Source: Haliea sp. (GTDB lineage Bacteria; Pseudomonadota; Gammaproteobacteria; Pseudomonadales; Halieaceae). Taken from it: a DNA stretch of 64,000 nucleotides. The first letter of the stretch is position 1; every line of letters begins with the position of its first letter. Shown here piece after piece: positions 1 through 64,000 of the stretch. Below the pieces are notes generated by a model. That model did not search any database, was not told the origin of the DNA, and worked only from the letters and a program-made list of their open reading frames with translations. Position numbers and translations under genes: made by a program. Location of the stretch: positions 21,979 to 85,978 of the forward strand of contig NZ_JAVKCQ010000019.1 of NCBI RefSeq assembly GCF_040222615.1. Reading direction: 5' to 3'.

Positions 1-2
1 GT

Positions 3-296
3 GCCAGTCGTCATATCTGTGAGAATGCCGTAAGGGTTGCCCTGCGGGCAATGGGCTACACCAACGAGCAGATGACGGCGCACGGGTTCCGGGCTATGGC
101 CCGGACGCTGCTTGATGAGGTTCTGGGATTTCGTCCCGACTGGATCGAGCACCAACTGGCGCACGCCGTGAAGGACCCCAACGGTCGCGCCTACAACCGC
201 ACGTCTCACCTGGAAGGTAGGAAGGAGATGTTGCAAGGGTGGGCCGACTACCTGGACGACCTTTCGAATCAGCAGCGGAGACAAGCACTAACATAA
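3..296 (+). CDS. P4-like phage integrase (tyrosine recombinase), C-terminal part; gene begins before the window
   Basis: Frame is open from position 3 (ASRHICENAVRVALRAMGY) and continues TAHGFRAMART...IEHQLAH...RAYNR...MLQGWADYLD, i.e. the HxxR, H/W and catalytic Tyr boxes typical of P4-type Int. Confidence 0.85.
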   Translation, partial: ASRHICENAVRVALRAMGYTNEQMTAHGFRAMARTLLDEVLGFRPDWIEHQLAHAVKDPNGRAYNRTSHLEGRKEMLQGWADYLDDLSNQQRRQALT

Positions 297-502
297 ACAA
301 GAAAGCTTGGTATAACGTGCCGAAGGTGACGGGCTTCACCGGCGTGCGTTTCCATGATCCGCGACATACTGTGGCTTCAAACGTGGTTTCTGCCGGCCGC
401 ACACTGTTTGAGACAGGCACATTGTTGGGACACAAACAAAACAGCACCACCATGAGATATGCACACCTTGTGCACCACCACATGTCGAAAATGGCAGCAG
501 AG
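290..502 (+). pseudogene. Remnant of a second tyrosine recombinase/integrase (C-terminal boxes only), cut by IS21
   Basis: NINKKAW...GVRFHDPRHTVAS...LLGHKQNSTTMRYAHL matches the HDLRH / LLGH / T.RYAH boxes, with L>P in HDLRH. The N-terminus and RBS are missing, and the frame runs into the IS end at 503. Confidence 0.7.
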
Positions 503-529
503 TGTTGGTTGCCGTTTAAAACTGACCCA
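503..529 (+). repeat. IS21 right terminal inverted repeat
   Basis: TG-initiated 27-mer, 21/27 identical to the reverse complement of 2982-3008. Confidence 0.85.
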
Positions 530-574
530 GGGTTTCCGTCGAATTCTGACCCGGGTTATAGGTGCCCAGTATAC

Positions 575-1390
575 CTAGGCGTCTGTGGATAAGTCTGTCT
601 TTTCGGGTTCGCTGTCTCCTTCATCGGGTTGGGTTGTCGTCGGTTTTCTTCGCTTGCCACTGGCCAGACTGTGACGGAACCGCCAGGACTCATTGCCGGT
701 CTCCACGATGTGGCAGTGGTGGGTGAGCCGGTCGAGCAATGCTGTTGTCATCTTGGCATCACCGAACACGCTGCCCCATTCGGCAAAGCCAAGATTGGTA
801 GTGATCATCACGCTGGTGCGCTCGTACAGTTTCGATAGCAAATGGAACAGCAGGGCTCCACCGGCCTGGCTAAACGGCAGGTAGCCCAACTCATCGAGGA
901 TCACCAGATCAACATGGGTCAGACGGTATGCCAGCTGACCCTGCTTGCCAGCAGCCTTTTCCTGCTCCAGGGTGTTGACCAGTTCTACCGTAGAGAGGAA
1001 CCGCACACGGCGCTGATGGCGCTGGATCGCCTCCACGCCGATGGCGGTGGCCAGATGAGTCTTGCCGGTTCCTGGGCCGCCAATCAGCACCGCGTTCTGT
1101 GCGCTGCTCATGAACTCGCCACCGTGCAGCCGTCGGATCAGCACCTCATCGACCCGTGCCTGGGTAAAATCGAAGCCCGCCAGGTCGCGATGTACCGGGA
1201 ACCGCGCCGCCTTCATCTGATAGGCCAGGGATTTTACCTCTCGCTCCGCCGATTCCGCGGCCAGCAGTACCTGCAACACCTGCTCCGCATCCATTGCGTG
1301 GCTGCGCGCCTTCGCCATCAGTTCCGGCAAGGTCTGCGCCATGCCATGGAGTTTTAGCGACTTCAGCTGTGAGATCAGGTCATTCGACAT
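575..1390 (-). CDS. istB: IS21 helper AAA+ ATPase IstB
   Basis: Walker [12 protein letters not shown], Walker [15 protein letters not shown]...D.....A.LDRL.H motif. Start overlaps the istA stop. Confidence 0.95.
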
Positions 1391-2903
1391 GGTTCACCTC
1401 CGCCGGCACCGGGCTGCGCAGATGGTCGTAACGTTGCACATTGGCCAGGGGTTCCTCACTGAGCGTCAGCGAGGTTTCCACGGGCGTTTTCGGGGGCAGC
1501 GGTGATTGCAGCCGGGCCAGCACGTTCAGCACATGGTCGCCGCTGATGTTGCCCGACTCCAGTGCCAGCTCCACCGCGACCAGTACCGGCTCCAGCCCTT
1601 CGGAGACGACCGCAGCGAGGACCTGAGCCATGACCCGGTCGCCGCCCTCCTGGCGCAACAGGTACCGCTGCAGGGTCCTGAGGCGCTCAGGCATCTCGGT
1701 GAACGGTGCGCCGTTGCGTAGCGCGCCGGGCTTGCGTTGCAGCACGCCGACATAGTGTTGCCAGTCATAGACCGTCTGGTAGCGTTCAAAGCAGCGCCGA
1801 TGCCGCGCCACCTCCTCACCGTCGGCCACCAGGACCAGTTCCCAGGGATACACCCGCAGGCTGATGACCTGGTGTGCCAGCTCTGCTGGCACACTGTAGC
1901 GACTGCGCTGGTAATGGATCAGGGCCGTGGCGGAGACTCGCACCGGCTGTTCAATATAGCCGTCAAACGGCTGCGGGTTGGGCATCAGATGCGGCTGCTC
2001 ATCCTCCAGCACCGAGAGAAGGGTCAAGTCGGGGCAGTCCGGGTGACGCATGTCCACCCACGCCGCACGGCACTCACTGGCCAGCCAGTCATTCAGCACT
2101 TCCAGTGACGGCCAATGGCGAGCGTTGGCATTGGCCCACAGTTGCCGCCGACGGTCCTGCACGTTCTTCTCCACGACGCCCTTCTCCCAGCCAGCGGCCC
2201 GGTTACAGAACTCCGGCTCAAACAGGTAGTGGCCGGTCATCGCCTGGAAACGCGCGTTGACGGTGCGCTCCTTGCCGCGCCCGACTTTGTCCACCGCTGT
2301 CTTCATGTTGTCGTAGATGCCGCGCCGGGGTATGCCGCCAAAGGCAGCGAAGGCTCGGGCATGGGCATCAAACAACATCTCATGCGTCTGCAGCGGGTAG
2401 GCCACCACCAGGAAGGCGCGACTGTGGGCCAGCTTGATATGGGCCGCCTCCAGTCGACGTCGAATGCCGCCGATCATGGCGTACTCGCAGCTCCAGTCGA
2501 ACTGGAAGGCCTCACCAGGGGCAAACCTCAGGGGGATGAAGGCTTTGCGGGCCGGCGCGGCACCGCCGGCTTCGCGCCATTGCCTGACAAAGATGGCCAC
2601 CCGGGCGTAGCCACCGGGATAACCCTGCGCCTGCAGCAACTGGAACAATACCTAAGCGGTGCTCCGGTCACGCTTGGGGCTGTGACTCTCGCTTCGCAGC
2701 CAGGTCGCCAGCTGTTCTTTGTAAGGATCCAGGATGCTGGGAGCGGTGCGGCGAGGATACGCGGGTTCGCGCATCTCGCTCTGACGCAGCCAGTGCCTGA
2801 GGGTGTTGCGGGATAAACCGGTCTGCCGCGCAATCTCGCGCAGGGGGACCTTGTCGCGGAAATACATCCGCCGGATCTTGGCTAACATGCCCACTGTGAT
2901 CAC
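1380..2903 (-). pseudogene. istA: IS21 transposase IstA interrupted by an in-frame TAG at 2652-2654
   Basis: N-terminal HTH ORF (2652-2903) and DDE/RNase H ORF (1380-2648; FQFDW, YDNMKT, KGVVE) are in the same frame, separated by ...ACC GCT TAG GTA TTG TTC.... Confidence 0.9.
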
Positions 2904-2981
2904 TCCTTCGTACCCCGCTCAAAAAATGAGCAGAGTAGTCGATTCAGTGGGTCAGTTTTGGATGGAAATTACCCCCTTAGG

Positions 2982-3008
2982 TGGGTCAATTTTGGGCGGC
3001 ATTCAACA
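2982..3008 (-). repeat. IS21 left terminal inverted repeat
   Basis: See the IS entry. A second internal repeat lies at about 2948-2968. Confidence 0.85.
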
Positions 3009-3192
3009 GTCAAGCCGCTATTGGCATGGCACTTTCGGGAATAGCGGAGGAATATGGATTGCGGAGGTTGCGGCAGAGATTCGTCACCGGGTCGACTCAG
3101 GGGCGACCGCGATCAGGTGCTGAGCAGAGTCCCTCCTGTTTGGTCGGGGAGCGCTCTGTTCCGGCGCACCGGCGACCCAGGGGATGGATGCC

Positions 3193-3233
3193 GATGTTGC
3201 AGCGGAGGGTATGGCCCCTTCCGCTGCCACATC
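3193..3233. terminator. GC-rich hairpin 25 bp downstream of the tauD-like gene (terminator or stabiliser)
   Basis: GATGT-T-GCAGCGGAG...TTCCGCTGC-C-ACATC arms. No clear U-tract. Confidence 0.4.
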
Positions 3234-3257
3234 ACTGCGCTTGCAGCGTCGGAGTAT

Positions 3258-4184
3258 TTACTCCCCGTCCAGCACCCGTCCGAGGGTCACATCCCCCATG
3301 ATGGTGGTGCGATTGATCACCCGCCGGACCCCGGGCGGAGTGCCGGTCGCGCAGTGCATGATGCGCCAGTTGTCCCAGAGGACCATGTCGCCCTCCTGCC
3401 ACTGGTGGAAATAGTGAAACTCGGGCTTGCGAGTGTGGGCCACCAGGCGCTCCAGCAGCTCGATGGACTCGTCGTTGGAGAGCCCGAATTTCTGCGGGGT
3501 GATCACCCGGTCCAGGAATTGCTCGACGATCTCCAGGACCTTGCGCCCGCTGACCGGGTGGGTGACTACGGCCGGATACACGGCATCGGCGAAGTCGGGG
3601 AAGCCGATATCCGACGGCTTCTTGGGCAGGTGCTCGCCGGGCTGGTAGCCCTCGAGATTCACATAGCGCATGTGCTTGCGCTGCATGCTGAAGCTGTAGG
3701 CCACTTCCAGTTTTTCCAGCAGGGTCTGGGTTTCCTCGTCCAGGGTGTCCCAGGCCATGGCGAGGTCGCCGAACCCGGTGAGACCTTCAGCGGAGGGTAC
3801 TTGCACTGCCGTGAGCAGGGCGCCGTGGTTGGGGCGGGCGGTATAGTGCAGGTCCATGTGCCAGTCCAGGCGGCCAACAATGGCTTCGCCCTTGTAGTGG
3901 GCGAGCATGTGCTGGTCTTTCTCGGTGCCGTTTTCCAGTACGAACAGCTCCGGGTATTTATCGGAGGTCTTTACCTTCAGCGGGTGCAGTTCCAGCGGCC
4001 CGAAGATGCGGCTGAATTCAATCTGGTTTTCGGGGGTGATGGCCTGGCCGCGAAACAGCAGGAGTCCGTGCTCGTACCAGGCGTCGCGCAATTCCTGTCG
4101 GAGCGTATCGCTGAAGGGCTGGGTGATATCGAAGCCGCTCACTTCGGCGCCAATGTTTTGCAGGGGCTTGACGGTCAGCGTCAT
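3258..4184 (-). CDS. TauD/TfdA-family Fe(II)/2-oxoglutarate dioxygenase
   Basis: WHMD (HxD) motif, WDNWRIMHCA distal His, terminal R-T-T-I-x-G. 308 aa. Confidence 0.9.
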   Translation of the reverse strand: MTLTVKPLQNIGAEVSGFDITQPFSDTLRQELRDAWYEHGLLLFRGQAITPENQIEFSRIFGPLELHPLKVKTSDKYPELFVLENGTEKDQHMLAHYKGEAIVGRLDWHMDLHYTARPNHGALLTAVQVPSAEGLTGFGDLAMAWDTLDEETQTLLEKLEVAYSFSMQRKHMRYVNLEGYQPGEHLPKKPSDIGFPDFADAVYPAVVTHPVSGRKVLEIVEQFLDRVITPQKFGLSNDESIELLERLVAHTRKPEFHYFHQWQEGDMVLWDNWRIMHCATGTPPGVRRVINRTTIMGDVTLGRVLDGE

Positions 4185-4230
4185 GGAGGTTCCTCAATAC
4201 GTAAAAGGGTTGGGAAGCAGTGGCCAGTGG

Positions 4231-5010
4231 CTATTCGAGTACGCGCGGGTCGCGGCGGATTTCCCGTCTGGCCATCGCTTCCCACAGGAAGGGAAAGCCG
4301 TTGCCGTCGGTCATTTTGCCGGTGGCCGCGGCCGTTTGCGCATCCAGCGGCTTGCCGTTGCCGAGTGCTTCCACGCGCCAGGCCAGGCGGCAGCGCCATT
4401 CCAGGGTGATGGCACGCAGGTGGGCCTGGCGCACGTCCTTGCCGACCAGGAATACGCCGTGATTGGCAAGCAGGGCCCATTTGTGTTCGCCCAGTGCCTC
4501 GACGGCGGCGCGGCCCTCCTTCTCGTCGTTTACGGTGCCGTGGTACTCGTCGAACACGACCGGGTCGCTGTCCACCAGCGCCGAGGTCTGGTCGTAGATG
4601 GGCGGTACCCGCTTGCAGGCGGCCCAGACCGAACCCCACTCCGGGTGATTGTGGATCACCACCCGCACATCCTCCCGCAGGCTGTGCATGTCGCGGTGCA
4701 CGTTGATGGCCGGGGTGACGTTCCAGCGGCCGTCGAGAATCCTGCCCTCTTCGTTGATGGTGAGGATGTCCGAGGCGCAGACTTCGTCCCAGGCCAGCTC
4801 CCAGGGGTTGACCAGCATGGTGCCGTCGTCCTGGCGCAGGGTGATGTGGCCGGCAATGTGATCGTTGTAGCCTTCCCGGAACAGCACCCGGCACAGCAGG
4901 GCCAGCTCCTGGTGTGGGTTCAGGGTCGGCAGTGTGGGATAGCGGCCGGGATTGGGCACCAGCGGGGCCAGTACTTTCCAGTTGAGGCTGGGATCATTCT
5001 GGTAATTCAT
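4231..5010 (-). CDS. Class II aldolase/adducin-family protein
   Basis: GHITLR, VVIHNHP, LLANHGV Zn-binding His motifs. 259 aa. Confidence 0.88.
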   Translation of the reverse strand: MNYQNDPSLNWKVLAPLVPNPGRYPTLPTLNPHQELALLCRVLFREGYNDHIAGHITLRQDDGTMLVNPWELAWDEVCASDILTINEEGRILDGRWNVTPAINVHRDMHSLREDVRVVIHNHPEWGSVWAACKRVPPIYDQTSALVDSDPVVFDEYHGTVNDEKEGRAAVEALGEHKWALLANHGVFLVGKDVRQAHLRAITLEWRCRLAWRVEALGNGKPLDAQTAAATGKMTDGNGFPFLWEAMARREIRRDPRVLE

Positions 5011-5716
5011 TATCTGGATCCTTTTGCGGTAGGTGACGGGTTGCAGAATCGGCCGGCGCGGCGGCTTGCAGTGCGTGGGCCAGCAGCATCTGTTGCAGTT
5101 CGGCGCGGAAGGTGGCGCTGCCCAGCCATTCCGGCTGTTCGTCCACTGCCCGGGCGCTGGCCTCGGTCAGGGTGGTGGCGATCAGGAAGGCGCGGAAGGT
5201 GGCGCTTGCCGTTGGCAATTCGGGCCGGTGGTGCAGCAGAGTTTCCCGCAGCCATTCCTGCAGTGAACTGGTCGGGGCGTAGCGGCGGACGCTGGCCTGG
5301 ATCAGGGTGTCAAAGCCGATTTCCCGATGATAGCGCCGGTAGATTTCGCCGTGACGCTGCAGCAGGCGCCGGTGCCGTTCGCAGGTGACCACCACCAGCT
5401 CCCGCAGGGTGTCCTCCAGCGACTGCCAGCGCAAGGCGCCGAGGTAGCGGGTTTCGCTGGCGAGCTGGTCGGCCTCCTCTGGCGCATCCTCCAAAAGGAC
5501 ATCGAGGAGTACCGCCTCCTTGTTGGGGTAGTATTGATAGAAGGAGCCAATGGTGACGCCCGCCACATCGGCAATCCGCTGCGCGGTGAGGGAGTCGGCG
5601 CTGTTGTCCTGGATGATGCGCCGACAGGCCTCCCGAATGGACGCCACAAGCAGTCGCGAGCGAGCCTGTTTGGGCTCGCGGCGGGTTGCCTGCAACCTGT
5701 TGTCGGCGTATGTCAT
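4994..5716 (-). CDS. TetR/AcrR-family transcriptional regulator
   Basis: R.PKQARSR N-terminus and HTH TAQRIADVAGVTIGSFYQYYPNKEAV. Confidence 0.9.
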   Translation of the reverse strand: MTYADNRLQATRREPKQARSRLLVASIREACRRIIQDNSADSLTAQRIADVAGVTIGSFYQYYPNKEAVLLDVLLEDAPEEADQLASETRYLGALRWQSLEDTLRELVVVTCERHRRLLQRHGEIYRRYHREIGFDTLIQASVRRYAPTSSLQEWLRETLLHHRPELPTASATFRAFLIATTLTEASARAVDEQPEWLGSATFRAELQQMLLAHALQAAAPADSATRHLPQKDPDNELPE

Positions 5717-5799
5717 GGCCTATACCCTACCGCAGCAGGGCTCCTGCACAACTCGCGTTCAGGAATCGTCTGGCCGTTGATAATGCCCTGTTTTCAAAA

Positions 5800-5836
5800 G
5801 AAAAACCCGAAAAAGCTGATGGTACTCGGATTTTTC
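5800..5836 (-). terminator. Rho-independent terminator of the autotransporter gene
   Basis: On minus: GAAAAATCCGA...TCGGGTTTTTC followed by TTTTG, directly after the stop codon. Confidence 0.6.
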
Positions 5837-7291
5837 CTAGAAGACCCCGCGCAAGCCGAAGGTCACCAGGTTGGCGCTGGTGCCGGAAAGCCCTGCGGTA
5901 CTGTTGTACTGCACGAAGGCAAACAGGTTGTTGGCAAACTGTGCGGACAGCCCCAGCGTCAGCTCGAAGAAGTTCTCGTCCGGGTCATCGGTGGGCGAGC
6001 GGAATTGTATGCTGCTCCCCGGCACGGCGAAGGCGTAGCTGTAGTCAAGCGTTTGCGCTTCATTGTCAAACTCGTGCCGCCATTCGGCCCCGGCATAGGG
6101 CAGCAGGACTCCAAAATCGGTGCTGCTGGCGTGGCGGAGCATCACGCCGAAAATGGATTGCACCGACTGGGTGTCCTGGCTGCCGTAGCGCAGGGCAAGG
6201 CCGCCGCTGCCGCCAGTTTCCCTCTCCTGGTAGCCATCGATGTCGATATCCAGGTAGTCGAAGCCGGCATACACATCTACCGTAGTTGCGCCACTGCCGA
6301 ATACGTAGCCGGCGGTGGCCTGGGCGCCCAGCTGGGAGCTGTCGGTGCTGGCATCGAAACTGCGGTCGACCACCAGGCCCGTCGCCGTGCCCGTCGCGCC
6401 CGGTGCGGCGGTAATCTGGGCCTTGCGCAGCATGTCAAAATCGTTCTGGCCGTAACTCAGGATGCCGTTGACGTAGCTGTTTTCGGTTCCGTAGACGAAA
6501 AATCCGGACAGGCTGTAGCCATCGCTCTCAATCTTGCCCCCCGCTGAGCTGGTTGCGAAGCTGCTGCCGGTGGTGCGGTCCAGGTCGACATCATAGCTGT
6601 TGTAACCCAGCGCCAGTCCCGCGGCGAGGCCGTTGTCGAAGGCGTAGTCGGCACCCAGGGTGATGCCCCAAGAATCGAAGTCGTAGCCGCCCTCGTTGTC
6701 GGTTTCATCGCGGTCGCCCCAGCCGACGGCGCCGTTGCTGAACCAGGCCCAACCGGTGTCTGCGTCCCGTTCGTCTCCGGCGCCAGTGCCTCCGGCGAGG
6801 GCTGCCGGGCTGCCGGCCAGTGCTTCGCTGAGATCCTGCCCCTGAAAATTGACCGCCACGGGAGAAATACTGGAGCGGGCGCCACGGCGAATGGCATCCA
6901 TACGCGCACCCAGATTCGCGAACTGTCGGTTGCTGCTTTCCGTTGCCAGGCGGGATTGGCTGGATGCCTCTTCGCCGGAAAACTGGCGGATGGCGTTGTA
7001 GGTTTCACCCGGGCTGGAGAAGTTGTAGTTGTTGGCGGTGGCGCCCAGTACGGTGCCTGACATCTCCCGGCAGCGATTGAACAGATCGGCTCGCTCCCCA
7101 GCCTGCGGGCCACTGGCGCCCAGCTCCAGGCAAGTGGCCCTGATCGCGTCGCCGGCGTTGACGATGAACTGTGGCGCTCCCTGGTCGGCCAGTGCCTGGC
7201 CCACATCGGTCGCAGGGCCCTGTTGGGCGTGGCTGGTGGCGGCGCAGAAGGCACTGCCAAACACGAATCCATAGCTGGTTATTCTGTTCAT
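5837..7291 (-). CDS. Autotransporter-type outer-membrane beta-barrel protein with a very short passenger
   Basis: Sec signal (..ATSHA|QQ), about 130-aa passenger with a Cys pair, helical linker, alternating beta-strand pattern (WGITLGADY, GAEWRHEF), C-terminal Phe (FGLRGVF). Confidence 0.85.
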   Translation of the reverse strand: MNRITSYGFVFGSAFCAATSHAQQGPATDVGQALADQGAPQFIVNAGDAIRATCLELGASGPQAGERADLFNRCREMSGTVLGATANNYNFSSPGETYNAIRQFSGEEASSQSRLATESSNRQFANLGARMDAIRRGARSSISPVAVNFQGQDLSEALAGSPAALAGGTGAGDERDADTGWAWFSNGAVGWGDRDETDNEGGYDFDSWGITLGADYAFDNGLAAGLALGYNSYDVDLDRTTGSSFATSSAGGKIESDGYSLSGFFVYGTENSYVNGILSYGQNDFDMLRKAQITAAPGATGTATGLVVDRSFDASTDSSQLGAQATAGYVFGSGATTVDVYAGFDYLDIDIDGYQERETGGSGGLALRYGSQDTQSVQSIFGVMLRHASSTDFGVLLPYAGAEWRHEFDNEAQTLDYSYAFAVPGSSIQFRSPTDDPDENFFELTLGLSAQFANNLFAFVQYNSTAGLSGTSANLVTFGLRGVF

Positions 7292-7558
7292 TGTTCGCCC
7301 TTCCCCGTGAATGCAACAGTTGCCCGGACGAATGGTTTGGTTGGCAATGCCAGAATGCGGTAAAGCCAGCCATTGACGAGCACTGTTCGTTATTAATTGA
7401 GTTGTTCCAAAGAGTCTACTCCTGTTTGCGAGCAGCGCAAGTCGAGGACAGGTATTCCCTGCCCTGCGCAGCGAGCTTTCGCTGCTGGTGAAGCTGGGCT
7501 AGTATAAAAGTCTGCCTGTGTTGTCGGGCGCTACAGGCGGGCCCATGGTGCGAGACAG

Positions 7559-9037
7559 ATGCCCGTGAATAAAACGTACGAGGTGACAGTCCAGGGCGAT
7601 CTGCCCGGTGACGCCACCGAGCTTGATCCATTACAGTCGCAGGCACCTGCTCCCGGGATGGTGCTGCGGGATCGATTTGTGCTCCAGCGCATGCTCGGCG
7701 CCGGCGGCATGAGCAAGGTTTTCCTGGCGATTGACCGCGAACTTGAGGACTCCAATCCCTTCGTTGCGATCAAGGTGCTCGGCGACAGCTTCAAGGATCA
7801 TCCCCAGGCGCTCACCTCACTGCGCCGCGAAGTCAATAACTCCCGTCAGCTCAACCATCCCAATATTGTCGGCGTCTATCACTTCGACCGTCATGACGAC
7901 ATTGTCTTCATGGTCATGGAATACATGCGTGGAGAACCGCTGGATGAATTCCTGCGCAAGCATCGGGAGGGTCTGCCCTGGGACCAGGCCTGGCACATCA
8001 TCCGCGGTTGCGGTGAAGCGCTGGCGTATATGCACGACCACGGGGTGGTGCACTCGGACTTCAAACCGGGGAACGTTTTTCTCACCGAGGACAACGAGGT
8101 CAAGGTGCTGGATCTGGGCATCGCACGCACCCTGGACGAAGCGCTGGCGACCCGCAACACCACCCGTTTCGATGGCGATGCGCTGCTGGCACTCACACCA
8201 CAATACGCCAGTTGTGAGATGTTCGAGGGACAGGCGCCCGATAGACGGGACGACATCTATGCCCTGGGCTGCGTGGCCTACCTGCTGCTCACGGGGCGCC
8301 ACCCCTTCGACGGCGCACGCGCAATTGATGCCCGCAGCAACGAGCTGGTTGCAGAGCGGCCCCCTGGCCTGCGCCAGGCGCAATGGCAGGCACTGCTGAA
8401 GAGCCTCGCCCATCGGCGGCGTGAACGCACAGCCCATGCCCAGGAATTTCTCGCCAGCTTCGGCCCCGTTATCCGCTCCCGCAGCGCGGCCCCGTGGATT
8501 GCAGTGACCGCCCTGCTGCTGGTTTCCGGAGTCGCAGTCGGAAGCTGGCAGGTGTATCGTGCTTCTCCGGAACAACGTTTTATCGATGAGATGCTGGTGC
8601 AATACCGGGACACTGGCGATTCATCCGTCGGTGCGGAACAGGTGGCGCTGTGGCTTGAACAGGGGGCCCAGAATGTCGCGATGGCCAGCGCGGCGTTTGC
8701 CAACGACGAGTTTGATCGCGGTGGCTACTTCCTCCACGGCAGCACCAGTTCGGCGAAATGGGTGTATGACCTGGTATTGCGTCAGGCTCCCGACGAAGCC
8801 AGCAAGCGCGCCGCTGCCAGCGGCATGTTGCAGTTGGCGGCCGCTTATGAAGAGCCGGTACAGAGGCTCGCCGAAATGGAGCGCCCGCGCGAGGCGCTGG
8901 AGTTTGCCTGTCGCGGTGTTGCCATCAATGCCCACAATCCGGTACTGGGGGGGCTGTTGCCCGCCCTGGCCGAGAGGGTGCCCAACCCGGGCGTCATCGC
9001 CGGCTGTAAAGACTTGCCCGAGGGTATTTTGCGCTGA
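7559..9037 (+). CDS. Hanks-type Ser/Thr protein kinase, membrane-anchored
   Basis: LGAGGMSKV, AIKVL, HPNIV, VMEY, HSDFKPGNV, DLGIA, YASCE, DIYALG. Single TM (PWIAVTALLLVSGVAVG) followed by a helical C-terminal domain. Confidence 0.93.
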   Translation: MPVNKTYEVTVQGDLPGDATELDPLQSQAPAPGMVLRDRFVLQRMLGAGGMSKVFLAIDRELEDSNPFVAIKVLGDSFKDHPQALTSLRREVNNSRQLNHPNIVGVYHFDRHDDIVFMVMEYMRGEPLDEFLRKHREGLPWDQAWHIIRGCGEALAYMHDHGVVHSDFKPGNVFLTEDNEVKVLDLGIARTLDEALATRNTTRFDGDALLALTPQYASCEMFEGQAPDRRDDIYALGCVAYLLLTGRHPFDGARAIDARSNELVAERPPGLRQAQWQALLKSLAHRRRERTAHAQEFLASFGPVIRSRSAAPWIAVTALLLVSGVAVGSWQVYRASPEQRFIDEMLVQYRDTGDSSVGAEQVALWLEQGAQNVAMASAAFANDEFDRGGYFLHGSTSSAKWVYDLVLRQAPDEASKRAAASGMLQLAAAYEEPVQRLAEMERPREALEFACRGVAINAHNPVLGGLLPALAERVPNPGVIAGCKDLPEGILR

Positions 9038-9092
9038 TTCGCCAGCCCCCGGCCCGACCATTGCGCTTCAGTACCAGGAGGGAACGAGCTTT

Positions 9093-11522
9093 ATGAAAAC
9101 CATCCAGAGTTGTTTATTGGCGGGCCTGATTACGGTAGCTGTCAGTGGTAATGCCCAGGCACCCGAAGGCGATCTCGCCAGCCGCGCGGCGGAGCTGAAG
9201 GAATTCGACATCGTCCCTTGCCTGCTGCCGCCCCGGGTGCGACGCCTGGGTGGCATCGTCTACCCCGAGCGGCGCCAGCTGACCCATGTCACCGCGAAGG
9301 TGTGTGAACTCCGGGGCGGTGAGTATACGGCCTATGACCGGGCAACACCGGAAGCCTCGGTCGCGTTTTTCCTGCCGCTCGCTGAGGAGGGGGACCCCGC
9401 CGCACAAACGCGTCTGGGCGAGGTCTACCAGTACCTGTTCGCAGAGCCCCGCTATAACGACGCCATGGTCTGGTACCAGCGAGCGGCTGAACAGGACGAT
9501 GTTACCGCCCTGCGCCGGCTCGCCCACCTGCACGAAAACGGTCTCGGGGTGGAGCGCGACCCGCTGCTGGCAACCAACCTGTGGCGGCAGGCTACCGGGA
9601 TGGGGGACGCGCTGGTGCTGGCCTCGGACGCGGAGGCTGCCAGAACGGCGGCGGAGCAGCGCGTGGAGCAGTTGACCGGCCAGTTGCGCACCCGCAATGC
9701 CGAGGCCGATGCCCTGCGCCTGGAGCTGGCGGACGCCCAGGCCGGGCTCGCGGAGCGGCGCAATGCCCTGCTCGGTGCCTCCGGGGAGGTGGCTGTGCTG
9801 CGCCAGCAACTCGCCCGGGCCCGCGAGCAGCAAGCACCGGATGACAGTGGCCGGGTGGCGGCGCTGGAGCGTGACCTGCGAGAAAAACAGCAGCTGCTTG
9901 AGGATCAGCAGTTCCAGCTGGAAAGTCTGGAAGCGACTCTCGATGCCAGGCAGGCAACCCTGGTGGCCAGTGTGCGCCAGGTAGAGCTGGAAAACCGGCG
10001 CCTGCAGGGTGAGCTTGAGCGAGTATCCGCCATGTCGGAGCTGGAGCTGGCAGAAGCCCGCAACGCGCTGTCCTCGCGTGACCAGGAGGTGGCGGAGCTG
10101 CAGCGCCAGCGCGCCGGGCTGGCTGCGGAAGCGGAAGCCGGGCAGCAGGCGCTCGCCGCCATGGATGCCCAGCTTGCGGCGCTGCGGAATGCGGCCGACA
10201 GCAGCGAGCGGGCCCGGGAGGAGGCCCGCCAGCTGACCGCCGAGCGGCAGCGCCAGGCGGAAGCGCTCGCCGCCAGTCGCGAGCAGATAGCGACATTGCA
10301 GGGCGCCCTGGCCGGCAAGCAGTCGGAGGCAGAGTCCCTGCGGGACGAGCTGGCGACAGCGCTCGATGAACGGCAGAGGGCGGAGGCGAAACTGGCGCAG
10401 ACCGAGTCGGCCCTGGTGCAGTTGCGCCAGCAGGAGTCTGCCGCCAGCGTGGAGAGAGCAAAGCTGCAGAACGCCGTGGCGCTGGCCCGCAGTGAGCGCG
10501 ACCAGCTCGCGGCGGCTGTGGCCGCTGCCGGTAGCGGGGAATCCAGCCGCAGCACGGAGCTGGCGCAGCTGCGCCGGCAACTGGACGAGCGCGACACCCT
10601 GCTCGCCCGGCAGGAATCCAGACTGGCCGAGGTGGACGCGGAGGCCAAGCGTTACCAGCGCGAAGTCGCCCAGCTGCGGGAGCAATGGAGCCTGCAGGTC
10701 GCGACCCGCAGCGTGCTGGAACCCCTGCCGGATACCTCCCGCATCCGTATCCCGGGAGATATCAAGCTGGGCAAGTTTTATGCCCTGGTCATCGGCAACA
10801 ACAACTATCAGCATCTGCGCCAGCTCACGTTCGCCCACAATGATGCCAGTGCCGTACACGAGGTGTTGACCCAGCGTTACCGGTTCCAGTCAGAGCTGCT
10901 GCTGGACGCCACCCGTGGCGACATCTTCCGCCGGGTGGACGCGCTGAAGGAGACTCTCAAGCCAGAGGATTCCCTGCTGATCTACTACGCCGGGCACGGC
11001 TCGGAGGATGGCACTGACAGTTACTGGATGGGTGTCGACGCGACCTCGGCCTCACCCGGCGCCCAGGAAATGTACGGCGTCTCCAGCAGTGCCCTGGCGC
11101 GCTGGCTGGCGCTGTTGCCCGCCAACCATGTGCTGGTGATCGCTGACTCCTGTTATTCGGGGCGCGGCATAGTCACTTCCGGAGGCATCAAGCTGCGGCA
11201 GGACGAAATCGAACAGAACCTGAAGTTTTACCTGCAGAACCGCGCCCGCACGGTACTGACCTCCGGTGGCGTCGTGCCGGTGCCGGACGGCGGTGCGGGT
11301 AACCATTCGGTGTTTACCAAGGCCCTGGTGGGTTTGCTCAACCAGAACACGGGTGTCCTGTTCGACAATGACCTCTATGCCCACATGAAGGAACGCGTGC
11401 GGCATGGCACGGAGTCCAACATGGCCGTTCCGGAGCCGATTTTCGGCCGGATCGAGATCAATAACGGTCACGGCTCCGGGCAGTTTGCCTTCCTGCACCC
11501 GAACCTCGTGGGGCGGCGTTAG
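9093..11522 (+). CDS. Exported Sel1-repeat / coiled-coil / peptidase C14 (caspase-like) protein
   Basis: RBS AGGAGG before ATG 9093, signal-like MKTIQSCLLAGLITVAVSGNA|Q, two Sel1 repeats, long heptad coiled coil, C14 domain with YALVIGNNNY, YYAGHG and ADSCYSG (His/Cys dyad). Confidence 0.88.
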   Translation: MKTIQSCLLAGLITVAVSGNAQAPEGDLASRAAELKEFDIVPCLLPPRVRRLGGIVYPERRQLTHVTAKVCELRGGEYTAYDRATPEASVAFFLPLAEEGDPAAQTRLGEVYQYLFAEPRYNDAMVWYQRAAEQDDVTALRRLAHLHENGLGVERDPLLATNLWRQATGMGDALVLASDAEAARTAAEQRVEQLTGQLRTRNAEADALRLELADAQAGLAERRNALLGASGEVAVLRQQLARAREQQAPDDSGRVAALERDLREKQQLLEDQQFQLESLEATLDARQATLVASVRQVELENRRLQGELERVSAMSELELAEARNALSSRDQEVAELQRQRAGLAAEAEAGQQALAAMDAQLAALRNAADSSERAREEARQLTAERQRQAEALAASREQIATLQGALAGKQSEAESLRDELATALDERQRAEAKLAQTESALVQLRQQESAASVERAKLQNAVALARSERDQLAAAVAAAGSGESSRSTELAQLRRQLDERDTLLARQESRLAEVDAEAKRYQREVAQLREQWSLQVATRSVLEPLPDTSRIRIPGDIKLGKFYALVIGNNNYQHLRQLTFAHNDASAVHEVLTQRYRFQSELLLDATRGDIFRRVDALKETLKPEDSLLIYYAGHGSEDGTDSYWMGVDATSASPGAQEMYGVSSSALARWLALLPANHVLVIADSCYSGRGIVTSGGIKLRQDEIEQNLKFYLQNRARTVLTSGGVVPVPDGGAGNHSVFTKALVGLLNQNTGVLFDNDLYAHMKERVRHGTESNMAVPEPIFGRIEINNGHGSGQFAFLHPNLVGRR

Positions 11523-11576
11523 GCCGGGTTCAGGCCTCGCCCTGGTGCGGCAGAAGCTGTACCCGGGCGGTTGAGC

Positions 11577-12077
11577 TCAACCGGGCATACTGTTGCCGGC
11601 CCACACCACCTTTTCATACTCTCCGGAGAAATCCTTGATCAGGGCCGAGCGTACGAGGAACTGACTGGCGGTGATCAGCCAGTGGCCGTCGATCCGCTGG
11701 AATTCATCGAAATAGTGGCCGCCGAGTTGTACGCTGGTCTTGTCCCGGGTGTTGATGCTGTGAAAACGCAGCCCCACTCGCGCAGTTGCCGAGTCCGGTC
11801 CGGTCAGGTCGACAATCATGTTCTCTGCGTGATGCATGTCCACGATGTGGTCGTGGCAGCCGAGCTCGACAAAAACGGCGACAAAGTCCTCCCGGGTCCC
11901 GAACTGGCCGATATGGCCAAAGTTGATTGCAATGGAGCCGGGAGCGAAGCAGTCCCGCACCACCTCCGGCTGTTTGTCGTCGCAGGCGTTGAGGTAGCGG
12001 AACTTCAGGGTACGAATGGCTTCCTTGTCCTGCAGTGCGCGGATCTGCGCCGCGAGTTCCTGATCCTTTTCTTGCAT
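11577..12077 (-). CDS. NTF2-like (SnoaL/BaiE/LinA-type) protein
   Basis: L.DKEAIRTLKFRYLNACD, HH..N..V...G.D.A, GHY.DEF.RIDG.W.I motifs. 166 aa. Confidence 0.85.
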   Translation of the reverse strand: MQEKDQELAAQIRALQDKEAIRTLKFRYLNACDDKQPEVVRDCFAPGSIAINFGHIGQFGTREDFVAVFVELGCHDHIVDMHHAENMIVDLTGPDSATARVGLRFHSINTRDKTSVQLGGHYFDEFQRIDGHWLITASQFLVRSALIKDFSGEYEKVVWAGNSMPG

Positions 12078-12126
12078 GGGTGGTTTCCTTGGCAGAAGTT
12101 TCGGGTTTGCAGTTTAACGCCCCGGA

Positions 12127-13173
12127 TCAAACCGGCAGCATGACCTTCGCCGGCGCGCCGGCGACTTCCCGCACCAGTCGCGGGACCAGATAACCCGGCA
12201 GTGTCGCGCTGATCTCCCGGTGCAGTGCCCGGGCCCGCTCGGCGCTGACCTCGAAGTGCGCGGCACCCGTTACCCGGTCCAGGAGGTGCAGGTAGTAGGG
12301 CAGCGCACCGGCCTCGAACAGGCGCTCGCTGAGCCGGGACAGTGCAGTTGCGCTGTCGTTGATCCCGGACAGCAGCACCGCCTGGTTCAGCAGGGTCATG
12401 CCGTGTTGGCGGATCATGGCAAAGGCGCCCGCCACCTCGCTGTCAATCTCATTGCCATGGTTGCAGTGCACCACGATCACGGTTTTGAGCTGCGGGCTGG
12501 ACAGGGCGTCCAGCAGTTCCGGCGTGACCCGCTGCGGGATGACCACTGGCAGCCTGGTGTGCACGCGCAGTCGCCTGACATGGGGAATCGTGGCCAGCTG
12601 CGCTACCAGCTCTGCCAGCTGGGTATCGCCGGCAACGAGCGGGTCACCGCCGCTGAGGATCACTTCACTGATACTGGGGTCGCGCCTGATGTAGTCCAGC
12701 GCCGATGACCATTCGCTGCGGCTGTTCTGGTTGTCCGCGTAGGGAAAGTGGCGTCGGAAACAGTAGCGACAGTGAATGGCGCAGCTGCCGGTAACCAGCA
12801 GCAGCAGCCGTCCGCGATACTTGTGGATAATGCCGGGGTGCGGATTGGCCGCGCCGATTTCCCCGGTGGGGTCCGGGCCAAAGCCAGGCGCCGGCTGCAG
12901 CTCCCTGACCCCGGCCAGCACCTGCAGCAGCAGGGGGTCCCGGGGGTCGCCGGGAACCATGCGGGTGACAAAAGCCCTCGGTACCCGCAGGGGGAACTGC
13001 CGGGCGGCATCGTCGCTCCAGCCAAGTTGTTCCGGCTGCAGCTGCAGGGCCTGGCACAGCGCGGCCGGGGAGGTTACCAGGTCGCGCATGGCTGCGCGCC
13101 AACCCTGTTCCGGGTCCGCCGGGGCAGAGGCAATGGTGATTTGCGGCTTGTTAAGGCTGCGGATGGCGGTCAT
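12127..13173 (-). CDS. epmB: EF-P beta-lysylation protein EpmB (KamA-type lysine 2,3-aminomutase, radical SAM)
   Basis: FPLRVPRAF, DPLLLQVL, HKYRGRLLL, CAIHCRYCFRRHFPY, NQAVLL.GIND, PYYLHLLDRV.GAAHF. Short 348-aa form. Confidence 0.9.
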   Translation of the reverse strand: MTAIRSLNKPQITIASAPADPEQGWRAAMRDLVTSPAALCQALQLQPEQLGWSDDAARQFPLRVPRAFVTRMVPGDPRDPLLLQVLAGVRELQPAPGFGPDPTGEIGAANPHPGIIHKYRGRLLLLVTGSCAIHCRYCFRRHFPYADNQNSRSEWSSALDYIRRDPSISEVILSGGDPLVAGDTQLAELVAQLATIPHVRRLRVHTRLPVVIPQRVTPELLDALSSPQLKTVIVVHCNHGNEIDSEVAGAFAMIRQHGMTLLNQAVLLSGINDSATALSRLSERLFEAGALPYYLHLLDRVTGAAHFEVSAERARALHREISATLPGYLVPRLVREVAGAPAKVMLPV

Positions 13174-13308
13174 GGCTGGCGGTACAGGCCCGGGAGTTGT
13201 TGCCGCCGGTCGCGGCGTGCAGTCGGATAGTGCTCGAACATCAGTGGCGGGTTCCAGTCTTGGGGGCCCCGGCTGGCCTGCAGCTGTAATGCCGGTGCGC
13301 CGGGCGTG

Positions 13309-14592
13309 TCAGCCCAGGCGATCGCGAAGACTGTAGAATAGCATGCCCGCCACGAGTCCGGGCCAGCGCAACAGGGTGCCGCCGGGGAACTGGTGGGAGG
13401 GTACCCCCGCCATGATATCGAAGCGCTCGGCGCTGCCGCTGATGACCTCTGCCAGCAGCTTGCCGGCGAGGGTGGCGATGGGCACACCGTGGCCGGAATA
13501 GCCGTGGGCGTAGAATACCCGCGACGACAGGCGCCCAAAGTCCGGCATCCGGTTCATGGTGATGGCCAGCGTGCCGCCCCAGCCATAGTCGATGCGGGTG
13601 TTGGCCAGCTCGGGATAGATGCGCAGCATGTACTTGCGGACGAAACCCTTGATGTCGGCTGGAAAGCGACGGGTGTAGGACTCGCCGCCGCCAAACAGCA
13701 GGCGGTTGTCGGCGGACAGCTTCCAGTAGTTGACCACGAACAGGGTGTCGGTCATCGAGGTGTCGTCGCGGATCAGCTGCCGCGCCAGCGCCTCGGGCAG
13801 TGGTTCCGTAGCCAGCATGTAGTTGTTGATCGGCATGATTCTGCCGGCGGTGCGCGGTTCCAGCTTTTCCAGGTAGCCGTTGCAGGCTACCACCAGGTAA
13901 TCGCAGGTCACGGCGCCGTTACCGGTCTTGACGGTGACCTTGTCGCCCTCGCGGTAGCCGGTCACCCGGCTGCCCTCGTGCAGTTGTGCGCCCAGGTCCC
14001 GCGCCGCGCGCGCCAGCCCGAGGGCATAGTTGAGCGGGTGCAGGTGGCGCGCGCCAGCGTCGAGCGAGGCGCCGTGGAATCCCTGGCCGGAGGTCATGGT
14101 CGCCAGTTCCGCGCGGTCGACATAGCGGATCTGGTCGTAGCCATAAACGCTGTTCAGCTGCTCGACCTCCTCCCTCAGCTCCCGGGCATCGCCGGCTTTT
14201 GACGCCACGTGCAGATTGCCCTGCTTCAGCTCACAATCGATCCGGTGGCTGGCAATCAGTTCGCAAACAGTGTCCACGGCCTCCAGGCCGAGTTGCCAGA
14301 GCGCCTGCGCATGCTCCAGTCCCACCCACTTTTCCAGTTGCTGCTGGCCCGCACGCTGGCCGGTGCCAACGTGGCCGCCGTTGCGCCCGGACGCGCCCCA
14401 GCCGACCCTGTTTGCTTCCAGCAGGACGACGCTGTAGCCGCGCTGGCGCAGGTGGATGGCCGTGGAGAGCCCGGTGTAGCCGCCCCCCACAATGCAGACG
14501 TCAGCCTTGCTGGTGCCGGCCAGCGCCGGGAACTCCAGCTGCTGGTTGGCGGTGGCTGCGTACCAGGATTCGACGTGGGCTTGGTTTTCCAT
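13309..14592 (-). CDS. puuB: FAD-dependent oxidoreductase, gamma-glutamylputrescine oxidase-like (PuuB)
   Basis: SWYAATA N-terminus, GGGYTG, GASGRNGG, GYSGHGV. Divergent from a puuA-like gene. Start taken at MENQAH. Confidence 0.78.
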   Translation of the reverse strand: MENQAHVESWYAATANQQLEFPALAGTSKADVCIVGGGYTGLSTAIHLRQRGYSVVLLEANRVGWGASGRNGGHVGTGQRAGQQQLEKWVGLEHAQALWQLGLEAVDTVCELIASHRIDCELKQGNLHVASKAGDARELREEVEQLNSVYGYDQIRYVDRAELATMTSGQGFHGASLDAGARHLHPLNYALGLARAARDLGAQLHEGSRVTGYREGDKVTVKTGNGAVTCDYLVVACNGYLEKLEPRTAGRIMPINNYMLATEPLPEALARQLIRDDTSMTDTLFVVNYWKLSADNRLLFGGGESYTRRFPADIKGFVRKYMLRIYPELANTRIDYGWGGTLAITMNRMPDFGRLSSRVFYAHGYSGHGVPIATLAGKLLAEVISGSAERFDIMAGVPSHQFPGGTLLRWPGLVAGMLFYSLRDRLG

Positions 14593-14707
14593 GCGGGCAT
14601 TATACGGACGCGCTTGCCATCTGCTGCATAACACGTTAGGGGTAGCCCCCTTGCGGCCTGAATTGCACTGCTGCGATACTGACTGCTTCCCGCGTTGTGG
14701 ATCCCGT

Positions 14708-16057
14708 ATGAAAACCGATACCCAAGCCATTCAAGAGTGGCTCAAGCAGCACAAGATTTCCGAAGTGGAGTGCCTGGTTCCCGATATGACGGGCAACGCC
14801 CGCGGCAAGTTCATCCCGGCGCACCAGTTTCTCAGCATGGGGGATCCGAAGCTGCCGGAAAGCATCATGATCCAGACGGTTACCGGGGAATACTCCGACG
14901 AGCACTGGGATTTCGTCGAGCCAACCGACGCCGACATGATCCTGAAGCCTGACCTGGATACCTTGCGCGTGGTGCCCTGGGCCCGCGAACCCACCGCCCA
15001 GATCATCCACGACTGTTACAAGATGAACGGGGAGCGGCACCCCCTGTCCACCCGCAACGTCCTGCGGCACATCCTTGATCTTTACGCGGCCGAGGGTTTG
15101 CAGCCGGTGGTGGCGCCGGAAGTGGAGTTTTACCTGGTGGCCAAGAACACCGACCCGGACTACGAGCTGATGCCGCCCAAGGGCCGCTCGGGTCGCCGGG
15201 AGTCGGCGCGGCTGTCCTACAGTATCGATGCGGTCGCCGAGTTCGAGGACTTCGTGGAGGACATGTACGACTACGCGGATGAGCAGAAGCTGCAGGTCGA
15301 CACCCTGATTCACGAGAACGGCGCCGCCCAGATGGAGATCAATTTCCTCCACGGCGATGCCATGAGCCTGGCCGACCAGGTCTTCGTGTTCAAGCGCACG
15401 GTGCGGGAGACCGCCCACAAGCACGGCATGTACGCCACCTTCATGGCCAAGCCCATGCAGCGCGAGCCCGGCAGCGCCATGCACATCCACCAGAGTGTGG
15501 TCCGGGTGGATACCGGCGAGAACATTTTCGCCGAAAAGGATGGCACCCACACGCCGGCCTTCCTGTCCTATATTGCCGGCCTGCAGCGCTACACGCCGGA
15601 GCTGATCAGCCTGTATGCGCCCAACGTGAATTCCTATCGTCGCCTGGCCCCGGAAATCTCCGCGCCCATCAATCTCAATTGGGGCATGGACAACCGCACG
15701 ACCGCGTTCCGGGTGCCCTGGGGGCCGCCGGAGGCTACCCGGGTGGAGAACCGCTTCCCCGGCGCTGACGCCAACCCCTACCTGGCCATTGCGGCCACCC
15801 TGGCCAGCGGCTATCTGGGCATGAAGCAGGGCTTGACGCCAACCCAGCCGCACCAGGGCACGGCCAATGAAGATGATGTCGAGGTGGCGCGAACGCTGGA
15901 GGAAGGGCTGCGCAACCTGCACAATACGCCCGAGCTGCAGGACATGATCGGCGACCTGTTCCTGCGCGCCTATGCGGCGGTGAAGCTGGACGAGTTCGAG
16001 GAGTTCAACCGCGTCATCAGTTCCTGGGAGCGCGAGCACCTGCTGCTGCAGGTCTAG
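14708..16057 (+). CDS. Glutamine synthetase-family protein, gamma-glutamylputrescine synthetase-like (PuuA/SpuI)
   Basis: VECLVPDMTGNARGK, APEVEFY, HENGAAQMEINF, FMAKP...PGSAMHIHQS, ENRFPGADANPY. Confidence 0.88.
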   Translation: MKTDTQAIQEWLKQHKISEVECLVPDMTGNARGKFIPAHQFLSMGDPKLPESIMIQTVTGEYSDEHWDFVEPTDADMILKPDLDTLRVVPWAREPTAQIIHDCYKMNGERHPLSTRNVLRHILDLYAAEGLQPVVAPEVEFYLVAKNTDPDYELMPPKGRSGRRESARLSYSIDAVAEFEDFVEDMYDYADEQKLQVDTLIHENGAAQMEINFLHGDAMSLADQVFVFKRTVRETAHKHGMYATFMAKPMQREPGSAMHIHQSVVRVDTGENIFAEKDGTHTPAFLSYIAGLQRYTPELISLYAPNVNSYRRLAPEISAPINLNWGMDNRTTAFRVPWGPPEATRVENRFPGADANPYLAIAATLASGYLGMKQGLTPTQPHQGTANEDDVEVARTLEEGLRNLHNTPELQDMIGDLFLRAYAAVKLDEFEEFNRVISSWEREHLLLQV

Positions 16058-16070
16058 GGGGGGCCAGGAC

Positions 16071-16913
16071 ATGGTGGCGAACGGCAATATCTTTGGCAGT
16101 GACCGACGCTACCAGCTGTTCACTGCGGTCAAGTACCTTACCTTTGTCCTGCTCGGCATCAACGCCTACCTGTTCCTGCAGGAGGAGTTGCTGACGCTTT
16201 CCCACATGGGTGGCGGGGCCATTCCCTGGAGTCATCTGGTGCAGGTGTTCTCCGCCACCATCGATCCCGCCGCCTGGGTTGTGCTGTTGCTGCTGTTCGA
16301 GCTGGAGACCTCGGTCCTCGACGATCGCCGGATTCACGGGCCCGTGCGCTGGGCTCTGCACGGGATCCGGGGCCTGTGCGTCATCGCCATCGTCTACGCC
16401 TTCACCGGCTATTACGCGGAGGTGGGCCCCCTCTACGATGTCATCCCCTTCGCCGTGAACGCGTGTGCGCTGGTGGACCAGTCATGGTCGCTGCTGGTCA
16501 GCCTGGATGATTTTGCACCCCTGGATGCGGCCAGTTGCGCATCTCTGGGGAGTGAGGTCTACCAGCTGCAGGGGTTCAACGTTCTCGCCGCTGCCGACAA
16601 TCTCGAAGCTGCCCGGCGCCTGGCCTGGGTCGACGTGGTCAACGCCGGCGTCTGGATCCTGGTGGTCGTCGTGCTGGAGATTGAGGTGCGGCTGCAGTTG
16701 CGGGGCAGGCTCTCGGCATCCATTCTCGAGCTCAATAAATATCTCAAGGTGGCGCTCTACGGCCTGCTGTTTATCGCCGCGGCCTACTGGGGTGTGGCCG
16801 GTGACTTTCTCGATTTCTGGGACGCGTCCCTGTGGTTGTTTGCCTTTATTTTCATTGAGTTGAACGTTTTCGAGTGGCAGTACGAGTCACGCCGGGACGC
16901 CGCGGCGGCCTGA
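16071..16913 (+). CDS. Uncharacterised multi-pass membrane protein
   Basis: Several hydrophobic segments, host-like codon usage, 13 bp after the GS-family gene. Confidence 0.75.
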   Translation: MVANGNIFGSDRRYQLFTAVKYLTFVLLGINAYLFLQEELLTLSHMGGGAIPWSHLVQVFSATIDPAAWVVLLLLFELETSVLDDRRIHGPVRWALHGIRGLCVIAIVYAFTGYYAEVGPLYDVIPFAVNACALVDQSWSLLVSLDDFAPLDAASCASLGSEVYQLQGFNVLAAADNLEAARRLAWVDVVNAGVWILVVVVLEIEVRLQLRGRLSASILELNKYLKVALYGLLFIAAAYWGVAGDFLDFWDASLWLFAFIFIELNVFEWQYESRRDAAAA

Positions 16914-16955
16914 GGCCGCCCATCGCCGGCGGGGCAGCCCCGGCGCCATGGCGGT

Positions 16956-17162
16956 CTAGAAATTCTCGTCCAGCCCGATGTGTTCCACACGGGGATAGGG
17001 TTGCCAGCTGAACACCTGCTGGTGGTCGCAGATCATGCAGCGGTGGTCGATCGCGCCGGTTTTGGGGTCCATGTCGCCGCAGGCAGCCATCATGCCCTTG
17101 CCACAGGCATCGCAGACATAGTTGACTTCGATGGGCCTGACTTCTCGCTTCAGCTCCGGCAT
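16956..17162 (-). CDS. Small zinc-ribbon-like protein (CxxC-x24-CxxC), 68 aa
   Basis: AGGAG RBS 8 nt before ATG; CDAC and CMIC motifs; 28 bp after the radical SAM stop. Confidence 0.75.
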   Translation of the reverse strand: MPELKREVRPIEVNYVCDACGKGMMAACGDMDPKTGAIDHRCMICDHQQVFSWQPYPRVEHIGLDENF

Positions 17163-17189
17163 ATCCGGTACTCCTGGTTTCTGGGCCGC

Positions 17190-19073
17190 CTATGCTAGCG
17201 CGACTGCCTGGATAGAAGAAGAGGGCGCAGGCACAAGTTCGTCAATTACACCCCGCAACCAACTGCCACCGTCGGCATCCTTGAGTATGTCGCCCACGCC
17301 CCCGGGGTGCCGGATCCGGAGGCTGCAGTCGGTGCTGGCAAAATCCCCGGGCGCCGGCAGGTTCATGGACGACAGGGCGGCACATACCCGGTCGGCCCGA
17401 AAATCGAAGCTTGCCACCAGTTCCTGCTCACCGCCGCTGCGGGGGCACAGCGCACTGTCGAGTGCCAGCACCTGCAGCGCCGCCGTCGGGTCGCTGTGGT
17501 TTTGCCGGCAGTGCTCCTCCAGCAGTGCGGCCAGAATTTTGTACAGACGCTCCCGGTCCGCCAGCGCCGCCAGGTAAATGGCATTGCGGTTTTCGTAGAG
17601 GGACATGCGGTCGCTCGCGTCCAGGGTCACCAGCGTCGTCCGCAGTGACCCCACCACTGCCCGCAGGCACTCCCGCAACAGGGGTGACACCGGTACCTCG
17701 CCCTGCAGCGCCAGCAGCCGCGTGGTCAGCGGCATGATATGGCCATGGACCAGCAGGATGTGGGCGCTGATCAGGAAGTAGCCCTCCTCGCCCTCGTCCC
17801 GGGAAAAACTGTGGCAGCCAACTACATATTCACCCTTGGCCTTGCCGTAGCCCGCCACCGGTATCGCCTCGATGCGGTACTCATCCCGGCGGGCGTAGAA
17901 CTCGGTGCCGGGCAACAGGGTGTAGCCGAAGATATTGATATTCGGGAAGGTAGCCAGCAGGGTGTCCAGATTGCGTTCGAAGTCCGCCAGGTTGTCTCCG
18001 GGCAGGCCCCAGATCAGTTCTGCGGCGATAGGCACGCCCTGCTCTGACATCTGCCTGGCGATGGGCTGGTACTCGTTGGCGCTCATGTTCTGGCGGTTGC
18101 TCAGGCGCAGTGCCTCCGGGGTCAGGGTCTGCAGCGCCAGCTGGTAGTGCGGCAGCAGCTGGTTGCGGTGCAGCAGGAGGGCGATTTCCTGTACCTGGCG
18201 GCTGTGTTTCTTGGACCAGGAGGTGGCGAAGCTGCGCGGCAGGCCGCTGCGCTGCTTTAATTCCACAATCATCTGCGCCTTGGCCAGGTCCTGTTTCAGG
18301 GCGCCAAAATTGGAGTCTGCGAGCCAGATGTTGGCGATGCCGGCGGCGGTGATCTTCTCCCAATCGTCGCGGATCCGCGGCAGGGACCACTGGTACATCT
18401 TGCTGCCAATGGCGCCGGTGCCCCATTCGCAAAAAGCGCATTTGAAGGGGCAGCCGCGGCTGGTTTCATAGGCGATGGCGTCATAGCGGGGGGATCCGTC
18501 CGGGTGAGTCAGTTCCAGCACATCAAGCGGCGAGGGAAACCGGTCCAGCTCCTGGCAGCGCGCCCGGGCCCGGGTGCGCACCACGCGCCCGCCGTCGAGA
18601 AAGGCCAGGCCGTCGATCTCGTGCCAGGCACTTTTACCGTTGCTGTCGAGGAATTCCTGGAAGGTCACTTCGGCCTCGCCCATGAAGATGACATCCAGCG
18701 CCTCGGCCCCAAGATAGTCCTCCGCCTGCTGCACATGGGGGCCGCCGGCGACCAGGGTCAGCTCCGGCGCCAGCGCCCGCAGCTGGCGAGCAAGGGCCAG
18801 GAATTCGGCCGCATTCCAGGTGTATACGCTGAAGCCCAGCACTGGCTCGAGGCCGCTGGCGATGGCCTCCGCCACCAGCGCCGGACCGGAAACCTGCCAC
18901 GCCGCCAGCCAGCAAGCGATGTCGTCCGAGTGCTGGAAATGCACCAGGTCAATGCGGGTCGACGTTGCCCGGGCGCCGTAGCGGCGGTAGAAAGAGGCCA
19001 GCCCGGCGGTCGTGGTGGGTGGTGCGTTGAACTGCTCTGAGTCCATGCTCAGTAGCCAGACGGGTCGCTGCAA
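17190..19073 (-). CDS. Cobalamin-binding-domain radical SAM enzyme
   Basis: B12-binding domain (GFSVYTWN, VAGGPHV, GEAE), ETSRGCPFKCAFCEW (CxxxCxxC), ADSNFG, ELIWGLPG. TTG start. Confidence 0.9.
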   Translation of the reverse strand: MQRPVWLLSMDSEQFNAPPTTTAGLASFYRRYGARATSTRIDLVHFQHSDDIACWLAAWQVSGPALVAEAIASGLEPVLGFSVYTWNAAEFLALARQLRALAPELTLVAGGPHVQQAEDYLGAEALDVIFMGEAEVTFQEFLDSNGKSAWHEIDGLAFLDGGRVVRTRARARCQELDRFPSPLDVLELTHPDGSPRYDAIAYETSRGCPFKCAFCEWGTGAIGSKMYQWSLPRIRDDWEKITAAGIANIWLADSNFGALKQDLAKAQMIVELKQRSGLPRSFATSWSKKHSRQVQEIALLLHRNQLLPHYQLALQTLTPEALRLSNRQNMSANEYQPIARQMSEQGVPIAAELIWGLPGDNLADFERNLDTLLATFPNINIFGYTLLPGTEFYARRDEYRIEAIPVAGYGKAKGEYVVGCHSFSRDEGEEGYFLISAHILLVHGHIMPLTTRLLALQGEVPVSPLLRECLRAVVGSLRTTLVTLDASDRMSLYENRNAIYLAALADRERLYKILAALLEEHCRQNHSDPTAALQVLALDSALCPRSGGEQELVASFDFRADRVCAALSSMNLPAPGDFASTDCSLRIRHPGGVGDILKDADGGSWLRGVIDELVPAPSSSIQAVALA

Positions 19074-19182
19074 GTGCGTTGCTCCAGGGACTTGGGGTCA
19101 GGGCAATGTAGCGAATCGAGGCATGTTTGCCTACCGGTCATTAGCAGATAAGCTGTGCGGAACTGCCCGGAGAGAACTGATC

Positions 19183-20028
19183 TTGGATACGGAACTGCTG
19201 CGCACTTTCCTCGAGGTGTGCAATACCCGCCATTTTGGCCGCGCCGCCGAAAGCCTGTTCATCACCCAGGCGGCGGTCAGTGCGCGGATCAAGCAGCTGG
19301 AGGAGGCGCTGGGCGTGACCCTGTTCATCCGTCACCGCAACAACATCCAGCTCAGCAGCGAAGGTGAGCGCCTGGTGCCCCATGCGGAAACCGTGTTGCT
19401 GGCGCTGGCCCGCGCCCGCGAGGAGGTGCGGCTGGAAGACGCCCGCAGCAGCCAGTTCTATCTCGGGGTGCGGATTGGTATCTGGAGCCATCCTCTGCAG
19501 CAGCGCCTGCACGCCCTGCATCGGGAGGCCGCGGACCTGGCTCTGCGGATTGAAAGCCGCGAGTCCGGTGAATTGATTCGCAAGCTGCTCGAACGCACCC
19601 TGGACCTGGCCATCGCCTATGAGCCGCCCGGTGTGCCGGAGCTGGAGAGTGTGCCGATCGGCCGTCTGACCCTGCGCCTGTACAGCTCCCGGCCAGATGA
19701 CACGCTGGAAGAAGCGCTGGCCGGTAATTACGTGTTCCTGGACTGGGGCGGCGGCTTTGCCCGCTTTCACGCCAAGCGCTTCGGCGAACAGCGGCCGCCG
19801 CGCCTGTACACCAACCTCAACGGGCTGGCCAGCGACTTCCTGACCGAATTTGGCGGCGCCTGTTTCCTGCCGGCGAGCCTGCTGGATTCCCTGGGGGGTA
19901 TGGGCCTGACGCCTGTCGCCACGGCGCCCAGCTTCAGTCGACCGCTGAATCTTGTCTACCACAGCAGCTCACCCAAGCGCGCCCAGATTGACCGGGTGGC
20001 AAGGTATTTCCAGGGGGTGGAGGTCTAA
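19183..20028 (+). CDS. hdfR: LysR-family regulator HdfR-like
   Basis: TTG start after GGAGAG gives MDTELLRTFLEVCNTRHFGRAAESLFITQAAVSARIKQLE, the HdfR N-terminal signature. 281 aa. Confidence 0.8.
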   Translation: MDTELLRTFLEVCNTRHFGRAAESLFITQAAVSARIKQLEEALGVTLFIRHRNNIQLSSEGERLVPHAETVLLALARAREEVRLEDARSSQFYLGVRIGIWSHPLQQRLHALHREAADLALRIESRESGELIRKLLERTLDLAIAYEPPGVPELESVPIGRLTLRLYSSRPDDTLEEALAGNYVFLDWGGGFARFHAKRFGEQRPPRLYTNLNGLASDFLTEFGGACFLPASLLDSLGGMGLTPVATAPSFSRPLNLVYHSSSPKRAQIDRVARYFQGVEV

Positions 20029-20036
20029 CAGGGGGT

Positions 20037-20065
20037 AAAAAAGAGGGTCGCTGTCGCGAGCGACC
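20037..20065 (-). terminator. Rho-independent terminator of the small acidic-protein gene
   Basis: On minus: GGTCGCT-CGCGAC-AGCGACC followed by CTCTTTTTT. Confidence 0.7.
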
Positions 20066-20117
20066 TGCTCCGGTGCCGGCAGAAAGACGGGTGCACAGGG
20101 GCACCCGCCAGCGGGGA

Positions 20118-20339
20118 CTAGAAGTCCCCGAGTTCCAGGTCGTAGTAGCCCAGCTCTTCGCGCAAACGCCGCTGTTCTATGCGCTGTTCTGCACGGCGAC
20201 GTTTTTCGGCGAGGCGCTGTTTCTCGGTGGAAACCGTGACGACCTCGTCAAAATCGTCGTCTGCCATATCGAGCAGTGCGGGCTCGAATATATCGTCGAG
20301 ACCATCACTGCTGGCGGGCTCTTGTGTGCGTTCAGTCAT
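20118..20339 (-). CDS. Small acidic/basic protein, PA3496-like
   Basis: RBS GGAGGTGA, acidic N-half, KRRRAEQRIEQRRLREELGYYD C-terminus, own terminator. Confidence 0.7.
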   Translation of the reverse strand: MTERTQEPASSDGLDDIFEPALLDMADDDFDEVVTVSTEKQRLAEKRRRAEQRIEQRRLREELGYYDLELGDF

Positions 20340-20475
20340 AAATCACCTCCGGACGATTTACAGCCTTGAATTTCGGCGCAATATCACTCAGTGATTTCAG
20401 CGAGTAAATCAAAATTTTATTGGATTTGTGACAAAAATATTTTGTCGATTGGGCTGCTGGGCAATAGTTGTTTAT

Positions 20476-20570
20476 GGAAAGGCGGCCCGTGCCCTACCCT
20501 GGGCTCCCTGCACTCGCGGCTACGTCCCTGTAGTCTGTCGTCCCTGACGGTGTTGCCAGCGGGCCGCCTG
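20476..20570 (-). ncRNA. Candidate CsrA/RsmA-binding small RNA (Csr/Rsm-like)
   Basis: 9-bp closing stem GGCGGCCCG/CGGGCCGCC enclosing three CAGGGA motifs, two in hairpin loops (GTC-AGGGAC-GAC; CTAC-AGGGAC-GTAG). Starts at the predicted +1 of a sigma54 promoter and is followed by UUUCC. Confidence 0.55.
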
Positions 20571-20580
20571 CACTAAAGAG

Positions 20581-20596
20581 AGCAAGAGCCGTGCCA
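20581..20596 (-). promoter_or_regulatory. sigma54 (RpoN) -24/-12 promoter
   Basis: TGGCACGGCTCTTGCT on minus fits TGGCACG-N4-TTGCW with the exact 10-bp GG-to-GC spacing. Confidence 0.75.
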
Positions 20597-20696
20597 GCTA
20601 CCAGTGAGGGCAAGAGCCCGCGCTAGCGGCGATTCGGGGGTCAGTGTGCTGTCCGACACCGCGTCTGCGTACGTGTCCGGCCATGTCCGGGGAGCA

Positions 20697-21221
20697 TCAG
20701 CTGGCGCCCCGCACCCGCGCCAGGATCTCGAGGGCGATTTCCTGCGGGTCGCGCTGCCCGGCTGCAATGGTGATGTCTGCGTGCCGTTCGTATAGAGGTG
20801 TGCGCTCGCGATAGACATCGGCAAAGGTGTGGCCGGCGTCGCTGGCAATGCCGCGTGGCGGCGCAGCCGCGACACGCGCCTCCAGCACCGCCAGCGGCAC
20901 ATTGAGGTAGATCACCGGCCCTGCCCGGCGCAGGCGCTGCATGATGCGGTCACTGTAGACCACGCTGCCACCGGTGGCGATGATGCTGTTTTCCAGGGGC
21001 ACCGACAGCAGAACCTCTTCTTCCAGCCCGCGCAGGGCGATATGGCCGCGGCTGTCGATGATCTCCTGCAGGGTGGCGCCCGCCCGGAGCTGGATTTCCA
21101 GGTCGGTGTCGTTGAAGGCGAGTCCTGCGAGCTTTGCCAGCAATACGCCCACGGTACTTTTGCCTGCACCGGGCATGCCGATCAGGCTGATGGTGCGCGC
21201 CTGCGCCGGGTCGTTCGCCAT
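20697..21221 (-). CDS. Shikimate kinase (stand-alone)
   Basis: ISLIGMPGAGKSTVG, DTD, IIATGGSVV, VIYL, R..LYE..AD. Confidence 0.88.
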   Translation of the reverse strand: MANDPAQARTISLIGMPGAGKSTVGVLLAKLAGLAFNDTDLEIQLRAGATLQEIIDSRGHIALRGLEEEVLLSVPLENSIIATGGSVVYSDRIMQRLRRAGPVIYLNVPLAVLEARVAAAPPRGIASDAGHTFADVYRERTPLYERHADITIAAGQRDPQEIALEILARVRGAS

Positions 21222-21358
21222 GATGGTGTTCCTGCTGTCGGGGAGGCGGCATTATCGACGTTCCCGCCCCTGCCGCAAAGCCCCGTGCCTTGCGCGGGGA
21301 GTGTCCTCTGGGTAGAGTGCCCGCTTGCTCTTCCACCAGCCCAAGCCGAGACTCTGCC

Positions 21359-22468
21359 ATGACCCTGCTGCACACCCCCCTGGACGCCCTGCACCGCGAA
21401 CTGGGTGCCCGCATGGTGCCTTTTGCCGGTTACGACATGCCGGTGCAGTACCCTGCTGGTATTATCAAGGAGCATCTGCATACCCGGCAGGCGGCGGGGC
21501 TGTTCGACGTGTCTCATATGGGGCAGGTCGTGCTGTCCGGCCCGGGATCCGCGGAACTGCTGGAGACCCTGGTGCCGGCGGATGTCGTTGGCCTGGGGGA
21601 CAACCGGCAGACCTATGCCCTGTTCACCAACAGCAGCGGAGGGGTGCTGGACGACCTGATCATCACCCGCTGGGGGCCGGACACCTTCTTTCTGGTAGTG
21701 AATGCCGGGTGCAAGGAGCAGGATATCGCCCACTTGCGTGCGCATCTGGAGGGCCAGACGCTTGAGGTGATGGCGGACCACGCCCTGCTGGCGTTACAGG
21801 GGCCCGCCGCCCGCGAGGTCATGGGTCGACTCTGTCCCGAGGCTTCGGCACTCACCTTCATGCGCGGCACGCGGGCGCGCATTGACGGGGTGGACCTGTA
21901 TATCACCTGTTCCGGCTACACCGGCGAGGACGGCTTCGAGCTGTCCCTGCCCGCGGCCAGCGCGGAGAGAATCGCACGCCTGTTGCTGGCGCAGCCGGAG
22001 GTCGAGCCCATTGGCCTGGGTGCCCGCGACTCCCTGCGCCTCGAGGCGGGCCTGTGTCTGTATGGGCACGAGCTCAGCCCCGCCATTGACCCTGTGCAGG
22101 CCGGCCTGGTCTGGTCCATCGGCAAGGCGCGCCGCCCTGGCGGTGACCGCCCCGCCGGGTTTCCCGGCGCTGACAGGATTTTCCAGCTTATCGAGCACAA
22201 GCCACCGCTGCGCCGGGTCGGCCTGGTAGTCGACGGCAAGCGCCCGGTGCGGGAGGGGCAGACGGTGCTCGACCGCAACGGTGAGCAGGTCGGTGAAATC
22301 TGTTCGGCGTGCTTTGGCGCCAGTGTCGGCGTGCCGATTGCCATCGCCTATGTGGCCAGGGATGACGCCGAACCGGGTACGCAGCTGGTGGTGGATGTGC
22401 GCGGCAAGCCGGTGGCGGTCACTGTGGCGAAGATGCCCTTCGTGCCCCAGCGCTACTTCCGCGGCTGA
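21359..22468 (+). CDS. gcvT: Glycine cleavage system aminomethyltransferase T
   Basis: TPL..LH..LGARMVPFAGYDMPVQY, GLFDVSHMGQ, GYTGEDGFE, GLGARDSLRLEAG, PFVPQRY. Confidence 0.92.
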   Translation: MTLLHTPLDALHRELGARMVPFAGYDMPVQYPAGIIKEHLHTRQAAGLFDVSHMGQVVLSGPGSAELLETLVPADVVGLGDNRQTYALFTNSSGGVLDDLIITRWGPDTFFLVVNAGCKEQDIAHLRAHLEGQTLEVMADHALLALQGPAAREVMGRLCPEASALTFMRGTRARIDGVDLYITCSGYTGEDGFELSLPAASAERIARLLLAQPEVEPIGLGARDSLRLEAGLCLYGHELSPAIDPVQAGLVWSIGKARRPGGDRPAGFPGADRIFQLIEHKPPLRRVGLVVDGKRPVREGQTVLDRNGEQVGEICSACFGASVGVPIAIAYVARDDAEPGTQLVVDVRGKPVAVTVAKMPFVPQRYFRG

Positions 22469-22480
22469 ATCCGTTTGCGG

Positions 22481-23047
22481 TCAGTGGGCCCAGGCTCGCA
22501 GGGTCCGGAACTGCTGTGACAGGTAATCCATCTGGTCTGCCAGCACCCGCTCCTTGGCCAGGAAATGCCACTCCCAGGTGTTGGGCCGGAACGGCACCGC
22601 CAGCAGGGGCATGCCGGCTTCCTCGGGTGTGCGGTTGTCCTTGGCCCAGTTGCAGCGACGGCAGGCGGCGACCACGTTTTCCCAGCGGTCGCGACCGCCG
22701 CGGGAAGTGGGCAGTACGTGGTCCCGGGTCAATTCCGCGCGGGCAAACTGCTGCCCGCAGTAGAGGCAGCGGTGGCCATCCCGGCGGAACAGGGTACGGT
22801 TGCACAGCGGCAGGCTGAAATCGCTGCGGATGCGGCCCTGCAGGGCGATGATCGGTTGCATGTCGATACGGGAGCGCAGGCCGGTGCGACGCTGTACTCC
22901 GCCCATCATCGGCGGCAAAGGGTCCCCGACGCCGTAGATGACGTCGCCGCGAGCGTAGGCGGTCAGGGCTTCGTGGGCCGTGATCCAACCGCGTGGTTGA
23001 CCCGCTACGTCCAGTTTCAGGATGTGCTGCATGGGTGGCCACTCCAT
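22481..23047 (-). CDS. HNH endonuclease (stand-alone, McrA-like HNH domain)
   Basis: LFRRDGHRCLYCG, TRDHVLP.SRGG...WENVVAACRRCN..K. Confidence 0.9.
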   Translation of the reverse strand: MEWPPMQHILKLDVAGQPRGWITAHEALTAYARGDVIYGVGDPLPPMMGGVQRRTGLRSRIDMQPIIALQGRIRSDFSLPLCNRTLFRRDGHRCLYCGQQFARAELTRDHVLPTSRGGRDRWENVVAACRRCNWAKDNRTPEEAGMPLLAVPFRPNTWEWHFLAKERVLADQMDYLSQQFRTLRAWAH

Positions 23048-23158
23048 GGTTTGCCTTACGCTACTGCAAAAGTGTGACTTTCACAATCCTGCAAAGTGTG
23101 TACTCTGCAGGGCAAGCCGAAATGGGTCAGGATCAGCCGACACAGCGGAGAGCGTGTG

Positions 23159-24247
23159 GTGACGTTGCAGTGGATGTGGTTGTGCGCGATTGGCGGGTTG
23201 CTGTTGACGACCCTGCTGCCGCTGTCGCGTATTACCGCCTGGTGGGTTCGCGGTCTCGATTTCCCTCGCCTGCAATTGGCGGGGCTGGCCTGCACACTGC
23301 TGGTCGCCGGCGTCATACTGGGCCTGGCTCAGGGTTTCACACCGCCGCTGGTGATCGGCCTGTTGGCGTGTCTCGGCACCGTCGCCTTTCACGCCTGGTG
23401 GATTCTTCCCTACACCCGCCTGTGGCCGCAGGAAGTGCTCGCCGCCGATGGCGCGAAGCCCTGCCTGCGGCTGTTGACCGCGAATGTACTGACGCCGAAC
23501 CGGCAGGCGCAGCGCTTTCTCGACCTGGTTGGTGAAAATGCCCCGGACCTGGTGATCACGCTGGAATCCGATGCCTGGTGGCAGGCCCATCTGGACGCGC
23601 TTGAGCGCGACTACCCATTCAGCGTCAAAGTGCCCCAGGACAACCTCTACGGCATGCACCTGTATTCCCGCCTGCCGCTTGCGGACACGGAGATCGCCTT
23701 TCTCGTGGAAGACGAGGTGCCGTCAATTCACACCAGCGTGGTGATGTCGGATTCGGCGCGCCTGCGCCTGCATATCCTGCACCCGGCACCACCGAGCCCG
23801 ACCGAGAACGACGAATCCACTGAACGCGATGCGGAGCTGGTGGTCGTGGCCCAGTCGGTCGCGAAGGAGACGGGCCCGGTCGTCGTCACCGGCGATCTCA
23901 ACGATGTTGCCTGGTCCACCACCACGCGCCTGTTTCGCAAGATCAGCGGCCTGCTCGACCCCCGGGTGGGGCGCGGGATGTTCAACACCTTTCACGCGGA
24001 CTACCCGCTGCTGCGCTGGCCGCTGGATCATCTGTTTCACAGCGACCACTTTACAGTCAGTGAGTTGCGGCGGCTGCCGGCCTTCGGCTCGGACCATTTC
24101 GCCCTGTTGGTGGAGCTTTGCTACCAGCCCGGGCGCAAGGCTGCGCAGGAGGGATTGGAGGGCGATGCACAGGACCGCGCGCTGGCGCGGGAGAAAGCCG
24201 CGGCGGAGTCTGTCACCGCCGGGGATGTGCCGGTCCCGGGTCGATAG
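23159..24247 (+). CDS. Endonuclease/exonuclease/phosphatase-family protein with N-terminal TM helices
   Basis: TANV, LE, HPAPP, TGDLND, WPLDH, GSDHF motifs. GTG start after GGAG. Confidence 0.88.
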   Translation: MTLQWMWLCAIGGLLLTTLLPLSRITAWWVRGLDFPRLQLAGLACTLLVAGVILGLAQGFTPPLVIGLLACLGTVAFHAWWILPYTRLWPQEVLAADGAKPCLRLLTANVLTPNRQAQRFLDLVGENAPDLVITLESDAWWQAHLDALERDYPFSVKVPQDNLYGMHLYSRLPLADTEIAFLVEDEVPSIHTSVVMSDSARLRLHILHPAPPSPTENDESTERDAELVVVAQSVAKETGPVVVTGDLNDVAWSTTTRLFRKISGLLDPRVGRGMFNTFHADYPLLRWPLDHLFHSDHFTVSELRRLPAFGSDHFALLVELCYQPGRKAAQEGLEGDAQDRALAREKAAAESVTAGDVPVPGR

Positions 24248-24292
24248 TAGCCAACGTCCCCGGCCGCGCCAGGTACCGCGAACGGCGCACGC

Positions 24293-24904
24293 CTACTGCG
24301 CTGTCCAGCTCGCCTCCACCAGGGGAACGCCGCCGCCGAGGATCCGGCCCTGGAACTGTTGGCCGGCAAGCACCTCGCCCACCCCCGCCGGGGTCCCGGT
24401 CATCACGATGTCGCCGTCTTCCAGGCTCATGAAGCCAGCCAGGCTGTCGAGAATGGTCTGCGGTGGATACAGCATCAGGCGCACGCCGCCCTGCTGGCGC
24501 AACGCGCCGTCTATGCGCAGTTCCAGGGACAGCTGCTCGACCGGCACCGCCAGCGGCACGAATTCGCCGAGCAGGGCCGCGCCGTCGAAGGCCTTGGCGC
24601 GCTCCCAGGGCAGGCCTCTCTCTTTCAGTCGGGACTGCAGTCCGCGCTTGGTCAGGTCGAGACCGAAACCAACCGCCGCCAGCTTGCCGCCCTCGACCAG
24701 GAAGGCGATCTCACCCTCATAGTGCAGGGGTTCACCGCGGGCGGCGTACAGCGTGTCCCCCAGTGCCGAATTCGGTTTCAGGAAGACCACCATGTCCTCG
24801 GGCACTTCATTGCCCAGTTCTTCAATATGAGCCGCATAGTTGCGGCCGATGCAGACGATCTTGGAGGGCGCGATGGCGCGGCCCTGGCAGTGAATTGTGC
24901 GCAC
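24293..24904 (-). CDS. Fumarylacetoacetate hydrolase-family protein (YcgM-like)
   Basis: KIVCIGRNYAAHIEEL, VFLKP, HYEGE, DLTKR..Q, WERAKAFD, GDIVMTGTPAGVG. GTG start inferred. Confidence 0.9.
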   Translation of the reverse strand: MRTIHCQGRAIAPSKIVCIGRNYAAHIEELGNEVPEDMVVFLKPNSALGDTLYAARGEPLHYEGEIAFLVEGGKLAAVGFGLDLTKRGLQSRLKERGLPWERAKAFDGAALLGEFVPLAVPVEQLSLELRIDGALRQQGGVRLMLYPPQTILDSLAGFMSLEDGDIVMTGTPAGVGEVLAGQQFQGRILGGGVPLVEASWTAQ

Positions 24905-25010
24905 TAAAAAGGTCCCCGATGCGGTTTGGCGTGAAGGCTGTGGCATCATAGCGCGGTCGCCGGTGCCGGAAACAGTGGCTGCCGGCATGTTGTTTGCGCA
25001 AGGAGTGAGG

Positions 25011-25832
25011 ATGGAGCTTGTCGGTGAGTGGGGTCCCCTGGTGCTGGCAATGCTGGCCACCGGCATTGTTGCCGGTGTCATGGCCGGATTGCTGGGAGTG
25101 GGTGGCGGGATTGTTATTGTGCCAGTGCTGGATGTCGCCCTTGGCACCCAGGGCGTGGACCCGGCCATTCGCATGCATATTGCGGTGGCGACCTCGCTGG
25201 CGACGATCATTCTCACCTCGGTGTCATCGACCCGCGCGCATCACCAGCGCGGATCCGTTGACTTTGGCCTGGCGCGCAACTGGGGCGGCTATATCCTGGC
25301 GGGCTCAGTGCTTGGCGCGTGGCTGGCTTCGCACCTGCACAGCAATGTGCTGGCGTTGATCTTCGGCGCGGTGGCAGTGCTGCTGGGGCTGCGCATGCTG
25401 CTGCTGGGCGGTCGCAACCCGGAGCCGGTGGAGGAAACGCCCAGGGGCGCGGGGATCCGGCTGATCCCTCTGGGGATAGGTGGCCTGTCCAGCATGATGG
25501 GCATTGGCGGTGGCACTTTCAGCGTGCCTGTGCTGAGCCTGCTCGGACACAGGATTCACCGGGCGGTGGGCACCTCGGCACTGTTCGGCCTGCTGATCAG
25601 CGTGCCCGGCGCCATCGCCTTCGTGGCCACGGGCTGGGGTGACCCACGCCTGCCGCCCGGCAGCCTCGGCTTCGTCAACCTGCTGGGCCTGGCCTGTATT
25701 GCGCCCGCGACCATGCTGGCGGCACCCTACGGTGCACGCCTGGCCCATCGATTGAACGCTCGCCAGCTGAACCTCGCCTTTGGCATCTTCCTGCTCGTGG
25801 TGTCTGGCCGGATGCTGCTGCGGGCACTCTGA
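25011..25832 (+). CDS. TauE/SafE sulfite-exporter-family membrane protein
   Basis: AGLLGVGGGIVIVP, A.ATSLA.I, GIGGGTFSVP, AVGTS. Confidence 0.9.
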   Translation: MELVGEWGPLVLAMLATGIVAGVMAGLLGVGGGIVIVPVLDVALGTQGVDPAIRMHIAVATSLATIILTSVSSTRAHHQRGSVDFGLARNWGGYILAGSVLGAWLASHLHSNVLALIFGAVAVLLGLRMLLLGGRNPEPVEETPRGAGIRLIPLGIGGLSSMMGIGGGTFSVPVLSLLGHRIHRAVGTSALFGLLISVPGAIAFVATGWGDPRLPPGSLGFVNLLGLACIAPATMLAAPYGARLAHRLNARQLNLAFGIFLLVVSGRMLLRAL

Positions 25833-25853
25833 GCCGGATTGGGCCGGCCCCGC

Positions 25854-26705
25854 TCAGCGCAGCAGCAACAGGGTGATGTCGCTGTGGCTGAGCATCCGTG
25901 TGGTGTTGCTGCCGACAAAAAACTGGCGGATCCGGGAATGCCCCCAGGCGCCCATGACCATCAGGTCAATACCCTGGTCGCGATGGTACTGGCCCAGCGC
26001 GCTCTGCACTTCGCCTTCCAGGGTGGCGGTAGTGACGTCGAAGCCGGCCTCGGCGAGGGTGTCGCGGGCCTGTCCGATCTGCCTTGTCTGCTCGGCTGTC
26101 ACCGGGCCCACGGTCACCAGATGGCAGGGCAGTCCGGCCAGGAGCGGGCTGTCAGCCACCAGTTCCAGCGCCTTGGACGCTGTGGCACTGCCGTCGTAGG
26201 CGATCATGAACTGCCGGGGCGCGACGAATTCCCGCATAACCACCATGATCGGCCGGTGCACGCTGCGCACCACGCTTTCCAGGTGGGAGCCAATGGTGTG
26301 CGCGGCGATGTCGTGATCCTCGCCCAGGCGGCCCATGACCAGCAGGCGGGTATCCTCCTCCAGGTCGCGCAGGGCGCCGACCAGGTCTCCGTGGCGCTGC
26401 TTGCGTGCCACGTCCCTGGCGCCCGCATTCACGGCGATGGCTTCCGCGTCCTCCAGCAAGTGCCTGCCGTGTTCCAGGGCGAGCTTTTCCCGCCGCTCAT
26501 CCAGCGCCGTCAGCTCTTCCAGCAACTGCTCCCGGCTGCCCAGGCCGATTGCCCCGGACAGGTCCTGCGCCGGCGGCGCCGAGGGCCGCTCCAGCACGTG
26601 CAGCAACAGCAGGCGGGTGTCCAGGCGGCCACTGGCCCAGGCGGCGGCGATGGTCACGCAGCGGGCACTGGCGGAACCGTCGATACAGGCGACAATATTA
26701 TTCAT
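25854..26705 (-). CDS. Tandem universal stress protein
   Basis: IVACIDGS, LLVMGR.G...IGSHLESVVR, IAYDGS, LMVMGAWGHSRIRQFFVGS.T. Confidence 0.92.
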   Translation of the reverse strand: MNNIVACIDGSASARCVTIAAAWASGRLDTRLLLLHVLERPSAPPAQDLSGAIGLGSREQLLEELTALDERREKLALEHGRHLLEDAEAIAVNAGARDVARKQRHGDLVGALRDLEEDTRLLVMGRLGEDHDIAAHTIGSHLESVVRSVHRPIMVVMREFVAPRQFMIAYDGSATASKALELVADSPLLAGLPCHLVTVGPVTAEQTRQIGQARDTLAEAGFDVTTATLEGEVQSALGQYHRDQGIDLMVMGAWGHSRIRQFFVGSNTTRMLSHSDITLLLLR

Positions 26706-26722
26706 GGTGGTACTCCTGATCC

Positions 26723-28210
26723 CTAGTGCCCGGACATCAACGATGCGATGGCTTCCGGTTTGTCGTGGACGCCGAAGCGATCGACGATGGTGGCGCTGGC
26801 CTCATTCATGCCGACCAGGTTGACCTCGGCGCCCTCGCGGCGGAACTTGATCACCACCTTGTCCAGGGCCGACACCGAGGTGATGTCCCAGAAGTGCGCG
26901 GCGGAGACATCGATAGTGACACGCTCCAGGGCCTCTTTGAAGTCGAAGGCCGCGATGAAGCCGTCGGCGGTAGCGAAGAATACCTGGCCAATGACGGTGT
27001 AGACCCGGTGGCCGTCGCCCTCATCCGCCGCTTTCACCAGCATGAAGCGGCTGATCTTGTTGGCAAAGAACAGGGCCGCCAGCAGCACCCCGACCAGCAC
27101 CCCCAGCGCCAGGTTGTGCGTGCCAACGACCACAACAACGGTCGCCAGCATGACGATGCTGGAGGACAGGGGGTGTTGCCTCAGATTGCGGATGGAATCC
27201 CAGGAAAAAGTGCCTATGGACACCATGATCATCACCGCCACCAGCGCCGCCATGGGGATCCGGGTCAGCCAGTCCCCGAGGAATACCACCATCAACAGCA
27301 GGAAGGTGCCGGCAGCAAAGCAGGACAGGCGGCCGCGGCCGCCGGATTTCACGTTGATCACCGATTGACCGATCATGGCGCAGCCCGCCATGCCCCCGAG
27401 CAGGCCGGCGCCGATATTGGCGATCCCCTGGCCCTTGCACTCACGGTTCTTGTCGCTCTCGGTGTCGGTGAGGTCGTCGACGATGGTGGCGGTCATCATC
27501 GACTCCAGCAGGCCGACGACGGCCAGCGCGGCGGCATAGGGGAAAATGATGGTCAGGGTCGCGAAGTTCAGCGGGACGTCCGGCCACAGGAACACGGGCA
27601 GGGTATCGGGCAGCTCGCCCATGTCGCCAACGGTGCGGATATCCAGCTGCAACAGGATTGCCACGGCGGTCAGGGACAGGATGCAAACCAGCGGCGAAGG
27701 TATCAGCTTGCCCACCCGCGGCAGCAGGGGGAACAGGTAGATGATGCCCAGGCCGGTGGCGGTCATGGCGTATACGTGCCAGGTGACGCCGGTCAGCTCG
27801 GGTATCTGGGCCAGGAAAATCAGTATCGCCAGGGCATTCACGAAGCCGGTCACCACGGAACGGGATACGAAGCGCATCAGCGAGCCCAGCCTGAGGAAGC
27901 CCGCCAGGATCTGCAGCATGCCGGTGAGGACCGTTGCAGCGAGCAGGTACTCGAGGCCGTGCTCCCTGACCAGGGTGATCATCAGCAGCGCCATGGCCCC
28001 GGTGGCGGCGGATATCATGCCGGGCCGTCCACCGGTGAAGGCGATGACCACCGCGATACAGAAGGAAGCGTAGAGGCCGACCTTGGGATCAACGCCGGCG
28101 ATAATGGAAAAGGCGATGGCTTCGGGGATCAGGGCGAGGGCGACAACAAGACCGGCGAGCAGGTCGCCGCGGATGTTGCCGAACCATTCCTGTTTGAGGG
28201 TAGCGAGCAT
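26723..28210 (-). CDS. SulP-family anion transporter with STAS domain
   Basis: [29 protein letters not shown]-terminal STAS (G.VFFA, D.S.AHFWD). Confidence 0.94.
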
Positions 28211-28393
28211 GGCAAAGTCTTCGGGTAGGTGAGCGGGATGCCGGCGCAACAGGAACGCGCAGGGCAGGTGTTGCCCCGGCGGTGGGTGCTGGCGGTATCG
28301 GGAAGGCGGCGATTATCCGGGAAGCCGGGGATCAAGGCCAGCGCGGTGTGAACTTGTACCGGGATCCCCTGGTTTCAGGCCTGTTTCCCGCCG

Positions 28394-29233
28394 TTACTCC
28401 CGTGGCCGGGTGCCCGACTGCTCTGTTATCGCCGCGGTCAGTGCCTGCAGCTGCTGCTGCACTTCGTCCAGTTGCTGGACGATACGGTCGCGTTCGTCAT
28501 GGGCCTGTTGCGCCTCGCGGGCGTTCTGCTCCGAGGTCATCACTCCCAGGATCGCGCCCACCATCATATTGAGGAATATGAAAGCGGTGAGGAAGATAAA
28601 GGTCAGGTAGTAGACCCAGCTCAGCGGATAGGATTCCATGGTGGCGTACATGACATCGGTCCAGTCCTCGAAGGTCGCAACCCGGAACAGGGTCAGCATG
28701 GCGATCGCCACATCTCCCCACAGCTCCTCGTCGGTATCGGCGAAGAACATGGAGCCGATCGCAGCGTAGATGTAAAAGATGATGAACATCAGCAGGGCGA
28801 TGTAGCCCATGCGCGGTATCGCCTTCAGCAGCGAGTTGATCAGAAAGCGCAGCTCCGGTACCACCGACACCAGGCGCAGGACCCGGAATACCCGCAGCAG
28901 GCGTCCCAGCAGCACCGCCTCCGAGTTGTCCAGCGGAATCAGGCTGCCGATCACCACGATGGTGTCGAAGATATTCCAGCCATCGAGGAAGAAGCGCCGC
29001 TTGTGCGGGCAGGCGGCAAAGCGGAACAGGATTTCCAGCAGGAAGAAGACAGTGATCGCAGTATCCATGACCCCGAGGCTGCGCTCTACCCAGGGACTCA
29101 GCTCGTAGGTCTTGGCACCGATGGTCAGCGCCGAGAGAATGATGATGGCGATGACCGCCCCCTGAAACAGGCGGCTGGATTCTATCCGGCGCAGCGCGCT
29201 GGAGCCGGAATACGATAGGGTTGCGGGAGGCAT
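28394..29233 (-). CDS. Bacterial voltage-gated cation channel (BacNav/NaChBac family)
   Basis: S4 RLLRVFRVLRLV, pore LFRVATFEDWTDVMY, S6 FLNMMVGAI, C-terminal coiled coil. Confidence 0.9.
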   Translation of the reverse strand: MPPATLSYSGSSALRRIESSRLFQGAVIAIIILSALTIGAKTYELSPWVERSLGVMDTAITVFFLLEILFRFAACPHKRRFFLDGWNIFDTIVVIGSLIPLDNSEAVLLGRLLRVFRVLRLVSVVPELRFLINSLLKAIPRMGYIALLMFIIFYIYAAIGSMFFADTDEELWGDVAIAMLTLFRVATFEDWTDVMYATMESYPLSWVYYLTFIFLTAFIFLNMMVGAILGVMTSEQNAREAQQAHDERDRIVQQLDEVQQQLQALTAAITEQSGTRPRE

Positions 29234-29445
29234 GGGGATATCTGCTTGAACCGGGGCCGGGGAGCGGGGAAGTTTAGTGCCCCGCAAATTTTTTTGCGAG
29301 CTATTGCCACTCACGCCCTCCGCTGCGTCGCGCCGGCACCTAATTGGCGTAAACTTGCGGGGAGGCCAGAGGCCAGCGCGCGGTGGCAGTTCGCCGGGCG
29401 CCGGTCGGCCGGGCGCAGTAGGTCGTGGAATTCCCGAGGCGAGCA

Positions 29446-30840
29446 GTGAGCACAGTCCCCCCCAGCAGACGCCGTACACTCTGGCTGCGCGAAACGCTGG
29501 CGCGCTCGCGCAAGGACGCGGTGTCCAGCTCGGTGATGACCGGCATCTGCGACAACTACCTCGGCGCGTTTGCTATCTCCCTGCGCGCCAGCCTGTCACA
29601 GATGGGCTGGCTGCTGGCCGCCCCCCAGCTCGCCGGTGCCGTCTGCCAGCTGCTGTCGGTGTGGTTGTGCCCGCGTTTTTCCCGTCGGCGCGCCATTGTC
29701 ACCGGCGTGATACTGCAGGCACTGGCGGTTCTGGGCATGGCCGTCATCGCCCTGTGGCGCCCGCCGGATGCGGTCACCTGGCTGATCCTGCTGGCCATTG
29801 TCTACCAGGCCAGCGCCAACTTTGTGCAGCCACAGTGGCGTGGCTGGATGGGCAGCGTGGTGCCGCCGCGGCGGCGAGGCGCGTTCTTTGCCGGTCGCAC
29901 CCGCCTTACCATGATTACCAGTTTCACCGTGTTTGCCGGCGGCGGCGCGCTGCTGGGCATTTTCCAGCGCTATGAGCTGGCCTGGGCCTGCTTCGGGGTA
30001 TTGTTCCTGCTGGCGGCGGTGGGGCGGGGCCTGTCGGCCAGGCAGCTGCGCCAGATGCACGACCCGGATCACAGCGACAGTGCCGGCGCGATCTCCTTCA
30101 CCGCCACTCTGGGGCGCATCCGGGAGGCGTTCCGCGACAAGACTTTCTACCAGTACAGTCTCTTCATTGCCGGTATGCAGTCGGCGGTGGCCATCTCGGC
30201 GCCCTTCTTCAGCGTCTATATGCTGCGGGACCTGCACTACAGCTACTGGCAGTTCGCGGCCAATACCGGCGTCGCCATCCTCACCCAGTTCTTCACCCTG
30301 TCTACCTGGGGCCGGATCTGTGACCGCTGGGGCAACCGCTGGGTGATGGTGACCAGCAGCTTGCTGATCCCGGTCGTGCCCGCCATGTGGCTGCTCTCCA
30401 GCGATTTCTATTATCTGCTGTTCGTGCAAGTACTTTCCGGTCTCGCCTGGGGCGGTTTTACCCTGAGTACCGCCAACTATCTTTATGACCTGCGCCCGCC
30501 GCGGGCGGATTTCGCCAGTTACGCCGCAGTGCAGGCGGCGCTGGGAGCGGTGGGCATTTTTGCTGGTGCTCTCCTGGGCGGATACCTCGCTACTGCACTC
30601 GCGAGCGTGGTGCACTGGCTGCCCGAGAGCTGGCAGCCGCTGCACTCGGTGGTTCTGATCTTCCTGGTCTCCGCCCTGCTGCGATTGGCGATCGTCGCCT
30701 GGTTTATCCCGCGCTCGGTCGAGCTGCGGGTACGCCAGCGCCCGGATCTGTTGCAGGTGGTCTATCGAATATCCCGCTTTACACCCGGAGCGGGGATTGT
30801 CCTGGACTGGCTGACGGTCACCCGCAAACGCCGGGACTGA
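29446..30840 (+). CDS. MFS transporter
   Basis: About 12 hydrophobic segments, WGRICDRWGNR loop motif. GTG start inferred (alternative 29425). Confidence 0.85.
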   Translation: MSTVPPSRRRTLWLRETLARSRKDAVSSSVMTGICDNYLGAFAISLRASLSQMGWLLAAPQLAGAVCQLLSVWLCPRFSRRRAIVTGVILQALAVLGMAVIALWRPPDAVTWLILLAIVYQASANFVQPQWRGWMGSVVPPRRRGAFFAGRTRLTMITSFTVFAGGGALLGIFQRYELAWACFGVLFLLAAVGRGLSARQLRQMHDPDHSDSAGAISFTATLGRIREAFRDKTFYQYSLFIAGMQSAVAISAPFFSVYMLRDLHYSYWQFAANTGVAILTQFFTLSTWGRICDRWGNRWVMVTSSLLIPVVPAMWLLSSDFYYLLFVQVLSGLAWGGFTLSTANYLYDLRPPRADFASYAAVQAALGAVGIFAGALLGGYLATALASVVHWLPESWQPLHSVVLIFLVSALLRLAIVAWFIPRSVELRVRQRPDLLQVVYRISRFTPGAGIVLDWLTVTRKRRD

Positions 30841-30903
30841 TCTCGGCTATACTGCCAAGGACGTGCCAGCCGGCACGAGGGGAACAGTGGGAGGCGTGAT
30901 CAT

Positions 30904-32649
30904 ATGCATCAACTGAGTGGGCTGGACGCCACGTTTCTGTACGCAGAAATGAATAATTCGCCGATGCACATAGCGCCGCTGCTGATCTACGATCCCTCGA
31001 CCACCGGCACCGAGCTGGTGCGGTTCAAGGACATCCTCAACACCTTTGCCAGTCGCCTGCACCGCTCGCCGGTGTTCAAGCGCAAACTGGCCATGGTTCC
31101 ACTCAACCTGGATCAACCTTACTGGGTTGAGGACGAGAATTTCGACCTGGAGTTTCATGTCCGCCATATCGCCCTGCCCAAGCCCGGTGACTGGCGGCAG
31201 CTGTCCATTCTGGTGGCGCGACTGCACGCCCGCCCGCTGGACCGTTCCCGCCCGCTATGGGAGGCCTACATCATCGAAGGCCTGGACAATGTGGAGGGAC
31301 TACCCAGGGGCTGCTACGCCATGTTTCTCAAGATCCACCACGCGGCGATCGATGGCGCGTCGGGGGTGGAGATAATCTCGGCCCTGCACGACCTCACTCC
31401 CACCCCGCCGCCCCCCAGGCAGGAGGCGCCACCGGTCCTCGACCCGGGCCCCGGCAGGGCGGAAATGTTGTGGCGCGCCTACAAAGTGAATATGTGGGCA
31501 CCGTTCCGGCTAGCTCGGCTGGTGACCGAGGGTATCCCGGCCTGGCGCCGGGTCCATCAGGGGGTCAAGGCGAAGAAGTTTCGGACCCTCGGCGACAAGG
31601 AGCGCACCCGTTTCAATGCCGCGGTCTCGCCACACCGCGTCTTCGGGGTCGCCGACTTCGATCTCGGCTTGATCCGGAAAATGAAAGACGCCGTCCCCGG
31701 CGCCACCGTGAACGATGTGATCCTGAGTATCGTCGGTGGTTCCCTGCGCAGGTATCTGCTGGACAAGGGTGAGCTGCCCGAGGGTAGCCTGGTGGCCGGC
31801 GCGCCGGTCAACGTGCGCAAGTCCGGGGATCAGGCGGCCGCCGGCAACCAGGTGTCGATGATGGTCATCGCCCTGCGCACGGACCTCGCCGACCCGCGTG
31901 AGCGCCTGCAGGCGGTGCACGAGGGGGCGGTGGGCTCCAAGGCCTACCACGAGGCGGTGGGCGCGCGCCTGATGACCGATATGACCCAGAGCCTGCCGGC
32001 AGAGCTCGCGGCGCTGGGGGTGCGCGCCGCCCTGGGCTCTGGCCTGATGGCGGGCATGAAGCCGATTTTCAACACCATCGTCACCAACGTGCCCGGGCCG
32101 CAGGTACCGCTGTATATGGGCGGTGCCCGGGTGGTGCGCAGCTACGGCCTGGGGCCCTGCATCGACAACATGGGCCTGTTCCACGCGGTGACCAGCTATA
32201 ACGGGCAGATTGCCGTATCGTTCCAGTCCTGTCGGGAAATGATGCCGGATCCCGGCTTCTACGAGCAGTGCCTGTACGCCGCCTATGCCGACCTGCAAAA
32301 GGCGGTACTGGGCAAGCCGAAGAAAGCGGCGCGGCGCAAGGCACCAAAGAAAACCGCAGCGAAGGCCGGGGCAACAGTGGCGGGTAAAGCGGCGGTGGCG
32401 GCGAAGAGAACCGCCAGGACCAAGGCGCCGGCCCAGACCAAGGCAAAAGCGAAGGCCAAGGCGACGGTGTCCAAGGCCAAAACCAAGGCCAAGGCCAAAG
32501 CGACTTTACCCGCAGCCAAGGCCAAGGCGGCAGTGCCCAAGACCAAGGCGACAGTACCCAGGGCCAAGGCCAAGGCGGCAGCACCCGCGGCCAAGAGGGG
32601 CGTCCGTAGCAAAGCGGCCGTCAGGCCGAAGCTGGCCTCGCTAAAGTAA
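30904..32649 (+). CDS. Wax ester synthase/diacylglycerol acyltransferase with a Lys/Ala-rich C-terminal tail
   Basis: M.QLSGLDA.FL, LDRSRPLWE, HHAAIDG catalytic motif, TVNDV, VTNVPGP; about 110-aa K/A/P/T tail. Confidence 0.93.
   Translation: MHQLSGLDATFLYAEMNNSPMHIAPLLIYDPSTTGTELVRFKDILNTFASRLHRSPVFKRKLAMVPLNLDQPYWVEDENFDLEFHVRHIALPKPGDWRQLSILVARLHARPLDRSRPLWEAYIIEGLDNVEGLPRGCYAMFLKIHHAAIDGASGVEIISALHDLTPTPPPPRQEAPPVLDPGPGRAEMLWRAYKVNMWAPFRLARLVTEGIPAWRRVHQGVKAKKFRTLGDKERTRFNAAVSPHRVFGVADFDLGLIRKMKDAVPGATVNDVILSIVGGSLRRYLLDKGELPEGSLVAGAPVNVRKSGDQAAAGNQVSMMVIALRTDLADPRERLQAVHEGAVGSKAYHEAVGARLMTDMTQSLPAELAALGVRAALGSGLMAGMKPIFNTIVTNVPGPQVPLYMGGARVVRSYGLGPCIDNMGLFHAVTSYNGQIAVSFQSCREMMPDPGFYEQCLYAAYADLQKAVLGKPKKAARRKAPKKTAAKAGATVAGKAAVAAKRTARTKAPAQTKAKAKAKATVSKAKTKAKAKATLPAAKAKAAVPKTKATVPRAKAKAAAPAAKRGVRSKAAVRPKLASLK
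32320..32640 (+). repeat. Degenerate coding tandem repeat (CCAAGG-rich) encoding a histone H1-like tail
   Basis: KAKAKATVSKAKTKAKAKATLPAAKAKAAVPKTKATVPRAKAKAAAPAAK. Confidence 0.85.
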
Positions 32650-32687
32650 GCCGGTATGAGCCCGTCGCGGAACCGGGACTGGAGGGA

Positions 32688-33470
32688 TTGCTGGACTGCG
32701 GGCCTGGGCAGCTGGCCGCTGGCGGGAGTTCGGATGCGGCGGCAGTCGGCGGTTCGGAAGAAACCGTTGCAGGTGGTCTTGCGGATGAGACAGCTGCGGG
32801 TAATTCAGCTGCGGGTGACACCCCGCCAGCGCTGGATGCGGAAGCCATACGCGAACTGGCCCGCGAGCTCTACTGGTTCCAGGGGGCGGCGCGGGCGTGG
32901 CGCAACAGGCTGATCCCGATGAGGGCGCAGCAGGTTGGAAGCAGCTGGCTGCCCCCGGTGCAGTTGCAGGAGTGGGTACTGACGCGAGTGTAGACCAAGG
33001 TCTCCACACAGAGACCCCCGCCGGCGGTTCACTCCCCGGAGAGGGCCCGGAAAACTGCGTCCGCGAAGCCCTGCCGGACCAACTCGCCTATTCGCGGGCG
33101 GGCGCACTTTGAGGACAAACCGTGGCTGTTACCGGCCACCGCGCGACGGATCAGTTGCGATGCCTCGCTGGTGACGGTGCTGGAGGATGACGCCGGCAAG
33201 GTGCTGAACGTGGGCAGGAAGCCACGGATTGTGCCGGAACGCATCCGCCGGGCCCTGCGCGAGCGGGACGGGGTCTGCCAGTATCCCGGCTGCCAGGAAT
33301 CGGAGTACGTCGACACCCACCACATCCGGCACTGGGACGAGGGTGGGGAAACGCGGCTGGACAACCTGGTGACCCTGTGCCGGTTCCATCACCGGCAGTT
33401 GCACCGCGGATGCTTCGACATGCGTCTCAATGGCGACTCCGCGGAGATTTTGGCGCCCGCGGATTATTAG
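32688..33470 (+). pseudogene. Degenerate DUF222-type HNH endonuclease gene
   Basis: C-terminal part (ARRISCDASLVTVLEDD.G.VLNVGR...RALRERD..CQYPGC...HHIRHW..GG.T.LDNLVTLC.FHH..LH) is clear. The frame is open back to a TAG at 32991, in frame with ORF 32688-32993. The 5' extent is uncertain. Confidence 0.65.
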
Positions 33471-33622
33471 CCAGGGATAGCCTCGGGCTTCAGCTGCTTC
33501 TGGTCTATCCGCCAGGGGGTGCCCCCGCAGATGTCGTAGTGCGCGCAGTCTCCGGTGCAGCCGCGGCAGGGCAGGCGGGGATGGTTGGGTGCTGCCGGTG
33601 GCGGGGAAGTATTCTCTGGCAT
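33467..33622 (-). CDS. Small Cys-rich protein, 51 aa (Cx2Cx3Cx5C)
   Basis: AGGAG RBS 8 nt before ATG 33622; LPCRGCTGDCAHYDICGGTPWR. Confidence 0.55.
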   Translation of the reverse strand: MPENTSPPPAAPNHPRLPCRGCTGDCAHYDICGGTPWRIDQKQLKPEAIPG

Positions 33623-33777
33623 GGTTTGTGCTCCTGCTCTGCCGTCCTGTTCTCTACGCGAGTATACGGCATTGGTCGGTGTTCCGATCAACCCTCATCC
33701 GATCAGCCCTGTGCTGGACAGGTCGGTCCGGGCAGGCCAGTATCAACTACCGTCATTACCTGCCACCAGGAGTCCCC

Positions 33778-34587
33778 ATGTCCTCAACAGAAGCACCACC
33801 CTGGGTCATCGCCGAGCTGTCAGAGTCGGTACTGTGGCTCGTACTGAACCGGCCAGGGCAGCGCAACCCGCTCTCCAGTCAGATGATCAATAAGCTGCAG
33901 GAGTCTCTGGCCGCTGCAGGGGAGAATGCCGAAGTGCGGTGTATTGTCATCGCCAGTTCCGGCCCGGCTTTCTCTGCTGGTCACGACCTGCGCGAAATGG
34001 CAGTTCAGGCCGGCGAAACGGAAGCTGATTGCAGGGCCCGGATGCGCGGGATTCTGGAGGACTGCTCCCGCCTTATGCTGGACATCACCCGATCCCCCAA
34101 GGCCGTGATTGCCTGCGTCCAGGGTGTTGCCACCGCGGCAGGCTGTCAGTTGGTGGCGGCCTGTGATCTCGCCATCGCCAGCGAAGAGGCCCGTTTCTGC
34201 CTGCCCGGGGTCAACATCGGCGCCTTCTGTACCACGCCGCTGGTAGCGGTGGGTCGCAACATTCATCGCAAACATGCCATGGAACTGGCTCTCACTGGTG
34301 ATCTGTTCGATGCCGAGGACGCCGTGCGCATGGGGCTGGTGAATCGTGCAGTACCGGCTGCCTCCCTGCGGGATGTCACCGAACGGCTGGCCCAGAAAAT
34401 CGCGGGGAAGTCCGCCGAGGGCATTGCCCTGGGCAAGTCGGCATTTTACGAGCAGCTTAACAAGCCCCTGTCGGAGGCCTATGCCATCACCTGCGAGCCC
34501 ATGATCGACACCATGACCACTGCGGATGCCCGCGAGGGTACCCAGGCTTTCTTCGACAAGCGCCAGCCGGTATGGCCGCAGGGCTAG
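33778..34587 (+). CDS. Enoyl-CoA hydratase/crotonase-family protein
   Basis: LNRP..RNPLS, FSAGHDL, ATAAGCQLVAACD, PGVNIG..C, AFFDKRQP.W. Confidence 0.92.
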   Translation: MSSTEAPPWVIAELSESVLWLVLNRPGQRNPLSSQMINKLQESLAAAGENAEVRCIVIASSGPAFSAGHDLREMAVQAGETEADCRARMRGILEDCSRLMLDITRSPKAVIACVQGVATAAGCQLVAACDLAIASEEARFCLPGVNIGAFCTTPLVAVGRNIHRKHAMELALTGDLFDAEDAVRMGLVNRAVPAASLRDVTERLAQKIAGKSAEGIALGKSAFYEQLNKPLSEAYAITCEPMIDTMTTADAREGTQAFFDKRQPVWPQG

Positions 34588-34617
34588 CGCCGTTGCGGTG
34601 AATCTCCCGGAACCGGG

Positions 34618-35591
<974 letters not shown>

Positions 35592-35595
<4 letters not shown>

Positions 35596-36563
35596 AGGTC
35601 CCGCCAGCGAATGCAGCTGACGCTGTGGCCGTCCGCGACTGGCTCCAGTGCCGGTACCATCTCCCGGCACTGGTCCCCGGCGTGGCTGCAGCGATTCTCG
35701 AACCGGCAACCCATGGGCAGGTCGCGCAGGCCCGGCACCATGCCCTCGATAACGCCCAGGCGTGACTTGGGTACGGTATCCAGCCGCGGGATCGAATTCA
35801 GCAGGCCGCGGCTGTAGGGGTGGGCCGGACGGTCGAAGATATCGAACACCGAACCGCGCTCGGCGACCTTGCCCGCGTACATCACCACCACCTGGTCGCA
35901 GGTTTCCGCGATTACACCGAGGTCGTGGGTAATCATGATCACCGCCATACCCATCTCCGCCTGCAAGTCCTTGATCAATTCCAGGATCTGGGCCTGGATG
36001 GTTACGTCGAGGGCCGTGGTTGGCTCATCGGCGATCAGCAGCCCCGGCTTGCAGGCCAGGGCCATGGCGATCACCACCCGCTGGCGCATGCCCCCTGACA
36101 GCTGGTGCGGGTACTCGCCGAGGCGCACGTCGGGAGAGGGGATACCGACCCGGTCCAGCATGTCCGCCGCCGCCCGCAGGGCATCGGCTGGTGCGCAGAT
36201 ACGGTGCAGCAGCATGCCTTCGGTCAGCTGGCGGCCTATGGTATGCACCGGGTTGAGCGCGGTCATGGGCTCCTGGAAGACCATGCCAATATGACAGCCC
36301 CGGATTTTCTCCATTTCGGGGATGGACAGCTGTGCCAGGTCGCGATCACGGAAGCGAAGGGTGCCGCCGGCGATGCGGCCCATCGGCTGCGGTAGCAGGC
36401 GCATGATGGACAACGCGGTAACGCTCTTGCCACAGCCGGATTCACCCACGATGCCTACCGTGGCGCCAGGTTCGACGCTGAAGCTGACCCCGTCCACGGC
36501 CCGGACCAGGCCCTCATCAGTGGCGAATTCGGTGACCAGGTTGTCGACTTCCAGCAGGGCCAT
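35592..36563 (-). CDS. Oligopeptide/dipeptide ABC transporter ATPase (OppD/DppD-like)
   Basis: [33 protein letters not shown]. Confidence 0.94.
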
Positions 36564-36570
36564 CAGCGCG

Positions 36571-38547
36571 CTACTCGGCCCACTGGTCGTAAACGGTTAT
36601 CGAGGGCTCGAAGGTCTTGCCGGAGCGCCGGGCGGCCAGGGTTTCCTCTTTCATCTCGCTATCGATCCAGTGCACGAACAGTTCCCCGGGGCCGTCCGAG
36701 TGCTTATAGGAGAAGCCCTCTGGATAGCGTACCCAACGCCAGTGGCCGACCCGGAAGAAGCCCTGGTAGAAGCCGGGTATGAAAGAGGCGTGGTCATGGT
36801 GTAGTGCAATCATCTGGTGCGACAGTGCGATCATCTCCTCCCGCTCTGAGGATGCCCGGTAGCGCTCGATGAGCTGGTCCATTTCCAGCAGCGCGAACGC
36901 CTCCAGGTTGTTGGTCTGAGTCTTGGGCTGGCGCTCCGGGTTGACGCTGCCATCCTCAAGGAAGGCGCGGTCCCAGGCGTTGTCGGAGTGGTAGTGCTCC
37001 CAGAACCGGGGGTACTTCTCCAGAAAGCGCCCGAATGCGAGGAAGGAAATCTCGTGCTGTTTTTCCTGCACCTGTTTCCAGCCGACGGTGCCATCGAGAA
37101 CTTCCAGGCGCAGATCCAGCCCCGCCTTGGCGGCCTCCTGGCGCAGTATGGTCAGCACGTCGCGCATGGTCTCGTAGCCGGTGGACAGATTGAAGGACAG
37201 CTTCTGCCCGGCCTCGTTGACCAGGATGCCGTCCGCGCCGCGCCGGTTGAACCCCGCCCTGGCAAAATGCTCCTGTGCCCTGGCGATATCGAACTCACGA
37301 GCTTTCAGCGTGGGGTGGGAAAACTCCCCGAAACCGTCGTTGGCGGTGTCCAGGCGCTCGTTGTCGCCGCGGAAAAAATTCTCTATCACCATGTCCCAGT
37401 TGGTGGCGTGGGCGATCCCCACGCGGATATCGCGGTTGTCCAGCAGCGGTTGTGCGGTGTTGATCCAGAGTCCGAAGGGTGGGCGCGGCCTCTGGTTGTG
37501 GAAGACGGTCTTGTGAATGTAGCCCGCCTGTACATCGGGGTCGGAATCGGGGAGTTTCTCATACCAGTACTCTGCCAGCCCCAGGCCGAACTGGTCGATG
37601 TCGCCTCGCTTGAAGGCCTCGAACATTTTCGCGGCATCGCGGATGATGCTGAGCTGGATGCGGTCGGGGTTGAAGCGGTAGCGCCAGTGCTTCTTGTCGC
37701 GGGCCCACCAGTTCTCAAGCCGGGTCAGGGCGATGGAGCGGCCCTTGCGGATATCCTGGTCGCGTACGATGTACGGCCCCGGGGTCGGTTCAAACTCCCA
37801 TTGGTAGCGCTCGCTGAAGTCGTCGTCCATCTGCCGGTAGAAGTGGCGGGGGACGGGACGCAGCAACACGCCCAGCTCGTCCATATCGGGCTTACGCTCT
37901 GCCATGCTGATGGAGATGGTGTGGTCGTCATAGCGGGTGATGTTGGTGTATTTGGTGCTGTAGAAGTTGTTGTACCAGGGCGCCATGATGTAGGGCGAAC
38001 GGTAGAACCAGAACATGAACAGGTAGTCATCGGCAGTGATCGGTTCGCCATCGGACCAGGTCGCCGCCGGATCCAGCCTGGTATAAACGGTCTGGTTTTC
38101 CCAGTCCACCGCCCAGGACTCGGCCAGACCCGGGTACAGCTCCAGCGTTTCCGGGTGCACATGGGCAAGTGTCATGCCCACGTCATCGAGCAGGAAGGGG
38201 CGGAAGCCGCCGTTGGAATCCGGGCCGACCGTGCGCAGGGTGCGCGGGAAATCCTGCAGGGCGCCGTATTGGGTGCCACCTTTCCTGGCCTCCGGCGAGC
38301 CGATCTCCGGCAGGTGTTCGTTACTGGTCCACTCCAGGTCGGGGGGCAGGTCAGCGGGGGTCTTGAAGCCAAAGAAGTCCGGATTGGCGGCGTAGTACGC
38401 TTCCACCTCGGCGTCGACCCCGGCCGCCGTGGCGGTTTCCGCCGCGGCACTGGTGGCCTCCCCGGCCCCGTCGTTCTCTGCCTGCCCGCATCCACCCAGC
38501 AGGAGGATGAGGCTGGCCAGGAACAGCGTAGACAACGGTTTCTTCAT
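36571..38547 (-). CDS. ABC transporter substrate-binding protein, family 5 (YejA-like), predicted lipoprotein
   Basis: MKK start, lipobox [31 protein letters not shown]-like NPDRI. Confidence 0.9.
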
Positions 38548-38572
38548 CACAGTGACCTCAGGTAATGCATGG

Positions 38573-39640
38573 TTAACGGTAAACGGAGAACGTTCTGGGA
38601 TCGAACGACTCGCGTATGGCCTCGCCAATAAAAGTGACCAGGGTGAGCAGGGCGACCAGGGTGCCGAAAGCGGAAATCACGATCCAGGGCGCGGTGCGCA
38701 GGTTGGCGGTGCCCTGTTTCAGGAGCTCCCCCAGGCTGGGCGTTGGCGCCGGCAGGCCGAAGCCGAGGAAATCCAGTGCGGTGATGGCGGAGATCGCCGC
38801 GACAATGGTGAACGGCATGAAGGTGACCAGGGTCGACAATACATTGGGCATGATGTGGCGAAAGATGATCCGCGCGTTGGAAGCGCCGATCACGCGCGCC
38901 GAGGCGATGTAGTCGCGGGATTTCTCCTTGTAGGTCTCCGTGCGCATGTAGTAGGTCATGCCGGTCCAGGAAAACAGCACCATGACCAGCAACAGGATGC
39001 CGATCCGGGTGGTCACCGCGACACTGGAGGGAATCACCGAGAAGATGATGATCACCATGTACAGAAAGGGTACGTTGGACCAGATCTCGATTATACGCTG
39101 CAATATGAGGTCGAAAACGCCGCCAAAGTAGCCCATGGCGCAGCCGATGGTGATGCCGATCACGTACACGCAGGCGGTAAACAGCAGGGCGAAGACCAGG
39201 GCGATGCGGGTGCCGTAGAACAGGCGCGCCAGGATGTCGCGGCTGGTGGTGTCGGTGCCCAGATAGTGCTGCTCTGCCGCGTTCGGCGGCAGGGGCCGGA
39301 AGATGCCCCCCGGGGCGTGGTTTTCGTAGGGGTTGTAGGGCACCAGCGGCAGCAGTACCCAGTTGCCCTCGTCCTGTTGCCGGAAGTGAACTTGCAGCTC
39401 CCGGTAGTTGGTTTCGTAGGCGTAGTCCAGGCCGAAATCGGTGCCGGGGTGGAAGTCGCTGTAGGTCGGGAAGTACAGCTGGCCCTGGTAGCTCACTATC
39501 AGGGCACGGCTGTTGATCAGCAGTTCGCCGAAGGCCAGCAGCACACCCAGCCCGGCAAGTAGCAAGAAGCTGTAGTAGCCGCGCTTGATCTTGCGAAAGC
39601 GCTGCAGCTTTTTGCGGGTCTGGGGGTTGAGGCTGAACAC
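38573..39640 (-). CDS. ABC transporter permease (YejE/OppC-like)
   Basis: RF..IKRGYYSF, HYLGTD...RDILARL.YG, EAA loop, PSLGELL.QG. Confidence 0.92.
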   Translation of the reverse strand: MFSLNPQTRKKLQRFRKIKRGYYSFLLLAGLGVLLAFGELLINSRALIVSYQGQLYFPTYSDFHPGTDFGLDYAYETNYRELQVHFRQQDEGNWVLLPLVPYNPYENHAPGGIFRPLPPNAAEQHYLGTDTTSRDILARLFYGTRIALVFALLFTACVYVIGITIGCAMGYFGGVFDLILQRIIEIWSNVPFLYMVIIIFSVIPSSVAVTTRIGILLLVMVLFSWTGMTYYMRTETYKEKSRDYIASARVIGASNARIIFRHIMPNVLSTLVTFMPFTIVAAISAITALDFLGFGLPAPTPSLGELLKQGTANLRTAPWIVISAFGTLVALLTLVTFIGEAIRESFDPRTFSVYR

Positions 39641-39643
39641 CGG

Positions 39644-40666
39644 CTACTGGAACCTGATCCGCGGGTCGACCAGGGCGACCAGGATGTCCGACAGGATGTT
39701 GCCAATCAGCAGCAGCAGGCTGGCGAGCAGCACCACGCCCATGACCACCGGGTAATCGCGGTCGAGAATGGCGGTCAGGCCCAGCAGGCCGAAACCGTCG
39801 ATGTCGAAAATGGTTTCGATCAGGAAGGAGCCGGAGACCAGCAGGGTAATGTTCTGGCCGAAGGTGGTGGCGATGGGGATCAGGGAGTTCCTGACTGCGT
39901 GGCGGGTGACCGACTGGCGGAAGGACACGCCCTTGGCCACCGCGGTGCGGATGTAGTCGGCGGCCAGGTTATCCATCAGGTGGTTCTTCAGCAGCAGGGT
40001 CACCAGGGCAAAGCTGCCGACCAGATAGCAGACCAGCGGCAGCGCCGAGTGGTGCAGCAGGTCCAGCAGCTGTTGCCCCGGACCCAGGTCGTGGAAGTTG
40101 TAGCTGACAAAGCCGCCCATGGGAAACCACTCCAGGCGGACGGCAAAGAACAGGATCAACAGGGAACCCAGGGCGTAGCCCGGAATGGCATAGCCGATGA
40201 AAATAAGAATTGAACTGACGTTGTCGACGAAGGTGCGATGGCGTATGGCCTTGAGGATGCCCAGCGGAATGCACACCGCGTAGGTCAGCACCAGGGTCAC
40301 CAGCCCGTAGTACAGTGATACCGGGAAGCGCTGCTGGATAACGTCCCAGACCGGCTCGTTGTAGCGATAGGAGGAGCCCAGGTCACCCTGCACCACCTTG
40401 CCAAGCCAGTGGGCGTAGCTTTGCAGGACCGGCTTGTCGAAGCCGTAGTAGGCGCGCAGCCGGTCCAGCTGCGCCTCGGAAATGGCCATGCCCTGCCCGG
40501 CCATTTGCGAGCCACCACCACCGGTCATGCTCATCTGCTGAGTTTCCATGATCGCCCGTTCCAGCGGCCCGCCGGGTACCAGGCGGGTGATGGCGAATAC
40601 GATGATGGTGACACCGATCAGCGTGGGGGGGACGAGCAAAAGGCGTCGGAGGAAATAGTCGCGCAT
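39644..40666 (-). CDS. ABC transporter permease (YejB/OppB-like)
   Basis: YFLRRLLL..PTLIG, YGFDKP, DLG.SY, IETIF.IDG.GLL, DPRI.F. Confidence 0.92.
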   Translation of the reverse strand: MRDYFLRRLLLVPPTLIGVTIIVFAITRLVPGGPLERAIMETQQMSMTGGGGSQMAGQGMAISEAQLDRLRAYYGFDKPVLQSYAHWLGKVVQGDLGSSYRYNEPVWDVIQQRFPVSLYYGLVTLVLTYAVCIPLGILKAIRHRTFVDNVSSILIFIGYAIPGYALGSLLILFFAVRLEWFPMGGFVSYNFHDLGPGQQLLDLLHHSALPLVCYLVGSFALVTLLLKNHLMDNLAADYIRTAVAKGVSFRQSVTRHAVRNSLIPIATTFGQNITLLVSGSFLIETIFDIDGFGLLGLTAILDRDYPVVMGVVLLASLLLLIGNILSDILVALVDPRIRFQ

Positions 40667-40861
40667 GCTGTTGCCGGTGGGGCCCCTGTGGAGGTTCTGC
40701 CTGCATGTGGGTGGATCAGCTCAGCGGTCGATGGTGCCACAAAGCGACCGCGGGGCAAAGCGGGAAGGGTGCGCCTGCATCCGCTGTTGTCCAAGATGCG
40801 TACTGTTAAGCGGAGCGCTACTGGAGAGGGCCTGGCGCAGAGGGCAACGAGGACAATTGAC

Positions 40862-41683
40862 ATGCCGGAAGGACCAGAAATTCGCCGTGCCGCCGACCGC
40901 ATAGCGGCCGTGCTGGAGGGGAATGTTGTCGAAACCGTGCGCTTTGCGGCACCGCGGCTGCGCAGGGAGGCATCGATCCTGCGCGGTCACCGGGTGGCGG
41001 GGGTGGAGACCCGGGGCAAGGCAATGCTGATTCACTTTGAGCACGGCTGGAGTATCTACTCCCACAATCAGCTGTACGGCGTGTGGCGGGTACAGCCAGG
41101 GCTCAGTCTGCCGGACAGCTCCCGTTCGCTGCGCCTGCTGCTGCAGACTGCGAGCGCATCCGCCCTGCTCTACAGTGCCTCGGATATCAGCGTCTGGCGC
41201 ACGGAAGAACTCAGCGCCCATCCGTTCCTGGCTCGCCTGGGCCCGGACATCATGGACACCGGTCTCGGCTGGCGCGACATCGCTGCACGCCTGCAGGCCC
41301 CTGGCTTTACCGGCCGCAGTCTGGCTGCCCTGTATCTGGATCAGCGCTTTCTCGCCGGTGTGGGCAACTACCTGCGCAGTGAGATCCTGTTCGCTGCGGG
41401 CTTGCATCCCGCGCGCAAGGCATCCTCCCTCGGGGTGCGCGAGCGTGGTCGCCTGGCCCGGGAGACACTGGCAATCAGCCAGCGTAGCTACCGTACTGGA
41501 GGTGTCACCCTGTCGGCGCCCCTGGCGCGTGCGTTGGCCAAGTCCGGGCTGCCCCGGGAGCAGCGCCGGTTTGCCGTATTCGGCCGCATGGATCTGCCCT
41601 GTTACGGCTGCGGCGGTCGCATCGTGCGCACAGAAAGCAACAGCCGGCGCCTGTACCTGTGCCCCGGCTGTCAGCCCGGCTGA
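40862..41683 (+). CDS. nei: Endonuclease VIII (Fpg/Nei DNA glycosylase)
   Basis: N-terminal PEGPEIRR, RGKAML, SHNQLYG.W, H2TH LDQRFLAGVGNYLRSE, zinc finger CxxC...CxxCQ. Confidence 0.93.
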   Translation: MPEGPEIRRAADRIAAVLEGNVVETVRFAAPRLRREASILRGHRVAGVETRGKAMLIHFEHGWSIYSHNQLYGVWRVQPGLSLPDSSRSLRLLLQTASASALLYSASDISVWRTEELSAHPFLARLGPDIMDTGLGWRDIAARLQAPGFTGRSLAALYLDQRFLAGVGNYLRSEILFAAGLHPARKASSLGVRERGRLARETLAISQRSYRTGGVTLSAPLARALAKSGLPREQRRFAVFGRMDLPCYGCGGRIVRTESNSRRLYLCPGCQPG

Positions 41684-41706
41684 GCCGCCCGGCGGCTCCG
41701 GCGCGC

Positions 41707-42348
41707 CTAGCGGTTGTTGTTGAGGCGCTGCTGGCGACGCCAGTCCCAGGGGGGCACCGGATCGCTGCCCGCCCATAACCCGCGCCGGGCTTCAACGGCA
41801 TCGCGCTGGGCTGCTTCCAGTGGGCGTTCGTGGCGGGCAAAGTGCTGGTACCACCAGGCGTGGCCCTGCTGCACCATGGCCAGGTTGATATTGCCGCCAT
41901 CGGCATAGAGAGTGCCCACCAGGCGACCGTAATCGTCGGTTTCCACGACCACCACGCCCAGGCGCCTGCCGCTGACCATTGCCGCAAGCGCTTCGCGGGC
42001 CCGGTCGCCATGGGGCTGGTCCAGCTCCGGCGCATCAATGCCGAACAGGCGAATCCGGTGCTGTTTGTTGTCGCCGTCCAGCAGGGAAACCGTATCGCCG
42101 TCCGCCACCCTGACAATGCGACCGCTGATATCAAAGCGTGGCAGGGGGATGCCCTCCCGGGCGGCGCCTGCCTCCTCCAGCTTGTCGGCAGCGTGGCGCC
42201 AGCCGGGATCGGCGCCGTCGTCTCCGGTCAGCGTCGCCAGCACTTGCCGGTGCCAGGTGATTTCGCCGTTGGAGAAATACTGGAACAGGGTCAGGCCCAG
42301 CAGTATCACCGCGACGCGGGTCAGGTTCTTGCGTGAAAGAGCGCTCAT
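41707..42348 (-). CDS. Thermonuclease (SNase) family protein, membrane-anchored or exported
   Basis: N-terminal hydrophobic helix; V.DGDT, IRL.GIDAPE..Q, DDYGRLVG, N..MV..G.AW, RRGLW....PVPPWDWR. Confidence 0.9.
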   Translation of the reverse strand: MSALSRKNLTRVAVILLGLTLFQYFSNGEITWHRQVLATLTGDDGADPGWRHAADKLEEAGAAREGIPLPRFDISGRIVRVADGDTVSLLDGDNKQHRIRLFGIDAPELDQPHGDRAREALAAMVSGRRLGVVVVETDDYGRLVGTLYADGGNINLAMVQQGHAWWYQHFARHERPLEAAQRDAVEARRGLWAGSDPVPPWDWRRQQRLNNNR

Positions 42349-42366
42349 TCCTTTCATCACTGGGGC

Positions 42367-42912
42367 CTAGCCTGCTGCGCTTGCATTGGCACGACCGCCC
42401 TGCAGCAGGTAGCTCATCAGCGTTATCGGTACACCGTTCTTGGTAGACACCGCCAGCATCTCCCACCCCAGCGCCCGGTAGAAGGCCGCATGTTCCGGGG
42501 TGTACAGGTAGAGTCTTTGCAGGCCGCGCTGATAACCCTGCTCGCAGGCGTGCAGCACCAGCTGCTTGCCCAGCCCGCGGCCTCGCCACGCCCGCTCTAC
42601 CCAGAGATTGGCCAGCCAGGGGGTGAGCTCCGGTCTGCTGTCCAGGTCATGTTCAATCAGGGAGACTGAGCCGATGACGGCCCCGTCGGCCACCAGAACC
42701 CAGGTTGACGGTACCGGATCCGTGCCCAGGGAGCGCGCCAGGTCGGTGGCAAAGCTGGCGACGCTGTCCTCGGGATACAGCTCCCGCCACTCGGCCAGGT
42801 GCGCTGCCGCCAGAATGTCGATGGCCTCTGGCCGGTCGCCCAGCGGCAGTATGTCAGCGACAATTGTGTCACGGGCCTTTAACATCGGCGCTATAGCCTC
42901 GTCCGTTCTCAT
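42367..42912 (-). CDS. GNAT-family acetyltransferase
   Basis: PWLANLWV...WRGRGLGKQL, LYLYT....FY..LGW. Alternative start 42885. Confidence 0.88.
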   Translation of the reverse strand: MRTDEAIAPMLKARDTIVADILPLGDRPEAIDILAAAHLAEWRELYPEDSVASFATDLARSLGTDPVPSTWVLVADGAVIGSVSLIEHDLDSRPELTPWLANLWVERAWRGRGLGKQLVLHACEQGYQRGLQRLYLYTPEHAAFYRALGWEMLAVSTKNGVPITLMSYLLQGGRANASAAG

Positions 42913-42933
42913 TTGCTCAGGATACCGCGCCCG

Positions 42934-44619
42934 ATGATTTCACGCCGCCATTTTCTCAGGCTGTCCTCGACACTGGCCGGTTCCGTGGTGGTATCCACGG
43001 CCCTCGGCGGTTGCCAGCCGCTGCGGTCGCGCGATTCGCTGTCGGCCGCACAATTTGTGCACGGTGTCGCATCGGGCGATCCAGCCAGCGACAGCGTCCT
43101 GCTGTGGACCCGGGCCACGTCCGCCGCGGGCGAAGCTGCGCTCGAACTCGCCTGGGAGCTGGCCGAGGACGCCGGATTTGCCCGGGTCATCAGGCGCGGC
43201 CAGGCCCAGGCGACAGCGGAACGCGACTACACCGTCAAGGTTGAGGCGCGCGATCTCAGGCCGGGCACTGACTATTTCTACCGTTTCAGCGCGCGCGACA
43301 GCCAGAGCGTGGCGGGTCGGACGAGGACCCTCCCCGCAGCCGGTGTGCGGCGGGTGCGGCTCGCGGTGTTCTCCTGTGCCAATTTTCCCGCGGGCTATTT
43401 CCACGCCTATCGTGAGGGCAGCCGCGTGGCCGATCTGGACGCGTTTGTGCATCTCGGCGACTACCTCTACGAATACGGTACCGGAGGCTACGCCACCGGG
43501 CGGGCGCACGAGCTGGGTCGCAGTCTGCCGGCTGACAACAGCGGCGAACTGTACAGCCTTGCAGACTATCGCAAGCGCTATGCCCTGTACCGCACAGACC
43601 CCGACCTGCAGGCCCTGCATGCCGCCGCCCCCTGTATCGCCGTGTGGGACGACCACGAAGTCGCCAATGACGCCTGGCGGGATGGCGCGGAGAATCACTC
43701 GGACGAAGAAGGGGATTTCGGCGAGCGCAAGCTGGCGGCCCTGCGGGCCTGGTACGAGTGGCTGCCGGTACGCCCCCCGGTCGCCGAGGGCAGCGAACAG
43801 ATCTACCGCAGCTTCGACTTCGGAGACCTGCTGTCCCTGCATATGCTCGACACCCGTATCATCGGACGCGACCGGCTGCTGGAGTACCGCGACTACGTGG
43901 ATTCCGCAAGCGGGGCTATGGATCAGGAGCGGTTCCGGAACGACCTTCTCCGCCCCGGGCGCAGTCTTTTGGGAGGCGCGCAGCTGGCCTGGCTGGGTGA
44001 GCGTCTCGCTGCCTCCGAGGCCCGCTGGCAGCTGCTGGGCCAGCAGGTGCTGATGGCGAAAATGCACCTGCCGGCGGAACTGCTGGGCGTCGAGGACCTG
44101 ACGGACCTGCCGCCGCTGGTCGCCGAGTTTGCCGAGCTGAAGGCTGCGCTGCTCCAGGGCGCGGAGATCGGCGCGGAGCAGCAAGCCCGCTTGCAGCGGG
44201 TGACCCCTTACAACCTGGATGCCTGGGATGGCTACCCGGTGGAGCGGGAACAGCTCTACGCTCTGGCGCGGCAGCTGGGCAAGCGCCTTGTCGTGCTTGC
44301 CGGTGATACCCACAACGCCTGGTACAGCCGGCTCCACGACCAGCGGGGCAACGAGATCGGGGTGGAGCTGGCTACCGCCAGCGTGTCGTCACCGGGAATG
44401 GAGCAATACCTGGGCCTGGATGACGATGCGGCGCGGGAGCTGGCGGAGGCAATGGCCCTGCTGGTCGACGAGCTGCAGTACTGCAACCTCCACCAGCGCG
44501 GATTCATGCTGCTGACCGTGACCCCCGGCGCCCTGGAATCAGACTGGCTGTTTGTCGACACGACCAGTGACCGGTCCTACCTGCCGGCCGCTGGTCACCG
44601 CGTGGTGCTGGAAACCTGA
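42934..44619 (+). CDS. phoD: Alkaline phosphatase D, Tat-exported with lipobox
   Basis: SRRHFL Tat motif, LGGC, F.HGVASGDP, HLGDYLYE, WDDHE, LDTR, DAWDGY, GDTH. Confidence 0.93.
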   Translation: MISRRHFLRLSSTLAGSVVVSTALGGCQPLRSRDSLSAAQFVHGVASGDPASDSVLLWTRATSAAGEAALELAWELAEDAGFARVIRRGQAQATAERDYTVKVEARDLRPGTDYFYRFSARDSQSVAGRTRTLPAAGVRRVRLAVFSCANFPAGYFHAYREGSRVADLDAFVHLGDYLYEYGTGGYATGRAHELGRSLPADNSGELYSLADYRKRYALYRTDPDLQALHAAAPCIAVWDDHEVANDAWRDGAENHSDEEGDFGERKLAALRAWYEWLPVRPPVAEGSEQIYRSFDFGDLLSLHMLDTRIIGRDRLLEYRDYVDSASGAMDQERFRNDLLRPGRSLLGGAQLAWLGERLAASEARWQLLGQQVLMAKMHLPAELLGVEDLTDLPPLVAEFAELKAALLQGAEIGAEQQARLQRVTPYNLDAWDGYPVEREQLYALARQLGKRLVVLAGDTHNAWYSRLHDQRGNEIGVELATASVSSPGMEQYLGLDDDAARELAEAMALLVDELQYCNLHQRGFMLLTVTPGALESDWLFVDTTSDRSYLPAAGHRVVLET

Positions 44620-45161
44620 TCGGACTCTTTCAGCGGCTGCGGCTGCACGGTTACCGCCTCGCCGGCGCCCGTCAACCAGACCTCGCCGCCGGAGAGCGTG
44701 CATTGCAGGGCGAGCCCGCTGCGGGCCATGGCGGCGAGTGCGCGGGCGCTGCTGTCGGGTATCTGCCAGATCTCCAGGTGCCGGAACCGGGCCAGGCTGG
44801 GGCCGTGCTTCTGCCACCACACCGGGGCAGCCCGGTCCCCGTAGGCGTACAGGACGACCCGCCGTGAGCGGGAGCAGGCCTTGCGCAGGCGGTCCGGGTC
44901 GGGGGTGCCGAGCTCTATCCAGGTCTCGATGCTGCCGGTCAGGTCCTTTTGCCACAGGTCCGGTTCGTCATCGGTACTGATCCCGCGGCCGAATTCAAGG
45001 CTCTCGCTGGCGTGCAGGGCAAAGGCCAGCACACGCAGCATCATCCGCTCGTCGGTTTCCGAAGGGTGGCGAGCCAGGGTCAGGGGGAAATCGGCGTAGA
45101 ACTGGCGGTCCAGGTCGGCAACGTTGAGATCGAGCTTGAAGATGGTGGACTTGAGCGCCAT
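44595..45161 (-). CDS. yaeQ: YaeQ-family protein
   Basis: MALKSTIFK, LARHPSETDERMMLR, LEF.RG.STDDEPDLW.K, WIELG.PD. Confidence 0.92.
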   Translation of the reverse strand: MALKSTIFKLDLNVADLDRQFYADFPLTLARHPSETDERMMLRVLAFALHASESLEFGRGISTDDEPDLWQKDLTGSIETWIELGTPDPDRLRKACSRSRRVVLYAYGDRAAPVWWQKHGPSLARFRHLEIWQIPDSSARALAAMARSGLALQCTLSGGEVWLTGAGEAVTVQPQPLKESDQVSSTTR

Positions 45162-45243
45162 GGCATCAGCTTATGCGGTATCAGGGTGGCGCACTATAGC
45201 GCATGCGCGTTGGCGGGGCACGAGCCGGCCCCCCCCGGGCGGC

Positions 45244-46146
45244 TCAGCGCCACAGGCGAGGAACCAGCACCGGCGTGTTCGCCTGGTAGGCCTGCCACTC
45301 AGGGTCGTGACCCCAGCGCCGCGCGGCCTTGCGCTCCAGCAGGGGCACGCCGCTGACCCTGGTCAACAGCAGGTAGACGAATAGGGGCGAGATCAGCGTC
45401 AGCCACTGCCATCCCGCCAGCGCCGGCGCCGCGAGCATGGCGATGCCACACCACAGCAGGATCTCGCCGAAGTAATTCGGATGCCGTGAGCGGGCCCAGA
45501 GCCCGCTGCTTATAAAACCCTCTCCGCCCTGGCGGCGCCGGAATACGCGTTTCTGGTGGTCCGCGGCGATCTCGATCGCGAAGCCGGCGACCCACAGCAG
45601 CAGCCCGAGGGCTTCCAGCCCGCCCGCCGGTCCCGCGCCGGTGCTGCTGATCGCCGCCAGCGCGCAGCCGGCGGTGATCAGGACCCACAGGCCCTGCAGG
45701 GTCCAGGTGAACAGGAACTTGCCGGCATGGGGCTTGATCTGGTCAAAGCGAGAATCATTGCCGTCCTTGAGTATCCGCAGGAACAGGAAACTGCCAAGGC
45801 GCAGGGCCCACAGGCTGATGCAGCCGGCCAGGAGCAGGCTGCGGGTATCCTCGGCACCGCTCAGTCCAACTGCCAGCCAGACCACCGCCAGGTAGGTGCA
45901 CGAGCCGGTCAGGTCGTAGAACTTTTCGGTTTGCAGCAGCCACGCCGGCACAAAGGCCAGCCACTGTATTATCAGCGCCAGCAGCGCGCACAGGGCAAAT
46001 ACTGGCCAACCGGCCCAGCGCGCGCCAGTGTGGCTTCCGGCGAGGGCGATACCCAGCGCCAGGGCGAGTACGATGGCCATGTGCAGCAGTGACTTTGTCG
46101 CAGCTCCGCCACGGGTTGCGGGATTTGGCGCCATTGCCTTCCTCAC
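45244..46146 (-). CDS. DUF1295 / steroid 5-alpha-reductase-like membrane protein
   Basis: E.FYDLTGS.TY, DSRFD.IK, ADHQK..F, GLW..SRHPNYFGE, SGVPLLE. Confidence 0.88.
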   Translation of the reverse strand: MRKAMAPNPATRGGAATKSLLHMAIVLALALGIALAGSHTGARWAGWPVFALCALLALIIQWLAFVPAWLLQTEKFYDLTGSCTYLAVVWLAVGLSGAEDTRSLLLAGCISLWALRLGSFLFLRILKDGNDSRFDQIKPHAGKFLFTWTLQGLWVLITAGCALAAISSTGAGPAGGLEALGLLLWVAGFAIEIAADHQKRVFRRRQGGEGFISSGLWARSRHPNYFGEILLWCGIAMLAAPALAGWQWLTLISPLFVYLLLTRVSGVPLLERKAARRWGHDPEWQAYQANTPVLVPRLWR

Positions 46147-46994
46147 CCCTTGCGCGCCGTCACCAGCCAGACAGCCCCGGGCAGGCGTATTTTTCCGGCG
46201 CTGAACCAGGGCGACATGGCCTCTGTGGCGGCGCTGTAAACGGCTTCCCGTAGAGTCGGGTCGCAGTTCTGCAGCAGGCGGCTTACCGGCCCCATGTTCA
46301 GCATGTCACGCGCTGTAGTACCGAGATCATCGTCACGCCCCCAGGCCATGGTCACCGCGTGTGAGCATATGTCGACATCATTGAACCCTGCTCCCGCCAG
46401 CACCGACCGGGTGTAGTCGGCATCGGCAAACGCGAATGGGCCCGGTGCATGGGGCGGGGGTGGCTCCGGCGCGGGCAGGTGCTGGAGTGCAGCCCTGAGC
46501 GGGAGCATCGCCCACAGGTTCTCCTGCAGCGGTTGCCAGCAGGAGAAAGCCAGCTTGGCCCCCGGCTCCAGTGCCTGGTACAGGTTGACGAATGCCGCCT
46601 TCGGTTCAGCAAAGAACATCACTCCGAAGCGGGAGAACAGCAGGTCGAAGCTGGCGGGCGCAAAGACATGGTTCGAAGCGTCCGCTTCGAGGAAATCGAC
46701 CCGTGTACCACTGGCGCCCGCTGCCCGGGCGCGCTGCCGGGCGACTGCCAGCAGCGGGGCGGAAATGTCCACGCCGAGGACAGTGGCCTGCGGCCCCAGG
46801 TGCTCTGCCAGCATCAGGGTTTCGCTGCCGCCGCCACAGCCTACATCCAGGACCCGGGTCGCGCCGCCGATATTGGCGTGCTTTAGCAGGTCCCCGGCGA
46901 TGGGTGCCAGCATCTCCGCCATCATCGCGTCATTATCCGCCCACTTTTGGCCGGCCTCCCCATTCCAGTATTCCATCTGCTCCGAGTTGTTCAT
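46143..46994 (-). CDS. Class I SAM-dependent methyltransferase
   Basis: EYWNG..G.KW, VLDVGCGGG, GVDIS, FSRFGVMFF..P, PGPFAFAD. Confidence 0.92.
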   Translation of the reverse strand: MNNSEQMEYWNGEAGQKWADNDAMMAEMLAPIAGDLLKHANIGGATRVLDVGCGGGSETLMLAEHLGPQATVLGVDISAPLLAVARQRARAAGASGTRVDFLEADASNHVFAPASFDLLFSRFGVMFFAEPKAAFVNLYQALEPGAKLAFSCWQPLQENLWAMLPLRAALQHLPAPEPPPPHAPGPFAFADADYTRSVLAGAGFNDVDICSHAVTMAWGRDDDLGTTARDMLNMGPVSRLLQNCDPTLREAVYSAATEAMSPWFSAGKIRLPGAVWLVTARKG

Positions 46995-47100
46995 GAACGT
47001 TCCCTGATCCTGTTGGCATCAGCAGGAAGCATACAACAGACAACACCGACCGTGTGGTCCGCGAACACGGCTTGTCGTTGCCCCGGTATTCGTTTCGGTT

Positions 47101-47129
47101 TTGACAAAAACATAAGAAAGTTCTAATGT
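47101..47129 (+). promoter_or_regulatory. sigma70 promoter with an overlapping palindromic operator
   Basis: TTGACA-17 bp-TAATGT. ACATAAGAA-AG-TTCTAATGT (47110-47129; 8/9 inverted match) covers the spacer and -10. Confidence 0.7.
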
Positions 47130-47168
47130 AATTTCATTGAGGCCGTGGAGCTTCCCCAAGGAGATGTT

Positions 47169-47372
47169 ATGACACTTGATCGCGCAGTGATGGCCTTTGC
47201 CGGCGTCATGATTTTAATCAGCCTCGTACTGGCCCAGATCCACAGCAGTTACTGGCTATGGTTTACCGCTTTTGTGGGAGCCAACCTCCTGCAAGCCGCA
47301 TTCACAGGCTTTTGCCCGGCTGCTGTACTGTTCAGGAAGCTTGGCATAAGGACAGGAACGGCATTTTCCTGA
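47169..47372 (+). CDS. DUF2892 / YgaP-like small membrane protein
   Basis: M..DRAV..FAG, FVG.NL.Q.AFTGFCPA..L..KLG. Confidence 0.88.
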   Translation: MTLDRAVMAFAGVMILISLVLAQIHSSYWLWFTAFVGANLLQAAFTGFCPAAVLFRKLGIRTGTAFS

Positions 47373-47382
47373 GGACATCATA

Positions 47383-48672
47383 ATGAAACAGATAGTCGTT
47401 CTGGGCGCGGGCATAGGCGGAATCGCCATGGCCTACGAATTGCGCCATGTGCTTGGCAAGCGCGCTGCCATTACCGTGGTGTCGGATACCGAATGGTTCC
47501 AGTTTGTCCCTTCCAACCCGTGGGTGTCGGTGGGCTGGCGCAAGCCGGAGGACATCAAGATCCACCTGCCCGAGGTAATGGCCAAGTACGATATCGCTTT
47601 CACTGCCTCCGGAGCCGCGCAGGTGCGTGCAGAGAAAAACCAGGTGCTGCTCGGCGACGGCAGCGAACTGGATTATGACTATCTGGTCATTGCCACCGGG
47701 CCAGAGCTGGCCTTCGACGAAATCGAGGGCCTGGGGCCGGAGGGTTTTACCTCATCCGTGTGCCACGTGGATCACGCCGCCCTGGCGGAGGAGAAATGGC
47801 GGCAGTTTTGCGCAGAACCTGGGCCCATGGTCGTCGGTGCGGTGCAGGGAGCATCCTGTTTTGGTCCGGCTTACGAGTATGCCCTGCTGGCCGCGACTGA
47901 CCTGCGCAAGAAGAAGATCCGCGACCAGGTGCCGATTACCTTCGTGACTTCCGAGCCCTATATCGGGCACCTCGGGCTGGGCGGCGTGGGAGATACCAAG
48001 TCACAGCTCGAGTCGCTGATGCGGGAGCGCGACGTCAAGTGGATAACCAATGCCAGGGTTGAGCGCATTACCGCCGACGCGGTGGAAGTGGTGGAAGTTG
48101 ACGATACCGGGGTGGAAAAGAAACGGCATACACTGCCCAGCAAGCACAACATGTTCATCCCCGGTTTCCGTGGGGTGAAATGTCTCCGCGATGCAGCAGG
48201 CGAGGGGTTCAAGAATTTGTGCAATCCCCGCGGCTTCGTGCTGGTGGACGAATACCAGTGCAATCCCACTTACCGCAATGTCTACGCCGTGGGTGTTTGC
48301 GTTGCCATTCCGCCGATCGAGCAGACGCCAGTAGCGGTGGGTGCCCCGAAAACCGGCTACATGATTGAGTCCATGGTGGCTGCGGTGGGCGCGAATATTC
48401 GCCACCAGATTGAGGGCAGGGAGCCCTCGGACAGGCCCACCCTGAACGCAGTGTGCCTGGCGGACTTCGGCGACAGCGGAGTGGCGTTTGTGGCCCTGCC
48501 GCAGTTCCCTCCCCGCAACCTGAACTGGTCCAGCGAGGGCTACTGGGTGCACCTTGCCAAGATCGGCTTCGAGAAATATTTCCTGCACAAGGTCCGTGCG
48601 GGCTCGGCAGAGCCCGGTTACGAGCGGATTGTCATGAAGGCGCTGGGGATTGAGCGCCTGAAAGGCAACTGA
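47383..48672 (+). CDS. sqr: Sulfide:quinone oxidoreductase (type I/SqrA-like)
   Basis: GAGIGG, FVPSNPW, SCFGPAYE (first Cys), GHLGLGG, KTGYMIESM, NAVCLADFG (second Cys), HLAKI.FEKYF. Confidence 0.88.
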   Translation: MKQIVVLGAGIGGIAMAYELRHVLGKRAAITVVSDTEWFQFVPSNPWVSVGWRKPEDIKIHLPEVMAKYDIAFTASGAAQVRAEKNQVLLGDGSELDYDYLVIATGPELAFDEIEGLGPEGFTSSVCHVDHAALAEEKWRQFCAEPGPMVVGAVQGASCFGPAYEYALLAATDLRKKKIRDQVPITFVTSEPYIGHLGLGGVGDTKSQLESLMRERDVKWITNARVERITADAVEVVEVDDTGVEKKRHTLPSKHNMFIPGFRGVKCLRDAAGEGFKNLCNPRGFVLVDEYQCNPTYRNVYAVGVCVAIPPIEQTPVAVGAPKTGYMIESMVAAVGANIRHQIEGREPSDRPTLNAVCLADFGDSGVAFVALPQFPPRNLNWSSEGYWVHLAKIGFEKYFLHKVRAGSAEPGYERIVMKALGIERLKGN

Positions 48673-51445
48673 CAGCCGGTGCGCCGGTATCCTCTGGAGC
48701 AGGGTCAACGGCCGTCAGTCCCAGCATGGATGCCTTGCTGACAGCCTGCACGCGGTTGCGGACATTCAGCTTGGCAAAGATATTCTTGAGGTGAAAGCGC
48801 ACGGTGTTCTCGGACAGGTCCAGGTCCCTGGCAATTACCTTGTTGGCAGCACCCAGGGTCAGCAGGGCCAGAACCTCTTGTTCACGCTTGCTGAGCAGGG
48901 GCTTGGTCGAGCCGCCGGTCGCTGGTGCCAGCAGCCGCTCCCTGATGGCGACAGCATGGTTCAGCAACCCCGGGTTTAGGTCCTCGCTGTGCTCCAGGTA
49001 CAGGGCGATGAGATTGTCGAGCGGACCCGCATCGTCAACCAGGGCGCGGACGAAACCGGTGCGCCGTGACAGTGCCAGGCCCCGTTCTGTGTGTTCTCGC
49101 GCCTGTTCTCTGTCGTCCAGCGCCAGGGCTGCCTGGGCCATCAACATTGCATAGCGTATTGAAGAGCGCAGGCGCCCCTGCTCCAGGGCCTGTGCCGAAA
49201 AATGCTCCAGCTCCGCGAGCGCCTCCCGGCTGCGTCCCTCTGCGAGGAGCAGGCGGCTGATGGCAAGCGCCGCAACATCGCGCTCGCGCCATGCCGCCTC
49301 CTTGCCGTCACCACTGCGGTAGGCCTCAAGGCTGATGCCGGAATTCGTCAACACCGCACGCGCTGCCCGGTGCTTGCCGGCTCGTACCAGGAGTTCGATG
49401 CGCTGGCACTGCAGCAGATCTTCCAGGCGCGCCAGGCGCTGCTGGTCGGCGTATTTCATTGCCCTGTCCAGCAAGCGCAGGGCCGGCTTCAGGCCTGAAC
49501 GCCGGTACTCGATGTTGCTGACCGTGCAGTAGCCGGCCAGGTAGATATCGAACCAGGCCTCTCGAGCCTCCAGCTCGCGGGGGAGCTGCCGCAGTACCAT
49601 GAGTGAGATTTCGTCGCGGTCCAGTTCGTCGAGCAACTCGAACAGCAGTACATGACCGATGAGCCTGAGGCCTTTGTCCTCGCTGAACTTGCGTCGTGCG
49701 ATGTCCAGCCCGACGCGGTAGAGCTCCTCCGCCCTGGCGGACTCGCCCTCGGCAAAGCTGGCGTCGCCGAGGTGGAAGTACAGGTAGCTTTCGCCATACA
49801 GGGAGCCTATTTCGCGAAAGTTGCGTATGGCCTCCCGGGCGAAGTGACGGGCACTGCGGAAATCACCCTGCTGTGTATGGACCACACACATGAGATTGTA
49901 GTGGAAGGCGCGTCGCTCCGGATCCTGCCGGTCGATCCGGGGTGTTGACTCCAGCAGGGCCTGGTAGCTGGTTTCCCGGATTCGGCGCCCGGCATAGATG
50001 GCCAGATAGGCGTCGATCTGTCTGAGCTCGTTAAGCAGGGTATCGGGTATCTCTGTCGCCGAGATGGCAGCATCGTCCCGGGCTAGCTGCTCCGCCTCGC
50101 GGAATGTCTGCAGGGCTCTGAATACCAGCCCGTCCTTGACCTCGATGATACTCTGCAGCAACAACAGCAACGGCGAGGTCCCAATGACCCGTGTGTCGAG
50201 CAGCCCCAGCGCCGTTCGAATCCGGGTAATGCCCTCGCGCAGCCAGAGGGAAATGGTCCCCATGGACTCGATAATGTCGATGGCGCTACCGGGGTTATCG
50301 GCGAGCACGCAGTGGCGTACCGCATTGACCAGGTCGGACTCGTGCGCATGCCAGCCCGCGATGCGGGCGTGCAAGTGTCGGAGGCGTGCCGGATCCTGAA
50401 TCTGTAGCCGCCGGTAAAGATGCTCCCGCAACAGCGGGTGTAGCTGAAAGATGTCACCGGGCCCGGATATTGGCCGTATCAGGCTGTGCAGGTGCTGGAG
50501 CCGGTGAATGCGTTGCAGGCTGTCATCGACCTCCAGCACGTGATTGGCCAATTGGCAATCGACTCTCTCCAGCGGTGCAACTGACATCAGAAATTGCCGG
50601 TCTGACTCCTCCAGACTTTCCAGGATCTGGTGGGCAAGGTAGGCCGACAAGGTGCCGGTATCCCGGCCCAGCTCCTGCAGCACCCGCTCGTGGTCGCGCT
50701 CGCTGGCGAGGGCGCTGCGCAGCATTTGTACTGCGACCGGCCAGCCACGGGTGCGGCGGTAGACTTCCTCTGCTGCGGCGGCAGGCAGCTGGTCCGAGAA
50801 AATCTCCTGGATTTCGGGCAGGGTGAACTGCAGTGCGGTGGGGTCAAGGCGCTGCACTTGCCCGTCGACCTCATGCCGGCTGACGTCTAGCTCGCTGTCA
50901 TCGCGGGTGGCGATACAAAGATGCAGGTTCCGGGGTGCGTAGCGTAACAGTGGCTGAATGATTGCCGAGATGGTCGCCGGCCTGAGCTTTTCGAAATCGT
51001 CGATGACCAGCAGAACGCGTCCGGGCCAGGCGTCGATGCTGTGCTGGATAAGACTGAGAATCTGGCGGGACGTCAGTTCTCCGCGGAAAGCGTTGCTGTC
51101 CTGGTAGGTGGGTTGCAGAACGCCGGCCCGGGACAGGCTGAAGGCGAGATAAGTCAGCAGCTGCAGATCATCGTTGTCATCTTCGTCGATCGCCAGCCAG
51201 CAGCAGGTTGCTGCGTTGTCTGGCAGTTGTCGCAACCAGTTGGCGATCAGCGTGCTTTTTCCATACCCCGCGGGAGCGCTGACAATGGTCGCCAGCTTTG
51301 ACAAGCCCTCGTTCAGTCGCAGCTCGAGACCCCGGCGGGCCAGTGCATCCAGCCGTTGGCTGGGCGGATAGACCTTGGCCACTGTCAGCCACGGCGGGAA
51401 GGCCGTTGCCGGGTGGGGGGTACCTTGTGTGGCATGTTCCTGCAT
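48632..51445 (-). CDS. MalT-like large ATP-binding LuxR-family regulator
   Basis: K..PP N-terminus, SAPAGYGKSTL, LVIDDF, GWPVA, helical sensor region, C-terminal LSKREQEVL...N..IA..L.LSENTVRFHLKNIFAKL. Confidence 0.92.
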   Translation of the reverse strand: MQEHATQGTPHPATAFPPWLTVAKVYPPSQRLDALARRGLELRLNEGLSKLATIVSAPAGYGKSTLIANWLRQLPDNAATCCWLAIDEDDNDDLQLLTYLAFSLSRAGVLQPTYQDSNAFRGELTSRQILSLIQHSIDAWPGRVLLVIDDFEKLRPATISAIIQPLLRYAPRNLHLCIATRDDSELDVSRHEVDGQVQRLDPTALQFTLPEIQEIFSDQLPAAAAEEVYRRTRGWPVAVQMLRSALASERDHERVLQELGRDTGTLSAYLAHQILESLEESDRQFLMSVAPLERVDCQLANHVLEVDDSLQRIHRLQHLHSLIRPISGPGDIFQLHPLLREHLYRRLQIQDPARLRHLHARIAGWHAHESDLVNAVRHCVLADNPGSAIDIIESMGTISLWLREGITRIRTALGLLDTRVIGTSPLLLLLQSIIEVKDGLVFRALQTFREAEQLARDDAAISATEIPDTLLNELRQIDAYLAIYAGRRIRETSYQALLESTPRIDRQDPERRAFHYNLMCVVHTQQGDFRSARHFAREAIRNFREIGSLYGESYLYFHLGDASFAEGESARAEELYRVGLDIARRKFSEDKGLRLIGHVLLFELLDELDRDEISLMVLRQLPRELEAREAWFDIYLAGYCTVSNIEYRRSGLKPALRLLDRAMKYADQQRLARLEDLLQCQRIELLVRAGKHRAARAVLTNSGISLEAYRSGDGKEAAWRERDVAALAISRLLLAEGRSREALAELEHFSAQALEQGRLRSSIRYAMLMAQAALALDDREQAREHTERGLALSRRTGFVRALVDDAGPLDNLIALYLEHSEDLNPGLLNHAVAIRERLLAPATGGSTKPLLSKREQEVLALLTLGAANKVIARDLDLSENTVRFHLKNIFAKLNVRNRVQAVSKASMLGLTAVDPAPEDTGAPAVSCLSGAQSPAPS

Positions 51446-51500
51446 GAGAGAGACTGTATAAGACTGGCGGCGAGAAATCGACGCGCACGCACCCTGATAT

Positions 51501-51520
51501 GCCTACCCGAACGGGTAGGC
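51501..51520. promoter_or_regulatory. Perfect 20-bp palindrome in the divergent promoter (candidate operator)
   Basis: GCCTACCCG-AA-CGGGTAGGC. Confidence 0.6.
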
Positions 51521-51643
51521 TCACTACGCTGCAGGAGATTATTGCCCCACCCGCGGACAACGACTTCCCACACCAGAAGCTGATTGTGAGCGGAGGTCGC
51601 TCTGGCTAGGGTAAGCCCAAGGCAGTCAGGGATACATAGCGCA

Positions 51644-53197
51644 ATGAGAATCGGAGTCGATGTCGGTGGGACGAATACGGACGCAGTGCTGGTGGATGGC
51701 CTGCGGGTGGTTGCCAGTTGCAAGCAGCCTACGACAGAGGATGTCAGCTCTGGTATCGAAGCCGCTCTGCGCACGGTAATGAGGACCGCCGCGGTCGGGG
51801 CGGAAGCCGTAACCTCGGTGATGATTGGCACCACCCATTTCACCAACGCCTTCGTGGCCCGCCAGTCACTGCTGCCGGTGGGTATTCTACGGGTAGCCCT
51901 GCCCGCTGCCAGGGGTATTCCGCCGCTGGTGGACTGGCCCGGGGATATTCGCCAGGCAATCGGTGGCCCCAGTTTTCAGGTGCGTGGTGGCGTGCAATAC
52001 GATGGCCGTGTGAACGCGGAGCTCGACGAAGATGCCGTGCGCGAGGCGGCCGGCCACTTTCGCAATGCGGGGATACAGACCGTGGCCATCTCTTCCCTGT
52101 TTTCGCCCATCAGTGCCGATATGGAACTGCGCGCAGCGGGCATCGTGCGGTCGGAGATGGGTGCGGAGGTGTCGATCACCCTGTCCCATACCATTGGCAG
52201 GATCGGACTGCTGGAGCGAGAGAACGCCACCGTCATGAACGCTTCGCTAGCCCGGTTGTCCCGCGAGGTTGTCCGTTCCTTTGGCGAAGCGATGCGCGCC
52301 CTGCAGCTGGATGCTCCTTTCTTTATCAGCCAGAACGACGGCACCCTGATGAGCGCGGATTTCGTCGAGCGCTACCCTGTGCTGACCTTTGCTTCAGGCC
52401 CGACCAACAGCATGCGCGGAGCCGCGCGGCTGGGTGGTCATGAAACCGCGATGGTGGCCGACATTGGCGGCACTACCACTGATTTTGGCTGGCTGGCGGG
52501 CGGCTTCCCGCGGGAATCCTCGGTATCTGTGGATGTCGGCGGCGTACGCACCAATTTCCGCATGCCCGATATTTACGCGTTAGGGCTGGGCGGGGGATCC
52601 CGCATCGTGGAGCAGGCCGGTGATATCGCCATTGGTCCGGGCTCGGTGGGTTACCGCCTGCTGGATGAAGCCCTGGTGTTTGGCGGGTCCACACTGACTG
52701 CGACGGACATTGCGGTCGCGGCAGGCTACGCCGAAATCGGCGACCGTGAACGTGTGGCACACCTTGATCCCGCCCTGGTGGAGCGCTGTGTCGCCCGCAT
52801 GCACGACATGGTGGCTGCCGGGGTTGACCGGATGAAAACCAGTGCCGAACCGGTGCCGTTGATCCTGGTGGGAGGCGGCGCGGTGCTGATTAACCGGGAT
52901 ATCCCCGGAACCTCCGAGGTCATCGTGCCGGAGCACGCCGGCGTCGCCAACGCCATCGGTGCATCAATTGCCCAGATAGGAGGTGAAACCGACAGGGTTT
53001 TCTCCTATGAGCAAAGCGGTCGCGACGAGGCATTGGCTACCGCGCGGGCGGAAGCTTGCGAGCGCGCTGTGGCCGCCGGTGCACGACCTGACAGTATCAA
53101 GGTTATCGACCTGGAGGAATTGCCGCTGGCTTATGTGCCCGGCAATGCTGTGCGGGTGAAGGTCAAGGTGGCCGGGGACCTGGCCATCGGTAGTTGA
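51644..53197 (+). CDS. Hydantoinase/oxoprolinase-family protein (HyuA-like subunit)
   Basis: RIGVDVGGTNTD, IGTTHFTNA, SGPTNS.RGA, DIGGTT.D, GLGGGS, VANAIGA. Confidence 0.9.
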   Translation: MRIGVDVGGTNTDAVLVDGLRVVASCKQPTTEDVSSGIEAALRTVMRTAAVGAEAVTSVMIGTTHFTNAFVARQSLLPVGILRVALPAARGIPPLVDWPGDIRQAIGGPSFQVRGGVQYDGRVNAELDEDAVREAAGHFRNAGIQTVAISSLFSPISADMELRAAGIVRSEMGAEVSITLSHTIGRIGLLERENATVMNASLARLSREVVRSFGEAMRALQLDAPFFISQNDGTLMSADFVERYPVLTFASGPTNSMRGAARLGGHETAMVADIGGTTTDFGWLAGGFPRESSVSVDVGGVRTNFRMPDIYALGLGGGSRIVEQAGDIAIGPGSVGYRLLDEALVFGGSTLTATDIAVAAGYAEIGDRERVAHLDPALVERCVARMHDMVAAGVDRMKTSAEPVPLILVGGGAVLINRDIPGTSEVIVPEHAGVANAIGASIAQIGGETDRVFSYEQSGRDEALATARAEACERAVAAGARPDSIKVIDLEELPLAYVPGNAVRVKVKVAGDLAIGS

Positions 53198-53232
53198 AAT
53201 CGCCAGAGCGCTACGGGAGCACACAAGCGAAC

Positions 53233-54318
53233 ATGAAAATCAGTCTGGAAGACCTGCCCTACATTGCCACTGGCGCTGCGTTCCTGGGGACCGGCGGCGG
53301 GGGTGACCCTTACATAGGCCGGATGCTGGCAACCAGTGCGATAGAGGAGTTCGGATCACCGGAGCTGGTTGGTGTGGAAAGCCTTGCGGACGATGCCAAT
53401 GTCTACACCATCGCGATGCTGGGGGCGCCCACGGTGCTGGTAGAGAAGGGTGCCTGTGGCGATGACATTGATCTCGCCCTCGCACGGCTGCAGGAATACA
53501 CCGGCCGGCCAGCGGATGCGGTTATCCCGATCGAAATTGGCGGGGTCAACTCCCTTGTTCCGGTGATGGCCGCCGCCCGCACCGGGTTGCCACTGGTGGA
53601 CGCCGACGGGATGGGTCGAGCCTTTCCGGAAATCCAGATGGTTACCTACAACGTGCACGGCGTTTCCTGTACTCCGCTGGTGGTGACCGACGAGCACCTG
53701 AACTCACTGGTGGTGAATACCGGCAGCGCCAAGCGCGCGGAGGATCTGGTGCGTGTGTGCGCGGTGGAAATGGGTTGCAGCGTCATGCTTTCCAGCTATC
53801 TCATGACCGGTCGCCAGGTCAAGGACAGTGCGGTTACCGGTACCATGACCCTGGCGCTGGAGATAGGTCGCGCCATCGCCGCGGGACGCAAGGCTGGAGA
53901 TCCGGTGGCGGCGCTGCTGTCGGCACTGCGCGCCACGCCTTATTACAATCACTGCAAGGTGATCTTCGACGGCAAGGTCAGTGACCTGCAGCGCGATACG
54001 CGGGGCGGGTTCTCGGTGGGTCTGTGCGACCTTGTGGCGCTGGACGGAAGCGGAGCCAGCTTGCAGCTGACGTTCCAGAATGAGCATCTGGTTGCCCGGC
54101 AGGGTGACGCCGTGCGGGCCATAGTGCCCGACCTGATCTGTGTGGTGGATCGCGAAACGGCCGAGCCGATCCCGGTTGAGGGGCTCAAGTACGGGCAGCG
54201 GGTGAAGGTGCTTGGTGTCAGTGCGCCTCCCATTCTCAGAACGCCGGCGGCACTGCAGGTCTTCGGGCCCGCTGCCTTCGGGCTGGACGACATTTTCCAG
54301 CCAATCGAATCATTGTAA
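53233..54318 (+). CDS. DUF917-family protein (thiohydantoin desulfurase-like)
   Basis: GA..LGTGGGGDP, GAPTV..EK, EIGG.NS..P, VDADGMGRAFPE.QM, QNE.L, PDLI..VD. Confidence 0.88.
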   Translation: MKISLEDLPYIATGAAFLGTGGGGDPYIGRMLATSAIEEFGSPELVGVESLADDANVYTIAMLGAPTVLVEKGACGDDIDLALARLQEYTGRPADAVIPIEIGGVNSLVPVMAAARTGLPLVDADGMGRAFPEIQMVTYNVHGVSCTPLVVTDEHLNSLVVNTGSAKRAEDLVRVCAVEMGCSVMLSSYLMTGRQVKDSAVTGTMTLALEIGRAIAAGRKAGDPVAALLSALRATPYYNHCKVIFDGKVSDLQRDTRGGFSVGLCDLVALDGSGASLQLTFQNEHLVARQGDAVRAIVPDLICVVDRETAEPIPVEGLKYGQRVKVLGVSAPPILRTPAALQVFGPAAFGLDDIFQPIESL

Positions 54319-54354
54319 AAAATCGAACCAACATCAACTCTCGGGGAGAACGAT

Positions 54355-56505
54355 ATGCAGGTCAATAGCAGGATGATCGGGGCGATACTCGCTGCCACTA
54401 CCGCCGGATTCCAATATCAGCTCGCGGCCCAGCCGGCTTCCGGCCTGCAGCTCGAGGAGGTCATTGTCACGGCGCAGAAGCGCGAGCAAAGTTTCAATGA
54501 GGTCGGGATTGCGGTTACCGCCCTGAGTGGCGATGAGATAAAAGCGCTGCGTCTCAACCAGCCGGTGGATATCGCGGCTCAGACACCCAATTTGCGCATT
54601 AATAACGTGGTCGCCAACTCCATTCCCAATGTCACGATCCGCGGTATCGGACTCAATGACTATGCGACCAACAACAATCCTGCGGCGGGTATCTATATCG
54701 ACGAGGTATACCTGGTGTCACCGGCCATGCTCAGCTTCCAGATGCATGACCTGGCCCGGGTTGAAGTCCTGAAAGGCCCGCAGGGAACCCTGTTCGGGCG
54801 CAACACCACCGCCGGTGCGGTCAATTTCATCGCCAACCGCCCGAGCGAGGAATTTACCGCGGGGGCAACGCTGGACTACGGCCGCTACGAACACGCTTCC
54901 GGCCAGGGCTTTGTCAGTGGTGAGTTGATGCCGGGGCTGGCGGGGCGTCTGTCGGTACAGCGAATCCGCCAGAGCGAGGGCCACCAGACCAATCGCGTCA
55001 CCGGCGAGGATGTGGGCAGGGTAGCCAGCACCGCCTGGCGCGCCCTGTTGCAGTGGCAGCCCACGGAATCCCTGGATATTCTCCTCAACGTCCACGGCGG
55101 CAAGGATGACTCGGACATCCACCTGGTGAAGATCGACAACCCGTTTTCGGCAGAGGACGACGGCGATCGCGATGTGTTCCGCTCCGGGTCGTCGGTGGCA
55201 ACCCTGCAGCAAATAGACAGCGAAGGGTTCTCCCTGACCGCCAACTGGGCCTTTGCCGACGCGCTCAGCCTGACCTCTATCAGCGCCTGGGAAGAACTGG
55301 ACCGCTTCCATGTGGAAGACCGTGACGCCACCAGCCTGGCCCAGCTCGACGGTTATTTCGATAACGCCGTGGAGCAGTTCTCCCAGGAACTCCGCCTCAC
55401 CTACCTCGGTGATGAACTGGTGTGGATAGCCGGCGCCTTCTACGGCAATGACGACGTCAAGACCCGGGACCGTTTTGATGCCGGCGACCTGCTGCCACTG
55501 CTGGGCCTGGATGGTTTCGCATCGCTGGGCAACGAATACCGCCAGGACTCCGACTCCATCGCCCTGTTCCTGCATACAGAGTGGCAGGCTACACCTGTGT
55601 GGCGCCTGACCGCCGGTCTGCGCTATACAGACGAGGAAAAGACCTTTGCCGATGCTTTCACTTACCTGATCGGCGACGGCATCGAGGCTCCCCTGTTCCC
55701 GTCAGTGCGCAATGAATACAGCAATGACGATGTATCCGGAAAGTTCGGGGTTGATTACACCGGGTTCGAGGATACGCTGCTCTACGCCAGCATATCGCGG
55801 GGATTCAAGTCCGGCGGATTCCAGGGCCAGCTGACCTTTAACCCGGCCGACTTGCAACCGTTCCAGGAGGAAAGCCTGCTGGCCTACGAGGCCGGAGCCA
55901 AACTGACCTTGCTGGATGGTTCGATGCAGCTGAACGCCTCCATTTTCTGCTACGACTATGAGGATATGCAATTCTACGGTGGCATCTTTGATTCGCCGGT
56001 CGGCACCCTGTTCGGGATTGCCAATGTCGGTGATTCGGAGGTTACGGGTGGTGAAATTGAACTGGCATGGCGACCCGTCCAGGGGTTGGACCTGCGGCTC
56101 GGCATGGGATTGCTGGATACCGAGATCACCAGCTCCGTCGTCGGCGGCGTTGTCGAGGGCAGTGAGCTGCCGAATTCCCCGGAGTTGAACCTCAATGGGG
56201 TACTGCGCTACCAGTGGCCCCTGTCGTCGGGCCTCTATGCCGATGCCATGGTGGATTTCAACTACCAGGATGACATGGCCTTCGATATCGTGCGCCAGCC
56301 GCTGGAGGCCCGGGAGGACAGTTATTGGCTGTGGAATGCGCGCGCGGGCATTGGTGCCGCATCCGGGGCGTGGACGCTGTCGCTCTGGGGCAAGAACCTG
56401 TCCGATGAGCGCTATCGCACCCAGGTGTTGTTTTCCAGCGTGGGTTTTGGCGAGTCCTGGGGCATGCCCCGGACTTATGGGGTCAGCCTGGACCTGAGCA
56501 TCTGA
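54355..56505 (+). CDS. TonB-dependent receptor
   Basis: Signal peptide, TonB box LEEVIVTAQKRE, IRGIG, EVLKGPQGTLFGRNT.AG, C-terminal PRTYGV. Confidence 0.95.
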   Translation: MQVNSRMIGAILAATTAGFQYQLAAQPASGLQLEEVIVTAQKREQSFNEVGIAVTALSGDEIKALRLNQPVDIAAQTPNLRINNVVANSIPNVTIRGIGLNDYATNNNPAAGIYIDEVYLVSPAMLSFQMHDLARVEVLKGPQGTLFGRNTTAGAVNFIANRPSEEFTAGATLDYGRYEHASGQGFVSGELMPGLAGRLSVQRIRQSEGHQTNRVTGEDVGRVASTAWRALLQWQPTESLDILLNVHGGKDDSDIHLVKIDNPFSAEDDGDRDVFRSGSSVATLQQIDSEGFSLTANWAFADALSLTSISAWEELDRFHVEDRDATSLAQLDGYFDNAVEQFSQELRLTYLGDELVWIAGAFYGNDDVKTRDRFDAGDLLPLLGLDGFASLGNEYRQDSDSIALFLHTEWQATPVWRLTAGLRYTDEEKTFADAFTYLIGDGIEAPLFPSVRNEYSNDDVSGKFGVDYTGFEDTLLYASISRGFKSGGFQGQLTFNPADLQPFQEESLLAYEAGAKLTLLDGSMQLNASIFCYDYEDMQFYGGIFDSPVGTLFGIANVGDSEVTGGEIELAWRPVQGLDLRLGMGLLDTEITSSVVGGVVEGSELPNSPELNLNGVLRYQWPLSSGLYADAMVDFNYQDDMAFDIVRQPLEAREDSYWLWNARAGIGAASGAWTLSLWGKNLSDERYRTQVLFSSVGFGESWGMPRTYGVSLDLSI

Positions 56506-56537
56506 TTCCCCGGACATCACCAAGCAGAGGCAGCGAT

Positions 56538-57290
56538 ATGAAATCAGTCATCCACATCATTACCCCGATTATCACAGAAGGTATCCGCAGTCTCGATGAT
56601 GTCCAGCCCTTCCTGCGTCAGGACCTGGAGGTCCGCCACAGCCTTATCGTGAACGGTCCCGCATCCATAGAGTGCTCGGTGGATGAGGCCCTCAGTATTC
56701 CGGGCATTCTCGAACAGGCGGTGGCCGCGGAGCGTGACGGTGCCTCGGCACTGATCATTGATTGCATGGGGGATCCCGGGCTGGAAGCCTGCCGGGAGCT
56801 GGTGTCGATTCCCGTGCTCGGTCCGGCACAAACCTGTATGCACTACGCCAGCATGCTGGGGCATCACTTTGCATTTATTACGGTCCTGGACCGGCTCAAG
56901 CCAATGATAGATGGTCTGGTTGCACGCTACGGGCTGCAGGCGAATTACGCCGGATTCGGTGCTGTCGATATTCCGGTGCTGGAAATCGAGCAGCGCCTCG
57001 ATGAGCTGTTGGAGCAACTGGTGGCCGCATCCCTGCACAGCGTGGAGAGTACCCGGGCCGGCGCCATTATTCTGGGTTGTACCGGTTTCTTCGGATGTGC
57101 CGAGGCCATCGCAGAGCGGCTCGCTGCGGCGGGCTATGCAGTGCCGGTGCTGGACCCGATTCCGCTGACCCTGCATGCAGCGGATGTCCTGGTGAAGACC
57201 GGTCTGAGCCACAGCAAGTACATCTATCCCGCTCCCAGGCGCAAGCCCCTGGCGGGCTACGCATTGCCGGGTGCGTACGATACCGTTTGA
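56538..57290 (+). CDS. Asp/Glu/hydantoin racemase-family protein
   Basis: GPASIE, IIDCMGDPGL..CRE...IPV.GP, ILGCTG (two catalytic Cys), VPV.DP. Confidence 0.85.
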   Translation: MKSVIHIITPIITEGIRSLDDVQPFLRQDLEVRHSLIVNGPASIECSVDEALSIPGILEQAVAAERDGASALIIDCMGDPGLEACRELVSIPVLGPAQTCMHYASMLGHHFAFITVLDRLKPMIDGLVARYGLQANYAGFGAVDIPVLEIEQRLDELLEQLVAASLHSVESTRAGAIILGCTGFFGCAEAIAERLAAAGYAVPVLDPIPLTLHAADVLVKTGLSHSKYIYPAPRRKPLAGYALPGAYDTV

Positions 57291-57299
57291 GCAAGAGTG

Positions 57300-57359
57300 G
57301 CCGGGAGCTAGTACCCGGGTGCGGTTGCCCCCGGCTACTAGTCGCCTGGCATCTTTTTT
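57300..57359 (+). terminator. Long-hairpin terminator closing the hydantoinase operon
   Basis: CCGGG..CTAGTA.CCGGG / CCCGG.TACTAG...CCTGG followed by CATCTTTTTT. Confidence 0.6.
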
Positions 57360-57411
57360 GTTGCGCGGCGCTCGACGATAATATGCGGTCACTCTTTATC
57401 GGAGCGCCACG

Positions 57412-58266
57412 ATGAACAACGCTGACCAGCCGCAGGGCAATGCTTTTCAGGGCAAGGTAGTCTGGATTACCGGAGCCTCGGGCGGGATTGGCGCCGCCCT
57501 GGCCAGGCATCTCGCTGCACGCGGTGCCCGCCTGGTGCTTTCCGCCCGGCGCGCGGAGGCCCTGGAAACCGTAAAAGCTGACTGCGTCGGAGCCGGGGTG
57601 TCAGCGGAGTCGGTGCTGGTACTGCCACTGGATGTGGCGGCGACCAACACCATGCCGGCGGCGGTGGAGGCGGTGCTGGCACACTTCGGCCACATAGACC
57701 TGCTGGTCAATAATGCCGGCATATCCCAGCGTTCCCTGTGCCTGGAAACAGAGCTGGACGTCTACCGCCAGTTGTTCGAGGTGGATGTCATTGGCCAGAT
57801 CGCCCTCACCAAGCAGGTGTTGCCGCACATGGTCGCCCGTGGCAGTGGCCATGTGGCGGTGACCGCGAGTGTGGCGGGCAAGGTGGGTGTACCCCTGCGT
57901 ACTGGATATTGCGCCGCCAAACACGCAGTAATGGGTTTCTTTGACGCCCTGCGCTCGGAGGTGGCACATCTGGGGGTTCGCGTCACCACCATTGTGCCCG
58001 GCTTTATCCGCACCGATATCGCCCGCAACGCCCTCACGGGAACCGGGGCGCCGATGGGGGCAGCGGACGAGGATATTGAGGGCGGCATGGATGTCGACGA
58101 GTGTGCCGCCGCCATCCTTGGGGGTCTCGCCCTGGGCACCGAGGAGATCGATGTTGGCAAGGGCGCGGAAATGGATCTGCTGTCGCTCAAGCGCAGTGAT
58201 CCTGTCGGCACCTTTCGGCTGATGGAGGCAATGGCCGCGGAAGTGTTTGCCAGGCGCCAGTCCTGA
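57412..58266 (+). CDS. Short-chain dehydrogenase/reductase
   Basis: WITGASGGIG, NNAG, YCAAK (YxxxK), PGFIRT. Confidence 0.93.
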   Translation: MNNADQPQGNAFQGKVVWITGASGGIGAALARHLAARGARLVLSARRAEALETVKADCVGAGVSAESVLVLPLDVAATNTMPAAVEAVLAHFGHIDLLVNNAGISQRSLCLETELDVYRQLFEVDVIGQIALTKQVLPHMVARGSGHVAVTASVAGKVGVPLRTGYCAAKHAVMGFFDALRSEVAHLGVRVTTIVPGFIRTDIARNALTGTGAPMGAADEDIEGGMDVDECAAAILGGLALGTEEIDVGKGAEMDLLSLKRSDPVGTFRLMEAMAAEVFARRQS

Positions 58267-58316
58267 TCCGGCGCCGTCCTGCGGGGCGGCCGCGTTTCCT
58301 TGCCAAAAATATGTGG

Positions 58317-58568
58317 TCAGCTGACTGCGGCGGACCCTGCGGTCAGGATCTGCTGCAGGAACTGCAGGTGTTCAGCGGCCTCGTGTCCCAGCGGGGTGAG
58401 AAAACCGCCGTCCTCGTGGTCCACCAGGCCCTTGGCGTGCAGGCGGCTGGCGGCGGCAATCATCTCCGGGGCCGCATTGCTGTGGATTTTCAGCCCGACC
58501 TGGGCGCTGCTCAGGTCGAACTTCAGCAGGAGATCAATCTCGTCTATCAAATCCGGGGTCAGTGTCAT
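58317..58568 (-). CDS. TIGR02647-family small protein
   Basis: E..LL.KF.L.S.Q.GLKIH..A....IAAA.RL..KGL....DGG.LT..G..AAEH. Confidence 0.8.
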   Translation of the reverse strand: MTLTPDLIDEIDLLLKFDLSSAQVGLKIHSNAAPEMIAAASRLHAKGLVDHEDGGFLTPLGHEAAEHLQFLQQILTAGSAAVS

Positions 58569-58641
58569 CGCGGCTTCCAGTCAGTGTTATTGCGCAAGCA
58601 TAGCGCATTAGTGCCGCCCGGGCTGCAGTCTCCCGCGCCGG

Positions 58642-59823
58642 TCAGTCATTTTCCGCCAGGGGGGCGCGAACAACCGGCTCCAGGCGCACGATGGCAGAGG
58701 GCTTGGCGCCACGGTCATCGATGGCGAGGTAGACAAAGCCGTCTGGCCCCTGGCGTACATCGCGGATGCGGCCCAGGCCCTTGACCAGGCTTTCCTCTCG
58801 TACGACACGCTGCCCATCCAGTTCCAGCAGCGTCACTTCCTGTCCCGACAGCCCTCCGGCCAACAGGTGGCCGCGCCAGTGCGGGAAGGCATCGCCGGTG
58901 TAAAGTGCCAGTCCGGAAGTGCCGATGGACGGCACCCAGACCTTGCGCGGCTGGGTCATGCCCTCGGCGTGGGTGGCGGCGTGAATAGCCGAGCCAGAGT
59001 TGTAGTTGACTCCATAGCCGATCACGGGCCAGCCGTAGTTGGCGCCGGCTTCCACCAGATTGAGTTCGTCTCCACCCTGGGGGCCGTGCTCGGTCAGCCA
59101 CAGCTCGCCGGTGGCCGGATTCATGAGCATGCCCTGGGCGTTGCGGTGGCCGTAGCTCCAGATCTCCCCGAGGGCGTTGCGCTTGCCCACGAAAGGGTTG
59201 TCTCCGGGAATACTGCCATCTTCCATAAGCCGCACCACCACGCCGTGGTGGTCGGACAGCAACTGTGCCGGGTGTTTTTCCAGCTCGCCGGACGGCGGTA
59301 CCTGGCGATCGCCGATGGTGACGAAGATATGGCCCTTGCCATCGAACACAATGCGGGAACCGTAGTGTCCGCGGCCGCGGGATGTGGCTGCAAAAATTTC
59401 CTCGACCTCCCGCAGCGCGCCGTCCCGGTAACGCCCGCGGATGACCGCGGTGGTGGACTCATCGCCCGGCAGTGGCTTGGAGTAGGAGAGGTACAGCAGT
59501 TGGTTGAGGGCGAAATCGGGGTGTGGGACCACGTCGAGCAGCCCACCCTGACCGCGGTAGTAGACTTCTGGCAGGCCTGTCACTGGCTCCTGCAGCAGCT
59601 CGCCGTTGCGCACGACACGCAATCGCCCCGGCTGTTCGGTGACCAGCATCTCGCCGTTGGGCAGGAAAGCCATGGACCAGGGCCGGATCAAACCCTCAGC
59701 CACGGTCGCCACGCGGTAGTCGTGGAACGCGGAATAGCGGGTCTCGCCGGTCTGCGCCGGCTGTGCGCTGGCGTGGTTTGCGGTAGCGAGCAACAGCGCC
59801 AACACCATCCCCAGTTTTTTCAT
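58642..59823 (-). CDS. PQQ-dependent soluble aldose sugar dehydrogenase (YliI/GdhB-like)
   Basis: Signal peptide, PWSMAFLP, GQGGLLDV, HYGSRI, GHRNAQG, EHGPQGGDELN, NYGWP, RIRDV.QGPDG. Confidence 0.92.
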   Translation of the reverse strand: MKKLGMVLALLLATANHASAQPAQTGETRYSAFHDYRVATVAEGLIRPWSMAFLPNGEMLVTEQPGRLRVVRNGELLQEPVTGLPEVYYRGQGGLLDVVPHPDFALNQLLYLSYSKPLPGDESTTAVIRGRYRDGALREVEEIFAATSRGRGHYGSRIVFDGKGHIFVTIGDRQVPPSGELEKHPAQLLSDHHGVVVRLMEDGSIPGDNPFVGKRNALGEIWSYGHRNAQGMLMNPATGELWLTEHGPQGGDELNLVEAGANYGWPVIGYGVNYNSGSAIHAATHAEGMTQPRKVWVPSIGTSGLALYTGDAFPHWRGHLLAGGLSGQEVTLLELDGQRVVREESLVKGLGRIRDVRQGPDGFVYLAIDDRGAKPSAIVRLEPVVRAPLAEND

Positions 59824-59922
59824 GAAGTAAGCTCCCGGCGGTGAATTTGGCCCGCAAGTATAGCCGGTTCGCACCTCCCGGGCGAAACCCCGCAGCGGTC
59901 GCCTCAAGGCGCCGCCGGCGAA

Positions 59923-59978
59923 CTGTCACTAATCTGCAATTTCCCCGTCATCCCATTGTCATTGACACGGCCTAGTAT
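59923..59978 (+). promoter_or_regulatory. Pho box array (four PhoB half-sites) plus -10 element
   Basis: CTGTCAC(59923), CTGCAAT(59934), CCGTCAT(59945), TTGTCAT(59956) at exact 11-bp periodicity; TAGTAT 10 bp after the last repeat. Confidence 0.75.
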
Positions 59979-60000
59979 CGCGCCGGTCAAAAACAATCGT

Positions 60001-62198
60001 CACGGCGTCAGCACGGCGTCGCCGGAGAACCGCCGCGGCATCATGCTCGATGGCGTTGCTTCCGACATGCTGGACTCCATGACAGTCTACAAGACGCTCA
60101 CCCCGAACCTCGACGCAGATACGATCGGCGGCGCTATTGATCTGGAGACCATCAGTGCTTTCAAACACGACGGCTTCCACGCCAAGGTGAAGGCAGAGAC
60201 CTCCTGGAACGAACTGACCGGGGACAGCAACAACCCCAAGCTTGCAGTGGTCGCCAGCAACCGCTTCCAGCTGGCGGATGGTGAGCTGGGCGTGGCGCTG
60301 ACCCTGAGCGACCAGAGTCGCCGCATCGTGTCGGAAACAATGAAACCGGTGGCTGGTCGGATGTCGCCATCAACGAAGACTACGAAATGCGGTACTACGA
60401 TCTGGAGCGCGAGCGCCAGGGTGTAGTTCTCAATTTCGATTATCACGCCGCGAGCGGCAACAAGTACTACGCCCGCTTTTTCCACAACGAATACACCGAC
60501 ACCGAGGACCGCACCAAATGGGAAGTTCGCCGTGCCTTCGAGGATGAGCCGGTGATCGACGGCGACATCGCGACCTATCCCTTCCAACGTGTGGATACTG
60601 AATCCCGCCCCCGGATAGAAACCCGCACCATCAGTTCGGTCCAGCTGGGGAGCGAATTCCAGCTCACCGAGCGCAGCACCCTCAAGGCCGAGATTTTTGG
60701 TTCTGAAGCGGAGCAGGACGATACCGACAAGTGGAACGTGATTTTCCGCAGTGCCCAGCTCGACGTTCCGATGACCTACGACAACAGCAACCCGAAGAAA
60801 CCGGTGATCAACTTCGCCCAGGAACTCTACGACCCGGCCAATTTCGAGTTGAGCGCCTTCGAGGCGGAAAACGCCCTGACCACGGACCGGGATGTCGGCT
60901 TCAAGCTGGACCTGAGCTATACCCTGAATGAGCGCACCGAGCTGCAGTACGGCATCAAGTATCGCCAGCGGGAGAAGGACAACGACTTCAATTTCTGCGG
61001 CTATGAGCCAGTGGCTGATTCCACCCTGGCGGATTATCCGAACCAGGAGATCGGCGACTACTTTGGCAACCGGCACGGGCCGGCGCCGACGGTCGCCGGC
61101 ACTCGCGGCCTGATTTCCACTCTGGGTGACGGCGTGTTCATGCTCTCCGATGGCACAACCTGTCGCGCCCCGGGGAGTGCCTGGGAGATGAGTGGCGACG
61201 AGGATGAGGAATCCATCGCCGCGGACTGGTATACCGATGAGGACATTCTGGCCGGCTACCTGATGGCCACCACCGCGACCGATACGGTGACCTGGATCTA
61301 CGGCCTGCGCTATGAGGACACCAGGGCTACTTATGCGGGCAAGCAGTTTGACGGTGACGCCTTTGCCGGCCCGGTAGCGTTTGACAACGACTACGGATTC
61401 CTCGCGCCTTCACTGAATGTCCGGGTCGACCTGAATGATGAACAGGTGCTGCGGCTGGGTGCGTTCCGCTCCCTGGTGCGGCCCGGATTTGGTGAATCTG
61501 CCGCCGGTGCGGAAATCGACCTGGAGGACAACGAGATCGACGGTGGCAACCCCTTCCTGGATCCCACGGTTGCCTTGAATTTTGACGTCAGCTTCGAATG
61601 GTATCGGGGTGACGAGACCTTCATCGGAGCGGGCCTGTTCTACAAGGACATCAAGGATGCGATTGTGGAGGTGGACGCAGCAGATACTGCCCTCCGCGGT
61701 CGGGTCTGGGACCGGGCTGAAACCTTCATCAATGCTGGCGACAGCAGCATCTGGGGTGCCGAGTTCTCCTACCAAACGGCGCTGGACAACGGCTTTCTGC
61801 TGGTGCTGAACTACACCTACGCCGATGGCGAGACCGACCTGCCGGCGGATTCCGCCTACGGTGAGCGCAGCATCCCGTACTTCAAGCAGGCGAGGCACAC
61901 AGCCAACGTTTCTGTGGGCTACGACAGGGGGCCATGGGATGTCCGCCTGGCGGCCAACTATCGCGACAAATACCTCGATGCGATCGGTGGCCAGGCGCTG
62001 AATGATCGCTATACCGGCGACTTCGTGCAGGTGGACTTGACCGGAAAATACGCTATCAACGACAAGTTGACCCTGAATGCGTCCGCAATCAATCTCAACG
62101 ACCGCCCGGAGTTCTACTACTTCGGCAACGAGCGCCGCCTGTCGCAGTACGACGAGTTCGGCACCACCTATGAGCTTGGCCTGACCTATATTTTCTGA
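60001..62198 (+). pseudogene. TonB-dependent receptor, 5'-truncated and frameshifted
   Basis: Plug segment GVST..PE.RRGIMLDGV.SDML....VYKTLTP..DAD.IGGAI.L has no upstream signal peptide or RBS. A frameshift at TCGGAAACAATG (60331-60342) joins to the barrel ORF 60387-62198, which ends TYELGLTYIF. Confidence 0.8.
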
Positions 62199-62206
62199 GG
62201 AAGATC

Positions 62207-62839
62207 ATGCACAAGTACCTTGCTGTATTGCTACTCGCCTGCGCCCTGCCGGCGCTGGCAGATGCCCCGGTGGCGGGGGTCAGGCTGGTGGAGAACGTGT
62301 TGTACTTCCCCCAGCCGGAGAGTGCCCCCGCCGAGGTTTATGCCCTGGTGGAAATTCCCGCAGGCAGTGGTATCAAATACGAACTGGACGCGGCGACCGG
62401 CCACCTGCTGGTGGATCGCTTTCAGTCCATGCCGGTGGTGTACCCCGCGAACTACGGTACCCTGCCGTCGACCCTTGCGGGAGACAATGATCCGCTCGAT
62501 GTTCTGGTGTTTACCCGTGAGCCGGTGGCACCCGCTGCCCTGATCCGGGTACGGCCGATAGGAGTGCTGCGAATGCTCGATGGCGGCGAACAGGATGACA
62601 AGCTCCTCGCCGTGCCGGCGGATGCAGTGGATCCCACATACGCGGGGATAAGGGATATTGGTGACCTGCCAGAGATTGAATTGCAGCGTCTGCAGGCATT
62701 TTTTTCCGTTTACAAGCAGCTGCCTGCAGGCCGCAAGCAGGTTGAGTTGCAGGGCCTGGGCGACCGTGGTGTTGCACTGGAGGTCACCCGGGCCGCGCTG
62801 CGGCGGTTTGCGGCCGCAGCCGGTGCCGGAGCAGACTGA
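62207..62839 (+). CDS. ppa: Family I inorganic pyrophosphatase with a signal peptide
   Basis: MHKYLAVLLLACALPALA|D signal; EIP...IKYE, VDR, YPANYG, GDNDPLDVLV, D.GE.DDK, FF..YK catalytic residues intact. Confidence 0.88.
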   Translation: MHKYLAVLLLACALPALADAPVAGVRLVENVLYFPQPESAPAEVYALVEIPAGSGIKYELDAATGHLLVDRFQSMPVVYPANYGTLPSTLAGDNDPLDVLVFTREPVAPAALIRVRPIGVLRMLDGGEQDDKLLAVPADAVDPTYAGIRDIGDLPEIELQRLQAFFSVYKQLPAGRKQVELQGLGDRGVALEVTRAALRRFAAAAGAGAD

Positions 62840-62938
62840 CGTCTGTGACCGACAGCCTTCTTTCGCTGCCGTCAAGTCTTGCGTCTGGCGCGGCGCGGTG
62901 TAAGTATCCGCCGACATGTGTTGTGGATAGTGTCAGTC

Positions 62939-64000
62939 ATGAACCCGCGGAAGTTCCCTGCCCTGCTGTTGCTGGTTGCTTGCTCCCCGGCTCTGGCCGA
63001 CGCCGGCTTCCCGGCCTGCCTGCTCACGCTGCAGAACCAGGCTCGCGAGGCGCGGGTCGCCGACTGGATCGTTGACGAGGTGGTACCCGGCCTGCAGCAG
63101 CAGGAGCGGGTGCTGGCGCTTGACGGCAAGCAGCCGGAGTTCGTCCAGACCTTTGCCCAGTATCTGAATGCCCGAGTGACCCAGGCGCGGATAGACCAGG
63201 GGCGCATCCTGTATCGCAAGCACCGGGACTTCCTGGCTCGCCTGCAGCAGAAGTACGGCGTACCTGGACACTACCTGGTCGCGTTTTGGGGGCTGGAAAC
63301 CAACTTCGGCAGTTATCTCGGCGGTATGCCCACCCTCGACTCCCTGGCGACTCTCGCCTGCGATACCCGCCGGGCGGAATTCTTTGGCGGCGAATTTATC
63401 GCGGCGCTGCAGCTGCTGGAGCGGGAGCGCCTGCAGCCTGCGGAAATGCGTGGTTCCTGGGCCGGTGCCGTCGGGCACACCCAGTTCATGCCCAGCAACT
63501 ATCTGCGCTACGCTGTGGACGGTGACGGGGATGGCCGCATCGACCTCTGGGGCAGTGAGCAGGATGCCCTCGCCTCCGGTGCCAACTTTCTGAGCCAGCT
63601 GGGCTGGGTGCCGGAACTGCGCTGGGGCCGTGAAGTGCGCCTGCAGCCGGGTTTCCGCTTTGACCTGGCCGGTAGCGGCAAGCGGCGTCCATTGCTGGAG
63701 TGGTCCCAACTCGGGGTGCGTCGCAGCGACGGTGGCACATTACCGGAGTCGGAGTTGCAGGCGGTAATCCTGCTGCCGGCGGGAGCCGCCGGCCCCGCTT
63801 TCATGGTGTACGAGAATTTCGATGTCATCATGCGCTGGAACCGTTCGGAGTCCTATGCCCTGTCGGTGGGGCATCTGGCGGACCGTATTGCCGGTGCCGG
63901 CCCCTTGCAACAGCCTCCCCCTGTGAATCAGCGTCCCCTGTCGCGGGGCGATGTTGAACTTGTCCAGCAGCAGCTCAACGAGCTGGGTTTCGAGGCCGGT
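62939..64000 (+). CDS. Lytic murein transglycosylase (MltB/Slt35-like), runs off the window end
   Basis: Translated by hand: MNPRKFPALLLLVACSPALA|D..., QPEF, YGVP...LVAFWGLETNFG, GSWAGAVGHTQFMPSNY..YAVDGDGDGRIDLW. Confidence 0.92.
   Translation, partial: MNPRKFPALLLLVACSPALADAGFPACLLTLQNQAREARVADWIVDEVVPGLQQQERVLALDGKQPEFVQTFAQYLNARVTQARIDQGRILYRKHRDFLARLQQKYGVPGHYLVAFWGLETNFGSYLGGMPTLDSLATLACDTRRAEFFGGEFIAALQLLERERLQPAEMRGSWAGAVGHTQFMPSNYLRYAVDGDGDGRIDLWGSEQDALASGANFLSQLGWVPELRWGREVRLQPGFRFDLAGSGKRRPLLEWSQLGVRRSDGGTLPESELQAVILLPAGAAGPAFMVYENFDVIMRWNRSESYALSVGHLADRIAGAGPLQQPPPVNQRPLSRGDVELVQQQLNELGFEAG

What the first reader, a model, noticed from the sequence alone, without database searches (positions are those of the whole stretch)
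5837..11522. Autotransporter / membrane kinase / exported Sel1-coiled-coil-caspase trio: candidate trans-envelope signalling system
Seen: a beta-barrel with a minimal passenger is divergent from an operon of a TM Ser/Thr kinase (periplasmic C-terminal domain) and a signal-peptide protein carrying Sel1 repeats, a roughly 370-aa coiled coil and a C14 peptidase with intact His/Cys dyad. All three carry Cys pairs in exported parts. Established: bacterial caspase-like proteases and kinases co-occur in multicomponent conflict and signalling systems, and the characterised ones are mostly cytoplasmic. Inference: an OM barrel - periplasm-spanning protease - IM kinase relay, or the barrel displays or secretes the protease. 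I know of no characterised system with this composition.
Basis: partly seen in the sequence, partly recalled or inferred. Interest (0 to 1): 0.7.

Follow-up and report, generated by a model that had tools for sequence, protein, structure and literature searches.

The report
Conserved barrel–kinase–exported caspase envelope module
These three neighbouring genes of a marine Haliea bacterium (an outer-membrane barrel, a membrane protein kinase and an exported caspase-like protease on a long helical stalk) recur together in many distantly related bacteria, I could not find the set described, and it could give exported bacterial caspase relatives a testable job in signalling across the cell envelope.

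Summary
The window holds three genes:
- a type Va autotransporter (5837-7291, minus strand);
- a single-pass Hanks Ser/Thr kinase (7559-9037);
- an exported Sel1 / about 360-aa helical stalk / C14 caspase protein. Its true start is 9093, not 8559, and its His635/Cys687 dyad is intact.

The adjacency is not chance. Among 40 non-redundant loci from other taxa with at least 6 kb of flank on both sides:
- 36 have an autotransporter of the same family, usually directly adjacent;
- 29 have a single-pass kinase;
- 28 have a small alpha/beta-hydrolase lipoprotein;
- 15 have a PP2C phosphatase.

In Halieaceae the caspase and barrel families co-occur genome by genome: 31 genomes have both, 1 and 6 have only one, and 83 have neither.

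In several relatives the module lies beside tssM-tagF-pppA-ppkA of a type VI secretion cluster. This genome has no T6SS. Elsewhere it carries PP2C and 2xFHA genes and a second, pseudo-caspase copy of the module.

My best reading is a trans-envelope sensory module that feeds a kinase/PP2C/FHA switch, analogous to TagQRST-PpkA. The Haliea locus is a reduced three-gene form. The gene set is well supported; the mechanism is inferred. I found no paper that describes it.

The parts
5837..7291 (-). Type Va autotransporter gene (484 aa), divergent from the kinase operon
   Evidence: PF03797 matches at 1.5e-46. The AF2 model has pTM 0.81 with a 12-strand barrel. Foldseek's best match is EstA at 6e-18, followed by NalP and EspP. 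The same family lies next to the caspase gene in 36 of 40 well-flanked loci.
6887..7207 (-). Conserved minimal passenger (aa 29-135): five-helix domain with Cys54/Cys74, ending in the long helix that precedes the barrel
   Evidence: pLDDT is 81-95. Cys54 and Cys74 are at least 90% conserved in 61 module-associated autotransporters. The same domain lies just before the barrel in large relatives whose passengers carry Ig-like repeats (DUF11, Big_1, ASH/HYDIN) and in this genome's own 843-aa paralogue.
5840..6754 (-). 12-strand outer-membrane beta-barrel (aa 180-484)
7292..7558 (.). 267-bp divergent intergenic region, presumed to hold the promoters for both transcription units
   Evidence: The sequence was read. 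The consensus scan found no sigma-70 match, so the promoters remain unidentified.
7559..9037 (+). Single-pass Hanks-type Ser/Thr kinase gene (492 aa)
   Evidence: Pkinase matches at 2.8e-41. The motifs VAIK, HSDFKPGN and DLG are present. A kinase with the same topology is found in 29 of 40 well-flanked loci.
8555..9034 (+). Extracytoplasmic C-terminal tail of the kinase (aa 333-492, Cys451/Cys483), after the TM segment at about aa 309-331
   Evidence: The hydropathy scan and tail lengths of 93-170 aa in most module kinases come. The tail is homologous to those of nine relatives' kinases, at E from 1e-5 to 1e-11.
9093..11522 (+). Exported Sel1 / stalk / caspase protein gene (809 aa), 55 nt after the kinase stop
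   Evidence: The start codon and Shine-Dalgarno sequence are. More than 500 relatives were found in genome contigs.
9174..9608 (+). N-terminal module: small beta domain (motif DCLLPxQxRKLG...CEIRGGEYxAYDRA, Cys43/Cys71) plus Sel1 repeats
   Evidence: Cys71 is invariant and Cys43 is at least 90% conserved in 79 sequences. The AF2 model places strands at aa 40-67 and helices at aa 86-168, with pLDDT 78-98.
9621..10706 (+). Helical stalk: four helices at aa 177-245, 249-368, 372-480 and 487-538
   Evidence: The helices come from AF2. The linker between the Sel1 and caspase parts is at least 310 aa in 79 of 81 relatives, median 385 aa.
10770..11519 (+). C14 caspase-fold domain with His635/Cys687
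   Evidence: PF00656 matches at 1.2e-19. The dyad is invariant in 79 homologues. By sequence the nearest solved structure is Yca1 at 1e-7. By fold the best matches are MALT1 at 4e-10, then Yca1, plant metacaspases and caspase-3/7.

Best explanation
The locus is a reduced, three-gene copy of a widespread envelope module that I could not find described.

**Composition of the full module**
- A type Va autotransporter whose barrel-proximal passenger is a conserved two-Cys helical domain.
- An exported, often lipidated protein built of a Cys-pair beta domain, Sel1 repeats, a long helical stalk and a caspase domain.
- A small alpha/beta-hydrolase lipoprotein.
- A single-pass Hanks kinase with a short periplasmic tail.
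- A PP2C phosphatase, frequently with an FHA-domain protein.

**Proposed mechanism**
1. The barrel sits in the outer membrane and exposes its small domain at the cell surface. In relatives this domain is extended by Ig-like or cadherin-like arrays. It acts as the sensor or anchor.
2. The Sel1 end of the caspase protein docks at the outer membrane, through a lipid anchor and/or the barrel.
3. The stalk holds the caspase domain within reach of the kinase's periplasmic tail.
4. A change at the outer membrane alters binding or cleavage by the caspase domain, and this switches the kinase.
5. The kinase phosphorylates an FHA protein, and the PP2C resets the switch.

**Output**
- In relatives that carry a T6SS, the kinase occupies the PpkA position, so the output there would be T6SS activation.
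- Haliea has no T6SS, so its output is unknown. It presumably runs through the PP2C and 2xFHA pair found on contig C161.

**Shown:** domain content, export signals, membrane topology, the intact catalytic dyad, co-conservation and co-occurrence of the genes, and adjacency to T6SS genes in relatives.

**Inferred:** every physical contact, the direction of signalling, and whether the caspase acts by cleavage or by binding.
For: - **Neighbourhood.** Of 40 non-redundant loci with at least 6 kb of flank on both sides, 36 have the autotransporter, 29 the kinase, 28 the hydrolase and 15 the PP2C. The median gap between the autotransporter and the caspase gene is 258 bp. None of 14 control loci that hold only a caspase domain has an autotransporter.
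- **Genome-level co-occurrence in Halieaceae.** 31 genomes have both families, 1 has only the caspase, 6 have only the barrel and 83 have neither (Fisher p = 1e-21, not corrected for phylogeny). 25 of 41 caspase copies have the barrel gene within 5 kb.
- **Specific partners.** The autotransporters share a dedicated passenger domain, with Cys54/Cys74 at least 90% conserved. The kinases share one TM segment plus a 93-170 aa tail, and the window's tail is homologous to those of nine relatives.
- **Export.** About half of the caspase homologues have a lipobox and the rest have a signal peptide. Each exported part carries a conserved Cys pair.
- **T6SS link.** Photobacterium sanctipauli has TssK-TssL-TssM-TagF-PP2C-kinase-hydrolase-caspase-autotransporter in one direction. 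TssM or TssB/C lies beside the module in 9 loci and FHA proteins in 12 loci.
- **Own genome.** It has no TssC or TssM. A PP2C that is 59% identical to the module PP2C of Sediminihaliea, plus a 2xFHA gene, lie together on contig C161.
- **Pseudo-caspase forms.** Short copies that have lost the catalytic Cys keep the same neighbours, which fits a binding or signalling role better than bulk degradation.
Against: - No experiment, interaction prediction or expression data was available.
- The autotransporter is linked more tightly to the caspase gene than the kinase is (90% against 72%). The core pair could therefore have a job of its own, with the kinase as an add-on.
- Some Methylomicrobium and Methylotuvimicrobium loci have the caspase protein but no barrel or kinase within 10 kb.
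- A periplasmic protein has little barrel surface to bind, because the periplasmic turns of a 12-strand barrel are short.
- The catalytic dyad is invariant in 79 long-form proteins, so proteolysis matters, yet no substrate is known.
- The output in Haliea is unknown.
- The Fisher test is inflated by shared ancestry.
Confidence: 0.5

Rival explanations
1. Protease-substrate pair. The exported caspase matures, trims or releases the autotransporter passenger (or other surface proteins), as NalP does for neisserial autotransporters. The kinase only co-regulates.
For: - The autotransporter is the most constant and closest neighbour: 36 of 40 loci, with a median gap of 258 bp.
- In relatives the passengers grow into large arrays of Ig-like repeats (DUF11, Big_1, ASH/HYDIN), up to 2054 aa, and this genome's own paralogue carries cadherin-like repeats. 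These are typical surface cargo.
- The dyad is invariant in 79 long-form homologues.
- The fold is closest to the paracaspase and metacaspases. From the literature these cleave after Arg/Lys, and the helix before the barrel is Arg-rich (RMDAIRRGARS).
Against: - Pseudo-caspase copies that lack the Cys still sit beside autotransporters in many Halieaceae.
- A periplasmic or inner-leaflet protease cannot reach a surface passenger except while the passenger is in transit.
- This reading does not explain why a kinase with a matching periplasmic tail, a PP2C and FHA proteins are co-conserved.
Confidence: 0.15
2. Envelope-level conflict system (abortive infection, defence or programmed death). Attack on the surface barrel activates the caspase, which destroys envelope proteins. 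The kinase spreads the alarm.
For: - The distribution is patchy: 3 of the 7 same-genus genomes in the sample, counting this one, and 32 of 121 Halieaceae.
- Caspase-fold proteases and Hanks kinases occur in known defence systems, and PADLOC gives generic kinase and caspase hits.
- The second copy, on contig C232, lies beside an ORF whose sequence looks like a phage-type integrase (not confirmed with a family search).
- Passengers differ greatly between relatives, as expected for targets of an arms race.
Against: - The PADLOC hits are to generic catalytic domains only. The barrel and the hydrolase give no hit.
- No defence-island genes lie nearby, and the flanks are metabolic and identical in five Haliea genomes.
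- GC content is unremarkable.
- The repeated placement inside T6SS clusters points to regulation of an attack machine, not to suicide.
Confidence: 0.12
3. Structural or remodelling role. The Sel1-stalk-caspase protein and the hydrolase tether or remodel the outer membrane and peptidoglycan around the barrel, using a clan CD enzyme as a transpeptidase-like processing enzyme. The kinase reports envelope state.
For: - Accessory neighbours in some loci bind peptidoglycan: DUF4384 plus PG_binding_1, OmpA-family proteins and FHA+SLT proteins.
- The stalk length is constrained, with a median of 385 aa.
- From the literature, clan CD includes transamidases (GPI8, PorU) and Sel1 proteins that bind cell-wall enzymes.
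Against: - The module is accessory, not core. It is absent from 89 of 121 family genomes.
- The peptidoglycan-binding neighbours occur in only a minority of loci, for example DUF4384 in 8 of 80.
- No transpeptidase signature could be tested here.
Confidence: 0.13
4. Chance adjacency of three unrelated envelope genes.
For: In Haliea the barrel gene is divergent from the other two, not in the same operon.
Against: Searches show co-conservation across orders and classes, together with genome-level co-occurrence.
Confidence: 0.02

Closest known systems
TagQRST-PpkA-PppA-Fha1 threonine phosphorylation pathway of the Pseudomonas aeruginosa H1-T6SS (and RtkS-PpkA in Serratia)
   Same: - Outer-membrane and periplasmic accessory proteins feed a single-pass Hanks kinase, which is opposed by a PP2C and read by an FHA protein.
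- In relatives, such as Photobacterium sanctipauli, the module sits directly beside tssM-tagF-pppA-ppkA.
- The pathway is summarised in PMC13584744.
   Different: - The input proteins are unrelated. Here they are an autotransporter, a Sel1-stalk-caspase protein and an alpha/beta-hydrolase, not TagQ, TagR and TagS/T.
- The kinase tail is a short helical domain, whereas my recollection is that PpkA has a periplasmic VWA domain.
- This genome has no T6SS.
- The 2026 review of T6SS accessory factors does not mention a caspase, an autotransporter or Sel1.
Prokaryotic caspase homologues (orthocaspases and metacaspase-like proteins, MEROPS C14), including Sel1-fused architectures and pseudo-orthocaspases
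   Same: - It has the C14 fold and the His/Cys dyad.
- Sel1 was counted among the commonest domains fused to bacterial caspase homologues, in 6% of sequences (PMC3501461).
- Pseudo-variants that lack the dyad are known (PMC6426788, abstract seen), and this genome has one.
   Different: - In the papers seen here (PMC3501461, read in part; PMC6426788, abstract only) I found no exported Sel1-stalk-caspase protein tied to an autotransporter and a kinase.
- The Halieaceae pseudo-caspases replace Cys with Ala, Ser or Thr, and in some also His with Tyr or Trp. This is a different lineage from the cyanobacterial Tyr/Ser variants.
Classical type Va autotransporters with small or enzymatic passengers (EstA, AaaA, NalP)
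   Same: It has a signal peptide, an N-terminal passenger, a long helix and a C-terminal 12-strand barrel. The best fold matches are EstA at 6e-18 and AaaA at 8.5e-17.
   Different: - The passenger is only a helical two-Cys domain of about 110 aa with no recognisable enzymatic or adhesin fold.
- A 40-aa disordered segment (aa 138-177) separates the long helix from the barrel.
- The family is dedicated to a caspase partner.
Caspase-type proteases of cytoplasmic conflict systems (EACC1-associated caspases, gasdermin-activating and CHAT proteases)
   Same: The catalytic fold is shared. NCBIfam caspase_w_EACC1 is the best named hit, at 83 bits.
   Different: - The score is below the family cut-off of 140 bits.
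- The protein is exported.
- There is no NTPase, EACC1 or gasdermin partner.
- The neighbours are envelope proteins.

Membership tests
Type Va (classical) autotransporter | C-terminal 12-strand beta-barrel translocator (PF03797) | tested here: met
   PF03797 scores 159.7 bits against a cut-off of 26. AF2 predicts 12 long strands at aa 180-483. Foldseek's best matches are EstA, AaaA, NalP and EspP.
Type Va (classical) autotransporter | N-terminal Sec signal, then a passenger, then a helix that leads into the barrel | tested here: met
   The protein starts with a hydrophobic N-terminus that ends in SHA|QQ. Helical passenger aa 29-135 has a long last helix at aa 107-135. The 40-aa disordered spacer before the first barrel strand is unusual.
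Type Va (classical) autotransporter | The passenger is translocated to the cell surface | not testable with these tools
   This needs protease shaving or surface labelling.
Hanks-type (eukaryote-like) Ser/Thr protein kinase | Kinase domain with a Gly-rich loop, a VAIK Lys, an HxD...N catalytic loop and DFG-type Mg binding | tested here: met
   Pkinase scores 142 bits against a cut-off of 31.7. The motifs are GAGGMSKV at 47, VAIK at 69, HSDFKPGN at 165 (non-RD) and DLG at 185.
T6SS threonine phosphorylation pathway (TagQRST-PpkA-PppA-Fha1) | Encoded with, and acting on, a type VI secretion system | tested here: not met
   The genome is 99.6% complete and has no TssC (PF05943) and no TssM or TssB/C by tblastn. 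The feature is met in relatives L030, L037, L044, L045, L047, L053, L072, L101 and L103.
T6SS threonine phosphorylation pathway (TagQRST-PpkA-PppA-Fha1) | Kinase plus PP2C phosphatase plus FHA substrate | tested here: inconclusive
   The kinase is in the window. A PP2C and a 2xFHA gene lie together on another contig, C161. In Sediminihaliea (L040) the homologous genes are contiguous with the module. Whether they are functionally linked in Haliea is unknown.
T6SS threonine phosphorylation pathway (TagQRST-PpkA-PppA-Fha1) | TagQ, TagR and TagS/T input proteins | not tested
   The genes annotated at the locus are of other families: an autotransporter, a Sel1-stalk-caspase protein and, in relatives, an alpha/beta-hydrolase. 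I ran no search of the genome with Tag protein models.
Peptidase family C14 (caspase / metacaspase / orthocaspase) | Caspase-hemoglobinase fold with a catalytic His-Cys dyad | tested here: met
   PF00656 scores 71.3 bits against a cut-off of 21.4. His635 and Cys687 are invariant in 79 homologues. The best fold matches are MALT1 and Yca1, at 4e-10 to 6e-9.
Peptidase family C14 (caspase / metacaspase / orthocaspase) | Proteolytic activity and P1 specificity (Arg/Lys for orthocaspases and metacaspases) | not testable with these tools
   This needs an enzyme assay. The closeness to the paracaspase and metacaspases only suggests a basic P1 residue.
EACC1-associated caspase (NCBIfam NF047832) | Score above the curated cut-off, with EACC1 or NTPase partners | tested here: not met
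   The score is 83.4 bits against a cut-off of 140. No such partners appear among the annotated neighbours.
Known anti-phage defence systems (PADLOC-DB 2.0) | Specific match of the components to one system's models | tested here: not met
   The only hits are generic kinase-domain hits (mad6, PD-T4-6) and a weak caspase hit at 3e-12. The barrel and the hydrolase give none.

The most novel reading that the evidence does not exclude
Exported caspase and pseudo-caspase proteins on long stalks, paired with a dedicated autotransporter, form a widespread trans-envelope switch that has not been described. The switch gates receptor-type Hanks kinases. In T6SS-bearing bacteria it would be an alternative to TagQRST as the trigger of PpkA. 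In bacteria without a T6SS, such as this Haliea, it would drive another FHA-dependent response. That would be the first physiological role for periplasmic bacterial caspase homologues, and a case of caspase-fold signalling by proximity or cleavage outside the cytoplasm.
Probability: 0.35. Interest if true: 0.85.

Novelty: new variant of a known kind. Interest (0 to 1): 0.72.

Why it matters
- **A job for bacterial caspase homologues.** They are numerous, but apart from a few cytoplasmic defence proteases their function is unknown. This module offers a defined and testable context: fixed partners, a predicted location and a kinase read-out.
- **Breadth.** The family has more than 500 relatives among the species-representative genomes. 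They include methanotrophs, sulfur-oxidising symbionts, Lysobacterales and marine heterotrophs.
- **Type VI secretion.** If the T6SS-linked copies control PpkA, they would be a third kind of upstream trigger for firing, after TagQRST and RtkS.
- **Evolution of the caspase fold.** Active and catalytically dead copies coexist in one genome, which parallels the caspase / pseudo-caspase regulation known from animals.

Tried and rejected
- **Literature.** Six full-text searches combined caspase, orthocaspase, Peptidase_C14, Sel1, autotransporter, PpkA, threonine phosphorylation pathway and periplasm. A seventh query was rejected for its syntax. None found a paper on this gene set. The 2012 caspase census lists the Sel1 fusions only. 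The 2026 review of T6SS accessory factors mentions none of the components.
- **PADLOC.** It gave only generic catalytic-domain hits, so I rejected membership of a known defence system.
- **NCBIfam and Pfam on the hydrolase lipoprotein.** They gave only sub-threshold alpha/beta-hydrolase hits, so no function could be assigned.
- **Reverse search with the autotransporter alignment.** I replaced it with a whole-genome family survey.
- **Promoters and terminators.** The scan of the locus was uninformative.
- **Empty site.** I looked for one in Haliea genomes that lack the module. Those genomes belong to a more divergent subclade with a different gene order, so gain and loss cannot be told apart.
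- **Barrel as a replacement for the lipid anchor.** All 18 loci with a non-lipidated caspase protein have the barrel, against 20 of 24 loci with a lipidated one. This is suggestive, but I ran no significance test and the barrel is also present with most lipoprotein forms.
- **Stalk as one continuous 55-nm coiled coil.** AF2 splits it into four helices of 69, 120, 109 and 52 aa. These could fold back into a bundle of about 18 nm.

Full report
**What is in the window.** The organism is a Haliea species (Halieaceae, Gammaproteobacteria). Five genomes labelled Haliea carry the same locus at 81-97% protein identity with identical flanks. Three genes make up the finding.

1. **Autotransporter, 5837-7291, minus strand, 484 aa.**
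   - It matches the autotransporter beta-domain PF03797 at 1.5e-46.
   - An AlphaFold2 model built on 61 homologues (pLDDT 84, pTM 0.81) shows a signal peptide and a confident five-helix domain at aa 29-135, whose last helix (aa 107-135) is long. A disordered stretch follows (aa 138-177), then a 12-strand barrel at aa 180-483.
   - Foldseek places it with EstA, AaaA, NalP and EspP.
2. **Kinase, 7559-9037, plus strand, 492 aa.**
   - It is a Hanks kinase (Pkinase 2.8e-41) with all catalytic motifs.
   - It has one TM segment at about aa 309-331 and a 160-aa C-terminal tail.
3. **Caspase protein, 9093-11522, plus strand, 809 aa.**
   - The gene starts at ATG 9093, behind an AGGAGG site and 55 nt after the kinase stop. 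It does not start at the GTG at 8559 that opens the ORF.
   - The protein has a signal peptide, a small beta domain, Sel1 repeats, four long helices and a C14 domain with His635 and Cys687.
   - Its fold is closest to the MALT1 paracaspase, yeast Yca1, plant metacaspases and caspases-3/7.

The flanks are unrelated genes: an IS21 element, TauD, a class II aldolase, TetR, SnoaL, a radical SAM enzyme and a DAO oxidoreductase.

**Is the adjacency meaningful?** Yes.
- A search with the caspase protein, and then with an alignment of six full-length relatives, found more than 500 relatives among species-representative genomes. I kept 80 loci with up to 10 kb of flank.
- The taxa include Steroidobacteraceae, Lysobacterales, Methylococcales, Thiodiazotropha, Nitrosomonas, Photobacterium, Motiliproteus, Alphaproteobacteria and Myxococcota.
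- Among 40 non-redundant loci with at least 6 kb on both sides, 36 contain an autotransporter, 29 a kinase and 28 both. The autotransporter is usually the direct neighbour, with a median gap of 258 bp.
- Fourteen control loci that share only the caspase domain have no autotransporter.
- Unbiased clustering of all ORFs revealed a further common component: a lipoprotein of about 285 aa with a GYSGGG alpha/beta-hydrolase motif, present in 28 of the 40 loci. A PP2C is present in 15 of the 40.
- In a whole-genome survey of 121 Halieaceae, the caspase family and the autotransporter family co-occur. 31 genomes have both, 1 has only the caspase, 6 have only the barrel and 83 have neither (Fisher p = 1e-21, not corrected for phylogeny). 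25 of 41 caspase copies have the barrel gene within 5 kb.

**The partners are specific, not generic.**
- *Autotransporters.* They share the two-Cys helical domain just before the barrel, with Cys54 and Cys74 at least 90% conserved in 61 sequences. Large relatives, up to 2054 aa, add DUF11, Big_1 or ASH/HYDIN Ig-like repeats on the N-terminal side of this domain. This genome's own 843-aa paralogue adds cadherin-like repeats.
- *Kinases.* Almost all have one TM segment and a short tail of 93-170 aa. The window's tail is detectably homologous to those of nine relatives.
- *Caspase proteins.*
  - The N-terminal motif DCLLPxQxRKLG...CEIRGGEYxAYDRA, the Sel1 repeats and the His/Cys dyad are conserved in 79 sequences.
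  - About half carry a lipobox and the others, including Haliea, have an ordinary signal peptide.
  - The spacer between the Sel1 and caspase parts is long in nearly all of them: median 385 aa and at least 310 aa in 79 of 81. Many relatives include an extra Ig-like domain that Haliea lacks.

**Link to type VI secretion and to FHA/PP2C signalling.**
- In Photobacterium sanctipauli the genes run TssK, TssL, TssM, TagF, PP2C, kinase, hydrolase, caspase protein, autotransporter, all in one direction.
- TssM or TssB/C genes flank the module in nine loci, and FHA-domain proteins flank it in twelve.
- In those relatives, therefore, the module occupies the place that tagQRST holds next to ppkA in the Pseudomonas H1 cluster. 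A 2026 review of T6SS accessory factors names only TagQRST and RtkS as inputs to PpkA, and it does not mention a caspase, an autotransporter or Sel1.
- The Haliea genome is 99.6% complete and has no T6SS.
- On contig C161 it has a run of four genes: a multihaem/LVIVD protein, a cytochrome c554-like protein, a PP2C and a 2xFHA protein. The PP2C is 59% identical to the one that lies directly upstream of the module in Sediminihaliea (L040), where the PP2C and FHA genes precede the barrel, kinase and caspase genes in one cluster.
- The window therefore holds half of an ancestral cluster that has been split. The barrel gene has also been inverted.

**A second, catalytically dead copy.**
- Contig C232 carries a kinase paralogue, the hydrolase lipoprotein and a 553-aa lipoprotein. 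That lipoprotein has the same N-terminal module, a spacer of only 110 aa and a caspase-like domain that reads YYAGYG / DSAFAG. Both catalytic residues are lost.
- Of the 20 Halieaceae short-form genes I fetched, 17 could be aligned across the active site. In 15 of these 17 the Cys is replaced by Ala, Ser or Thr. In 7, His is also replaced by Tyr or Trp.
- In many of those genomes the short form lies beside a large autotransporter of the same family.
- The scaffold therefore works without catalysis in one lineage, while catalysis is strictly kept in the long form.

**How it most likely works.**
- All parts are at or beyond the inner membrane, the kinase is the only component with a cytoplasmic output, and PP2C and FHA genes travel with the set. 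The best-supported reading is a trans-envelope sensory relay.
- The barrel and its surface domain are at the outer membrane, and the Sel1 end of the caspase protein is held there too. The stalk presents the caspase domain to the kinase tail. Binding or cleavage then switches the kinase, which acts on an FHA protein, and the PP2C resets the system.
- AF2 splits the stalk into helices of 69, 120, 109 and 52 aa. This fits either a folded-back bundle of about 18 nm or a longer oligomeric coiled coil. Either could bridge much of the periplasm. I could not inspect the coordinates.
- I put this reading at about 0.5.
- The main rivals are dedicated processing of the autotransporter passenger, an envelope-level conflict or death system, and an envelope-tethering or remodelling role. 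Chance adjacency is excluded.

**Novelty.**
- The component families are known, and Sel1-caspase fusions were counted in a 2012 census (PMC3501461). I found no description of the gene set in six full-text searches.
- Earlier agents of this scan noted the same module in other genomes. I treated their notes as leads.
  - I had already found the five-gene composition before reading them.
  - I tested the T6SS adjacency and the pseudo-caspase claim independently.
- I class the locus as a new variant of a known kind, namely envelope input modules for Hanks kinase / PP2C / FHA pathways. The Haliea locus is a reduced member.

**Limits.**
- ORF starts in relatives are approximate.
- My HMMs were built from the same loci that they were used to search.
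- The co-occurrence statistic is inflated by shared ancestry.

Noticed in passing
own genome contig C232:11295-15526 (outside the window): A second, paralogous module. It has a kinase (13829-15526, -), an alpha/beta-hydrolase lipoprotein (about 13042-13755, +) and a 553-aa Sel1 lipoprotein whose caspase-like domain has lost both catalytic residues (YYAGYG, DSAFAG). An ORF beside it (10173-11117) looks like a phage-type integrase by its sequence; I did not run it against a family library. The same Cys-less short form is conserved across Halieaceae genera.
   Followed up: partly
own genome contig C161:2653-9791 (outside the window): A co-directional run of four genes: a 1249-aa multihaem (CxxCH) plus LVIVD-repeat protein, a cytochrome c554-like protein, a PP2C and a 2xFHA protein. 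The same genes lie directly upstream of the barrel-kinase-caspase genes in Sediminihaliea and three related MAGs. A cytochrome c554-like gene accompanies the module in 11 loci, which is unexplained.
   Followed up: partly
own genome contig C58:528-3059 (outside the window): An 843-aa autotransporter of the same family, with cadherin-like repeats ahead of the conserved two-Cys junction domain. In other Halieaceae such large barrels lie next to the short pseudo-caspase gene. Here the two are on different contigs.
   Followed up: partly
window 575-2648 (-): An IS21-family element (istB 575-1390, istA-like 1380-2648), about 3 kb from the locus. It is not part of the conserved synteny.
   Followed up: no
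L072:13783-16563 (+); other loci noted by earlier readers: A large Big_2/Ig-like exported protein follows the autotransporter in Photobacterium sanctipauli. It may be an additional variable component of the module.
   Followed up: no
L098:6960-8627 (+); L006:11405-12958 (+): DUF4384 appears either as the periplasmic domain of the module kinase (L098) or as a separate protein that also carries PG_binding_1 (L006). It occurs in 8 of 80 loci. This hints that different periplasmic adaptors can be swapped in.
   Followed up: no
L041, L048, L071 (Methylotuvimicrobium and Methylomicrobium complete genomes; an uncultured Methylococcaceae MAG): The full-length Sel1-stalk-caspase lipoprotein has no autotransporter or kinase within 10 kb. 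L041 and L048 keep the hydrolase lipoprotein next to it. These are natural minimal variants that could be useful for dissecting the core function.
   Followed up: no

Follow-up and report, generated by a model that had tools for sequence, protein, structure and literature searches.

A conserved family of predicted σ54-dependent small RNAs with CsrA-type GGA loops in Halieaceae

The stretch of Haliea sp. DNA analysed here (64,000 nucleotides, referred to as the window) carries on its minus strand a member of a family of predicted non-coding RNAs of about 95-105 nt. The family is restricted to the Halieaceae and, judged from sequence, most likely serves as a CsrA decoy in bacteria that seem to do without the GacA/UvrY switch customary for such RNAs. 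To our knowledge, CsrA/RsmA is controlled in every well-studied gammaproteobacterium via decoy RNAs that are switched on by GacA/UvrY. The dependence of these decoys on GacA/UvrY is given as the rule in a review of the field (PMC7652899). Halieaceae, abundant marine relatives of OM60/NOR5, appear to keep CsrA without GacA/UvrY and without FliW. The RNA family described below provides a concrete and testable answer to the question of what antagonises CsrA in these organisms and, if this answer is true, σ54 together with its enhancer-binding proteins becomes an input to the Csr network. In addition, the family would be a new entry for Rfam, backed by covariation and marked by a clean promoter signature.

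Results

A preliminary description of the locus, made from the sequence without database searches, had claimed a consensus σ54 promoter on the minus strand, directly followed by a 9-bp stem that encloses three CAGGGA motifs, two of them in stem-loops, and then by UUUCC. All of these elements are present (Table 1), and the two motifs in question lie in hexaloop hairpins. Three CAGGGA motifs within 60 nt occur nowhere else in the window on either strand. The covariance models R1 and R2 score 113 and 99 bits for the predicted RNA, the fold of which (-42.9 kcal/mol) is more stable than that of shuffled sequences (z = -2.3). No coding-looking open reading frame resides on the element, and the frames overlapping it are mechanical ORF calls only.

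Table 1 Features of the small RNA locus and the adjoining gene in Haliea sp. (positions refer to the window)
Feature	Position	Strand	Sequence	Remarks
Activator site, two overlapping 12-bp palindrome-like units	20668..20689	minus		Presumed binding site for an enhancer-binding protein
Activator site, first unit	20689-20678	minus	CGGACATGGCCG
Activator site, second unit	20679-20668	minus	CGGACACGTACG
Additional half-site	20659-20648	minus	CGGACA
σ54 (-24/-12) promoter	20596-20581	minus	TGGCACGGCTCTTGCT	Consensus match and conservation in orthologous loci
Predicted small RNA	20476..20570	minus		About 95 nt if ending after the closing stem; 5' end from promoter geometry, 3' end uncertain
P1 closing stem, 5' strand	20568-20560	minus	GGCGGCCCG	Pairs with CGGGCCGCC
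Hairpin 1	20548-20537	minus	GUC[AGGGAC]GAC	GGA in hexaloop
Hairpin 2	20533-20520	minus	CUAC[AGGGAC]GUAG	GGA in hexaloop
Third GGA motif	20513-20504	minus	GUGCAGGGAG	Assigned from per-sequence helices
Hairpin 4	20491..20504	minus	GCCC[AGGGUA]GGGC
P1 closing stem, 3' strand	20489-20481	minus	CGGGCCGCC	Followed by UUUCC (20480-20476)
AT-rich palindrome	20430..20446	minus	GACAAAATATTTTTGTC	Downstream of the RNA, ahead of the next promoter
Putative σ70-type promoter of the 73-aa gene	20380..20408	minus	TTTACT, GATATT	-35 at 20408-20403, 17-nt spacer, -10 at 20385-20380; function predicted from sequence
Translation-initiation hairpin of the 73-aa gene	20337..20362	minus	UGUAAAUCGU[CCGGAG]GUGAUUUAUG	Shine-Dalgarno GGA in hexaloop, AUG in stem
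73-aa gene, PA3496 family ('putative envelope integrity protein')	20118..20339	minus		NF046101, 48.4 bits (cut-off 22)

Covariation among 63 family sequences bears the structure out. In the closing stem P1, 96% of the cells are paired and eight of nine pairs show compensatory double changes, such as the replacement of C-G by U-A in 13 sequences. The cells of hairpin 1 are 97% paired, its stem reading GUC/GAC, GCC/GGC, CUC/GAG or UCC/GGA, and hairpin 2 is 96% paired, with double changes in all four pairs (CUAC/GUAG, GCAC/GUGC, CGAC/GUCG, CCAC/GUGG, GUAC/GUAC). Hairpin 4 is paired to about 80% in the column count and likewise varies in its stem (CCC/GGG, GCC/GGC, UGCC/GGCA, AACC/GGUU, GACC/GGUC). 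In other genera, the third GGA motif lies at the 3' base of an inner helix, P2 (UUUGCNNN/NNNGCAGG), the columns of which are 51-63% paired and contain double changes; this helix is weak in Haliea. For a core structure of 19 pairs, 92.7% of the cells are paired and 16 pairs have compensatory changes, values that none of 500 shuffles attained, while slid controls were 33-50% paired. The closing stem and the first two hairpins are thus supported by covariation, an analysis that the preliminary description had called for. Chance is excluded by the rarity of the promoter pattern in the genome, by the unique cluster of CAGGGA motifs and by the stability of the fold, and the conservation across 20 genera with compensatory changes establishes the feature as real.

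The RNA-only covariance model found matches in 95 of 201 Halieaceae genomes, distributed over 20 of 40 genera with essentially one copy each, and none in 293 genomes from other families of the order. Carriers include H. salexigens DSM 19537 and H. alexandrii LZ-16-2. Membership in a dispersed family, an alternative that had been raised at the outset together with a genome-wide search for further copies, is refuted, as BLAST found the element once in its own Haliea sp. genome. A related proposal would make the element a copy of a REP- or MITE-like repeat that happens to lie behind a chance σ54-like sequence. A palindromic repeat with AUGGAU hairpins does exist in the genome in at least 12 copies, and relatives of it account for two weak hits of model R1 (L115 and L119); however, it differs in sequence and lacks the promoter, whereas the element is single-copy in nearly every family genome as well as in its own and always occupies the same syntenic place behind the promoter. 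We regard this proposal as extremely improbable and, on grounds of copy number, synteny and promoter, as already refuted.

Hits at or above the gathering score are absent from the window for all Rfam 15 families, including RsmY (RF00195), PrrB_RsmZ (RF00166), CsrB, CsrC and RsmX, and with E-values up to 10 the region 20300-20750 yields just narK, PhotoRC-I and MIAT, all far below their cut-offs. Of all models, just the narK RNA motif (RF03032) gives even a weak match, at 16.1 bits (E = 1.2). A σ54-promoter-like GGCAC-N5-UUGCU opens its consensus, but the score is far below the gathering threshold of 43.2; it is this promoter-like portion that produces the match, and the remaining structure does not fit. 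In a literature search, we found no precedent for a σ54-driven Csr/Rsm RNA or for small RNAs of Halieaceae; one paper checked as such a precedent (PMC8249394) turned out not to be one.

The promoter shows what is expected of σ54-dependent promoters: the -24 GG and -12 GC elements are correctly spaced and kept in orthologous loci, an activator site lies within the range of about 80-150 bp upstream, and the genome contains rpoN (a 533-aa ORF with an RpoN box on contig C79) along with 11 Sigma54_activat proteins. Strict matches to TGGCAY-N5-TTGCW are rare, amounting to just 15 on both strands of the whole 4.09-Mb genome. The covariance model was built on the RNA only and did not include the promoter; nevertheless, for 62-63 of 65 model hits the end of this motif lies 9-12 nt ahead of the RNA. 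The predicted transcription start, taken as 12 nt from the C of TTGC, falls at about 20570, the same value as proposed in the preliminary description. No σ70-like promoter was called between 20000 and 21000. At about -98 to -119 relative to the predicted start, two units of the type CGGAC-RY-GTCCG overlap. Such a tandem (up to two mismatches) is present at about -97/-107 from the RNA in 60 of 63 family members, the most enriched upstream hexamer is CGGACA (55 of 63 members), and within its own genome the tandem occurs exclusively at this locus.

Family elements contain three to six GGA motifs each, and in 60 of 63 members two to four of these reside in loops of 5-7 nt on stems of at least 3 bp. 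The most frequent loops are AGGGAC (30), AGGGAA (30), AGGGAT (21), AAGGAT (18) and ATGGAT (10), followed by similar ones. They are overwhelmingly C-ANGGAN-G hexaloops, closed by C-G on stems of 3-5 bp, which corresponds to the CsrA/RsmE consensus. The SELEX consensus for CsrA is RUACARGGAUGU, mostly presented in hexaloops on stems of up to 4 bp (PMC7652899), and hairpin 2 (UACAGGGACGU) fits it except for one position. The element of the Haliea sp. studied here has only three GGA motifs, two of them in hexaloops, and its fourth loop reads GGGU; the versions in close relatives and in other genera are AGGACC, GGGAU or AGGGAA. By its resemblance to these motifs, the element is predicted to bind CsrA. 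Several GGA motifs in short hairpin loops of the (A/U)CANGGANG(U/A) or RUACARGGAUGU type, together with a CsrA/RsmA encoded in the same genome, are the marks of Csr/Rsm-type small RNAs, and both were found.

The GGA loops could also be incidental, and the RNA a σ54-dependent small RNA that acts on mRNAs by pairing or has a protein partner different from CsrA. Precedents are known, as the σ54-dependent small RNAs Qrr, NrsZ, GlmY and CrcZ act by pairing or on other proteins, and a CrcZ-like RNA with its own σ54 promoter is located downstream of cbrB in this very genome. However, the closing stem and the ANGGAN loops stay constant across genera, whereas all single-stranded linkers vary and no conserved seed is visible. 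Moreover, the C-ANGGAN-G hexaloop is a recognition element specific to CsrA/RsmE. We therefore consider this explanation improbable.

A single csrA gene (C97:6263-6090) encodes a protein that shares 85% identity with E. coli CsrA across 52 residues (tblastn). An approximate GacA query matched receiver domains only, at about 30% identity, and none of the ten GerE-domain ORFs in the genome coincides with a receiver-domain match. No response regulator of the REC+GerE type and, therefore, no GacA/UvrY was thus detected. Nowhere in the genome is a GacA box followed by a GGA cluster, and FliW was not found. The canonical wiring, i.e., a TGTAAG-N6-CTTACA box and a σ70 promoter at the RNA gene plus a GacA/UvrY orthologue, is accordingly not what this locus and genome display. 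Other Csr RNAs were looked for genome-wide with the models for RsmY and RsmZ and with simple scans for motifs, and in the window with the CsrB, CsrC and RsmX models. The best scores genome-wide were 18.9 bits for RsmY (threshold 57) and 18.6 for RsmZ (threshold 44), neither of them at the RNA locus. A crude genome-wide scan for GGA hairpins returned 3878 clusters and was uninformative because of the G+C content of 63%. One region picked up by ANGGA density (C218:24960-25110) was dismissed as a Csr RNA; it is a two-copy repeat 3' of paralogous genes, has no Rfam match and is poorly conserved in the genus.

The RNA and the PA3496-family gene are adjacent and co-oriented in all 55 loci examined, and the distance to the AUG is constrained, mostly to 123-132 nt. 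This invites a different explanation, which the preliminary description had also offered, namely that a σ54-dependent mRNA for the PA3496-family protein has the structure as its 5' leader, with CsrA acting in cis and no decoy acting in trans. CsrA might then bridge to the hexaloop that presents the Shine-Dalgarno sequence, or alter Rho access or RNA stability; a dual role as a short RNA and a read-through leader is a sub-case. The GGA hexaloop in the initiation region of the gene, a hairpin of a kind present in 55 of 61 family loci and a candidate CsrA target site as judged from its sequence, would suit two-site binding by a single CsrA dimer. Furthermore, an obvious intrinsic terminator is missing in most members: a run of at least four U within about 25 nt past the 3' strand of P1 occurs in just 16 of 63, the Haliea sp. 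element has UUUCC alone, and the closing stem, which surrounds about 70 nt, is unusual as a terminator. The leader explanation is weakened by several features. Between structure and gene, -35 and -10 hexamers are conserved across genera at a fixed 17-nt spacing around a spacer of variable sequence, so that the gene appears to have its own start. The spacer from the RNA structure to this promoter is not conserved, and in some genera the promoter is preceded by a U-run that directly follows the closing stem or by a further hairpin with a U-run. In addition, three to four optimal hexaloops within one closed domain constitute the anatomy of RsmX/Y-type decoys and are unlike known CsrA-regulated leaders. 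Given the adjacency in 55 of 55 loci and the frequent lack of a clear terminator, we retain the leader as the most serious competitor, albeit an unlikely one. For the AT-rich palindrome upstream of the σ70-type promoter, both an operator bound by a dimeric regulator and a weak hairpin in the RNA are conceivable; similar palindromes are found at the equivalent place in other genera (GATAAAT..ATTTTATC, CGACAAA..TTTGTCG).

Discussion

The best reading of the element is that of a Csr/Rsm-type decoy RNA under the control of an enhancer-binding protein. We consider it probable, and it is supported by all available computational tests, i.e., by promoter, fold, loops, the presence of csrA and rpoN, and the lack of a GacA route. 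Sequence features, conservation, covariation, distribution and gene content were computed directly; from these we infer transcription, its dependence on RpoN and an activator, binding of CsrA and the decoy effect. An enhancer-binding protein would bind the tandem CGGAC-RY-GTCCG site about 100 bp upstream and activate σ54 RNA polymerase at TGGCAC-N5-TTGC. Transcription would begin 1-2 nt ahead of the GC-rich closing stem, inside of which three or four short hairpins would display six-base A-N-G-G-A-N loops closed by C-G, with one further GGA at a helix junction. Since such loops are optimal sites for CsrA/RsmA dimers, each RNA would capture about two CsrA dimers and thereby relieve CsrA-repressed mRNAs. 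The PA3496-family gene is probably among the CsrA-controlled targets, as the GGA of its Shine-Dalgarno sequence is exposed in a hexaloop. As the genome encodes CsrA without detectable GacA/UvrY, FliW, RsmY or RsmZ, the σ54 activator may substitute for the GacS/GacA input.

The closest known counterparts include RsmX, RsmY and RsmZ of Pseudomonas (RF02144, RF00195, RF00166) and CsrB and CsrC of Enterobacteria, which also present several GGA motifs in short hairpin loops. The Halieaceae RNA is small and non-coding like RsmX/Y, within the class of about 100-130 nt, its host likewise encodes CsrA/RsmA, and by analogy it is expected to titrate CsrA dimers. However, neither its sequence nor the covariance models reveal any similarity to these RNAs. 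Where these RNAs combine a σ70 promoter with a TGTAAG-N6-CTTACA box for GacA/UvrY, the Halieaceae RNA has a σ54 promoter with CGGAC-RY-GTCCG, and GacA/UvrY is not detectable in its host. It also differs in enclosing all sites in one long stem formed between the 5' and 3' ends, and in often lacking a classical terminator hairpin.

In its regulatory logic, the proposed decoy rather resembles CrcZ and CrcY, the Hfq/Crc decoys of Pseudomonas that depend on CbrAB and σ54. In both cases an enhancer-binding protein, from a two-component system or of another kind, would act on a σ54 promoter to produce a small RNA that sequesters a global translational repressor, and the activator of the Halieaceae RNA appears to have a very small regulon as well. 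In contrast, CrcZ carries A-rich CA motifs for Hfq and no GGA hairpins, and is activated through the site TGTAAC..GTAACA. Further σ54-dependent small RNAs with dedicated activators are GlmY of Enterobacteria (GlrR/QseF) and Qrr of Vibrio (LuxO). GlmY is a GlrR/QseF- and σ54-dependent decoy for RapZ that works by protein mimicry and sequestration. It thus has another protein partner and Qrr acts by base-pairing; the structures of both are unrelated to that of the Halieaceae RNA and are devoid of GGA loops.

The reading can be taken one step further. GacS/GacA (BarA/UvrY) input may have been replaced wholly in Halieaceae by a dedicated enhancer-binding protein whose sole strong target is the RNA gene and which drives the main CsrA antagonist with σ54, the RNA being hard-wired beside the gene for a CsrA-repressed small envelope protein in a self-contained module of sensor, decoy and target. 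We put this forward tentatively and with more doubt than belief. As the activator site is conserved, it offers a handle on the sensor pathway and thus on the environmental signal.

As for the activator, the best candidates are a PilR-like regulator and an enhancer-binding protein whose gene shares an operon with that of a Ser/Thr kinase. CbrB is an unlikely driver because its site is TGTAAC..GTAACA and not CGGAC-RY-GTCCG, and it has a CrcZ-like target of its own. A PAS-domain enhancer-binding protein on contig C197 was discarded as it is present in just two of 15 Haliea genomes, and NtrC, PspF, PrsR and the PrpR-like, FleQ-like and FleR-like proteins have other obvious roles. The phylogenetic profile of the enhancer-binding protein on contig C30 was uninformative, since this protein is near-universal in Halieaceae. 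The PilR idea found no confirmation: the only consensus encountered in the literature, TGT-N11-ACA (PMC8035640), does not obviously fit the CGGAC-RY-GTCCG site, and the pilin gene has neither a σ54 promoter nor this motif. The N-terminal domain of the enhancer-binding protein encoded with the Ser/Thr kinase looks FHA-like by eye.

A predicted sigma-54 promoter precedes a putative structured RNA with GGA loops

The preliminary description of the minus strand had proposed a sigma-54 promoter followed by a 9-bp stem that encloses three CAGGGA motifs, two of them in stem-loops, and then by UUUCC. All these elements are present; the two hairpins have hexaloops, and UUUCC lies immediately 3' of the closing stem P1. 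Counting from the -12 GC, transcription is predicted to start at about 20570, 1-2 nt ahead of P1. The strict pattern TGGCAY-N5-TTGCW occurs 15 times on both strands of the 4.09-Mb genome, and three CAGGGA motifs inside 60 nt are found at this sole place in the window. The fold is more stable than those of shuffled sequences (z = -2.3). The proposed Rfam scan returned no family at threshold for the element; a permissive scan gave the narK motif alone (16 bits), a match borne by the model's opening part, which resembles a sigma-54 promoter.

Features of the element and its surroundings (window positions; pairing and compensatory changes in the 63-sequence alignment A3)
Feature	Position	Strand	Sequence	Paired	Compensatory changes
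Sigma-54 promoter	20596-20581	minus	TGGCACGGCTCTTGCT		
Closing stem P1, 9 bp	20568-20560 with 20489-20481	minus	GGCGGCCCG with CGGGCCGCC	96% of cells	8/9 pairs
Hairpin 1, hexaloop	20548-20537	minus	GUC[AGGGAC]GAC	97% of cells	2/3 pairs
Hairpin 2, hexaloop	20533-20520	minus	CUAC[AGGGAC]GUAG	96% of cells	4/4 pairs
Hairpin 4				~80% in columns	2/3 pairs
Inner helix P2			UUUGCNNN with NNNGCAGG	51-63% of cells	4/5 pairs
Tandem palindrome site	20689-20668				
AT-rich palindrome	20446-20430	minus	GACAAAATATTTTTGTC		
PA3496-family initiation hairpin	20337-20362	minus	UGUAAAUCAU[CNGGAG]GUGAUUUAUG		
Convergent HdfR-like LysR gene	19012-20028				
188-aa ORF	22481-23047	minus			

The covariation analysis that had likewise been suggested bore out P1 and hairpins 1 and 2, each almost completely paired and carrying compensatory changes. 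Not one of 500 shuffles attained any of five measures taken on the 19-pair core structure, and pairing fell to 33-50% when partners were slid by 1-3 columns, figures to be read with the bias that A3 was fitted to the model's own structure. Judged from the sequences, the covariation is no alignment artefact, because the stems differ outright between genera. Hairpin 4 has many stem variants on sequence-by-sequence inspection, and P2 is clear in several genera and weak in Haliea.

Each element carries 3-6 GGA; 60 of the 63 have 2-4 of these in loops of 5-7 nt whose stems are 3 bp or longer. These loops (AGGGAC 30, AGGGAA 30, AGGGAT 21, AAGGAT 18, ATGGAT 10, ACGGAC 8 and others) are nearly always closed by C-G. 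SELEX with CsrA yielded the consensus RUACARGGAUGU, with GGA inside a hairpin loop in 51 of 55 ligands, hexaloops in 44 and stems of at most 4 pairs (PMC7652899), a picture that the loops of the family match. UACAGGGACGU in the window is one position off this consensus. The loop of hairpin 4 has lost its GGA in this genome (AGGGUA); close relatives have AGGACC or GGGAU.

The element is restricted to the Halieaceae

An exact-pattern scan with the hairpin 2 core gave 14 records, every one titled Haliea or Halieaceae. Each of the 14 further Haliea genomes sampled has the element, and in four other genera the same place is occupied by a closing stem and GGA hairpins behind a sigma-54 promoter, with quite different stem sequences. 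Of 201 Halieaceae genomes, 95 (from 20 of the 40 genera) were positive with a covariance model built from the RNA part alone (R1), nearly always with a single copy, as in the Haliea genome studied here; R2, a refined version of R1, gave no match in 293 genomes of the order's other families. We therefore conclude that the element is a family-restricted RNA gene and not a dispersed repeat, so that the alternative of a dispersed family, raised earlier, falls away.

Although the promoter was purposely excluded from the model, TGGCAY-N5-TTGCW ends 9-12 nt ahead of the first model position in 62-63 of 65 R1 matches; the two without it (L115 and L119) are copies of another, dispersed element. Palindromes resembling CGGAC-RY-GTCCG occur further upstream in 60 of 63 loci; mostly there is a pair of them, offset by 10 bp, at distances of ~97 and ~107 nt from the RNA. 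The tandem site occurs only once in the Haliea genome, which encodes rpoN and eleven proteins with a sigma-54 activation domain. The region is laid out as enhancer-dependent promoters usually are, and we infer that it depends on RpoN.

Candidate activators

Among the enhancer-binding proteins, NtrC, PspF, PrsR and the PrpR-like, FleQ-like and FleR-like proteins have other evident roles, and a PAS-domain protein (contig C197) was excluded, as it occurs in only 2 of 15 Haliea genomes, against 15 of 15 for the RNA. CbrB (contig C171), whose gene follows one for a CbrA-type sensor, was excluded on account of a target of its own with another type of site. Region C171:11350-11690, 3' of the cbrA/cbrB-like pair, contains a CrcZ-like RNA gene with repeated CA motifs (AACAAUAA, AAUAACAAUAACA), a sigma-54 promoter (CTGGCACAGGCTCTGCA) and the site TGTAAC..GTAACA; a gene that by eye resembles pcnB comes next. 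From this arrangement, the Pseudomonas CbrAB-CrcZ module seems to be conserved in Haliea.

Two candidates remain. One is a PilR-like regulator (contig C218), whose gene adjoins a sensor-kinase-sized gene and a minor-pilin gene. The only PilR consensus traced in the literature, TGT-N11-ACA (PMC8035640), has no obvious fit to the upstream site, and both a sigma-54 promoter and a CGGAC-RY-GTCCG-type motif are absent from the pilin gene. The other is encoded on contig C30. There, an operon (C30:5354-8361), kept in 183 of 201 Halieaceae genomes, comprises the sigma-54 activator, with an N-terminal domain FHA-like by eye, and then a Hanks-type Ser/Thr kinase whose C-terminal part is membrane/periplasmic.

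Relation to the Csr system and the downstream gene

The genome has one csrA gene (85% identity to E. coli CsrA). BarA-UvrY orthologues switch on Csr sRNA synthesis in many Gammaproteobacteria (PMC7652899). A Pseudomonas GacA query retrieved receiver domains alone (~30% identity, NtrC as top match), none of 10 GerE-domain ORFs genome-wide coincided with a receiver-domain match, and the sole contig with both (C106) has them ~29 kb apart; therefore, with this approximate query, no GacA/UvrY-type regulator was detected in the 99.6%-complete genome. It also yielded no FliW and no GacA box with a GGA cluster, and RsmY and RsmZ models stayed under cut-off genome-wide. The BarA-UvrY input seems to be lacking here, and the genome's only evident multi-GGA RNA gene stands behind a sigma-54 promoter.

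On the 3' side of the RNA, all 55 loci have a PA3496-family gene, here of 73 aa; a shikimate-kinase-like gene lies 5' in 44 of 55. The interval between RNA and gene holds a variable spacer, the AT-rich palindrome (~25 bp upstream of the gene's -35) and the hexamers TTTACT and GATATT, whose 17-nt spacing is fixed around a variable sequence and which look like a sigma-70 promoter. A dimeric regulator probably uses the palindrome as its operator, and the product of the convergent HdfR-like LysR gene is one candidate for it; other genera have equivalent palindromes of different sequence. Only 16 of the 63 members have at least four consecutive U after P1, a separate hairpin with a U-run is seen in a few genera, and this genome has UUUCC only, so the 3' end may arise in several ways: by termination at the closing stem, by Rho-dependent termination or by exonucleolytic trimming back to the GC-rich stem. 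The sigma-54 transcript may also read through into the 73-aa gene. The main rival explanation, that the RNA is a cis-acting leader of this gene or has a dual role, is in our view improbable. The gene's initiation hairpin (7-10 bp, in 55 of 61 Halieaceae loci) holds the GGA of the Shine-Dalgarno sequence in the hexaloop CNGGAG, with the AUG paired in the stem, and is likely a CsrA target adjoining the putative decoy.

The best-supported reading, which we hold with reasonable though not high confidence, is that these RNAs form a new Csr/Rsm-type family of CsrA decoys controlled by sigma-54 and an enhancer-binding protein. The family would resemble RsmX/Y/Z and CsrB/C in its working, but differs from them in sequence, covariance-model membership and GacA-box wiring; its regulatory logic is similar to that of CrcZ and GlmY. 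The limited literature searched contained no report of a sigma-54-driven Csr/Rsm RNA or of Halieaceae sRNAs.

Other repeats and genes

The dispersed element represented by L115 and L119 in other genera is a palindromic repeat with at least 12 copies in the Haliea genome (for example C100:~380-520, C110:~4850-4960, C112, C144, C165, C65, C176), often at contig ends. Terminal inverted repeats (GGUCCUUCGACGGAC...GUCCGUCGAAGGACC) flank internal hairpins such as GGCC[AUGGAU]GGCC and CAC[AUGGAC]GUG; these hairpins, too, look like CsrA sites, and many transcripts might therefore carry such sites. A two-copy array (C218:24960-25110 and C17:17235-17488, 83% identical) lies directly 3' of paralogous minus-strand genes and consists of ~22-nt repeats, with CUUCUUCCCC-AUGGAG on one strand and GGGGAGAAGA on the other; no Rfam family matches the array, and its conservation in the genus is poor. 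Within the window, a solitary 188-aa ORF adjoining gcvT has an HNH-type nuclease motif and matches the HNH part of IscB/Cas9 models (NF040563, E = 4.6e-11).

Follow-up and report, generated by a model that had tools for sequence, protein, structure and literature searches.

Five genes in the genome of a Haliea species, encoding a MalT-like regulator, a short HyuA protein, a DUF917 protein, a racemase and a TonB receptor, form a conserved module that probably acts as a self-contained and inducible system with which a small chiral cyclic amide or ureide is scavenged, with a 5-substituted hydantoin-like compound as the most probable substrate, and that works separately from the neighboring sqr gene. 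The module is located in a stretch of 64,000 nucleotides (contig NZ_JAVKCQ010000019.1, positions 21,979 to 85,978), which is called the window in the following and to which all coordinates refer.

Organization of the locus

The regulator gene (48632-51445, minus strand) is separated by a 198-bp spacer (51446-51643) from the divergent gene hyuA, which encodes a short HyuA-like ASKHA ATPase of 517 aa (51644-53197, plus strand). The latter is followed on the same strand by the genes for the DUF917 protein (53194-54318), the TonB-dependent outer-membrane receptor (54355-56505) and the Asp/Glu/hydantoin racemase (56538-57290), the spacing being a 4-nt overlap, a 36-nt gap and a 32-nt gap. The DUF917 gene starts either with TTG at 53194, resulting in the 4-nt overlap with the hyuA stop codon, or with ATG at 53233, resulting in a 35-nt gap; the residues 1-12 are of low confidence in the AF2 model and are unaligned in distant orthologs.

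Downstream of the racemase gene an intrinsic terminator is present on the plus strand (57300-57363). It consists of a GC-rich hairpin (~57300-57350) followed by the U-run CUUUUUUGUUG extending to ~57363, and the hairpin has a folding z-score of -3.2 with none of 200 shuffled sequences being equally stable. A simple terminator scan did not pick up this element. The similarity to the module locus L001 stops at position 57350 and the SDR gene encoded further downstream is not present in L001. An Rfam scan of the region revealed neither a riboswitch nor any other RNA element.

On the other side of the regulator gene, the plus strand carries a gene for a YgaP-like TM protein (PF11127/DUF2892; 47169-47372; 52.9 bits with Pfam), which stops 10 nt ahead of the gene sqr for a sulfide:quinone oxidoreductase (SQR; 47383-48672). 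The 3′ ends of sqr and of the regulator gene overlap by 41 bp (48632-48672). All genes that the original prediction for this region had described were found in place, and the ORF coordinates bear out its regulator divergent from the hyuA, DUF917, receptor and racemase genes; the terminator following the racemase gene and the 41-bp overlap are likewise real. The position 47169, at which that prediction had let the region begin, is the start of the YgaP-like gene, which it had left unmentioned.

Conservation of the module

The five-gene arrangement recurs at ~65 further loci, which is far beyond chance. It is present in Haliea, Pseudohaliea, Pseudohongiella, Woeseiaceae, Steroidobacteraceae and Ca. 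Azophilus, and moreover in one Sphingomonadales MAG and ~50 metagenome contigs. Across these loci the gene content is constant and the gene order is shuffled. When the genes of 51 long loci were clustered de novo, only these five recurred (47-50 of 51 loci), the regulator being found at 48 and the racemase at 47 of the loci. This recurrence supports the earlier proposal of one conserved uptake, racemase and enzyme operon that is controlled by a divergent MalT-like activator. The module is accessory as it occurs in 5 of 14 congeners. The conservation across the 51 long loci does not extend to a carbamoylase, any other downstream enzyme or a transporter of the inner membrane.

The short HyuA and DUF917 proteins

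The HyuA-like protein, recognized by its Hydant_A_N and Hydantoinase_A domains, is closest to the A subunits of N-methylhydantoinase, 5-oxoprolinase and caprolactamase. It matches the N-methylhydantoinase 7hk5 with 81.5 bits across residues 2-361 and shows the motifs DVGGTNTD, DIGGTTTD and GGGA. A HyuB partner is not encoded in the cluster; three canonical HyuA/HyuB pairs are found elsewhere in the genome. In nearly all of the ~145 loci inspected the short hyuA gene is adjacent to a DUF917 gene, and the DUF917 protein is presumed to be the catalytic partner of the short HyuA. Neither of these two proteins nor the racemase carries a signal peptide. Public annotation uses only generic names for the pair, and we know of no substrate, product or activity for any HyuA-paired DUF917 protein.

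The DUF917 protein contains both domains of its family (S-Me-THD_N/C; PF06032 and PF20906), which score 183.7 and 200.4 bits, i.e., above the gathering score. The AF2 model has a pLDDT of 86.9, and a fold search of the PDB with this model resulted in 2o3i as sole match (TM 0.8), which is an uncharacterized structural-genomics entry. The proteobacterial DUF917 proteins form one clade (support 96/94), and an actinobacterial paralog is its sister.

The original prediction had suggested that a thiohydantoin or another thione is imported, that the DUF917 protein desulfurizes it releasing H2S, and that the neighboring SQR oxidizes the sulfide. In Pfam and NCBIfam, the only characterized members of the DUF917 superfamily bear the name (S-methyl)thiohydantoin desulfurase, whereas no paper describing the enzyme was retrieved from the literature collection searched. 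The corresponding models NF058529 and NF058532 can be aligned with the window protein over the entire length. However, it reaches 98.7 and 108.5 bits with equivalog cut-offs of 440 and 450 bits, respectively, and unrelated DUF917 paralogs score 41-124 bits against the same models. This baseline score suggests a member of the superfamily below the level of the desulfurase equivalogs. A true thiohydantoin desulfurase was not found among 301 gammaproteobacterial genomes, and none of the genes conserved across the 51 long loci is related to sulfur. A sulfur heterocycle as substrate is thus not supported. A route from ergothioneine was rejected, as genes of the lyase family PF00221 and the urocanase family PF01175 are absent from the 99.6%-complete genome; the lack of an ergothionase and a thiourocanate hydratase, previously stated for the window, thereby holds genome-wide.

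The neighboring sqr gene

The adjacency of sqr and its 3′ overlap with the regulator gene hinted at a sulfur pathway, which comparative genomics does not back. The gene looks functional: its product aligns over the full length with the SQR of A. ferrooxidans (3sz0; 466 bits), and C127, C159 and C358 are aligned with the three conserved cysteines of 3sz0, by which sequence comparison it is a genuine type I SQR. However, sqr was found in none of 40 related genomes, five of which belong to congeners bearing the cluster, and at none of the ~65 other cluster loci, and in the opposite direction hydantoinase-like cluster genes were found at none of 80 sqr loci. In sister Haliea genomes sqr is missing precisely at the corresponding site, the window segment 47378-48708 having no aligned counterpart in L002 and L011, and the 41-bp overlap with the regulator gene is a by-product of the indel junction. 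In Lentisalinibacter, cluster and sqr are both present and reside on separate scaffolds.

Moreover, sqr has a conserved partner of its own. A YgaP-like homolog flanks sqr at 66 of the 80 sqr loci, and the YgaP-like protein of the window has counterparts of 88-90% identity in L002, L011 and L171, all of which are without sqr. The closest relatives of sqr itself are at most 70% identical and come from Beijerinckiaceae and Methylococcaceae. Judged from these genome comparisons, sqr and the ygaP-like gene are a two-gene unit apart from the module, and sqr is a strain-specific neighbor of the module and not a member. The two genes would act as a separate sulfide-detoxification unit, and it is only in this lineage that the unit adjoins the regulator gene. 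A disposal of sulfide coupled to the module was rejected in view of the missing synteny, the missing co-occurrence in both directions, the indel junction and the YgaP-like partner, and the import and desulfurization of a thione is, considering also the DUF917 scores and the missing ergothionase and urocanase homologs, very improbable. The lack of synteny is one of the outcomes that the original prediction had itself named as speaking against its model. What stands of the original interpretation are the operon, the dedicated receptor and the NCS1 permeases in other clusters; the sulfur heterocycle is not supported and the SQR coupling is contradicted by the genome comparisons.

Racemase and TonB-dependent receptor

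The racemase (PF01177, 127 bits) has no equivalog match in NCBIfam and scores 103 bits with the allantoin racemase of K. pneumoniae (3qvj) and 76 bits with 5lfd. Its residues C76 (IIDCMGDPG) and C181 (ILGCTGF) align with the Cys-to-Ser positions distinguishing 3qvj and 3qvk. This confirms the predicted Cys-Cys racemase, and the two residues are likely the catalytic positions of a hydantoin/allantoin-type racemase. As the best solved relatives are allantoin racemases and as NCS1 and PucR-type genes are located beside the actinobacterial version of the cluster, the module might serve the uptake and ring opening of the purine ureide allantoin, with HyuA/DUF917 as a non-canonical allantoinase. However, allantoicase (PF03561) was found neither in the genome nor in any of the 14 congeners and the best match for an allantoate amidohydrolase stays below the cut-off (233 versus 598 bits), so that allantoate would be left without an onward route. 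With neither allantoicase nor AllC, and given the accessory nature of the module, the allantoin route is highly unlikely.

The receptor shows a signal peptide, the TonB box LEEVIVTA, a plug and a barrel. All homologs with at least 46% identity are encoded in this cluster and none of those with at most 37% identity is. The ortholog group is hence confined to the cluster and the receptor is dedicated to it, in line with its earlier assignment to the operon. Among the paralogous receptors, the nearest clade shows linkage to genes of the PF00144 serine amidase/beta-lactamase family. In locus L183, a gene for an NCS1 permease follows the receptor gene. The receptor has no characterized close relative; its best family match is TIGR01783 (133 bits) and its best PDB match is FyuA (91 bits). 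Since these best matches are siderophore receptors, a siderophore-like metal chelate containing a hydantoin-like or cyclic-amide ring might be imported, the metal being freed upon ring opening. We consider this a most improbable explanation, as both matches are far below the family cut-offs and as the 51 long loci show no conserved periplasmic binding protein, ABC transporter, reductase or Fur-type control beside the module. Instead, control would be exerted by a MalT-like activator having its own candidate operator.

Regulator and candidate operator

The regulator is composed of an AAA_16 NTPase domain, a MalT-type TPR domain (TPR_MalT) and a C-terminal LuxR/GerE HTH domain as defined by Pfam. 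Against the MalT equivalog model it reaches 248 bits with a cut-off of 537 bits, showing that it belongs to the MalT/LAL STAND family and is not MalT itself. The tail past the HTH domain is unconserved and lies antisense to the 3′ end of sqr in the window and in L001.

The intergenic region between the regulator gene and hyuA contains a candidate operator, the 16-bp palindrome CTACCCGAACGGGTAG (51503-51518), which precedes hyuA by 141 nt and the regulator gene by 58 nt. The exact palindrome occurs once in the 4.09-Mb genome. Its general form CTACY-N6-RGTAG is common to the module loci upstream of hyuA: 23 of 41 distinct upstream regions of hyuA contain it without any mismatch, with 0.0036 occurrences expected per 200 nt, and it is mostly positioned at -117 to -146. 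Most of the remaining upstream regions carry variants with one mismatch or with a direct repeat. A genome-wide operator search for further regulon members resulted only in one- and two-mismatch matches at chance level, such as one inside infC.

Proposed function

For the scavenging of a hydantoin-like compound the following sequence of events is suggested. The MalT-like STAND regulator would sense the compound or a derivative thereof and activate the divergent promoter via CTACY-N6-RGTAG. The dedicated TonB receptor would carry the compound over the outer membrane, and an unlinked inner-membrane carrier, or in some variants an NCS1 permease, would transport it into the cytoplasm. There, the two-cysteine racemase may convert the enantiomers into each other by acting on the acidic carbon of the ring, and the short HyuA ATPase together with the DUF917 protein might perform an ATP-dependent transformation of the ring, DUF917 taking the place that HyuB has in the classical ATP-dependent hydantoinases.

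Two points speak against a hydantoin as substrate: a small hydantoin does not obviously need a TonB receptor, and M19 dipeptidases are encoded beside the module at three loci or sets of loci (L004, L007/L175 and L020), pointing to a peptide-derived ring. The substrate might accordingly be a cyclic dipeptide (2,5-diketopiperazine) or a similar peptide-derived lactam, of which the racemase would epimerize the alpha-carbon, HyuA/DUF917 would open the ring with ATP and unlinked dipeptidases would finish the degradation. The M19 dipeptidases are only 25% identical to one another and may thus be independent recruitments. A D-amino-acid-oxidase-family gene in L004 and the PF00144 genes tied to the closest paralogous receptor clade are consistent with this substrate, and a survey showed DUF917, hydantoin-racemase and AroM genes to be enriched around cyclodipeptide-oxidase clusters (bioRxiv 10.1101/2023.09.25.559410). 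However, the peptidases occur at only 3 of ~150 loci and outside the conserved core. Moreover, where an inner-membrane carrier is linked it is an NCS1 permease, a type known for nucleobases and hydantoins and not a peptide transporter, a PucR-type regulator accompanies the actinobacterial version, and the racemase is closest to the allantoin/hydantoin racemases. A peptide-derived ring is considered unlikely.

Regarding the enzymes, it is conceivable, although somewhat short of probable, that short HyuA and DUF917 represent a distinct and uncharacterized class of ATP-dependent ring-processing systems, and that the five-gene form is a dedicated TonB-dependent high-affinity route for scavenging one hydantoin-like or cyclic-amide compound of marine DON. 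The short HyuA/DUF917 pair is widespread, and the discovery of the substrate would assign a function to it. The five-gene variant is the most tractable one for this, as its receptor is confined to the cluster and as it includes a putative ligand-sensing activator with a defined operator; moreover, it is present in cultivable marine bacteria such as Lentisalinibacter sediminis C23. If the scavenging function holds true, the regulator and the CTACY-N6-RGTAG operator could serve as a biosensor for the compound.

Comparison with known systems

Over its full length, the window SQR aligns with the type I SQR of Acidithiobacillus ferrooxidans (3sz0), including the three cysteines; its gene pairs with that of a YgaP-like TM protein and has no bearing on the module. 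With MalT of E. coli the regulator shares the domain order, i.e., NTPase, MalT-type TPR sensor and LuxR HTH, whereas MalT acts at MalT boxes and the proposed operator of the window regulator is a 16-bp palindrome. The two-domain superfamily S-Me-THD_N/C is common to the window DUF917 protein and the (S-methyl)thiohydantoin desulfurases (NF058529, NF058532), and both are alignable in full length; the window protein differs in reaching about a quarter of the cut-offs and in being paired with an ATPase.

The HyuA/HyuB enzymes, which include N-methylhydantoinase (7hk5/9h03), 5-oxoprolinase (6yra), caprolactamase and the acetone and acetophenone carboxylases, have the N-terminal and ASKHA ATPase domains in common with the window HyuA. 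However, their HyuA comprises ~690 aa compared to 517 aa in the window, where DUF917 substitutes for HyuB. More closely related are uncharacterized actinobacterial clusters of the order NCS1-HyuA-DUF917x2-3-PucR, which bear out the earlier statement that NCS1 is the usual transporter in other hyuA-DUF917 clusters. Their HyuA is 52-57% and their DUF917 45-49% identical to the window proteins, the DUF917 proteins forming the sister clade. In contrast to the window with its MalT-like regulator, they contain several DUF917 paralogs and a PucR regulator and are without racemase and TonB receptor.

Classical hyu clusters encode the NCS1 permease Mhp1, the racemase HyuE, a hydantoinase and an N-carbamoyl-amino-acid amidohydrolase. 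As in these clusters, the module combines a transporter, a two-cysteine hydantoin-type racemase and a ring enzyme with one regulator. However, the ring enzyme of the module is composed of a short HyuA and DUF917 and is neither a dihydropyrimidinase-type hydantoinase nor a HyuA/HyuB enzyme, a carbamoylase is not part of the module, uptake would proceed via a dedicated TonB receptor, and a MalT-like STAND protein serves as the regulator.

Gene organization of the region

The nearest public contigs to the window are derived from Haliea metagenome-assembled genomes (MAGs). A gene for a MalT-like STAND regulator (48632-51445, minus strand; 937 amino acids, AAA_16, TPR_MalT and GerE domains) is divergent from a tightly spaced plus-strand operon, which encodes a short HyuA-like protein of 517 amino acids (51644-53197), a DUF917 protein (53194-54318; its start codon is ambiguous, TTG at 53194 or ATG at 53233), a TonB-dependent receptor (54355-56505) and an Asp/Glu/hydantoin racemase (56538-57290). 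The operon ends at a plus-strand terminator (about 57300-57363), a long GC-rich hairpin with a U-run and a folding z-score of -3.2. ORF coordinates and family matches thus agree with the gene set of the original prediction, and the terminator it had placed after the racemase gene was borne out. The SDR gene located 3' of the terminator (57412-58266, plus strand) is missing in the closest relative, L001, and is outside the module.

On the other side of the regulator gene, genes for a DUF1295 protein (45244-46146) and a SAM methyltransferase (46143-46994) on the minus strand are followed on the plus strand by a gene for a YgaP-like transmembrane protein of 67 amino acids (47169-47372; PF11127/DUF2892) and by sqr (47383-48672). 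The coordinates of sqr and of the regulator gene yield the predicted convergent overlap of 41 bp.

The sqr gene and its neighbourhood

The SQR protein scores 466 bits against the Acidithiobacillus ferrooxidans enzyme, with C127, C159 and C358 aligned, and is a bona fide type I sulfide:quinone oxidoreductase. The proposed coupling of this enzyme to the cluster did not hold when co-occurrence was followed across genomes. Apart from one distant 38% match, the SQR protein was absent from all 40 related genomes compared (14 congeners, 10 further Halieaceae and 16 others from the same order) and, in this set, is confined to the window's own genome; in contrast, five of the 14 congeners carry the DUF917 cluster, at 84-99% identity. 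Moreover, two sister Haliea loci (L002 and L011, 80-83% nucleotide identity) align up to 47377 and resume at 48709, the intervening 47378-48708, which holds sqr, having no counterpart. The TARA contig L171 is arranged likewise, and all three loci retain the ygaP-like gene without sqr.

In L001, the closest relative (92-94% identity), 45220-48621 is missing, and with it the DUF1295, methyltransferase, ygaP-like and sqr genes. The final 51 nt of sqr remain there, still reading ERIVMKALGIGRLKGN*, and an ancestral sqr was therefore lost from this locus by deletion; these 51 nt correspond, in antisense, to the C-terminal tail of the regulator. Beyond the HTH this tail is unconserved, differing in L002, L011 and the distant locus L004, and in the window and L001 it simply runs antisense to the 3' end of sqr. 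The overlap of 41 bp is therefore a by-product of the junction and not a coupling device. Compared with L001, L002, L011 and L171, the stretch 45220-48708 between the methyltransferase and regulator genes is an indel hotspot.

The reciprocal comparison gave the same picture. The closest SQR relatives are 58-70% identical and are encoded in Beijerinckiaceae, Methylococcaceae, Nitrosomonas and others, and no cluster gene was found within 5 kb of sqr in any of 80 such loci; Lentisalinibacter sediminis carries both sqr and the cluster, on separate scaffolds. In 66 of these 80 loci, from many proteobacterial lineages, sqr has a YgaP-like transmembrane gene (PF11127/DUF2892) as a same-strand neighbour, usually immediately 5' or 3' of it. 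This pair also stands in the window, with a 10-nt gap, and sqr is therefore assigned to a ygaP-like/sqr unit; by the comparative evidence SQR does not belong to the module. The pair (47169-48672; L091-L170 in other genomes) appears to form a conserved sulfide unit of two genes.

DUF917 and the desulfurase question

The DUF917 protein scores 98.7 bits against the thiohydantoin desulfurase equivalog NF058529 (cut-off 440) and 108.5 bits against the S-methyl thiohydantoin desulfurase equivalog NF058532 (cut-off 450). As six other DUF917 proteins, three of them actinobacterial paralogues from a single operon, reach 41-124 bits, these scores represent the superfamily baseline, and by this measure the protein is not a recognisable desulfurase. 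A true desulfurase was not found among 301 gammaproteobacterial genomes. The AlphaFold model (pLDDT 86.9) has the uncharacterised 2o3i as its sole PDB match, and the modelled fold offers no mechanistic lead.

The background on ErtC is drawn from the Pfam and NCBIfam names and from the Burkholderia HME13 pathway. The original prediction had called for a genome search for ergothionase: in the 99.6% complete genome of the window, neither an aromatic-ammonia-lyase family gene, the family of ergothionase, nor a urocanase family gene was found, and an ergothioneine route was rejected on these grounds. Given baseline DUF917 scores, the missing lyase and urocanase and an independent sqr, a thione pathway tied to sulfide oxidation is not supported, and a thione substrate is considered highly improbable.

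A conserved five-gene core

About 65 further proteobacterial loci that combine genes for the MalT-like regulator, short HyuA, DUF917, racemase and TonB receptor were recovered in scans with the DUF917 protein and with the receptor. These loci differ in the order of the genes and in the direction of the regulator gene, but share the same gene content. When all ORFs of the 51 loci spanning 9 kb or more, called mechanically so that small or unusual genes could be missed, were clustered de novo, only the five core genes recurred, each in 47-50 loci. The next ORF clusters (up to 35 loci) lie by their coordinates antisense inside core genes and are probably shadow ORFs, and clusters outside the core occur in at most seven loci each. 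The hydantoinase-A-type ATPase of the module is always coupled to DUF917, never to HyuB. The proteobacterial DUF917 proteins form a supported clade (96/94), whose sister is one paralogue of the actinobacterial cluster, pointing to a single origin. In one gammaproteobacterial MAG (L008, 14101-19172) the module is followed by genes for a zinc ADH, HyuB, an aminotransferase and a full-length HyuA, placing two hydantoinase-type systems side by side.

A predicted operator

A palindrome, CTACCCGAACGGGTAG (51503-51518), lies in the divergent spacer between the regulator gene and hyuA; this exact sequence has no second copy in the 4.09-Mb genome. The element occurs once per locus at a constant distance from hyuA in Haliea, Pseudohongiella, Steroidobacteraceae and a Sphingomonadales MAG, within a spacer that is visibly different in distant loci such as L004. 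In genomes of higher AT content the element takes the form CTACT-N6-AGTAG, and a further, tighter palindrome often follows about 45 nt downstream. Of 41 distinct regions upstream of hyuA, 23 contain an exact CTACY-N6-RGTAG, for the most part between -117 and -146, against a background expectation of 0.0036 per 200 nt, and most other regions have one-mismatch or direct-repeat versions. We infer that the LuxR-type HTH of the regulator binds this palindrome. Across the rest of the genome, copies with one or two mismatches are no more frequent than expected by chance, and the operon itself seems to make up the regulon. One one-mismatch copy, CTACCCGATCCGGTAG (contig C81, 16442), lies about 190 nt upstream of a gene for an exported 580-aa amidohydrolase-like lipoprotein that by eye is D-aminoacylase-like; one such match is expected by chance.

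Uptake, processing and substrate

Receptor homologues with at least 46% identity to the window receptor are all in the cluster and those with at most 37% are not, marking the receptor as dedicated to the module. The nearest paralogous clade (33-37% identity) comprises L217-L237, L239 and L248. In 12-14 of these 23 loci the receptor gene is flanked by genes for a PF00144 beta-lactamase-family serine hydrolase and a TetR-like regulator, and six more have genes from a second PF00144 family instead; they appear to represent another uncharacterised receptor-plus-amidase module.

In the actinobacterial cluster the order is NCS1 permease, HyuA, two or three DUF917 genes and a PucR regulator, confirming NCS1 as the usual transporter. 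Among metagenomic variants of the module, an NCS1 permease gene lies directly downstream of the receptor gene in L183 (4530-5741) and 3.7 kb downstream in L181 (14758-16080), which suggests that outer-membrane receptor and NCS1 form an import pair. The only NCS1 gene in the window's genome lies away from the module and adjoins one (C24) of three canonical HyuA/HyuB pairs encoded elsewhere (C24, C178 and C183).

The racemase is nearest to allantoin/hydantoin racemases (103 bits against 3qvj, 76 bits against 5lfd) and keeps both catalytic cysteines, C76 and C181. The receptor has a signal peptide and a TonB box; HyuA, DUF917 and racemase have no signal peptide and are therefore judged to be cytoplasmic. 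A compound with a racemisable stereocentre adjoining a ring carbonyl, as in 5-substituted hydantoins, would enter through the receptor, after which an unlinked carrier, in some variants NCS1, would complete the import. Racemisation would precede ATP-dependent processing, in which the short HyuA may activate the ring and DUF917 may perform hydrolytic or substitution chemistry, possibly analogous to the C2 displacement for which the desulfurase members are named.

A hydantoin-like ureide or imide is tentatively favoured as substrate. Allantoin itself is hardly to be expected, as neither allantoicase nor AllC was found, and a metallophore is the least probable of the candidates named. A cyclic dipeptide or other peptide-derived lactam is rather unlikely, yet M19 membrane dipeptidase genes adjoin the module in three loci (L004, 16513-20185; L007, 14128-15597; L020, about 13618-14367), a weak hint at a peptide-derived substrate. 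The L004 and L007 dipeptidases are 25% identical when compared directly, and L004 has, along with its dipeptidase genes, a gene for a DUF819 membrane protein and a D-amino-acid-oxidase-family gene, the latter seen in this one locus. The PF00144 amidase-family genes beside the nearest receptor paralogues point in the same direction, and a similar association was noted in a survey of cyclodipeptide oxidases (bioRxiv 10.1101/2023.09.25.559410). The remaining probability falls to some other compound.

Relation to known systems

Public annotation gives the module genes generic names only. The module is real, conserved and experimentally tractable. It would work like a hyu-type cluster for uptake, racemisation and ring opening, and is a member of no characterised system. 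It has neither HyuB nor a carbamoylase, and its DUF917 protein fails the desulfurase equivalog test.

Follow-up and report, generated by a model that had tools for sequence, protein, structure and literature searches.

Pyrophosphate (PPi) and polyphosphate are real parts of the dissolved phosphorus in seawater and soils, and their use outside the cytoplasm of Gram-negative bacteria has largely been ascribed to unspecific alkaline phosphatases and to porins. Pho-dependent scavenging in Escherichia coli and Pseudomonas relies on the porins PhoE or OprO/OprP, the alkaline phosphatase PhoA and PstSCAB. Aquatic and soil Proteobacteria also contain pairs of a TonB-dependent receptor (TBDR) gene and a beta-propeller phytase gene, which Lim et al. 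and Blanvillain et al. are both said to have described in 2007, and low-Pi-inducible phosphatase loci of Bacteroidetes were reportedly treated by Lidbury et al. in 2021. Family I inorganic pyrophosphatases (PPases), which are highly specific for PPi with Mg2+, are otherwise known as cytoplasmic enzymes. A phytate TonB-dependent transporter has been predicted from gene context (Tang et al., 2012; PMC3400609).

Here we describe a locus of Haliea sp. (positions 59923-62839 of the window, the whole 64,000-nucleotide stretch of DNA that was analysed) that is an undescribed version of a known arrangement, a Pho-regulated receptor paired with an exported phosphohydrolase, and that has decayed in part in this strain. 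It consists of a Pho-box array, a -10 element, a receptor remnant and a family I PPase gene with a signal peptide (Table 1), and of these the promoter and the PPase gene alone are intact in the present genome, a 4.09 Mb draft in 241 contigs that is 99.6% complete. The TBDR–phytase pairs share with this locus the TIGR01782 receptor lineage and the placing of the receptor gene next to a single exported phosphohydrolase gene; unlike in those pairs, the partner here is a family I PPase, no beta-propeller phytase was found in the genome and the receptor copy is a pseudogene. With pairs of TBDR and purple acid phosphatase, and with the Bacteroidetes loci, the logic of receptor plus exported phosphohydrolase is likewise shared, while enzyme class and presumed substrate differ. 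As in E. coli and Pseudomonas, a CTGTCAT-type Pho box stands in place of the -35 element, 10 nt upstream of the -10 element, there are Pho boxes at pstS and at a porin gene, and condensed or esterified phosphate would be hydrolysed outside the cytoplasm, with Pi entering via Pst. The difference from those systems is that entry would be through an energised TonB-dependent receptor rather than a porin, and that the hydrolase is a dedicated PPase.

Table 1. Features of the Haliea sp. locus, in window coordinates.
Feature	Position	Strand	Basis
Pho-box array, four CTGTCAT-like half-sites in 11-bp phase	59923..59962	+	sequence; 23/28 score
-10-like hexamer TAGTAT	59973..59978	+	sequence; 10 nt past last half-site
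TBDR pseudogene, end of plug and whole barrel, codons 114-845	60001..62198	+	tblastn, Pfam
Junction of 381-bp deletion, 5-bp overlap of aligned segments	60002..60006	+	alignments with L003, L005, L006, L008, L013
1-nt deletion shifting the TBDR frame	60335..60337	+	A4 to A3 against L003; GAG to GA against L013
Ribosome-binding site GAGGAAG of PPase gene, overlapping TBDR stop codon	62197..62203	+	sequence
Intact family I inorganic pyrophosphatase of 210 aa, predicted to be exported	62207..62839	+	PF00719, PDB matches, catalytic residues, dN/dS
PPase signal peptide, 18 residues, predicted cleavage between ALA and DA	62207..62260	+	sequence; homologues

Probable Pho promoter and pyrophosphatase with a signal peptide

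The half-sites of the array (CTGTCAC, 59923-29; CTGCAAT, 59934-40; CCGTCAT, 59945-51; TTGTCAT, 59956-62) are direct repeats at exactly 11-bp spacing and are identical to CTGTCAT at 23 of 28 positions, the joint top score in a scan of both strands of the genome (~8.2 million positions), where only five positions scored at least 21. The other best Pho sites lie upstream of pstS, a Porin_5 porin gene and a PAP2 phosphatase gene, and the pstS promoter has the identical 10-nt geometry between half-site and -10 element. A simple sigma-70 scan found no -35/-10 pair at the Pho promoter, as expected of a promoter that depends on PhoB, an orthologue of which is encoded in the genome (332 bits against a cut-off of 296). 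Equivalent arrays occur at -82 to -124 before orthologous TBDR genes, in the same place before every such gene in Halieaceae and Cellvibrio; in Halieaceae and Cellvibrionaceae their distance is fixed and they score 17-23/28, but in Porticoccaceae only 14/28, and the -10 hexamer is kept in relatives as TAGTAT, TAATAT or TAAGAT. A chance Pho box was rejected on its genome-wide rank and its conservation in orthologous promoters. Pho control of the locus, as originally predicted, is thus well supported at the level of sequence by the array, its conservation and the PhoB orthologue, and we infer from it that the locus would be induced by phosphorus starvation.

The PPase gene starts 8 bp past the TBDR stop codon (62196-98). 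Its product matches PF00719 with E = 1.1e-48 (profile positions 2-151 of 153), and all 14 catalytic and metal-binding residues are kept (E49, K57, E59, R71, Y79, Y83, D93, D95, D98, D125, D130, K132, Y169 and K170 in alignment A1); their counterparts in the E. coli enzyme are E20, K29, E31, R43, Y51, Y55, D65, D67, D70, D97, D102, K104, Y141 and K142. The gene has a dN/dS of 0.11-0.13. By inspection, the N-terminus (MHKYLAVLLLACALPALA, followed by DA) is built like a signal peptide, with a basic n-region (MHK), a hydrophobic h-region (YLAVLLLACALP) and a c-region (ALA before the D) that places the small residues A-L-A at -3 to -1, and it shows the features of Sec export with signal peptidase I cleavage. 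Among 117 full-length homologues, 113 carry a hydrophobic N-terminal extension (a 10-residue stretch with a mean Kyte-Doolittle value of at least 2.0) and 111 have K or R in residues 2-8. Lipoprotein attachment through Cys12 was considered and rejected, as the cysteine is too near the N-terminus and is missing in relatives. Export is well supported by these sequence features, and the enzyme is predicted to be periplasmic. The original prediction of four PhoB-type half-sites with a -10 element, a receptor gene and, 8 bp on, a PPase with every catalytic residue and a classic AxA signal peptide was matched in the placement of each element.

How does this enzyme compare with canonical E. coli Ppa? 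Both belong to PF00719 and share all 14 catalytic residues, and the exported enzyme matches solved PPases in the PDB with E = 2e-41. The two are only 39-41% identical, and the exported protein differs in an N-terminal extension of ~26 residues that includes the signal peptide, in a mature domain free of cysteines, and in the replacement of H136 and H140 by A and V, two histidines that we take to act in the hexamer interface of the E. coli enzyme. The concern, raised with the original prediction, that this might be the sole ppa of the genome can be set aside: a second, canonical ppa of 181 aa lies on contig C171, and the idea of a single gene was rejected. On the NCBIfam equivalog for housekeeping Ppa, NF002317, the canonical protein scores 277.6 bits against 165.9 for the exported PPase, which therefore falls below the cut-off of 200.

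Receptor pseudogene and intact pairs in relatives

A TBDR had been predicted between promoter and PPase gene, and a receptor gene indeed stands there, but it is a pseudogene rather than an intact gene, with a 5' deletion and a frameshift. Measured against an 845-aa reference orthologue, the remnant starts at codon 114, and tblastn aligns it in two frames, at 92-93% identity, with the intact TBDR of the related locus L013. The lesions were defined against L013 (87% nucleotide identity) and L003. The 381-bp deletion took 42 leader nucleotides, the ribosome site among them, and codons 1-113, and with them the start codon, the signal peptide, the TonB-box region and most of the plug. Pfam finds the barrel in the remnant and not the plug domain; the barrel is still open in a 603-aa reading frame (PF00593, 2e-38). 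On TIGR01782, for which the cut-off is 310 bits, intact orthologues reach 528.8 bits, and the signal peptide, TonB box, full plug and uninterrupted frame of that family are all missing from the copy here. No second copy was found in the genome by tblastn, the next best match being 25% identical. With the receptor dead, nothing would be imported through it in this strain, and the receptor-driven import of the original prediction is not supported in this organism.

The loss has consequences for the second gene. To be expressed, the PPase gene now needs a transcript that runs across ~2.2 kb of pseudogene, which lacks a translation start of its own and may be subject to Rho-dependent polarity. The sigma-70 scan found neither an independent ppa promoter nor a terminator between the Pho promoter and ppa, and so gave no sign of a separate ppa promoter in the window. 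Judged from the sequence, at most the periplasmic PPase arm of the module survives in this strain, and we propose that the enzyme, should it still be made, would have access only to PPi that enters via porins.

Intact pairs of a TBDR (844-849 aa) and an exported PPase occur at loci in Haliea, Cellvibrio and Porticoccaceae, so that the pairs expected in relatives are present in three families (Halieaceae, Cellvibrionaceae and Porticoccaceae). L013 has the same tight junction between the two genes as the Haliea sp. locus. Most other relatives have a hairpin and T-run resembling an intrinsic terminator between them, and co-transcription there must be partial. The distribution of the exported PPase gene is patchy and accessory (3 of 121 Halieaceae genomes). 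In genome G049 the PPase frame is shortened at its 5' end and there is no adjacent orthologous TBDR gene.

The ancestral state was probably a two-gene, PhoB-activated phosphorus-scavenging unit, from which the receptor has been lost here through two lesions, leaving promoter and PPase gene intact. It is improbable that both lesions are artefacts of sequencing or assembly, or a minority variant, and that the living organism has an intact operon. Such a reading would fit the shortening of a four-A run to three, a typical error type, the 241-contig state of the draft, the lack of relaxed selection in the remnant (dN/dS 0.054-0.068 vs 0.056-0.076 among intact orthologues) and the absence of further stops from its 727 codons. 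However, a clean 381-bp internal deletion with only 5 bp of shared sequence would be an unusual product of an assembler, two independent lesions fall in a single gene, and decay of the module is seen in G049 as well.

Signal-peptide pyrophosphatases beyond the Halieaceae

The exported PPase belongs to a clade found in 415 species genomes, most of them Enterobacterales. Klebsiella pneumoniae, Citrobacter, Pantoea and Kosakonia are among the carriers, and none of 5,426 complete E. coli genomes contains it. The mature domain is free of cysteine in 108 of 112 clade members. In Enterobacterales the genes stand alone, usually downstream of Pho-box-like repeats; most of these lie 65 to 95 nt ahead of the start codon, and they score at least 12 in 38 of 70 cases, against 0.7% of control windows. 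In Xanthomonadaceae the gene sits within phosphatase clusters.

A gene named ppa that has a putative Pho box showed the strongest induction of all (11.5-fold) in Citrobacter rodentium mutated in pstCA (PMC3511308). Neither a locus tag nor primers are given for it in that paper, and the exported paralogue is a candidate for its identity; among the exported-PPase homologue matches the names Citrobacter freundii and Klebsiella pneumoniae were returned and no C. rodentium entry was found. A review of the PPases of microbes from 2024 (PMC11210485) yielded no account of exported family I PPases, and full-text literature searches returned nothing relevant on a bacterial family I PPase that is periplasmic, secreted or exported, or on a TBDR for PPi or polyphosphate. 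We tentatively suggest, as a possibility with the chances somewhat against it, that the signal-peptide PPases, a distinct clade, are the dedicated periplasmic PPases of the Pho regulon, that they have replaced phytase as the TBDR partner in Halieaceae, Cellvibrionaceae and Porticoccaceae, and that these pairs are the first TonB-dependent route for the uptake of inorganic condensed phosphate (PPi or polyphosphate).

Proposed working of the intact pair and its significance

In strains with an intact pair, phosphate starvation would bring PhoB~P onto the four-half-site array, replacing a -35 element, and transcription would start ~7 nt past TAGTAT. The first gene would provide an outer-membrane TBDR of the TIGR01782 type that carries a poly-anionic phosphorus compound into the periplasm; given the partner enzyme, this would most plausibly be metal-complexed pyrophosphate or short polyphosphate. 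The second would provide a Sec-exported, Mg-dependent family I PPase that cleaves PPi, and PstSCAB would take up the two resulting orthophosphates.

For the receptor, PPi and polyphosphate are putative ligands. TBDRs that are 39-62% identical to the remnant's lineage all adjoin a beta-propeller phytase, the tree shows the PPase-linked group nested among those linked to phytase, and a 67%-identical orthologue has a purple acid phosphatase gene 17 bp downstream. With its nearest relatives paired with phytase or purple acid phosphatase, the lineage appears to be one of general importers partnered with phosphohydrolases; PPi is not the sole candidate, and nothing marks the receptor as specific for it. 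PPi is also of a size that porins admit, so that the need for a TonB-dependent importer is less obvious. These relationships lend some weight to the view that the receptors still import phytate or another organic polyphosphate ester, a role already proposed for the phytase-linked members, the exported PPase being an accessory that clears PPi or acts on some other phosphoanhydride or vicinal-phosphate substrate, as does Pseudoxanthomonas, where the exported PPase gene lies downstream of genes for a protein with weak resemblance to phytase and for a purple acid phosphatase. We nevertheless consider this unlikely: no beta-propeller phytase was found in this nearly complete genome, the PPase is the only adjacent hydrolase at every PPase-linked locus, and its active site is fully canonical for a family that is highly PPi-specific. 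Very improbable, in our view, is a role for the exported PPase in envelope housekeeping (removal of periplasmic PPi, or control of Mg/Ca-PPi chelation) that is not driven by the Pho-box-like repeats. The intergenic terminators of relatives, which partly uncouple the PPase gene from the TBDR promoter, could be read that way, but such repeats lie directly 5' of stand-alone genes in dozens of Enterobacterales genera, the gene falls within the Xanthomonadaceae phosphatase clusters, and the patchy distribution in Halieaceae misfits housekeeping.

For the Haliea sp. genome itself, the result is chiefly a correction of annotation, the receptor gene being a recent pseudogene. More broadly, a Pho-controlled exported PPase would add a specific step to the use of PPi and polyphosphate outside the cytoplasm, and so would the link, in three marine and soil families, between such an enzyme and an energised receptor. 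If the exported enzymes are dedicated periplasmic PPases, this would account for ppa as the most induced gene in the C. rodentium pst mutant, and would supply a function open to testing for a gene that many Enterobacterales carry. A single TBDR lineage that occurs with phytase, purple acid phosphatase or PPase thus offers a natural system for the study of ligand choice in phosphorus-importing TBDRs.

Predicted phosphate control of the promoter

Four direct repeats, spaced at exactly 11 bp, lie between the divergent glucose/sorbosone dehydrogenase (GSDH)-family gene and the family I pyrophosphatase (PPase) gene, and no -35 hexamer was found at this promoter, as expected of one dependent on PhoB. 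When every position of the 4.09-Mb source genome was scored on both strands against four CTGTCAT half-sites in 11-bp phase (maximum 28), the array reached 23/28, joint first among 8.2 million positions; just five positions reached at least 21/28, with 19 at or above 19/28 as background. Other high-scoring two- or four-half-site arrays precede four further genes of this genome (see table), and at the pstS promoter the distance from last half-site to -10-like hexamer is the same as here. The contig that carries pstS also encodes a PhoB orthologue, which scores above its NCBIfam cut-off. Given the top genome score, the pstS geometry and the PhoB orthologue, the Pho-box array of the original prediction is real, the same motif preceding a core Pho gene.

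Outside the window, a 22/28 array near position 5415 (+) of contig C162 of the same assembly stands ~70 nt before a gspC-like gene (PF11356), and the two may represent a phosphate-controlled secretion system, by analogy with Hxc of Pseudomonas aeruginosa. The divergent GSDH gene, which starts 97–136 bp from the Pho-box array, encodes a PQQ-type dehydrogenase bearing a signal peptide; several relatives within Halieaceae have it at the same place, and others (L006–L008) have a truncated copy.

Features of the gene pair, its promoter and comparison loci (L-numbers, loci from other genomes; G049, a Halieaceae genome of another genus)
Feature	Location	Details
GSDH-family dehydrogenase gene	58642-59826 (-)	PF07995
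Half-site 1	starts 59923	CTGTCAC
Half-site 2	starts 59934	CTGCAAT
Half-site 3	starts 59945	CCGTCAT
Half-site 4	starts 59956	TTGTCAT
-10-like hexamer	59973-78	TAGTAT, 10 nt past last half-site
Family I PPase gene	62207-62839 (+)	210 aa, full domain
PstS-type phosphate-binding protein gene	source genome	high-scoring array upstream
Porin_5 porin gene	source genome	high-scoring array upstream
PAP2 phosphatase gene	source genome	high-scoring array upstream
Type II secretion gspC-like gene	source genome	high-scoring array upstream
Intergenic hairpin and U-run	L003 7920-8000; L006 7890-8000; L011 4909-5000	
Receptors adjoining beta-propeller phytase	L098-L105 (eight loci)	39-62% identity to L013 receptor
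Receptor with purple acid phosphatase 17 bp downstream	L108 (Steroidobacteraceae MAG) 106-4099	67% to L013 receptor
Receptors with neither phytase nor purple acid phosphatase adjacent	L097, L109	63-72% to L013 receptor
Exported-type PPase match	G049 C1:1175204-1175713	from residue 37 on, 178-aa open frame

A broken receptor gene

The TonB-dependent receptor (TBDR) had been read as a gene; here it is a pseudogene, carrying a 381-bp deletion and a 1-nt frameshift when compared with relatives found via the PPase, in which an intact TBDR of 844–849 aa lies directly upstream of the PPase gene. Two overlapping ORFs (59956-60426 and 60387-62198) make up the region; Pfam matched the barrel in the second only and a Plug domain in neither. 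Compared with the closest relative locus (L013, from a Haliea MAG; 87% DNA identity), the 381 bp are absent at 60002-60006, where the aligned segments overlap by 5 bp; lost with them are the final 42 nt of the leader, including the ribosome site, and codons 1–113, i.e. the start codon, signal peptide, TonB-box region and first part of the plug. The second lesion is one missing base at 60335-37 (AAAA in L003, AAA here). A tblastn search found no second close copy of the receptor in this genome.

Over 727 codons the remnant has acquired 0 further stops, and its dN/dS against relatives (0.054–0.068) equals that among intact orthologues (0.056–0.076). Thus it appears that the receptor was inactivated very recently or, less likely, that the lesions are an artefact. 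By dS, the remnant is nearest L003 (0.44, vs 0.69 to L013) and the PPase gene nearest L013 (0.40, vs 0.98 to L003), and these differing nearest relatives suggest a recombination breakpoint within the gene pair (60001-62839).

An exported-type pyrophosphatase clade

Judged by its sequence, the PPase retains all catalytic residues (14/14) in a full-length family I domain, as first described. Nor is it the sole ppa, a case the original prediction had raised: a canonical 181-aa ppa, 39% identical, lies on another contig, and the NCBIfam equivalog model (cut-off 200) scores that enzyme at 277.6 bits and the exported-type one at 165.9. The N-terminus of the latter reads MHKYLAVLLLACALPALA|DA. Among its 120 best database homologues, 117 share an N-terminal extension of ~26 residues, with a strongly hydrophobic 10-residue stretch in 113 of these, and the mature domain is cysteine-free in 108 of 112, vs 2–3 Cys in the two cytoplasmic enzymes compared. 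Export is predicted from these conserved features. Throughout the exported clade, E. coli H136 is replaced by A and H140 by V (alignment A1, which includes E. coli Ppa); both residues lie in the hexamer interface, and the oligomeric state may therefore differ from the cytoplasmic hexamer.

Scanning one genome per species for relatives with the clade's signature peptides yielded 415 species. The best 80 loci are mostly from Enterobacterales (Klebsiella, including K. pneumoniae, Citrobacter, Kosakonia, Pantoea, Erwinia, Kluyvera, Raoultella, Enterobacter and Pectobacterium), with a few Alphaproteobacteria; the members from Xanthomonadaceae were found by searching the protein database. In the Enterobacterales genomes the gene stands alone. 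Two-half-site scores of at least 12/14 occur within 250 bp upstream in 38 of 70 such loci, vs 22 of 3000 for control windows drawn from those loci, and the sites are mostly 65–95 nt ahead of the start codon. In Pseudoxanthomonas two genes precede the PPase gene, one weakly phytase-like and the other for a purple acid phosphatase, with another TBDR adjoining. No member was found in 5,426 complete E. coli genomes, which may be why the clade escaped study. In a Citrobacter rodentium pstCA mutant, whose Pho regulon is constitutive, 'ppa' was the top induced gene by microarray (11.5-fold) and was flagged with a putative Pho box, its protein being described as cytoplasmic (PMC3511308); this may or may not be the exported paralogue.

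The module in relatives and its proposed working

Intact TBDR–PPase pairs, as sought in the original prediction, occur in Halieaceae, Cellvibrionaceae and Porticoccaceae, where every locus with an exported PPase and enough flank has the pair. Their four-half-site arrays lie at -82 to -124 from the TBDR start codon and score 17–23/28 in Halieaceae and Cellvibrionaceae and 14/28 in Porticoccaceae. Most relatives carry an intrinsic-terminator-like element between the genes (in L006 and L011, GC-rich stems of 8–9 bp, then U7), so that PPase must there come from read-through; the PPase ribosome site follows immediately in L003, L005 and L006 and ~45 nt on in L011. The window and L013 have lost the element, leaving a junction of 8–11 bp. 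Tandem GC-rich repeats (GGGGCGCCTAGCC-like) ahead of the hairpin in some relatives are likewise gone from both.

The module is accessory: of the 121 Halieaceae genomes sampled, 3 have the exported PPase, as do 2 of the 7 from the window's genus. One of the three, G049, has a 5'-shortened PPase frame with no orthologous TBDR adjoining, and appears to hold a second decayed copy. A 133-aa Kineobactrum salinum database entry (P0051) looks similar to the G049 PPase.

The intact TBDR belongs to TIGR01782 ('Xanth-Caul'). A maximum-likelihood tree places the PPase-linked receptors from Halieaceae and Cellvibrionaceae together in one clade (support 96/99), nested in a larger group with phytase-linked deeper branches, a topology compatible with a single origin of the PPase pairing. 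With the purple acid phosphatase of L108, the lineage partners three different exported phosphohydrolases. No beta-propeller phytase was found in the source genome; this and the differing partners make the lineage look like a phosphorus-compound importer with a swapped hydrolase.

Pho-regulated TBDRs paired with phytases or phosphatases are already known; the present pair is a variant with a PPase as partner, and the window copy is a partly decayed example of it. No account of the exported, Pho-box-associated PPase clade, nor one of it pairing with this receptor lineage, turned up in the open literature searched or in a review of microbial PPases from 2024. In strains with an intact pair, we propose that PhoB~P switches on the promoter, that a poly-anionic phosphate is imported by the TBDR and that the exported PPase frees orthophosphate for uptake by PstSCAB. 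Judging by the partner enzyme, the ligand would be PPi or short polyphosphate, probably metal-complexed; phytate-like ligands are possible. In this strain the promoter and the PPase gene are the sole survivors of the module. Since the native start is lost and inspection of the in-frame ATGs that remain shows none with a convincing ribosome site ahead of it, Rho-dependent polarity across the 2.2-kb pseudogene may reduce or abolish PPase expression.
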